Assembly (NCBI GenBank): GCA_030587475.2
Contig: JAUQYZ020000012.1
Span: 1 to 33,587 of the forward strand
DNA length: 33,587 nt
Source of the DNA: Candidatus Sigynarchaeum calidifontis
GTDB taxonomy: Archaea > Asgardarchaeota > Lokiarchaeia > Sigyniarchaeales > Sigyniarchaeaceae
Direction: 5' to 3'
Within the stretch, counting starts at the first letter, position 1. Each line of letters begins with the position of its first letter. This document shows, one piece after another, positions 1-33,587 of this stretch. Both the position numbers and the translations under genes were made by a program. Under the pieces are notes generated by a model. It was not told the origin of the DNA, made no database searches, and saw only the letters and a list, made by a program, of their open reading frames with translations.

Positions 1-18
1 AGGAGTCTGTCTAACTAA

Positions 19-1672
19 TAATTCACGCCTCGTTCTCTTTAATCTTCTCACCTAAAGAAAAATGTCGGCCTCAAATACATATCCTCCATCCCCGTCTCGG
101 CCGACACGACTGCAAGGAATAACATCGAGATAGCTTTTAGCAGCGTGTCTTTTTTCACGTTTTCAAGACCTCGGACGCGAGTTTGCTCTAAGCCGAGATG
201 CTGCTCGCCGATACCAATTATTCCTTCGATGCACTTCCGCTGGTTGCGTCGTTTCTTGGGAATTTTGACGGGACTCGACTTTCTCTGCGCGATGCTGTTG
301 TTGATATCCCGGTCCGCGAGCGCCTTGCCATTTTCTGGGCTTTGGTAACCATTGTCCGCGTTGACGTTGCCAAATTGCACGCTTGGATATTCAACTTTCA
401 GTTCATCAACCAGCGGAATGAGCGTGATGGAATCGTGCGTGTTCGCCGGATACACATCAGCCTTTATTGGTAGTTTTTTTTGTCGTCTATAAGCAGTTGG
501 ACGCGGTAGCCGAGGAAGACCTGCTTCTTTGCAGCGCAGTAGCCAAGCCGGGCATCTGAGTCAACGTACGAGAATGAAGCCTGCAGCGCGGCGAATAGAC
601 CCGGGAAAAGCAAGTCAACCGATGTATATTGTGGCGTTGAAATCCCGATGAGAAATTTCGTGACATGCGACCTAAATGCTTCGAATGCGGGCGATTTAAG
701 AACCTTCATCAGTTGTTTCTTGAAGTTGGACATCGTTGCTTCGGAAGGCGCCTTGATTCCACCTTGGACTGCTTTTAATAGTGCCGCGTGCTCGCTTTTT
801 TCTAAATATTTCGTTACTTTTGCTTGTGACAAGAATCCGCCAAGCTCACACAACACCACGAGATTCAAGTTCTTGATCCGCTTCGTAACGTTGCCGGAAC
901 CGCCTTTTTTGTAGCCCATGGCTGCTATCACGCCTGCTGCGAGGGCTTGATATGTAGGATCATCGACAAGCGAGCGAGCAAGCAAGCGCATCGTTCAATT
1001 TGATCTCCTTGTTTGCCTTTCCCAAGTTCACGAATGCTTTGACAAGTGCGGAGTCGATGGTCACGCTTGAAAAATCGATCCAACCAGCGCGTGCGAGGTG
1101 ATCGCGCAAAGCATTGAAGACCTCGGTCAAAAGCTCCACGGTTAGCCGTTCCCGCTTAAAATAGCTAAAGGTCTGATGACTCGGTATGTCTTCAAATCCA
1201 AGTGCGGCTGCGAGATGTGGATTGCGGCGCAATTCCCGCTCCAACGCGCGATCTGACATGTTTTTATTCAACTTTGCAAAGATCACGGCCTTGAACATTG
1301 CGATTGGCGGGAATGGTTCACCGCCTCTCGTGCCTGGCTGCCACTTGTACAATGCGTCCAATTTCTCAACAAACGGCGCGAGAATGTTGTCAAAAGGCAC
1401 GGAAAAAAAGATTTTCGTCTCGACACGAGTCCCGTTTTCGTCGCACACCTTGAACACTTTATCCGCCACGAGCTGGAGCCTTTGCTTCTCGAAATAATTG
1501 TTTTCTGTCATGATAGCCATGATTCGTCCACCTTTACATCACGGGTTTTAGACAAGCATGGGTATCACACGGATATAAACTTTACCCAAAATCGAGACGT
1601 TTACGTTAAAACGGGCCGAGACGGCATTGCACGGCCATGTGTTACTTCGGTCATGGCATCTAGCGTGAAATA
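19..1672 (-). mobile_element. Degenerate insertion sequence, IS4/IS5-superfamily (IS5/IS1182-like)
   Basis: Contains the transposase pseudogene at 48..1520. Candidate imperfect terminal inverted repeats are taattcacgc (19-28) and gcgtgaaata (1663-1672; reverse complement tatttcacgc, 9/10 match). No target-site duplication was found, so the boundaries are tentative. Confidence 0.6.
48..1520 (-). pseudogene. DDE transposase split by two frameshifts (ORFs 960..1520, 464..991, 48..455); about 489 aa when rejoined
   Basis: N-terminal DUF772/InsH-like segment (GGEPFPPIAMFK...SDRALERELRRN...IPSHQTFSYF), first Asp in VTIDSALVKA, DSDARLG..FLGYRVQL, PANTHDS, second Asp in ADNGY, Glu in RKCIEG, then LGLEQTRVRGLENV. 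Removing 4 nt at 978-987 and adding 1 nt in the T8 run at 474-481 gives one 1470-nt frame. Confidence 0.88.
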
Positions 1673-1832
1673 GACTGAAACAGAAAGGCTTTAGAAGGTA
1701 AAAAGAATCATTTATACGGACTCGTCAGACTTGCAATTGATGACTGTGCTTTGATAAGTCTCCGATGGGGCATAAGATGGTTTTTATAGGAAAGAATCAA
1801 TAAACAAGCAGTTACTTGTACTTGAGACGAAC

Positions 1833-4493
1833 TTGACAAGAAGGGCGATATTAATGCAAAAAAGAATGCAATGGAAGCAATCGGGCTATTTAACTTTCGG
1901 AATTGTCGTTATAGGAGTTCTAATAGCCATCTCTGCTTTGTTCGTTAATAACGATTCGTATAAAACGAACGTATTATCGCGAATAACCGAGATAAAAGTT
2001 TCCGAGGAGAGTGTTTATGGTGGAGAGAGTATCATCATCGTCGGGAATGAACAGTTTGCAGCATTCCCGTATAAGTCCGGGAACGGTACAGTCGAATCCC
2101 CATACGTGATCGAGAACCTCACGATCACCCAGGAGGCATATCTGCTCGGATTACCTTTTGCAATCGGAATAGTGAACACGAACTGCCATTTCGTGCTGCG
2201 TAATATCACGGTCGCGTATTCTGGCAGTAGTAATTCCTTAATCGCAATCGGCATGCTCAACGTCTCTTTCGCGATGCTGGATGGCGTGACAACAAGCCAA
2301 TGCCAGCAGAGCGTGGTTATCCACAACTCATCGAACATCTTTATTGAAAATAGTGTTTTTCACGATTATAAATTCAATTCTCTTTTTGGAAATGGTGGCA
2401 TTAGCCTTGTTAACGTTGAAAATGCCACGATCGTGAATAACACGATCAGCACGACGGTCGAGGCGAGCAGCATGTTCAATGGGTTGTTGTTACAAAATAC
2501 CACGAGTTGCATCGTGGATGGTAACACGTTTATTCACTCTAGCCTCACGCTCACTGGCGTCGATGGAAACCAGGTTGCATCAAACGATATCCCTGACACG
2601 AACACGGTCGATGGGAGATTGATCGTTTTTAGAAAAAACTTGGTGAATTGTGACATCCGAAATCACATCCCGGCCCAGGATCTCATCGGGAATTTGATCC
2701 TTGCAAATTGTCAGACGTTTACCTTATCTAACATGACGTTGAATCATGGCGATCACCCGCTCGTGTTAGCATTCTGTGGCGATGGCCTTCTTTCTGGCTT
2801 GAACCTCTCCGATTCCGGGCGGGTCGGGCTGACCATGGATGGCTGCATCAACATCAAGGTCGTGAATTGTATTTTGAATAACAACTCGAACGCGGGCATG
2901 ATCCTTGGCGTGTGCTCTGGGTGCATCATCGAGGGATGCGATATTCGCGGAAATCCTAAGGGTGTCCGATTCATCGGTGGAACGAACTCGACAGTAAGAA
3001 ACTGCATTATCGAGAGCAAGGGCACGAATGGCGTGGAGCAATACAGCTGCAGCGGGATTACCATCACAAACTGCACGATTCGGGGAATGGCATATGCAGT
3101 GATCATGGATACCTTCGGATCGCAATACCCTACGGCGACGAACACGACCATCAAGGGTAATGAGATCTCGGATATTAAGTATAACGTGCTGAAGCTCACT
3201 AATAACAGCGAAATATCCTACAATATCTTCAAAAACTGCACCTGGATTGTTATTGAATGCGATTCTGCCAATGATATCGTAGCAAATACCTTTATCGGTC
3301 GTGAAGGGTGCGATAGTGCCGTGGTAATCGATGGCTCGGGTAACGAGGTCGCCAACAATACTTTCTTGTTATTTGAAGAGGGGATCATAATCCACGGTTC
3401 GAACAATGCTGCGAGATACAACAATTTCACGAACTGCACGGCGGCCATCGTTCTCCTATCAGTGACTAGCTGTACCTTGTTCCAGAACATGGTAAGCGGC
3501 GGTGAATTCGACCTGAGCCGGCTCACGTACGGCATCATCGTGAACGGGAGTTCCAATGACACCTCCATCTTGTTGAATACCGTTATGCACTGCTTTATCG
3601 GTATTGTTGTGGCAAATTCAGGGGGTATTCGTACCGTGGTGGACGAAAACCTTGTCATGCAGTGTTTCTACGGCATCTACGTGGGAGAAAACTGCACGGG
3701 TGACTTGCTATGCCGCAATAATTGTACCGGAAACAATCTGGGTATTTTGCTCTTTAAATCAACGAACATGACTATCATCGACAATATCATTGCCGGGAGC
3801 ACGGGTGATGGCATCATGCTAAACGCGGCACATGGTAATACCATCATGTCGAACACGGTTAATAATAACACCGGCAAAGGAATCTACATCGCAGCCCTTT
3901 CTGATGGAAACATCGTGGCCGAGAACACGGTTCAAGATAATACCGACTATGCTGTATATATGACTGGTTGTAACAACTCGATTTACCTTAATAACTTCGT
4001 TAACAACCACGGCGGTCAAGTACAAGCACTGGACATCGGCGTTGGAAACGTGTGGGATGATGGTGAAAAAGGCAACTATTGGAGTGATTACACGAGCCGC
4101 TATCCCGGTGCTCTTAACGATGGGATCGTATGGAACACGGCATATCTGATCGATGGTGATACTGGCGCGATAGATGGATATCCCCTTGTTAGGCCATATG
4201 TGAAAGATCCAGTCCTCGCAAGCCTCAATGTAATCGATGTCGACCTTGTGAACATTAATAACCTCGCCGACTCGGAGTTAAGCGAGGGCCGGTCAATCGT
4301 CGTGAAGTGGCTTGTCTCGATTACCGATGATGTTCTTGGTTCGGTGATGGACCATTATCAAACAACAGGCGAGGTAAATAATCGAGATGTTCGTTTGTTG
4401 CGGATGCTCGTCATCGTCATCAAGATCGTAGCGCGTGATTCCCATATAACGGAGGTTTGTGATAGGATTTTATCCAATATCGCAAACTTATAA
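1833..4493 (+). CDS. Secreted or N-anchored right-handed parallel beta-helix (NosD/pectin-lyase-like) repeat protein; start may be the ATG at 1854
   Basis: N-terminal hydrophobic segment, GNGTVESPYVIENLTI motif, many (G)I...N.(I/V)..N.I..N repeats, NosD-type end NSIYLNNFVNN...NVWDDGEKGNYWSDY...IDGYPL, many N-x-S/T sequons. Confidence 0.88.
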   Translation: MTRRAILMQKRMQWKQSGYLTFGIVVIGVLIAISALFVNNDSYKTNVLSRITEIKVSEESVYGGESIIIVGNEQFAAFPYKSGNGTVESPYVIENLTITQEAYLLGLPFAIGIVNTNCHFVLRNITVAYSGSSNSLIAIGMLNVSFAMLDGVTTSQCQQSVVIHNSSNIFIENSVFHDYKFNSLFGNGGISLVNVENATIVNNTISTTVEASSMFNGLLLQNTTSCIVDGNTFIHSSLTLTGVDGNQVASNDIPDTNTVDGRLIVFRKNLVNCDIRNHIPAQDLIGNLILANCQTFTLSNMTLNHGDHPLVLAFCGDGLLSGLNLSDSGRVGLTMDGCINIKVVNCILNNNSNAGMILGVCSGCIIEGCDIRGNPKGVRFIGGTNSTVRNCIIESKGTNGVEQYSCSGITITNCTIRGMAYAVIMDTFGSQYPTATNTTIKGNEISDIKYNVLKLTNNSEISYNIFKNCTWIVIECDSANDIVANTFIGREGCDSAVVIDGSGNEVANNTFLLFEEGIIIHGSNNAARYNNFTNCTAAIVLLSVTSCTLFQNMVSGGEFDLSRLTYGIIVNGSSNDTSILLNTVMHCFIGIVVANSGGIRTVVDENLVMQCFYGIYVGENCTGDLLCRNNCTGNNLGILLFKSTNMTIIDNIIAGSTGDGIMLNAAHGNTIMSNTVNNNTGKGIYIAALSDGNIVAENTVQDNTDYAVYMTGCNNSIYLNNFVNNHGGQVQALDIGVGNVWDDGEKGNYWSDYTSRYPGALNDGIVWNTAYLIDGDTGAIDGYPLVRPYVKDPVLASLNVIDVDLVNINNLADSELSEGRSIVVKWLVSITDDVLGSVMDHYQTTGEVNNRDVRLLRMLVIVIKIVARDSHITEVCDRILSNIANL

Positions 4494-4507
4494 GGCTTGA
4501 AGAGAGA

Positions 4508-4530
4508 ATTTTCTTGTGCTTTTTTTTATT
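4508..4530 (+). terminator. Probable archaeal oligo-T terminator after the beta-helix gene
   Basis: T-rich tract attttcttgtgcttttttttatt beginning about 15 nt after the stop. Confidence 0.45.
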
Positions 4531-4596
4531 ACTTCGTTCTTCCAAGTAGTTAAAATCATTCTCGATCTGGCAAGTGACATTTATTCCTATGGTTTT

Positions 4597-4683
4597 TAGA
4601 AAAAACGTAACATACGATACTCGAGAAAGGCGGCCAGCACGACCACGATGATGGCGACCGCGAGCGTCCGGCTCCGCGTGCCG
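4597..4683. repeat. Direct repeat copy A: orphan copy of the last ~29 codons of the hydrolase gene
   Basis: 82/87 identical to 6625..6711 by manual alignment. On the minus strand it reads GTRSRTLAVAIIVVVLAAFLEYRMLRFF*. Confidence 0.95.
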
Positions 4684-4693
4684 GATGTCCTCG

Positions 4694-4702
4694 ATTTATA
4701 AG
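4694..4702 (+). promoter_or_regulatory. Candidate TATA box for the LRR gene
   Basis: atttataag just inside repeat copy A, about 80 nt upstream of the ATG at 4778. Confidence 0.35.
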
Positions 4703-4777
4703 CTTACGAAGTAAGTCAAGAGCACACAGTCGGGAACTAACGCTACCGGCTATATCTCTATGGATAGGTTATAATCA

Positions 4778-6610
4778 ATGGGGCAAGAAATCCAAATCAA
4801 GTACAAGGGCAAAGTTATCGAGACTGTCGATAGCAACGCAAGGGAACTTTCTATCGTTTCTTCGGGAATCAAAAGCATCCGGGATATCGAGGGGCTCGAC
4901 CAGCTCGTGGATTTGGAAAAATTGACCGTCAATCCCGGCCTCGTTGATACCGAGGGGCTTGAAAAGCTCGCGAGATTGAAGGAATTAAACCTTGGATTGA
5001 ACAGCATCACCACGATCGCTGGGCTCGATCAGCTCATAAACTTAGAGGTATTGAACCTGGAACGGAACAGGATCAATAGGATCAAGGGGCTCGACCGGCT
5101 CGTACACTTGAAAGAATTAGTTCTGGACGGAAACCATATCATTAAGATCGAAGGTCTTGACCAGCTCGTGAGCCTGGAAAAACTGCGTCTATGGAGAAAC
5201 GGGATAAACAAGATTGAGGGCCTTGACCAGCTCGTGAACCTGAAAGTCTTGGATCTGGGTAACAATCATATCGTTAAGATCGAGAAACTCGATCAGCTCG
5301 TGAACCTGGAAGAATTATATCTATATCTTAACCAGATCGCCGTGATCGAGGGGCTCAGCGGGCTCGTAAACTTGAAAAAGTTGGACGTAATACAACAACG
5401 CGTGCAAATAACCAAGATCGAGGGGCTCGCCGATCTCGAGAAATTAGAATCGATAAATCTGCGCGCAACGGAAATCGCTACAGACGAGGTAATTGACCAA
5501 TTCACAAAATTATTGGCCAAGATGGGGAAAGAAGCTAGCTCGCAACTCGAATACGACCGCTGCGGAAAGATGAATCAAAAAGCGAAAGCAGCCTTGATGG
5601 CAAAGGATCTTACCTTGGCCGCCAGTGTTTTAAACGAGTTGAAAGCATATTGTGGCACGCGGGATCACCAGACAGTCAACATCATTTGCGATAATGAGCG
5701 TTACGGGGGTTCTGAAGAGTATGAACAGAATCCCCACAAATGGCTCATTCCCGCTTATGCCAACCTCAAAATCGTCAAGAAGATCATGAAGGCAAGCAAA
5801 GGGCCTTCGGGAGTCTCAGAAGGGAGCGTCGAGGAAGCCGTCAAAAGTTGGAAAGACCATCCAGCCGCTGCCGAAGCAAGACCCGGTTGTATCGGCCACG
5901 CCGAAATACCTCCGGAGACCAAGTTGCGTGCAAGGATTTTCTCGATTATGGGGGCGATCTGTGGCTTTTTCATCGGATGGGCAGGCGCTAGCCTTCTCGA
6001 AGGATGCATCTTTGGAGCCATCGGTGGAATCTCGATGTACTTGCTGGTGATCGCGATGACATCCAATAGCCGTTCCCTGCCGTCGAACACCATCTTGCTG
6101 GTGATAATCACCGCGGCATTGGGGGGTGCAGGATATCTCATCGGCGCCCTGGGGAGCGGGGACTGGCTCTTGGGTTTGGGCTTGGGCTTGAAGGTCGGCT
6201 TGCTCATCGGGATCGTGCAATCCTTGGGATGTTGGAACATGATGACCATTGACCGCATCGGCGTTCTCGTTCTAATGGCCTTGGGCGCAGGAGCGGGGGC
6301 CGGGATCGGGGCTCTGGTAGGATTGTTCACTCCGGCGGGCGCCGGATACGGGGCCGGCGTCGGGATGTTCATCGGAACGCCTGTTGTTATCATTTATTTC
6401 TCGAGGGTTATTTCCAAATCGTATTTATTCGTTCATATCAGTGGGATCGTTGTAGGTTTCATCGTTGGAGCAGCTTTGCCCGTCGGAGTTGGTATGGGCA
6501 TCGCTTGGGGCCTTTATATTGTATTACTTGCCTTCGTCATCGTTTTGCTAGGTTCGATTTGTGTCCGATACCAGCACGAGGATTTCCCGGAAGAAAGCAG
6601 GTGGGATTGA
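4778..6610 (+). CDS. SDS22/internalin-like leucine-rich repeat protein fused to a glycine-rich multi-pass (~8 TM) membrane domain
   Basis: About 9-10 22-aa repeats LxxLxLxxNxIxKIEGLDQLVN; no N-terminal signal peptide; helical linker; about 8 hydrophobic GxxxG-rich segments from residue ~385 to ~595. Confidence 0.88.
   Translation: MGQEIQIKYKGKVIETVDSNARELSIVSSGIKSIRDIEGLDQLVDLEKLTVNPGLVDTEGLEKLARLKELNLGLNSITTIAGLDQLINLEVLNLERNRINRIKGLDRLVHLKELVLDGNHIIKIEGLDQLVSLEKLRLWRNGINKIEGLDQLVNLKVLDLGNNHIVKIEKLDQLVNLEELYLYLNQIAVIEGLSGLVNLKKLDVIQQRVQITKIEGLADLEKLESINLRATEIATDEVIDQFTKLLAKMGKEASSQLEYDRCGKMNQKAKAALMAKDLTLAASVLNELKAYCGTRDHQTVNIICDNERYGGSEEYEQNPHKWLIPAYANLKIVKKIMKASKGPSGVSEGSVEEAVKSWKDHPAAAEARPGCIGHAEIPPETKLRARIFSIMGAICGFFIGWAGASLLEGCIFGAIGGISMYLLVIAMTSNSRSLPSNTILLVIITAALGGAGYLIGALGSGDWLLGLGLGLKVGLLIGIVQSLGCWNMMTIDRIGVLVLMALGAGAGAGIGALVGLFTPAGAGYGAGVGMFIGTPVVIIYFSRVISKSYLFVHISGIVVGFIVGAALPVGVGMGIAWGLYIVLLAFVIVLLGSICVRYQHEDFPEESRWD
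4860..5470 (+). repeat. 66-bp coding tandem repeats of the LRR array
   Basis: Recurring units such as atcgaggggctcgaccagctcgtg, atcgaaggtcttgaccagctcgtg and attgagggccttgaccagctcgtg, mostly at 66-nt spacing. Confidence 0.8.
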
Positions 6611-6623
6611 ATCTTCCAATAAT

Positions 6624-8456
6624 CTAGAAAAACCGGAACATACGGTACTCGAGAAAGGCGGTCAGCACGACCACGATGATGGCGACCGCGAGCGTCCGGC
6701 TCCTCGTGCCGCTGGCCAGCAAGCCGCCCAGGAAATACACCGCGGCCATGATGACTGGAATGGCGGCCAGGACTAGAAGGTTGATGGGCACCTGGATGGC
6801 CGAGTAGGAGAGCACCGGGAGGGAGTAGATGACCAGTGCGATGCTGGCAAGACGCCAAACGAAAACGATCCCCGTGCCCTTGCCCAGACCGGCGAGCCGG
6901 TGCTTGCCCGCCCCAGGTGCCGCCGGGGACGCAGCGACGATATTCAAGAGGGCCAAGTCGACGGCAAAGTTCAGGAAAAAGATCGTCGTGTAGCAAACGA
7001 ATGCCGAATTGAAAATGCTGATGCCGAACTGCAAGATCGCGCTGGCGCACGCGTCGTAGGTCAGCGAGAAGAAAACCGCCGTCACGGCGATGGACGTCAT
7101 GCCCGCAATCCAGTTCCGAGCTCGAGCTTCATGCATCCACTCCTTGACATTCAATGGCGTGCCGGATTTTCGGACGATGGCCCACTTCGCGGCCACGAGG
7201 AATCCAAGCGCCGAGGCCGGGAAGAAGAGAAGGTACCCCCACATGACCGACGTGGCGCCGGCCGCGACCAACAACCCGACCACGAAAGCGGCCGCAAGTA
7301 TTCCTCCGAGGATCCCGGCGATTGCCCGTCGAGACGGACGGGGGGGTTGCGGTTCCGTGCACGTGGCGGCGTTCGCCGGGCTCGCCGCAACCGGGGCTGC
7401 CGCCCCCCGGAGTACCATGAAGAGTGCCATGAACAGCATGATCGCCGCGGCCACGAGCCAACCCGCTGCCGCGTCCGTGGATCCCGAGGGAACGTCCTGG
7501 ATGGCGATGCCCGCCGCGCTCGCCCACAACGCGGACGTCGACGGCACGGAACCGTTCTGGAGCGACCAGTCCAGCCACGCGATGGCGAGCGACAAGGACA
7601 CGGGATCTGCCTCGTTCCCCGGGTGGTTGAGCCCTGGACGGACGATCACGAGGTTGTCGGTATTGCCCGTGGCATTCGCGCGAGCCGAGAGAGCAAAAGA
7701 ATTGCCGGGCACTACCTCCGTGTCGTTCTCCCCGTGCAAGAAGAGGATGTTGCGCGGGAGCACGGCGCCGATCCAGTTGATCGGGGAGCGCGCCTCCAGG
7801 CTTGCATCGTCGAGCGGGAAGTTGGGCAAGGCGCCGACCAGCTGGGCGACCTGGAAGTCGCCCGATAATAATGCCCCGAAATCTGCCGGGGGATGGTACA
7901 CGGCCGAGGCCGCGACCCTGGCATCCTTGCACGCGGCCAGGACGGAGAACATGGCACCGAGCGACTGGCCGCACAAGGAAACCTTGCTGGAGTTAATGGC
8001 GGGAAATGTGCCAAGCGCCCACGTGATCGTGTCCGAGATATCGGCGGGTTCATCGATGCCGAACGAGGCGATGCCCGAAGAATCGCCGTTGCCCCGCGCC
8101 TCGACGGCGATCGCGACGAACCCGTTGAGGGCGAAATTGTATGCCTTCCAGAGCATCGATTCCTTCCGGCCGTTGATGCCCGGGCTCAAGACGGTCAAGG
8201 CCGTGGAGTTTACGGGGAGGGCATCGAACCCGGCCGGGAGCACGACGTAAGCGGAGAGCGAGTTCCCGTCCCGGAGGGGCACGCGGACTTCCTGGAACGC
8301 GATGCCGCCCGGGTTAGCATCGTAGAACGGCTGGATGCCGGGAATCTGGACAGCCACGTCGCCAATCGCCGCAAACGTGAAGGTTATCGCGAGGATCCCG
8401 AGAATCGTGATTGTTATCGTTCGATTATCGAGCCGTCTCGACGACGATGGGGTCAT
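6624..8456 (-). CDS. Membrane-bound alpha/beta hydrolase (S9/S15-like esterase or peptidase) with one N-terminal and several C-terminal TM helices
   Basis: RDGNSLSAYV, ARGNGDSSG, nucleophile elbow GQSLG, HGENDTEV (Asp), GLNHPG (His); hydrophobic C-terminal half. Confidence 0.88.
   Translation of the reverse strand: MTPSSSRRLDNRTITITILGILAITFTFAAIGDVAVQIPGIQPFYDANPGGIAFQEVRVPLRDGNSLSAYVVLPAGFDALPVNSTALTVLSPGINGRKESMLWKAYNFALNGFVAIAVEARGNGDSSGIASFGIDEPADISDTITWALGTFPAINSSKVSLCGQSLGAMFSVLAACKDARVAASAVYHPPADFGALLSGDFQVAQLVGALPNFPLDDASLEARSPINWIGAVLPRNILFLHGENDTEVVPGNSFALSARANATGNTDNLVIVRPGLNHPGNEADPVSLSLAIAWLDWSLQNGSVPSTSALWASAAGIAIQDVPSGSTDAAAGWLVAAAIMLFMALFMVLRGAAAPVAASPANAATCTEPQPPRPSRRAIAGILGGILAAAFVVGLLVAAGATSVMWGYLLFFPASALGFLVAAKWAIVRKSGTPLNVKEWMHEARARNWIAGMTSIAVTAVFFSLTYDACASAILQFGISIFNSAFVCYTTIFFLNFAVDLALLNIVAASPAAPGAGKHRLAGLGKGTGIVFVWRLASIALVIYSLPVLSYSAIQVPINLLVLAAIPVIMAAVYFLGGLLASGTRSRTLAVAIIVVVLTAFLEYRMFRFF
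6625..6711. repeat. Direct repeat copy B: the current 3' end of the hydrolase gene
   Basis: Matches 4597..4683 at an offset of 2028 nt. Confidence 0.95.
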
Positions 8457-8537
8457 GTCATTGTCTTCTCGTCTTCCGGACTAATAAGACTGATGAACGA
8501 TGGAGAAAGAAGGGTTGAAACAAAAACCAAGGCTCGA

Positions 8538-11408
8538 TTAATTCAACGTGAGGGCGAGGGTCTTGATTTCCCATTTACCGAGAGAGACCTTGATCTCACC
8601 CGCCCTGGGATCCCACGAGACCTTTGCTGGTAGCGGGCGTTCGAGGATGTCGGTTTCGGAAACGCTCGAAACGCTGCTCGCGATTGAGGAATCCACCGTG
8701 ATTTTTGCTTCGGCCGGATTTCCCGTGTACTCGACGAGGCGGACCACGAGCAGCTTCGGGTCGACGTGCCCCTTCTTGATCGCCTTGACCAGCACTTGCG
8801 GGTTGTCCGACGAGACCAGCGCCTTGCCCGTGGCCACCGTTCCCTCCGTTCCACAAGGCTTGATGACGATCGGGATCGCGTTGTAGAGGTCGGCACGCTG
8901 GACGACGTCGGTGCTGGGTTTGCCGCTTGCGTCTGTTCGCGTGGCGCCGGCATGCGGGTAGATGGCAAACCGCGTGCGATGCGGGCCGATGTCGGTAAAT
9001 CCGGGCTGAGTCCTGCCTCGCTTTTCCATGTTTACCTTGCGCTCGGGCCGTGCGAACGATTCCCTCGCCGCGTTCGGATACTCGGCAGACTTGAGGGTCG
9101 TGAGCCGGAACACGCTTGGATCCAAGACATCGAAGGCATACTTGCCATCGTTGATGAAGGCGATGCCCCACTTGCCGTCGCCAGTGACCAAGTCCGAGAA
9201 CTTGTGCTGGATCTTCTCCCAGCGTGCCTTGTCCGCGGGCGTCTGGGGCCGCGCGCTGCGCGTGATGATGCAGTACTGGTTGTCCGACTCGACGACCTTC
9301 GCATCCGTGACCGCCGTGTCGAATGCCAGCTTCACGAGCGTGCGTGGGTCGTTCCAGTCCGTGAAAAACTCGCAATAAATCTCGGGCAGGCCATTGAACA
9401 GTGCCACCTTGGTCATGACGAGCTGCGGGCCCCATTCCCGGATGGTCGTGATTTCGGAGACCACGGGTCCTTTTTTCGTGATCGTCGTGCGCGGGTTATC
9501 GTCGCCCCGATATTTCCGGGGATGATTGTTGTAACCGGGCGTGATGTTCCATGCTTGATCATTTGGAATGTCGTCAACGAAGGCCATCGGCACGAAGCTC
9601 GTGCCCTTGAAAATGTTGGACACGCCCGGGACCAGTACCGAGGTCGCCTTGACGATCTGTCCTTGTCTATCCAACGAGACTTTCACGATGCCGTTGTCGA
9701 GCCTGTTGGCATCCCCCGCGGCCACGTCGATGCATGTCGCGAACGCCTTGTCGATCGCCGCCTTGTCGGTGAAGTCCGCGATGAACGAGTCGATGCCCAT
9801 GCCCGCGAGGGAAACGACCGTCCACCACCCGGCCGGCCTGGCCTCGAGCCAGCCAGAGGGCTCCGCGGCGACGGGCTGGAGGGGAGTGGTGGCTCCGTCC
9901 CTGGATGCCTTCAAGATGCCGGCGGGCGGGGCGCCGTTCTCGTCCAGCTGCACGTTCTCCAATGCGGAAACCGGGATGAACAGCCGGGTCTTGCCGGCGG
10001 CGTTGGGATTGAAGACGAGGATCTCGTTCTTTCCTCTAGGCTTTATTGCCTTGCCCACGCTGGCGATGCACGTGTCGAGCAGCTCGTCGCACGAGATCCA
10101 GTCCTCGTAGAGGTCATCGTAGGCCTCGGGAATCGAGCTGCCTGGCAGGGCGTCGTGAAACTGGTTCTTGAGGATCATCTTCCACGTGTCGTCGATCTCC
10201 GCCTTCGGGTACTTGGCACTGCCCTTGAGCTGGGCGTCGACGAGCGCGCACAGCGCCTCGACCGACACGGCCTTGCATTCCAGGCGGCGATTGTTGCGTT
10301 TAACGCGGGAATGCGTCGTGAACGTGCCCTGGTGGTACTCGAGATACATCTCGTCATTCCACACGGGGTACCGGTCGCTGTCCTTGGCGAGCTTGGCGTA
10401 GAGTTCCGCGGCGGTGCCGATGTGGCCTACACCTTGATTTTGAAATTCTATTAATTCGGCGACCTCCTGGCTCGTCGGGCCGTGGCCGCCGTCGCCCGTG
10501 CCGTACCAGAACCCGATGGTCTTGTTCAGCGCGTCGTCGTCCACCGCGTCGGCCAGGTCGTCGTAATCCCTCGTGTAATCGCCGATGTAGGTCGTTCCCT
10601 TCTTGAGCAAGTGCCGGCCGACCTCGTACCGGTAGAAATTGTCCAACGTCCCGAAACCTTGATGGCACTCGTGGCACAAGATTTGCGAGCCATCTGGTGC
10701 CCTCCAGATGAAATTAACAAATGGAAAAGTCGTTTCCTTGTTCCAAGTGAGCTTCATGGTGAAGAAATACTTGGCACCGGACTTGGCGAGGATTTGCGGG
10801 AGGTTCCGGCCATAGCCGAACGAGTCCTCCATCCACTCGATGTCCGGCATGAACCCGAAATGCTGCTGGTAGAAGTACATGCCGTACAACCGCTGGTGGC
10901 AAAAGGCCTCGCCGCTGGGCATCATGCAGTCGGGTTCGACCCACGACCCCCCCACGATGTTGAAAGCCCCGGCCTTGACTTGCTCCTGGATGAGCTTGAA
11001 CAGGGCCGGATCATCCTCCAGGATCCACTCGTATAGCTGCGGCTCGGAGCCCTGGAACTTGTAAACGCCCGGGTAATACTTGGTAGCCATGCGGCATGCT
11101 TTCCGGAAAGTCACGGCAGCTTTTTTGCGTGTTTGTTCGTAACGCCACAACCAGCACACGTCAATGTGCGAATGACACACGAAAATGAAATCTAGGGCTT
11201 TCATGTCGATGCCCGCTTGTTTTTTGTAATATTCTATGCGATTCGTCACGAAATTCTTGAAGGACGGCTCGTTGCGTTCGTCCTCGAACCAAGCATCTTG
11301 TGCTTCGTCGTTATCGTTGTCCGGCTCGGGCATCGCCGACGTGTCGAGGCGCTCCTCGCCCGAGTACTGGCCGATCGGAAACCTGGGTTTTTTTGCTGGC
11401 AATCGCAT
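8538..11408 (-). CDS. Alpha-mannosidase, glycoside hydrolase family 38
   Basis: HSHIDVCWLW, GGSWVEPD..MPSGE, nucleophile motif EDSFGY, YGTGDGGHGP, EMYLEYHQGTFTT, NQFHDALPGSSI, NDGKY, C-terminal beta domains. Confidence 0.95.
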   Translation of the reverse strand: MRLPAKKPRFPIGQYSGEERLDTSAMPEPDNDNDEAQDAWFEDERNEPSFKNFVTNRIEYYKKQAGIDMKALDFIFVCHSHIDVCWLWRYEQTRKKAAVTFRKACRMATKYYPGVYKFQGSEPQLYEWILEDDPALFKLIQEQVKAGAFNIVGGSWVEPDCMMPSGEAFCHQRLYGMYFYQQHFGFMPDIEWMEDSFGYGRNLPQILAKSGAKYFFTMKLTWNKETTFPFVNFIWRAPDGSQILCHECHQGFGTLDNFYRYEVGRHLLKKGTTYIGDYTRDYDDLADAVDDDALNKTIGFWYGTGDGGHGPTSQEVAELIEFQNQGVGHIGTAAELYAKLAKDSDRYPVWNDEMYLEYHQGTFTTHSRVKRNNRRLECKAVSVEALCALVDAQLKGSAKYPKAEIDDTWKMILKNQFHDALPGSSIPEAYDDLYEDWISCDELLDTCIASVGKAIKPRGKNEILVFNPNAAGKTRLFIPVSALENVQLDENGAPPAGILKASRDGATTPLQPVAAEPSGWLEARPAGWWTVVSLAGMGIDSFIADFTDKAAIDKAFATCIDVAAGDANRLDNGIVKVSLDRQGQIVKATSVLVPGVSNIFKGTSFVPMAFVDDIPNDQAWNITPGYNNHPRKYRGDDNPRTTITKKGPVVSEITTIREWGPQLVMTKVALFNGLPEIYCEFFTDWNDPRTLVKLAFDTAVTDAKVVESDNQYCIITRSARPQTPADKARWEKIQHKFSDLVTGDGKWGIAFINDGKYAFDVLDPSVFRLTTLKSAEYPNAARESFARPERKVNMEKRGRTQPGFTDIGPHRTRFAIYPHAGATRTDASGKPSTDVVQRADLYNAIPIVIKPCGTEGTVATGKALVSSDNPQVLVKAIKKGHVDPKLLVVRLVEYTGNPAEAKITVDSSIASSVSSVSETDILERPLPAKVSWDPRAGEIKVSLGKWEIKTLALTLN

Positions 11409-11411
11409 GCA

Positions 11412-11452
11412 CCATTAGTGTAATGGATGTGGTTCATGGCGAGCAGTTTAAA
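11412..11452 (-). promoter_or_regulatory. Candidate alpha-mannosidase promoter: TTTAAA box (11447-11452) and operator-like palindrome CCATTA-gtg-TAATGG (11412-11426)
   Basis: Perfect 6-bp inverted repeat with a 3-nt spacer, about 21-35 nt downstream of the TATA-like box and 3 nt upstream of the start codon. Confidence 0.45.
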
Positions 11453-11632
11453 GCCCCGTATGCGCGAAAAATGAATATGAAAATGCACCAGCGGTGAATG
11501 GTGCCAGACGTGTTGGGGAAAATTAGGCATAAGGCCTCGGAAGGCTTCAAGGGCACCACGCATGCGGTCGAGAATCACCTGAAAAGCACTCACTCGCGGT
11601 GAAGTTCGCGGTGCAGTTCCTTCTCGACACGA

Positions 11633-12091
11633 TCAAGGTGTGAGATGATGTCGTGTCGTGTATGCCAGCCAGTATTCGACCGAGTCGAGGTCGTCGACGG
11701 TTTTCACGTAGTGCTCGATGGGGAAGCCATCCCGCGACCTTTTCTGGATCGTACCTACCGGCGTTTTCACGGTTTCGACAAGCTCTTTATTACTCGTCCA
11801 AGCAGAATATCGCTTGATATCACTCCCGGGCAAGAGCTGCGTGTAGAATGAAGGCAGTTTCAAACATTCGTGCGGGTATCGGATCGATCCCTGGATGCGT
11901 TCGTAGAGCTGGACGGGATCCAGGCCCATGAGTTCATCAGGGACGAACGGCCTAACGCTCGCCGGGGCAGTTGCGGGCGTTATCGATCCCACCTTGTTCG
12001 TGGCGTACCAGTATGTCAGACTAGGCTGCCACGCGGCCTGGTCCACGGGCTGGTGACGCAGAATGCGCACGATGCGCTCTCGGAGATCCAT
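11633..12091 (-). pseudogene. N-terminal fragment of a UroD/MtaA-CmuA (URO-D-like) family protein
   Basis: MDLRERIVRILRHQPVD start and ETVKTPVGTI...PIEHYVKTVDDLDSVEYWL resemble the N-half of this family. Ends at about 150 aa versus the usual 350-400 aa, with no TIM-barrel remainder. Confidence 0.6.
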
Positions 12092-12172
12092 TTGTGTAAC
12101 TAGCGAAAGGGTTATCATGTCTCGGCTGACGCTATTGATCAAATCCCGTATCAAGATAAAAGGTCGTGTGTC

Positions 12173-12538
12173 TTGGCAAAGCCAGAAATTGGCCCCGAAA
12201 ACACGAAGCTGGTTCCCGTCATCGCAGCAGCAGTCCTCGAGAAATACTTGAAGGAGCCGTTCGGCAGTGGTTCCTTCAAGATGACGCGTTCTCTCTACAA
12301 GAATGCCTATATCTTGAAGTATGTCTCGGCATCGGGGAAAGTTCTTGGCTCTGCCGAACTGGTTTCGTTCCAGACGGATTCCGCGAGCAGGGATACCTAC
12401 GTATTGCTATATTCGAGCAATATCTCGGGATTAAAGGAGCCGTTCAAGATGCTCTTTCAGGAAATTGCCGGGAAGATCATCCCCAAAGAAAATGACTTGC
12501 CGTTTTTTGAAATCTTTAGAGGCTCGCAGAACGATTGA
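12173..12538 (+). CDS. Hypothetical protein (121 aa, alpha/beta)
   Basis: Protein-like composition, fills a gap, followed by an oligo-T tract at about 12585-12592; TTG start. Confidence 0.7.
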   Translation: MAKPEIGPENTKLVPVIAAAVLEKYLKEPFGSGSFKMTRSLYKNAYILKYVSASGKVLGSAELVSFQTDSASRDTYVLLYSSNISGLKEPFKMLFQEIAGKIIPKENDLPFFEIFRGSQND

Positions 12539-12683
12539 AATCCGTGTTGGTATCGGACTTTAAAGTAACTTTTAATCAAGAAAATTTTTTTTCATGCACC
12601 GATCGAGAAAAATGGAACGCGTGGGAACGAAATGCGTTCGGAAGAGAAGCGTGATACTGAACGATCCACGCGCAAATCGATTT

Positions 12684-14489
12684 CTAATCGAATTTAGCGC
12701 CACATTTGCGGCATTGCTTTACTTTCGCATAAGTTGCACCGATACCGCCCATACCGAACGAGATCGGCCGCGTCTTGTCCTGGATCACGTTGAACGACGT
12801 GCTGCCACAGCTCGGGCACACGGCGCGGACGCTGCTAGCAGCTGATTCCTCGTATCCTGCTGGGCCATAGTCGGGCTCCGCTTGTTGTTGTTGAGCGGCG
12901 ACCGCCGATGGATGCACTGGGTGGGACGTCTCTTCCCACGAACTTTGAACGACGCGGCGGGCTTGCGCTGGGGGTTGCTGTTGCACCGCCACTTGCGACG
13001 GCCTGGTCGGCCTTGCAGCCTGTTGTGGGGGTGCAGCAGCAGTAGCAGTTTCCTTTGCTTCCGCGCCATATACCGTCCCGCAATTCTTGCACGTGTATTT
13101 TTTAGCGTACAAAAATGGTGGCGTGAACGATAGTGGCTTGTTCTTGTCGTCATCTTCGCGGAAGTTAGTTCCGCCGCATTTACTGCACGTGCGGCCGCCC
13201 CGTGCTTGCGTGGTGGTTTGCACTTGCGCCTCCTCTTGCACGGATTCCGGTTCGGCGGCCTGGCGGGCTTGTAAAGCACGAGGCTGCTGGCGCGCGGCAA
13301 CGGGCGCCGGGCTTTCCTGGAAGCTCTGCGAAGCCGTTGCAGTGAATTTGGTCGTGGCTGATGGCGCCATTACCGGCCTGGCCTCCTCCCACGCGTGCTT
13401 TTCGATGGGTTGCTGGGCCTGCAACACCTCGCCGCCCTTCGTCTTGACCGGCGTGGCGATGATGTCGCGCTCGGGAACATTGGTTGCAGCCGGTTCGATC
13501 TGGATCTGGGGGCGCTCGCGTGGTTGTGGCTGCGGTTCTGGCTCGGGAATTGGTTCTAGTTCGGGCAGTGGCTCGACAACGGGTGTGGGCGCGGGTGATG
13601 GCGCCGGGGCCATGCGGGGTGCTGGTTTAGGAGCGGGCCGCGGCGCCGGCTGTGCTGCCACCGGCTTGGGTGCGGGTGCAGGAGCTGCACGAGGTTGCGG
13701 CGCGGGTTGGGCGACGACAGCAGGTGCTGCCCTGGCCACGGGCGCCGGTGCTGCCACCGGTGCTGGCGCGGGCTTTGCTGCCAGGCCACCCTCCTTGTGC
13801 TGCTTGATCGCGTCCCGCAGCGACTTGGCTTGGTCGAGTGCTTCCGCCATTAGCGGGGATAGGTTCAACGTTCGCGATTGACGGGTAACGATGTTCGATG
13901 CCGCATCGGTCGCCTTCAACACCCACGTGATTTCCTTGATCTTCCCCTTGCCTTCGACGGGCGGGGAGTCGAAGCCGATCTCGATCTTTATCTGGTCTGG
14001 ACTGACGAATTTCGGCAATTCAGGAAGGGCCGCGAGGCGCTTGACCGGCGCTGGCTTCGGCGCGGCTTGCATTGGCGCGGGCGCCGGGGCAGCAACTGCT
14101 GGTCTCGCCCCGATCGGCGCGGGTGCCGGCGCGGCGACGGCTGGCCTGGCCGCGACCTGTGCCGGCGCGGGTGCCGCTACTACCGCGGGACGGCCGGCGC
14201 GAGCCGGGGCAGGGGCTGGTTCCTCGAAAGAGAGCAAGAGCGATTCCTGGACGACGGGCGTCGCTGCGGGTGCGGGTCGGGGGGCAGCTACAGGCTTGGG
14301 CGCAGGTGCCGCGGAGGTGATGTCGAAGCTCAAGTCCATGCTGTCTTGGGAAGCGCGTACCGGTGCCGGTGCCGGTTGGGTTGCCACTGGCTTGCCAAGA
14401 TCGGGCACGGCAAGGCCGAGAGCACCAAGTATTGCATCCCCGTTGGAAATGTCCTCGTCGTCTTTACCTTTCTTGTCCTTCCGGCCCAT
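12684..14489 (-). CDS. Pro/Ala/Gln-rich disordered protein with two C-terminal Cys4 zinc ribbons
   Basis: CSKC..DK..PLSF....YAKK..CKNCG (13080-13187) and CPSC..DK..PISF....YAKV..CRKCG (12702-12818); APAPA repeats; a small folded central segment. Confidence 0.85.
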   Translation of the reverse strand: MGRKDKKGKDDEDISNGDAILGALGLAVPDLGKPVATQPAPAPVRASQDSMDLSFDITSAAPAPKPVAAPRPAPAATPVVQESLLLSFEEPAPAPARAGRPAVVAAPAPAQVAARPAVAAPAPAPIGARPAVAAPAPAPMQAAPKPAPVKRLAALPELPKFVSPDQIKIEIGFDSPPVEGKGKIKEITWVLKATDAASNIVTRQSRTLNLSPLMAEALDQAKSLRDAIKQHKEGGLAAKPAPAPVAAPAPVARAAPAVVAQPAPQPRAAPAPAPKPVAAQPAPRPAPKPAPRMAPAPSPAPTPVVEPLPELEPIPEPEPQPQPRERPQIQIEPAATNVPERDIIATPVKTKGGEVLQAQQPIEKHAWEEARPVMAPSATTKFTATASQSFQESPAPVAARQQPRALQARQAAEPESVQEEAQVQTTTQARGGRTCSKCGGTNFREDDDKNKPLSFTPPFLYAKKYTCKNCGTVYGAEAKETATAAAPPQQAARPTRPSQVAVQQQPPAQARRVVQSSWEETSHPVHPSAVAAQQQQAEPDYGPAGYEESAASSVRAVCPSCGSTSFNVIQDKTRPISFGMGGIGATYAKVKQCRKCGAKFD

Positions 14490-14671
14490 GAGAACGTCGC
14501 TCCTATATAGCGGATATTTAACATATGTAGCTTAAGATTTTAAAAATCGCCTCTCGATAGCGCGCGCCCAACAATCCGCTCGAATTATGCTCACGATCCT
14601 CTGCCCGTGAACGAGAATGAATGCCCGTCGGTAACACGATCATGATGCCGGATGCTGATGGAGGGCATCGA

Positions 14672-15838
14672 TCAAGTGATCATGGTCGGGGGGGATCTCG
14701 CGTACTTCGTAAGGGCAGTTTCATCGATCTTGACTCCCCAACCAGGGCCAGCGGGAACCTTGATAGTTCCCTTGCCGTATTTCAACGGGGGATCGATGAG
14801 GTCGTCCTCGAACATGACATTGCCGAATAATTCGGGGGCGTGCCCGAGAACGTCGTGCCTCGCGGCCGCGACATGCGCGAGCATGGCGGATGCGATGCCC
14901 AGTGGCTGGCTGTGGATGACCGTGCCGAGACCCTTCTTCGCCGCGTAATCGATCATCTTTAGTGCTGGCCTCGTCCCGCCGGGGCGCTCCGCGTTGATAC
15001 CGATAGCCCGGACTGCCCCGAGCTCGACGAGCGAAACATAATCCCGAATCGAGGCGCAACCCTCGTGCGCCATCAAGGGCACGTTGACGCGCTCTTGCAC
15101 GTGCCGCATGCCGAGCACGTCGTTCTTGTCCACCGGCTGCTCGGCCACGTCGATACCGAACTGTTCGATGGCCTTTATGGCCTTGATTGCGTCTTCTGGC
15201 GAGTATGCCTGGTTATAATCGACGCGAAGCCGCACCGACGGGCCGACTGCTTCTCGAATCGCCCTGGAAACTTCTTCGTCGATTTGGATGCTCTTGCCGA
15301 GCTTGTATCTGATGGTCGTGAACCCTGCCTTGCAAAACGCCTTCGCGAGCATTACCATGGTCTTAACATCGGCGAGTGGCACGAGCGCGGCCAAGGCTAC
15401 CTCGTCGATGGTCTTGCCGCCGAGCATCTCGCTGGCCGGCTTCCCGGCGATCTGGCCCGCCAGGTCGTAGCATGCCATGTCGAGTAATCCCTTTGCGATC
15501 TCGTTTTGCGCCACGTTGTTGTCCATCCGGCGCCATATGCGTTCTATATTGGAGGGACTTTCGCCAATTACGTATTTCGCTAGGCCGTGCTCGATCACAT
15601 CGATGATCTGCCCCGGCGTCGCCCCCGATTCCGGCAGCCAGACCAAAACTTCCCCCAGGCCAACGTGGCCGCCGCCCGAGTGCAGCTTGCAGATGACCGC
15701 ATCGCCGCCCTGCCATGGTTCTTCGGTCGGGATCGCCATGCCGTGTTTTCCCTCCCCGGAGCGCATGGTATCTTGCACCCCCTCCTTGAACGGGACGAAC
15801 ACGCGGATCAATTCGATTTTCTTGATCTCGTCTTGCAC
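14672..15838 (-). CDS. Enolase-superfamily enzyme, muconate cycloisomerase/MR-MLE subgroup, with a divergent active site
   Basis: GLGE, GLLDMACYDLAGQIAGKP..MLGG, RYKLG, LRVDYNQAY, EQPV, PELFG, VPAGPGWGV. Confidence 0.9.
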   Translation of the reverse strand: MQDEIKKIELIRVFVPFKEGVQDTMRSGEGKHGMAIPTEEPWQGGDAVICKLHSGGGHVGLGEVLVWLPESGATPGQIIDVIEHGLAKYVIGESPSNIERIWRRMDNNVAQNEIAKGLLDMACYDLAGQIAGKPASEMLGGKTIDEVALAALVPLADVKTMVMLAKAFCKAGFTTIRYKLGKSIQIDEEVSRAIREAVGPSVRLRVDYNQAYSPEDAIKAIKAIEQFGIDVAEQPVDKNDVLGMRHVQERVNVPLMAHEGCASIRDYVSLVELGAVRAIGINAERPGGTRPALKMIDYAAKKGLGTVIHSQPLGIASAMLAHVAAARHDVLGHAPELFGNVMFEDDLIDPPLKYGKGTIKVPAGPGWGVKIDETALTKYARSPPTMIT

Positions 15839-16028
15839 GATCCATTGTCACCTTTTGTTTTTCTTTCATTTTTCTTCGATCCAACGTGCCGCATCGGCAT
15901 ATCCTCCGCGTGAATGGTAGATCGGGAATTCACCGCACGTGCCCGCCACGGCCTGGATACTATCTCGCTAATCATTCGTTTCTACATGACTGCGAGTGCA
16001 TAAAAACTCCCCGCCCTACACACATGTT

Positions 16029-17231
16029 ATGGATTCCGAAAGGAAAGGTCGGTTCTTAGGATTTTACCGGGCTTCCCGGTCGCGGTTCTATTTCATCATA
16101 TTTGGCATACCGATTTACGTCTTCATGGCCTTTGTTTTCGTTTCATACATCGTTTTTTTCACCGTTATGCTGTTCGTACCGTTGGCGATAGTTGCCCTCG
16201 CCATGCTCCCGAGAGCCATCAAGACGAGGAACTTCTACTCGTACGGGCTCAAGATAGGCATCATCTTCATGCTGGTCTTCACGGCCTTGATACCGAACCC
16301 CTGCATATGGGGTCAACAAATTTACCGGCGGCTAGACCACCGGCAACTTCTCATGCCATCCGCACCAGAAGTACAAGCCTTGAACGCCACGTCAAACCTC
16401 TGGCAATACATAAGCACCCGATATGGCGGTGCCACGCCACAAACCTTCAAGACTTGGTCCATACCCACTCAAACTACCCGCATTTTTTATTACATTCGGA
16501 GTATCATCGATTACGAGTACGACATCGACACCAACTACGTGTTCGATCACGTCGCCACGCCTGTAGAAGTGCTCGCGACTGGAAAAGATGATTGCCAAGG
16601 TATTTCTTGCCTCCTCGCGTCGCTCCTGCTCTACATGGGATACAACGCCTACGTGTGCGAGTGCCCGTTCCACTGGTATGTCCGGGTTTTTTACGTGGAT
16701 GAAGGCACGAACCAGACGACCTATTGCGATATCTGGAAGGGAGACACGGAACCCTTTTTCATGTTCAACGAGGTCGAGACGATCTTCCCGCGAGACATCG
16801 CGTGGACGATCAACGCGTCGTTCACCTTCGACTACATCCCGCGCAAGTACTTGGAAATCGTGAACGGCACGAACGGCACGCTCGACCTTTCCGTGATCGG
16901 CTCGTCGTTCCCTGCAACCGATATCCCCGCGTGGGTCGCGTGGGTCGCGATCTTCGGGGTTTGCATGTTAGTCGGGTTCCTGGCATCGGTTTTCGTCAAC
17001 ATTCCGAATTACAAGAAGCTGCGTTGGCACGAGAAGATCATTCCCGTCATTGCCTTCGCGACGCCGCTTTTTTTCGGGTTCTACGGCATTATGCTCGTGC
17101 CCCCCATGGCTTTCTTGTCGTTCGCCTTGCTCATGATCGGCCTCGCCGTGTTCATGCTCGACATTATGCTCGTCGTGAAGTCCATCGTGCAAGCAATCAC
17201 GCGGCTATATAAACGGAATGATAAACTTTGA
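16029..17231 (+). CDS. Membrane protein with a transglutaminase-like (Cys-His-Asp) domain; the ORF track starts at GTG 15996
   Basis: TPVEVLATGKDDCQGISCLLASLL..MGY...HWYVRV...CD; about 3 N-terminal and 3 C-terminal TM segments. Confidence 0.8.
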   Translation: MDSERKGRFLGFYRASRSRFYFIIFGIPIYVFMAFVFVSYIVFFTVMLFVPLAIVALAMLPRAIKTRNFYSYGLKIGIIFMLVFTALIPNPCIWGQQIYRRLDHRQLLMPSAPEVQALNATSNLWQYISTRYGGATPQTFKTWSIPTQTTRIFYYIRSIIDYEYDIDTNYVFDHVATPVEVLATGKDDCQGISCLLASLLLYMGYNAYVCECPFHWYVRVFYVDEGTNQTTYCDIWKGDTEPFFMFNEVETIFPRDIAWTINASFTFDYIPRKYLEIVNGTNGTLDLSVIGSSFPATDIPAWVAWVAIFGVCMLVGFLASVFVNIPNYKKLRWHEKIIPVIAFATPLFFGFYGIMLVPPMAFLSFALLMIGLAVFMLDIMLVVKSIVQAITRLYKRNDKL

Positions 17232-17239
17232 AAAATTGC

Positions 17240-17513
17240 ACGAAGATGATGCCAGCGGGCCTCACACCTATACGGCCGACGTGTCCAGCACGGACGTGGA
17301 AGAATAAGACGCGCAAAAGGTCGATGTCATCGCCAAGACCCTGGCAGGGGCCGAAAAAGATCGTCGCACGGCCCGGGTCATCCATGAAACGGAAAAGCGA
17401 GGATCGTAACACTCCACAAGCACTTGGATTTCAGCTGGAAAAGCCAAGGCCCGGGGGTACGCGATGCGGCCATGGGAATGCTCGATTCCGCGTTCAAGGT
17501 TTTCGATAACTAG
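17240..17513 (+). pseudogene. Possible decayed gene remnant
   Basis: Coding-like pieces in different frames (HTYTADVSSTDVEE*DAQKVDVIAKTLAG; GKARIVTLHKHLDFSWKSQGPGVRDAAMGMLDSAFKVFDN* at 17391-17513), with no intact convincing ORF. Confidence 0.3.
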
Positions 17514-17582
17514 CGTGGAACATCAACTAGTTATTACCGCATTCACGTGATGCCTATAGATCCCACCTGAGTTCTGACGCGG

Positions 17583-18875
17583 ATGGCAGCTGCAAAAAAA
17601 AATATCGTCGTGGTCGTGCTCGATGGCGTGGCCGACGTTCCCATCTCTCCAGAAGACCAGCGTACCCCGCTCGAGCTGGCCAAGGTTCCCAACATGGATC
17701 GCATAGCACGGGAGGGCCTTAACGGCTACATCCACTGCACCGGCTACTGGAAAGTTGGCGGATCTGACACGTCACACGCGGCACTGCTCGGCTATGACCC
17801 GTTCGCACCGGGCGCGTACACGGGTCGCGGGCCGATCGAGGTGGCCGGGACCGGTGTCGATCTACGGCCAGGTGATGTTTCGATCCGGTGCAACTATGTT
17901 TCGGTCGAGGGTAGCGATCTTTTCATCGTTGATCGCACCGCCAGTTATGTCCGCGAGGGCGTGGTGGAATTGGCAAGGGCGATCAATGAAAAAGTTATTT
18001 TATCCGATCCGAGAGTCATGTTCGAGTTCCGGAATTCTCAAGATTATCGATGCGTCGTTTATTTTCGCGGCCCTGGTATATCAGCGAATATTAGCGATAT
18101 GGATCCATCTTACGATATTATAGTCGACTCTCCCGAGATGCGGAATGATATCAAGGCCCGGCCCCGTATCGTCGACTGTAAACCCCGCGATGGAACCCCC
18201 GAGGCCAAGCACATGGCTGAATTGCTCACGGAATGGGTGCACAAGGTCTACATCGTGCTCGATCAGCACCACGTGAACGTTGAACGGCGTCAAGCCGGGA
18301 AACCGCCGGCGAACTGCGTCATGCCACGGGGTGCGGGGACAACGCCGGTGTACCAACCTTTTTTCGAAAAGTGGGGCATAAAGGGCGCGTGCGTCGCCGG
18401 CACGGGGCTCATCAAGGGCATCGGCAAGCTCACGGGCATGTTTGTACCGCATGTTCCAGGCACGACAGGCTACATCGATTCCGATCTGATGGCGAAAGGG
18501 CGGGCTGCGATCCAGTGCTTGAAGGAAGGTGCCGAATTCGTGCTCGTGCACGTTGAGGGCACCGACGAGGTTGCACACGACAAGGATGTACCGGCGAAGG
18601 TCAAGATGATAGAAAAGGCGGATGCAATGGTGGGTTATATAATGGATAATCTCCCAGAAAATGGCATCATTGCCATCCTCTCCGATCACACCACTTCAAG
18701 CGTTAAAGGTGACCACACGGCTGATCCACCGCCCGTCGCCATCTGGATGCCCAAGCCAACATACCGTCCCGACGCGGTAAAGGGCTATTCGGAACGAGAA
18801 GCATGCAAGGGCAGCTTGCACCACATGGAAGGGAAAGACTTATTGCCATTGTTGTTGAAGCTCGTTCGCCCGTGA
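17583..18875 (+). CDS. apgM: 2,3-bisphosphoglycerate-independent phosphoglycerate mutase, archaeal type
   Basis: VLDGVAD, TPLELAKVPNMD, GSDTSH..LLGYDP, YTGRGPIE, DEVAHD, SDHTT, HTADP. Confidence 0.92.
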   Translation: MAAAKKNIVVVVLDGVADVPISPEDQRTPLELAKVPNMDRIAREGLNGYIHCTGYWKVGGSDTSHAALLGYDPFAPGAYTGRGPIEVAGTGVDLRPGDVSIRCNYVSVEGSDLFIVDRTASYVREGVVELARAINEKVILSDPRVMFEFRNSQDYRCVVYFRGPGISANISDMDPSYDIIVDSPEMRNDIKARPRIVDCKPRDGTPEAKHMAELLTEWVHKVYIVLDQHHVNVERRQAGKPPANCVMPRGAGTTPVYQPFFEKWGIKGACVAGTGLIKGIGKLTGMFVPHVPGTTGYIDSDLMAKGRAAIQCLKEGAEFVLVHVEGTDEVAHDKDVPAKVKMIEKADAMVGYIMDNLPENGIIAILSDHTTSSVKGDHTADPPPVAIWMPKPTYRPDAVKGYSEREACKGSLHHMEGKDLLPLLLKLVRP

Positions 18876-18920
18876 ACCGGTGGTTTTCACGGTTCTCGCG
18901 TGGGCATCGTGGCGAGAAAA

Positions 18921-20264
18921 ATGGAAACAAGGGACTTTTTATCGCACATCCTCGGCCTTTTCACCGCGGAGGAGCTGAAAGCTTTGGGGAAGGAGATAGA
19001 TCTAAAGGGCATGTTTAAAATGACCAAGGGAGATCTCGTCAAGGCTATCATGACCCAAATCCCTGAAGAGACAATATCACGATTTTTAAACGGCGAGGGC
19101 AAGAAAAAAATCCAAGAAACTATCAAGAACGCGTTTATCTTGCTTGGCGGGGGATCCATCGCGGCCGAACGCCTCGCGAGCATCAAGTTTCAAGCGGATG
19201 TTATCGTCGCGAAGTTCGATGGTATGCGGTGGACGACCCAATGCTCCTCCAAGATCGCGCAAGCCGGTGCACCGGCCTTCGACCACGCGTGCACTTGCAA
19301 AGTCGCGGAAACGGGCGCTTTTTGTATACATTTCTGGGTCGTCCTCTTGCAGTTGCTGGCCGAGGGCAAGTTATCAATCACCGCGATCGGGCCGTTTGCG
19401 GATCTTGCCGGCGCCGTCATCGAATCGAACTTGAAAAGCGTCAAGCCAAGAGCATCACCCGCACCAAAGGTTATAGGGGATATCAATAGCAAACCGCTCG
19501 ACCAATTATTGCAAGCCTGGACAATGGAGGGCAGGTACGAGCGCGCCCTCGATGAACTCGGACGAGGCGATTCTCCAACGCTAATAACACCCCCGAAACA
19601 AACAAAGCCAGCAAAAACTATCAAGGTTGCAAAACCAGCCGGTGCATCCGCGACCAAGAAAGAAGGCGATGCCGGCGTTGCAAGGCCCGAGCGGAAAGCA
19701 AAAAAGCCACCTGCCGAGCCCTATCACGTCGAGGTCAAGTTCGCGACGAACGAGCCGGGGCCACCTGCAAAAATCCTCGCGACGCTCGTCAAGGTCACCG
19801 CGGCGAAGAAAGAAGCTCTGCCCTTTCATATCCTTCTCGATGAGGAAGATCGGGTGGTCGCCCACGACGGGTGTAAGGATTTCGAGATACGTTTGCGCCG
19901 CAAGCAGCTATTGTGCAAGCATCTCTTGCAAGTGTTCCTCAACATCGATGAAGGTGTGGCGCGGCGGTTGCTCGGGAACCTTGACGCGTTCGAATTCACA
20001 AGCATCATGCCAAGCCAGAAGGATGCCCCTCTCACGCTTCCCGAGGCGGTCATGAAGTTGAAACCTGACGTGCGGGTCGGGGACGACGATACCTTGAAGG
20101 GAAAGATCCTGGATTATTTACTTGCTAACGAGGCATTTCCTGAAAAATTGAGTGTCGATGCCATCACGAAAGAGCTCGGGGCTGCGGCGGTTGCATTGCT
20201 TCCGGTGATGGTCGCCGAAAACATGATCGAGGAGGTCTCGCCCGGGCGATACAAGCCGAAATGA
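18921..20264 (+). CDS. Protein with two SWIM zinc fingers, an N-terminal Rho_N/SAP-like helix-extension-helix and a probable C-terminal winged helix; the ORF track starts at 18900
   Basis: FTAEELKALGKEIDLKGMFKMTKGDLVKAI; CTC-x8-CIH; HDGCKDF-x10-CKH; ILDYL...LSVDAITKELG...MIEEVSPGRYK. Confidence 0.78.
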   Translation: METRDFLSHILGLFTAEELKALGKEIDLKGMFKMTKGDLVKAIMTQIPEETISRFLNGEGKKKIQETIKNAFILLGGGSIAAERLASIKFQADVIVAKFDGMRWTTQCSSKIAQAGAPAFDHACTCKVAETGAFCIHFWVVLLQLLAEGKLSITAIGPFADLAGAVIESNLKSVKPRASPAPKVIGDINSKPLDQLLQAWTMEGRYERALDELGRGDSPTLITPPKQTKPAKTIKVAKPAGASATKKEGDAGVARPERKAKKPPAEPYHVEVKFATNEPGPPAKILATLVKVTAAKKEALPFHILLDEEDRVVAHDGCKDFEIRLRRKQLLCKHLLQVFLNIDEGVARRLLGNLDAFEFTSIMPSQKDAPLTLPEAVMKLKPDVRVGDDDTLKGKILDYLLANEAFPEKLSVDAITKELGAAAVALLPVMVAENMIEEVSPGRYKPK

Positions 20265-20276
20265 CGCGGCAATTTC

Positions 20277-20888
20277 TCAACCGGTCTTGAATACTTCTAG
20301 ATAGCTAGCGATCATGGTCTTGAGGATCTCGGCATTCGTCCCGTGCTTCGCTGAGAACGTGAGCAGGTTTCCTGGTGGAAAGGATGGAATGGCGGACAAG
20401 TTCAGCGCCTCCTTGACGTATTCGAGTTCTGCATCGATTGCTTGTTTTCGCAGCTTGTCGACCTTGTTCGCGAGCACTACCGTGGGAATCTTGAACTCTT
20501 GCAGAAAATCGAACAGTTCCTTGTCAAAAGGAACTGAATCGGAATGCTTGTCAAACACGATGCGAAATGTCTCGATGTTGATGACCTCGATGGCGAGGAA
20601 TACTTCATGGTGCCGGTTTTCGATAAACGAGATGATCTTGTCTTGCACCTCGCTTTGAAACTTTTTCGACGCGTGTGCCATGTACCCGAAGCCCGGGAGA
20701 TCCACGATGGTGTATTCCCCGTTGTCTATCTCGCGAGGCCCTTTCGTGACGCCTGGCTGCTTTCCTACCTTGATTTTCTTTCCGAGCGCCCTGGGCGCGA
20801 GAAGGCGACAAAGGCTGCTCTTGCCCGTGTTGCTCCGCCCGATTATGACCAGTAGAGGTTTTCTCGTGGAAAGGGCCACGCGATTCAC
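20277..20888 (-). CDS. engB: GTP-binding protein EngB/YihA, archaeal type; start may be GTG 20879 after GGTGA
   Basis: G1 GRSNTGKSS, G2 PGVT, G3 DLPGFG, G4 NKVD, G5 SAK. Confidence 0.92.
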   Translation of the reverse strand: MNRVALSTRKPLLVIIGRSNTGKSSLCRLLAPRALGKKIKVGKQPGVTKGPREIDNGEYTIVDLPGFGYMAHASKKFQSEVQDKIISFIENRHHEVFLAIEVINIETFRIVFDKHSDSVPFDKELFDFLQEFKIPTVVLANKVDKLRKQAIDAELEYVKEALNLSAIPSFPPGNLLTFSAKHGTNAEILKTMIASYLEVFKTG

Positions 20889-20921
20889 CCGGCAACTATC
20901 GGACGATTGTACTCAAAAAAA

Positions 20922-22085
20922 TCAGAATAACTTGTCGCTACTGAAAAAATCGTTGATCATCTTCTTTTCTTCCTTTTTAGTAACCACGGGACGCTTGGAC
21001 AAGGGCGGTCCAACCTGCTTGAGCAAGTCTTGCATCTTTTTTCGATTGACGTCGAGCTTGAACTCGCCGCCGCGTTTGAATATGACAACGGGTTTATCGT
21101 AGAGTTGCACTTTTATGAGGGTTGAAAGCCCGAAATTGAACATGTGCTCGGGCAACACGTCAACAGGACTTTTACTAAGTGGTTCCTTCAAAGCATCGTA
21201 TAAAACTTTTTTAGAGGCGCTGCCGCTTTCGCTTTTGAACGTGAGGAAATAAAGGCAGTGATACCAAGTTTTGGCCGTCGATGCTGCCGCGTGTTTAATG
21301 AATTCTTCCTCCGTGACGAATTTACTCTCCTCTGCAGCACTGCGTTCCTCTAATTGCTTCTGGATCTTTTCAGCGACCTCGCTAGACACGCTTTGCAAGG
21401 CAGTCGTCGCGTCCTGGCCCGACTCGATCGCCTGGACGGCGGTGGCAATGGTGGCTGCTTCCTCCTTTTTCACGTCCGCCATGGCACTGAATATCTCTTC
21501 CAAATCCGCTTGCGAATCGAACAAGGAGAAGTCATCTTCTCCACCGGGCCCGGGAGCTGCTTGCACGGCCCGTGCATCTTGAGCCATCGAACCGGCCGGA
21601 GGTGCTGGTTGGGCGATAGACGCCGGTGGAGCAGGTTGCTCGGTCGCTGATACATCGAGGGGCATTGCAGGCGCTGGTTGCTCGGCCGGTGACTCCGCGG
21701 GGGGTGTTACTGGAGCAGGTTGCCCGGCCGGCGATTCCACTCGAACTGCCACTCCTGGAGACACTTGCTCGATTTGCACCGTATCGCTTTTTGCTCGTGT
21801 TGGTTTCTCCTTTTCCGCATCCGGCACATCTTCATTTCTGATTTCAGATGGAGCCGGGACCTCTTGAACCGATGCATCGGAACTTGTTGGTTCGCTTGAT
21901 TTTTCTTCCGCTTCCTCATGCTCAGGCGCTATTGCATCGTGCGTTCCCGCGACCATTTCCTCGCCATTCGGGATTGCCTTTCCACTGATTTTGTCCTTTG
22001 GTTGCTCGGGCTCTATCGGCACGGGCTTGATCCCCGCGCCCGTGGTCGTCTTTCTTGTCGTTGCTTTTTTCTTTCCCGTCGGCAA
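20922..22085 (-). CDS. Hypothetical protein: long acidic/Pro-rich disordered N-terminus and a folded C-terminal ~130-aa domain (possibly winged helix)
   Basis: QPAP repeats, then TWYHCLYFLTF...SKKVLYDALK...FNFGLSTLIKV..PVVIFKRGGEFKL. Confidence 0.78.
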   Translation of the reverse strand: MPTGKKKATTRKTTTGAGIKPVPIEPEQPKDKISGKAIPNGEEMVAGTHDAIAPEHEEAEEKSSEPTSSDASVQEVPAPSEIRNEDVPDAEKEKPTRAKSDTVQIEQVSPGVAVRVESPAGQPAPVTPPAESPAEQPAPAMPLDVSATEQPAPPASIAQPAPPAGSMAQDARAVQAAPGPGGEDDFSLFDSQADLEEIFSAMADVKKEEAATIATAVQAIESGQDATTALQSVSSEVAEKIQKQLEERSAAEESKFVTEEEFIKHAAASTAKTWYHCLYFLTFKSESGSASKKVLYDALKEPLSKSPVDVLPEHMFNFGLSTLIKVQLYDKPVVIFKRGGEFKLDVNRKKMQDLLKQVGPPLSKRPVVTKKEEKKMINDFFSSDKLF

Positions 22086-22239
22086 TCACCGGTTGGTCGT
22101 CTCGGTGGGGCATCGATAGGATAGCGTCACTTCGATTATCAATATGGCGGCCGTTGTATAATAATAGGACCCCCGCCGCGCAATCTTATTATGATAACCA
22201 TCATCAATCTCTTCGAGAATCCTAACCGGGTGCAAGAAC

Positions 22240-22977
22240 GTGGTCATCGAGTTCAACAAGGTCAAGTTCATCATCTTCGACTTCGACGGCGTGCTGTTTA
22301 ATGGTCTGGAAGCCATCAAGGATGGCGTGAAGTCGGGCATCGAAAAATATGGTTTGAAGGTAGATTTCAAGCAGGCCGTGGATGAAATTGCGGCACTCAT
22401 TCAGAAACTCATGTCGATACCTATTCCCAAGATCGTGTTGAGCTCGTACCAGCTTCTCAAGGATCTCACGTTCCTGGAAGGCATGTCCTATTTTAAAAAG
22501 CTCCAGATTGGCTTGACCATATACCGGGAGTATCTCAAGGAGGTCGAGAACATGAAACTATACGACGGGATCGAGGAGATGCTCTCGATCTTGAGCGACA
22601 AGGGCATCAAGTTTTCCATCCTCACGTCCGGCTTGAAAGCTTCAGTCGTGGAGAAGCTCAAGAAATTTGGCATCGACAAGTATTTCCCGGAGGAATTAAT
22701 CATCGGAGCTGGGGACGTGACGCCTGGCCACGTGAAACCTGATCCCGAAGGCATCGAGATCATCGTCAACAAGGCAGGGGTGAAGCCGCTCGTCGATGCG
22801 AACGGCGTGGTCATGATCGGCGACATGCACACGGACATCGAAGCCGGCAAAAGAGCCTTCGGAGGAAAAGGGATCAAGACCGTCGGCATCATTTCCGGCT
22901 ACGATTCCAAGCTCGCCAGCAGCGGCGCCGATCTCGTGCTGGAAACGACGACGCAGCTGCTCAACCATTTTCGTTGA
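22240..22977 (+). CDS. HAD-superfamily hydrolase (phosphoglycolate phosphatase-like)
   Basis: Motif I IIFDFDGVL, motif II ILTS, motif III KPDPEG, motif IV MIGDMHTDIEAG. Confidence 0.92.
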   Translation: MVIEFNKVKFIIFDFDGVLFNGLEAIKDGVKSGIEKYGLKVDFKQAVDEIAALIQKLMSIPIPKIVLSSYQLLKDLTFLEGMSYFKKLQIGLTIYREYLKEVENMKLYDGIEEMLSILSDKGIKFSILTSGLKASVVEKLKKFGIDKYFPEELIIGAGDVTPGHVKPDPEGIEIIVNKAGVKPLVDANGVVMIGDMHTDIEAGKRAFGGKGIKTVGIISGYDSKLASSGADLVLETTTQLLNHFR

Positions 22978-22997
22978 AAACTCCCGTTTTTTCTAAA

Positions 22998-24077
22998 TCA
23001 AGTTGCATTCACCGGGACGCTGTCGTCGGCTTTTTGCTTCTCCTTTTCGAGTTTCGACCTGATGCGGTAATATGACGTGAAATCCGCCCTGTCCAACGTG
23101 ATAGCAACGATCGGAACGTTGATGTTGTCGCAATGCTCGATGACCTTGCTGATCATGACCCGGTCTATGTCTTCAGCAAATATCTTGACGTCGTTCCGGC
23201 CTGTCTTGATGACGAACTTGACCTCCGGGAGCGACCGGATCGAGTCGATGATCTCCTCGTTGAGCTCCGCGACCTCGAGCTTGATCGAACGCCCCTCGCA
23301 CGGGAGGAGCTTGTTGATGAGCACCTCGGGATCGCCGAACTCGATCACGCGGCCCTTCTCGAGCAAAACGATACGGTTGCAATATTGCGCGATTTCGAGG
23401 TCGTGGGAAACGATGACGACCGAGATGCCGAGTTTCTTGTTGAGGTTCTTTAAATAGTTGAGCACCTGGATGCGAAGCGAGATATCGAGCCCGGTGGTCG
23501 GCTCGTCGAGAAGCAATATCTCCGGGTCGTGAATCATGCCAATGGCGATGCTCACGCGCTTTTTCTCGCCCCCGGACAAGTACTTGGCTTTCTTGTCCAT
23601 CAAAGCATCCTTGAACCCGAGGATGCGGAGCAATTCCCTGCCGCGCTGCTTTATCTGCACGTCGGAGACGCCGGAGAGGTACATTTTCCCGAAATAATAA
23701 ACGTTCTCGAGGGCGGAGAAGTGGTCATACACCGAGATCAGCTCGAGTTGCGGCACGTAGCCAAAACGCTTTATGGCCTCGTTCTTGTGATGCACCACGT
23801 CGATGCCGGCCACGTTTACGGTGCCACGAGTTGGTTTCATCTGGCCGGTGATGCACCTGAGAATGGTAGATTTGCCAGCGCCCGATTCCCCAATGAGGCC
23901 AAGGATCTCGCCCTCGTAGGAATAAAAACTCACGTCCCTGATGATGGTGGTCTTGGTTCGCTTGATCTTCAATGGAAAGGTAATTTTCGTGCTTGAAACC
24001 GTCACCGTGACGTTCTGGAGATCGATGATCTTTCGTCGTCCCCGTTCACCGGCAGGAAGGTCTGCCCGCGACGGCAT
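22998..24077 (-). CDS. ABC transporter ATP-binding protein (DrrA/ABC-2 exporter type) with a C-terminal accessory domain
   Basis: GESGAGKST, YVPQ, LSGGEKKR, LLLDEPTTGLD, VSHD. Confidence 0.95.
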   Translation of the reverse strand: MPSRADLPAGERGRRKIIDLQNVTVTVSSTKITFPLKIKRTKTTIIRDVSFYSYEGEILGLIGESGAGKSTILRCITGQMKPTRGTVNVAGIDVVHHKNEAIKRFGYVPQLELISVYDHFSALENVYYFGKMYLSGVSDVQIKQRGRELLRILGFKDALMDKKAKYLSGGEKKRVSIAIGMIHDPEILLLDEPTTGLDISLRIQVLNYLKNLNKKLGISVVIVSHDLEIAQYCNRIVLLEKGRVIEFGDPEVLINKLLPCEGRSIKLEVAELNEEIIDSIRSLPEVKFVIKTGRNDVKIFAEDIDRVMISKVIEHCDNINVPIVAITLDRADFTSYYRIRSKLEKEKQKADDSVPVNAT

Positions 24078-24090
24078 GGGAATTTCCAGA

Positions 24091-25197
24091 TCAGATCGCC
24101 CCCTTTTTTAACTTGAAGGATATGAAAGCCGCCGCATAGAACGCCGTGCCGAACACGATCTGCGGCCAGATATATCCCCACATGTCACCGAGCGGTACAG
24201 ATTTATACGCGATCAGCTTGATCCCGTCCTGGCAATACCCCATGGGGAAGATCTTGTCCAATCCTTGTATGAAGATCCCGCTGCCCAGGATGAAGAGCAT
24301 CATGAAGCCGAGCAAGAAAAACTGGGATCCTTGCAATTTTGTCGTGGCCAGGGTCGACATGAAGACGCCCATGCTCACCCCGCAATATGATATGAAGATG
24401 CAAAAGAGCCAACTCGAGAAAATATCGCCAGGGAATCTCAAGCCCAACGCGAGATACGGGAACAAGACCAGCACCGCGGCCTGCGCCATCTGCAAAACGG
24501 TATACGCGGCGATCTTTGCGGAAATGATCTCGAACCGCTTGCTCGGCGTGAGCGAGACACGCATGATCGGGTTGTCGCCGACGACGCTTTGGGTCGCGAG
24601 CATTAGCGCCGCGGCCATGAGCGTGGTCGATACGACCATCGGCCACGACGTGAACACGGCAGAGGGGATCTGGTATTGGTCGTCCGTTTCGTAGTAAATC
24701 TCGTCCTCCGTGAAATTGAACGCCACCTTGAAATCCTTGATAGCATTGTTTACCTTCATAGCCATCAAGGGCTGGGCCAGGATGTATAGTGCATCCGCAT
24801 AAAATGTGACGAATGCAGGAAGGTGTGCGCTCACGTTGAACTCGAAACCATTGCCAATCACGACGAACCCGATGATGTGCTCGTAGTAGAGGCTCACGTT
24901 CGCATCGTGGATCGTGTTGAACCTGGTGAGCGTGACCGAAGGCTGCTCGGCAAGGACGTTGATGAATTCTTCGCTCAGGACATAACGTGGATCGCCAACC
25001 GACGTGTCGAGGTTTACCACGCCCATATTCGCCGTCCTGCCAGCAACGAGATTGTCGATCATCTTCCCACCAACGGAACCAGTGAGACCGAGTGCTAGCA
25101 TCGCGACGGAGGGGAGAATGAACACGATAGCGAGGGCTTGCTTGTCTGCCCAGATCGACGCCAGTTCTTTCTTTACAAGCGTTAAAAAGCGCATCAA
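24091..25197 (-). CDS. ABC-2 type permease
   Basis: TLVKKELASIWADK..LAIVFILP, extracellular loop GVVNLD, TPSKRFEIISAK, about 6 TM, PMGYCQDGI. Confidence 0.9.
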   Translation of the reverse strand: MMRFLTLVKKELASIWADKQALAIVFILPSVAMLALGLTGSVGGKMIDNLVAGRTANMGVVNLDTSVGDPRYVLSEEFINVLAEQPSVTLTRFNTIHDANVSLYYEHIIGFVVIGNGFEFNVSAHLPAFVTFYADALYILAQPLMAMKVNNAIKDFKVAFNFTEDEIYYETDDQYQIPSAVFTSWPMVVSTTLMAAALMLATQSVVGDNPIMRVSLTPSKRFEIISAKIAAYTVLQMAQAAVLVLFPYLALGLRFPGDIFSSWLFCIFISYCGVSMGVFMSTLATTKLQGSQFFLLGFMMLFILGSGIFIQGLDKIFPMGYCQDGIKLIAYKSVPLGDMWGYIWPQIVFGTAFYAAAFISFKLKKGAI

Positions 25198-25264
25198 TGC
25201 GAACTCGCGTTTCCCGATCTTCGTGCTCGTGACGCTTCACCTCGGCGTTGCTAATGTTCTCCTT

Positions 25265-27031
25265 TCATTCGTTTCGATATTGTTTTACCTTGTAGAGAAA
25301 ATAGTCTATCATATCAATCTCTGCTTTCGGCTCGATCCGGTGTACCTGGTACCCGCCGTCAGCCAGCGTCTTGAAAATCTTGTCGTATAGTTGTTGATTG
25401 AAGTCCTTTGCAAAGATCCGAATCGATCCCCCCCGCTGCAAGATCAAATCAATGTCGTCGATCTTCTTCAGCAGCTCGATGGCATCCGGGTCAAACCGCT
25501 CCAGCGTGAGCTCGGCCGCATATCCACCTCCAGGCAACCGTTGCTTGAGCTCGGACGGCGAGCCAAACTCGAGGAATCCCTTCCCTTTCATGAAAACCGC
25601 GACCTTGTCGCAATACTCGCCCTCCTCGGGGTAGTGGGTTATCACGACTTGAGAAACTCCATATTGCCTGCTGATCTTGTCAAGGTACGACCAGAGCTCG
25701 TGCCGGGTCGTCGGGTCGAGGCCAGACGTTGGTTCGTCCAAGAAAAGAATTTTCGGGTTGTGAACGAGCGCGATGGCAATGCTCGCACGCCGCTTCTCGC
25801 CTCCAGAGAGCCGGTCGACTGGCTGGTTCGCTTTTGAAAAGATGCCGAGGTCCCTGAGAATTTCCTTCCCTCGCTTGATAAGTTCCTGTTCGGGGATGCC
25901 GTATTGTGAACCAAAATGGATGATATTGCGCAGCGGGGTGTACGTGAGGTACATCTTCGAAAGATCCTGGGGCACGTACCCGTACAGCGGCGTGATGGCT
26001 TGCTTGTCGCGGGCGTTCTCGCCGCAGATCCATATTTTTCCCTCGTAATCCTTGATGTCGCCGATGATTGCTTTCAGCGTCGTGGTCTTGCCCGCGCCCG
26101 ATTCACCGACGATGCCGAGTATCTCGCCGTCGTCGATCGAGAAGTTCACGTTTTCGACGATCGGCTTGCCCTTGATCCCGTAGTCAACCGTGAGGTTCTC
26201 GACCTCGAGCACCTTGTCGTACTTCTTTATCTCGGTGCCGATTTTCGGGTCGAGAATGATTTTCTTTGCGATGACTTGTTCCGTGTTGATGTGCCCGAGA
26301 CCTCCCACCCTGATGATGCGGCCTTTCTCCAGCTGGTTTCCTTGGCCGACGATGCCCTGGTCGAGCAGCAATATGAAGTAAACATGCTTCGGGAACGCGT
26401 GCTGGATGACCCGGAGTACTTTTCCAGAGCCAAAGAAGGTCTGTTTCGTCTTGGACCAGATGCCGAATACCTGGGCCGAGACATGGGTTGTATCGAGCAT
26501 TTTATTCAAGTAATCACAAGCGTCCTGGATCTCGCGGCCATCGAAGAACCGTCGCGTGTCGTAATTTTTCTTGAACTGGTTTTCCAGCTGGATGGCGAAC
26601 ACGCGCACGTCCTCCGAGCTCGCGTTCTGGCTTCCCAGCGTGAGGATGGTACCTTCTGGAATGGTCGTATCCCCTATCGTGCCTTGGACGACGCTCACCG
26701 CGATGTAATTCTTCCTGAAGCCACGAACTGCTTTTATCATGAATCCCTGGAGCTCGATCTCCTTGAAAACCTCGAATTTCGAGATGTCCTTGGGTATAAA
26801 TCCCTTGCCATCCTTCCGCCACTTGATCAACTGCTTTGATAAGCCAAAACCTGCACGGATCAGCGCTTTTGGAAGGTTCTTCACGACGCCCTCGATGTTA
26901 AACGTTTCGGATCCATGAATATTCACGAGAATCTGTTCATCTTGCCTATCCATTGCCCATTCTATCGCTTGCTTGAACTCATCGCCGCTGAACAGCACGG
27001 ATTCGAGGACACGAGGTGTTGTCGTGGACAT
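25265..27031 (-). CDS. ABC transporter ATP-binding protein with a ~270-aa N-terminal extension of unknown function
   Basis: GESGAGKTT, YVPQ, LSGGEKRR, LFLDEPTSGLD, ITHY; the nucleotide-binding domain begins at about residue 273. Confidence 0.92.
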   Translation of the reverse strand: MSTTTPRVLESVLFSGDEFKQAIEWAMDRQDEQILVNIHGSETFNIEGVVKNLPKALIRAGFGLSKQLIKWRKDGKGFIPKDISKFEVFKEIELQGFMIKAVRGFRKNYIAVSVVQGTIGDTTIPEGTILTLGSQNASSEDVRVFAIQLENQFKKNYDTRRFFDGREIQDACDYLNKMLDTTHVSAQVFGIWSKTKQTFFGSGKVLRVIQHAFPKHVYFILLLDQGIVGQGNQLEKGRIIRVGGLGHINTEQVIAKKIILDPKIGTEIKKYDKVLEVENLTVDYGIKGKPIVENVNFSIDDGEILGIVGESGAGKTTTLKAIIGDIKDYEGKIWICGENARDKQAITPLYGYVPQDLSKMYLTYTPLRNIIHFGSQYGIPEQELIKRGKEILRDLGIFSKANQPVDRLSGGEKRRASIAIALVHNPKILFLDEPTSGLDPTTRHELWSYLDKISRQYGVSQVVITHYPEEGEYCDKVAVFMKGKGFLEFGSPSELKQRLPGGGYAAELTLERFDPDAIELLKKIDDIDLILQRGGSIRIFAKDFNQQLYDKIFKTLADGGYQVHRIEPKAEIDMIDYFLYKVKQYRNE

Positions 27032-27162
27032 AAAATAACGTGCAAGTAATGTGTCTGATAAGTAAAAAAGTTACAAGCGTCATTCGTTGCACGAAATCCC
27101 AACGGTTAAAAAGATATTATACAAGTCCCCTCTTGATCGTATAAGTCGTATAAGTGATCGAC
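27032..27162. promoter_or_regulatory. Divergent promoter region between the ABC operon and the subtilase-like gene, with a 9-bp tandem repeat (tcgtataag)x2 at 27137-27154
   Basis: Short AT-rich intergenic stretch; aaaaagatattatac resembles BRE/TATA; exact tandem 9-mer. Confidence 0.5.

Positions 27163-33587: not shown

Follow-up and report, generated by a model that had tools for sequence, protein, structure and literature searches.

An orphaned hydrolase gene end in an Asgard archaeon, apparently the seam between two sets of neighbouring genes

The window analysed here is the whole stretch of positions 1-33,587 of contig JAUQYZ020000012.1 (labelled C268). It belongs to a MAG of an Asgard archaeon (Promethearchaeota; labelled G000) with 269 contigs and 4,986,501 bases, 89% complete and with 5.18% contamination. 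The locus lies at the left end of the window and has the following features.

1..1639, minus strand: IS-like element (Pfam), which reaches 129 bp into contig C73 at its left end.
960-1520 (DUF772), 464-991 and 48-455 (DDE_Tnp_1), minus strand: pieces of a transposase, in three ORFs (Pfam).
1833..4493, plus strand: gene of a NosD/right-handed beta-helix protein, 886 aa, 46% G+C (Pfam NosD 1.8e-40, Beta_helix 7.5e-39).
4494..4596, no strand: AT-rich spacer, 33% G+C, from the NosD stop to the orphan stop (sequence, base composition).
4597..4683, minus strand: orphan copy A, the last 28 codons of a hydrolase allele and TA of the stop, in frame, with a TAA stop (repeat search, translation, alignment).
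4684..4690, no strand: the 7-bp GATGTCC, directly beside the orphan and repeated at C73:3846-3852.
4694..4701, plus strand: TATA-box-like motif ATTTATAA, 77 nt before the start of the LRR gene (sequence).
4778..6610, plus strand: LRR-membrane gene, 610 aa (Pfam LRR_4 2.9e-27, also LRR_8).
6624..8456, minus strand: hydrolase gene, 610 aa, 63.5% G+C (Pfam Peptidase_S15/S9, residues 63-299).
6625..6711, minus strand: copy B, the functional 3' end of the hydrolase gene (repeat search, translation, alignment).
4686..7831, no strand: stretch colinear with metagenome contig L048, 87.19% identical over 3146 aligned bases (alignment).

No tRNA gene was found in the window. The hydrolase gene encodes an alpha/beta-hydrolase (S9/S15-like) domain fused to a C-terminal multi-pass membrane domain, which makes up a long hydrophobic half. 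The LRR protein has N-terminal LRRs and, in its C-terminal half, a hydrophobic, glycine-rich, multi-pass membrane domain; its C-terminal 370 aa are found in 2 of 41 genomes, namely G000 itself and, as a 30% match, G005. The ATTTATAA motif is conserved in L048 and may be the TATA box of the LRR gene. The NosD gene is convergent on the orphan. Its product has no close relative among 10 related genomes (no more than 43% identity, and that over part of its length), in genome_contigs (30-35% in Bathyarchaeia) or in viral_contigs. A second copy of the IS, 74% identical, lies at C145:13221-14855; no terminal inverted repeats of the IS were found.

Copies A and B form a direct repeat of 87 nt, 94% identical and spaced by 2028 nt. 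A search of all 4,986,501 bases of the genome with the 87-mer returned only these two places (E values 1e-39 and 1e-32), so that a chance origin of the repeat can be dismissed. Translated from the minus strand, the orphan gives GTRSRTLAVAIIVVVLAAFLEYRMLRFF, and the 610-aa hydrolase ends in ...VLTAFLEYRMFRFF. By direct count 82 of the 87 bases match. The five differences comprise three synonymous changes and two replacements (T/A and F/L), and the stops are TAA and TAG. The similarity has two sharp edges: one is the stop codon, the other lies at 4683/4684 in copy A and at 6711/6712 in copy B. Its longest identical run is 41 bp. A and B are closer to each other (5 differences) than to the same gene end in G001 or L048 (7-9). 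The preliminary description of this DNA had reported the repeat, its codon differences, the in-frame reading of the orphan and the end of similarity at the stop, and had proposed the genome-wide search; our repeat search, translation and count agree with it throughout.

Orthologues of the hydrolase occur in G001, of the same genus (79% aa identity), in L048 (82%, partial) and in L047 (61%). G001 carries neither the LRR gene nor the orphan and has one copy of the repeat; its far flank, a gene named x314, begins within ~20 nt of the hydrolase stop. The alignment of L048 with the window, from 7831 down to 4686, takes in the hydrolase and the LRR gene, whose product shares 84% of 457 residues with its L048 counterpart. 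L048 contains the 87-mer once and lacks an orphan within 10 kb. Its homology with the window is lost at 4684-4686, exactly the inner edge of the orphan, past which L048 runs into x314 (order hydrolase - LRR - x314). In L047 the same place is occupied by a D12 DNA methyltransferase gene. The x314 remnant of G000 lies on contig C73 and adjoins a VWA gene, which also follows the hydrolase locus in G001. From these alignments, the slot right after the hydrolase stop is best explained as variable, filled with different genes by related Asgard strains: with nothing in G001, with the LRR-membrane gene in L048, with the D12 methyltransferase in L047 and, in a further haplotype that we infer, with the NosD-like gene and the IS. 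The order hydrolase - spacer - NosD of that haplotype was not found in any sequence searched. G001 and L047 provide the empty site and the alternative cargo that the preliminary description had suggested looking for. The full tandem paralogue that it had named as evidence against its own reading was sought and not found: G001, L048 and L047 have one hydrolase copy each, and the two halves in G003 are separate genes.

The last 129 bp of C73 are 100% identical to window positions 1-129, and the join of the two contigs rests on this terminal overlap. The joined order is hydrolase(B) - LRR - orphan A - NosD/IS - x314 remnant - VWA. It fits the arrangement to which the preliminary description had pointed, that is a full gene, a new module, the displaced old 3' end and an older module. 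The description had taken the LRR unit as the added DNA; compared with L048, the extra DNA is instead a 4.74-kb block across the seam. This block of 4,739 bp consists of 56 bp, the IS, the NosD gene, the spacer and, as its last piece, the orphan, and is bracketed by the two copies of GATGTCC. When the block and one GATGTCC copy are removed in silico, the result can be aligned with L048. We estimate the chance of a flush 7-mer recurring in a 90-nt window at ~0.005, a post hoc and uncorrected value. The absence of the block from L048, together with the 7-bp bracket, points to two alternative fillings stacked in one slot, the NosD gene being the older or alternative one. We read GATGTCC as the last far-flank bases brought in on an incoming piece; alternatively, it is a target-site duplication. 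At the seam itself, 4683/4684, at most 1 base is shared, with B taken as proxy for the lost sequence.

The orphan is apparently a dead copy of the hydrolase tail, marking the seam between two neighbour-gene sets from related strains. We regard it as somewhat probable that the locus is an integrase-free allelic recombination scar with two fillings in series, as in homology-facilitated illegitimate recombination (HFIR) or 'C-terminal displacement'. The arrangement would then read hydrolase(B) - LRR block - 7 bp of far flank, followed by orphan A - spacer - NosD - IS - far flank, and would stem from a single recombination event in which two diverged haplotypes of this locus took part. The incoming DNA, a short piece made of one filling, the 87-bp hydrolase end and ~7 bp of far flank, would enter via homologous pairing in the hydrolase 3' end, and its other end would be closed illegitimately. 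With such an entry and closure the resident filling is kept rather than replaced, and one tail allele is orphaned at the seam. By an equivalent route, the piece would first circularise, and a single Campbell-type crossover in the 87-bp stretch would integrate it. A dedicated recombinase would not be needed, as the cell's own recombination would suffice. The direction of the event and its enzymology are likewise our reconstruction, and in principle the repeats could recombine and release the DNA between them. It counts against this reading that the incoming piece must end 7-25 bp from the boundary of the filling, which random ends would rarely do. Longer flanks would give a scarless replacement, an ascertainment argument for the short ends.

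The differences between the copies suggest two diverged coding alleles, as the preliminary description had proposed. At this locus all three polarised orphan-specific changes fall at third codon positions (P 0.037). The change in the orphan's stop is also a third-position one, and all of these changes are G/C to A/T. Pooled over the analogous loci described below, 13 of 20 polarised orphan-specific changes are at third positions (P 0.0037); synonymous changes are in excess (20 of 38 codons, against 8.6 expected), a count that takes the orphan and gene branches together. In addition, the two B-derived changes lie proximally and the A-derived ones distally in the repeat, the pattern expected from a crossover inside it (chance probability ~2 in 15). 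The 87 bp hold no clearly informative sites for dating the orphan relative to the split of G000 and L048.

A genome scan of G000 gave at least 4 cases of 3'-end orphans, including this locus. The same architecture with a cargo of lower G+C occurs on C103 (repeat of 104 bp), C48 (193 bp) and C215 (225 bp), and the analogous repeats belong to unrelated genes and are 52-233 bp long. For C103, G001 offers a clean empty site, and all five polarised differences are derived in the gene copy. On C48 the far convergent gene is also represented at the seam, by 41 bp that lie 6 bp away from the orphan, so that two flank fragments lie there back to back. Far-flank pieces were not detectable at the C103 and C215 seams.

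HFIR itself is reportedly the subject of de Vries & Wackernagel 2002 and Prudhomme et al. 2002. Behind T6SS effector, rhs and CDI genes lie orphan 3' ends together with immunity genes, and HFIR has been proposed for the orphan arrays behind T6SS effector genes, with 'C-terminal displacement' as the term for rhs, according to the excerpt we draw on (Kirchberger et al. 2017, PMC5361080). As described there, these arrays share with our locus a conserved anchor gene, at which a relative's new 3' end and downstream module arrive while the previous 3' end and module are displaced downstream but retained, without an integrase and with the possibility of stacked events. A scar-free haplotype of the donor type exists here too, in L048. 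The arrays of that excerpt vary the gene's own C-terminal domain, whereas the Asgard locus varies the neighbouring gene; its repeat is therefore the extreme 3' end up to the stop. Relative to the same account, the host is an archaeon, there are no toxin-immunity pairs at the locus, and the seam also holds a few far-flank bases, which suggests a short piece with both flanks or a circular intermediate.

The preliminary description had instead seen the LRR gene as a single-gene cassette between the repeats. In its fullest form, a non-autonomous integrative cassette, made of the LRR gene and one 87-bp copy, would use the hydrolase 3' end as att and restore it, be served by a site-specific recombinase in trans and be able to leave as a 2,028-bp circle. 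We consider this unlikely. Integration at a gene 3' end with a replacement gene end is known from bacteria, as with E. coli icd, the target of e14 and phage 21. Among archaea, 14 of 68 iMGEs of Thaumarchaeota sit in the 3'-distal part of a protein gene, in one case with TAG exchanged for TAA, and att sites measure 8-69 bp, as given in an excerpt of PMC6563490. The locus resembles the elements of that excerpt in its direct repeats, of which one overlaps a gene 3' end, in the altered stop codon and in the mostly silent differences between copies. The 41-bp identical run could contain a core, and G001 lacks the LRR gene and has a single repeat copy, as an empty site should. L048 is at odds with such a cassette: this closest relative, 87% identical, holds hydrolase and LRR gene with a single 87-mer, where a filled site should have two. 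The repeats, 87 bp here and in unrelated genes at other loci up to 233 bp, are ill suited to one recombinase. The LRR protein's C-terminal part has no relative in viral_contigs or genome_contigs. No integrase lies near the locus, as had been stated, and Pfam of the local genes gives no recombinase; the genome has 2 matches to PF00589 (tyrosine recombinase), on C86 and at C48:42-143, and none on C268, C73, C103 or C215. This search covers an 89%-complete MAG, and an enzyme might still act in trans. The integrated elements of Atabeyarchaeia are likewise small insertions in Asgard chromosomes; in the portion of PMC11529989 considered they are 1.3-40 kb long, have tyrosine integrases and 11-bp AT-rich att motifs, and some are also seen excised. 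That portion describes no gene-end duplication for them, and the present locus differs by its 87-bp repeat and lack of an integrase.

Slightly less likely still is that the 4,739-bp block is an IS-driven transposition unit, which captured the NosD gene and a hydrolase tail elsewhere and whose insertion upstream of the LRR gene duplicated 7 bp of target. GATGTCC precisely flanks the DNA missing from L048, the IS sits at one block end, and the reconstructed empty site aligns with L048. Yet the block would have landed less than 2 kb from the gene whose tail it carries, a chance of ~2 kb in 5 Mb. The IS ends form no terminal inverted repeats with each other or with the end of the orphan, and no surrogate end as in ISEcp1-like units was found; the transposase is in pieces; and homology with the C145 copy starts ~52-56 nt inside the block edge. 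The flank piece on C48, at least 41 bp, is too long for a target duplication.

It is improbable that a local duplication left a second hydrolase between NosD and LRR, of which all but the last 87 bp were deleted. The frame and stop retained by the orphan and the mutual closeness of A and B would suit such a decayed tandem paralogue. The relatives show no tandem copy, and the next best hydrolase match inside G000 is 27% identical. In addition, in-place decay would neither confine the orphan's changes to third positions nor account for the derived states of the gene copy at C103. Finally, an assembly artefact chaining the fillings of two co-existing strains into one contig is very improbable: although this is a MAG in 269 contigs with some contamination, A and B differ like strain alleles and the structure literally places haplotype 2 after haplotype 1, the seam between the orphan's inner end and GATGTCC offers no common sequence for joining (only 7 identical bases precede the first difference there, so it is not a k-mer node), repeat lengths vary from locus to locus and from one side of a seam to the other, and terminal contig overlaps have no fixed length.

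The recombination scar that we favour may have a wider counterpart, which we put forward tentatively and with considerable doubt. The lineage might routinely gain genes without an integrase, by short pieces from related strains that carry one filling with tens to ~200 bp of flanking gene ends, circularise and enter a gene end through one homologous crossover. Fillings would be stacked instead of swapped; every event would leave behind an allelic tail orphan and be reversible if the copies recombine, and the 2,028-bp unit would be a former circle.

Taken alone, the locus adds modestly to a kind of recombination scar that is already known. If our reading holds, short in-frame gene tails beside accessory genes should be annotated with care, as seams rather than small genes or att sites. 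Scars of this type lend themselves to automatic searches and show the alleles of donor and recipient next to each other, a rare kind of information on uncultured archaea. On the same reading, the locus would be a legible record of an Asgard archaeon adding accessory surface-protein genes through its own recombination between strain haplotypes, at slot boundaries set by gene ends and without mobile-element machinery.

The Candidatus Sigynarchaeum calidifontis MAG (G000; 4.99 Mb in 269 contigs, 89% complete, 5.2% contaminated) carries on contig C268, the whole of which is the window, an 87-nt direct repeat, whose copies A (window 4597-4683) and B (window 6625-6711) are 94% identical, with 5 differences, and lie 2028 nt apart. 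A 610-aa hydrolase gene ends in copy B, with the stop TAG. Copy A, an orphan, can be read in the same frame through 28 residues that match those of B save for two replacements (T to A and F to L), and it has the stop TAA. The similarity breaks off sharply at both ends. The preliminary description was right in every one of these details, namely the repeat, the five differences, the frame and the stops. It also proposed a search of the genome with the 87-mer, which finds only the two window copies (E 1e-39 and 1e-32). The locus is laid out as follows.

1-1639: IS-like element, leftmost, with DUF772 and DDE_Tnp_1 parts; its transposase is in three ORF pieces
1833-4493: NosD/beta-helix gene, convergent, 886 aa, 46% G+C
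4494-4596: spacer directly left of the orphan, 103 bp, 33% G+C
4597-4683: orphan copy A
4778-6610, plus strand: LRR gene between the copies, 610 aa, leucine-rich repeats and a glycine-rich membrane half
6624-8456, minus strand: hydrolase gene, 610 aa, Peptidase_S15/S9 matches at residues 63-299, hydrophobic C-terminal half

With 63.5% G+C against 54.2% for the genome, the hydrolase gene lies above the 99th percentile of the genome's 2-kb windows (62.2%), whereas its neighbours (window 1833-6610) have 46-50%. The window holds no tRNA genes. No tyrosine recombinase is found on C268, and the whole genome has two PF00589 matches, on C86 and at C48:42-143. The last hydrolase codons (R-F-F-stop; window 6625-6640 and 4597-4612) give 5-6 consecutive T on the coding strand, which, speculatively, could double as the gene's own terminator in archaea.

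The hydrolase-membrane protein is encoded by one gene in G000, in the same-genus genome G001 (79% amino acid identity) and in two metagenome contigs, L047 and L048. In another genome, G003, its hydrolase half (70%) and membrane half (53%) lie in distinct open frames some 700 kb from each other (G003:C1:2530640-2531533 and 3237779-3238645), so the gene looks like a fusion. The remaining hydrolase matches among the 41 genomes searched do not exceed 33% identity. A metagenome scan for related loci gave three out of 96 pattern-matched stretches.

What stands behind the hydrolase stop varies. The G001 locus has neither the LRR-membrane gene nor a second tail copy: a homologue of the 3' side of x314, the far-flank gene of the locus, begins within about 20 nt of the stop, with PKD and VWA/zinc-ribbon genes next in order. 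The empty-site comparison suggested at the outset thus finds an LRR-free state in G001. This genome cannot date the orphan, because its hydrolase is only 79% identical and its downstream genes (PKD, VWA) differ. L047 (61% amino acid identity) has a D12 DNA methyltransferase gene in this slot, and L048 has the LRR gene; the slot is therefore filled differently in each lineage seen. The NosD gene and the membrane half of the LRR gene have no close relative in the relatives' genomes, genome_contigs or viral_contigs. Since the source search for NosD found none, the hydrolase-NosD haplotype that we infer is still unseen.

L048 is the closest counterpart of the right-hand part of the locus (82% amino acid identity over the hydrolase part present). 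Its bases 1-3144 align to window 7831-4686 without rearrangement, at 87.19% over 3146 aligned bases. The alignment spans the 3' half of the hydrolase gene, the LRR gene (84% amino acid identity) and 92 nt upstream of the latter. L048 carries the 87-mer once, and the window homology stops at the orphan's inner edge. Within the LRR gene, L048:2636-2640 (window 5192-5194) has TGA where the window has TGG (Trp), splitting it into frames of 138 and 458 aa; this may mean that the gene is a pseudogene or is recoded, or it may come from a sequencing error.

Beyond the break, L048 continues with x314, a GNAT gene and further genes. Pieces of L048-type x314 occur in G000 as well (79-92% identical), on the small contig C73, where they adjoin the orthologue of the G001 VWA gene. 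C73 ends in 129 bases that recur unchanged as window 1-129, where the IS has its left end, and no contig other than C73 and C268 shares this terminal sequence at 100%. Given this unique overlap, and an IS interior contiguous with NosD, we take the two contigs as neighbours. Put together, they run VWA, x314 remnant, 56 bp, IS, NosD, spacer, orphan A, LRR block and hydrolase gene with copy B. A 10-bp perfect hairpin stem lies on C73 just outside the left end of the IS.

G000 exceeds L048 by 4,739 bases, which run from C73:3853 to window 4683. The 7-mer GATGTCC is present at both edges of this block (C73:3846-3852 and window 4684-4690), and removal of the block with one 7-mer leaves a sequence that can be aligned with L048 across the junction. 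The inserted part relative to L048 is therefore the IS-NosD-orphan block, with the orphan as its last piece, and not the LRR gene. Relative to G001, both fillings are extra.

The same kind of scar occurs elsewhere in G000. Self-comparison gave 27 same-contig repeats, 50-600 bp in length and separated by under 30 kb. A more sensitive pass gave 37 same-contig direct repeats. Of these, 11 remained after rough filtering for pairs in which one copy forms the 3' end of an ORF of 150 aa or longer and its partner falls within no ORF of that size. After inspection, four cases are sound and a fifth is probable.

Gene-end repeats in G000: copies, length, identity and DNA between the copies
C268:4597-4683/6625-6711: 87 bp, 94%, LRR-membrane gene
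C103:3344-3447/6094-6197: 104 bp, 94%, convergent 806-aa Big_13 protein gene
C48:30312-30504/33876-34068: 193 bp, 93%, 660-aa unknown gene and BNR protein gene
C215:2251-2475/4075-4299: 225 bp, 91%, behind a PIG-L gene, ATPase_2/DUF234 gene
C151:5777-5828/6719-6770 (probable): 52 bp, 90%, 891 bp of DNA with 44% G+C

Candidates on C131 and C56 were dropped as wrong-frame ORFs; C202, C209 and two rows from C63 were not counted, being ambiguous or paralogue ends. An exact 128-bp direct repeat, 4.2 kb apart, also lies at the start of the 18.6-kb contig C157 (1-128 and 4373-4500).

In all five loci the orphan has kept its frame and stop. The DNA between the copies has a lower G+C content than the flanks in the four sound cases, for C48 with respect to the gene-side flank only (0.494 against 0.541 and 0.504). 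At 85% identity or above, G000 has no repeat on a single contig that exceeds 250 bp, so that the leftover tails are short as a class. C103 has a clean empty site in G001, and 133 bp separate its orphan from the downstream flank native to the locus; the gene copy is the one with the derived state at all 5 polarised differences, which identifies the orphan as the old resident tail. At the C48 locus, G001 has the gene and a 195-bp 3' remnant (G001:C3:1891-2085) of the cargo gene that is intact, with 660 aa, in G000. At the C215 locus it has only a 183-bp 3' fragment of PIG-L, with no full copy beside it (G001:C461:11917-12099). Such lone remnants in G001 mean that gene-tail leftovers are not peculiar to G000.

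In the C48 seam, 41 bp of the far convergent gene (33829-33869; 36/41 identical) end 6 bp before the orphan and score 57 against a shuffle maximum of 37. The layout is that of C268, where the far-flank piece would be only 7 bp. In a loose test, which compares the far end with the sequence lying downstream of each orphan, the C268 7-mer does not stand out (P 0.40), and only its flush position speaks for it as a far-flank piece. The same test gives no significant far-flank fragment at C103, C215 or C48 (P 0.19-0.89); a 30-nt similarity noticed by eye at C103 was dropped on this result.

To see whether copies A and B are alleles, we polarised their differences with G001, L048 and L047. Derived states are found in copy B at repeat positions 8 and 50, and in copy A at 67, 76, 79 and the stop; each of the six changes is from G/C to A/T. 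Those of copy A all fall on third codon positions (3/3), plus the third base of the stop; the F to L change affects a position where the four functional genes all have F. The B changes are proximal and the A changes distal, as would be expected from a crossover inside the repeat, an arrangement with a chance of about 2 in 15; its partners would be a diverged and an ancestral-like allele. The density of G000-specific changes along the hydrolase gene, a further crossover test, is too noisy (0-15% per 60-site bin). Over the 87 sites A and B differ at 5, B and L048 at 8, and A and L048 at 9, with no clearly informative position, so that the A/B split cannot be placed before or after that of G000 and L048.

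When the loci are pooled, third positions account for 13 of 20 polarised coding sites with orphan-specific changes (P 0.0037) and for 7 of 14 with gene-copy-specific changes, all ambiguous sites and three C215 sites beyond the stop being left out. Synonymous codon differences number 20 of 38, both branches mixed, against 8.6 expected from random hits under a null that ignores transition/transversion bias.

The simplest account covering all observations is recombination in the gene end. The slot between two conserved flanks would differ in gene content from strain to strain. A short piece of DNA from a different strain, bringing one filling and bits of both flanks, would pair with the resident chromosome in the common gene end. 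Its other end would be closed illegitimately, or the piece would first close on itself and enter by a single crossover. The resident filling would thereby be retained, one gene tail duplicated and two flank fragments placed side by side at the seam. That the incoming piece ended so close to the filling boundary may reflect which events leave a scar: we suggest that pieces with longer far-flank homology would replace the filling and leave none. The order of arrival of the two fillings cannot be told from the data.

In the preliminary description the LRR gene was a single-gene cassette that had entered the gene end and could excise between the repeats. A site-specific cassette has a good precedent in the integrated elements of Thaumarchaeota (PMC6563490), but the idea is weakened by L048, where the LRR gene is present and the IS-NosD-orphan block absent, by the lack of an integrase and by the other loci, whose repeats differ in length and are unrelated. 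An integron/attC reading was set aside, there being no integrase and the repeats being gene ends. Transposition of the block as an IS-driven unit would account for the 7-bp repeat. It leaves unexplained, however, why a block with a hydrolase tail landed 2 kb from the hydrolase gene, and the ends of the IS are not definable: no terminal inverted repeats were found, and its end is unlike that of the orphan. A second copy of the IS, 74% identical, lies at G000:C145:13221-14855. A decayed tandem paralogue finds no support in any relative, and an assembly chimera is unlikely, as the seam has no shared sequence for joining.

Recombination in the gene end has known parallels. The same logic has been proposed for orphan arrays behind T6SS effector genes and for the 'C-terminal displacement' of rhs genes, with homology-facilitated illegitimate recombination as the suggested route (PMC5361080). 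In Thaumarchaeota, 14 of the 68 integrated elements occupy the 3'-distal part of a protein gene, and one of these elements exchanges TAG for TAA (PMC6563490). Gene-end duplication scars and integrase-free displacement are thus already known in bacteria, as is integration at protein-gene 3' ends in archaea. For Asgard mobile elements, integrases and 11-bp att motifs are described, and the words 'duplicat' and 'direct repeat' are absent from the excerpted text (PMC11529989). A limited search of the literature on Asgard integrated elements found no gene-end orphans, which does not prove their absence. To these cases the C268 locus adds one in which L048 supplies a donor-type haplotype and G001 an empty state.
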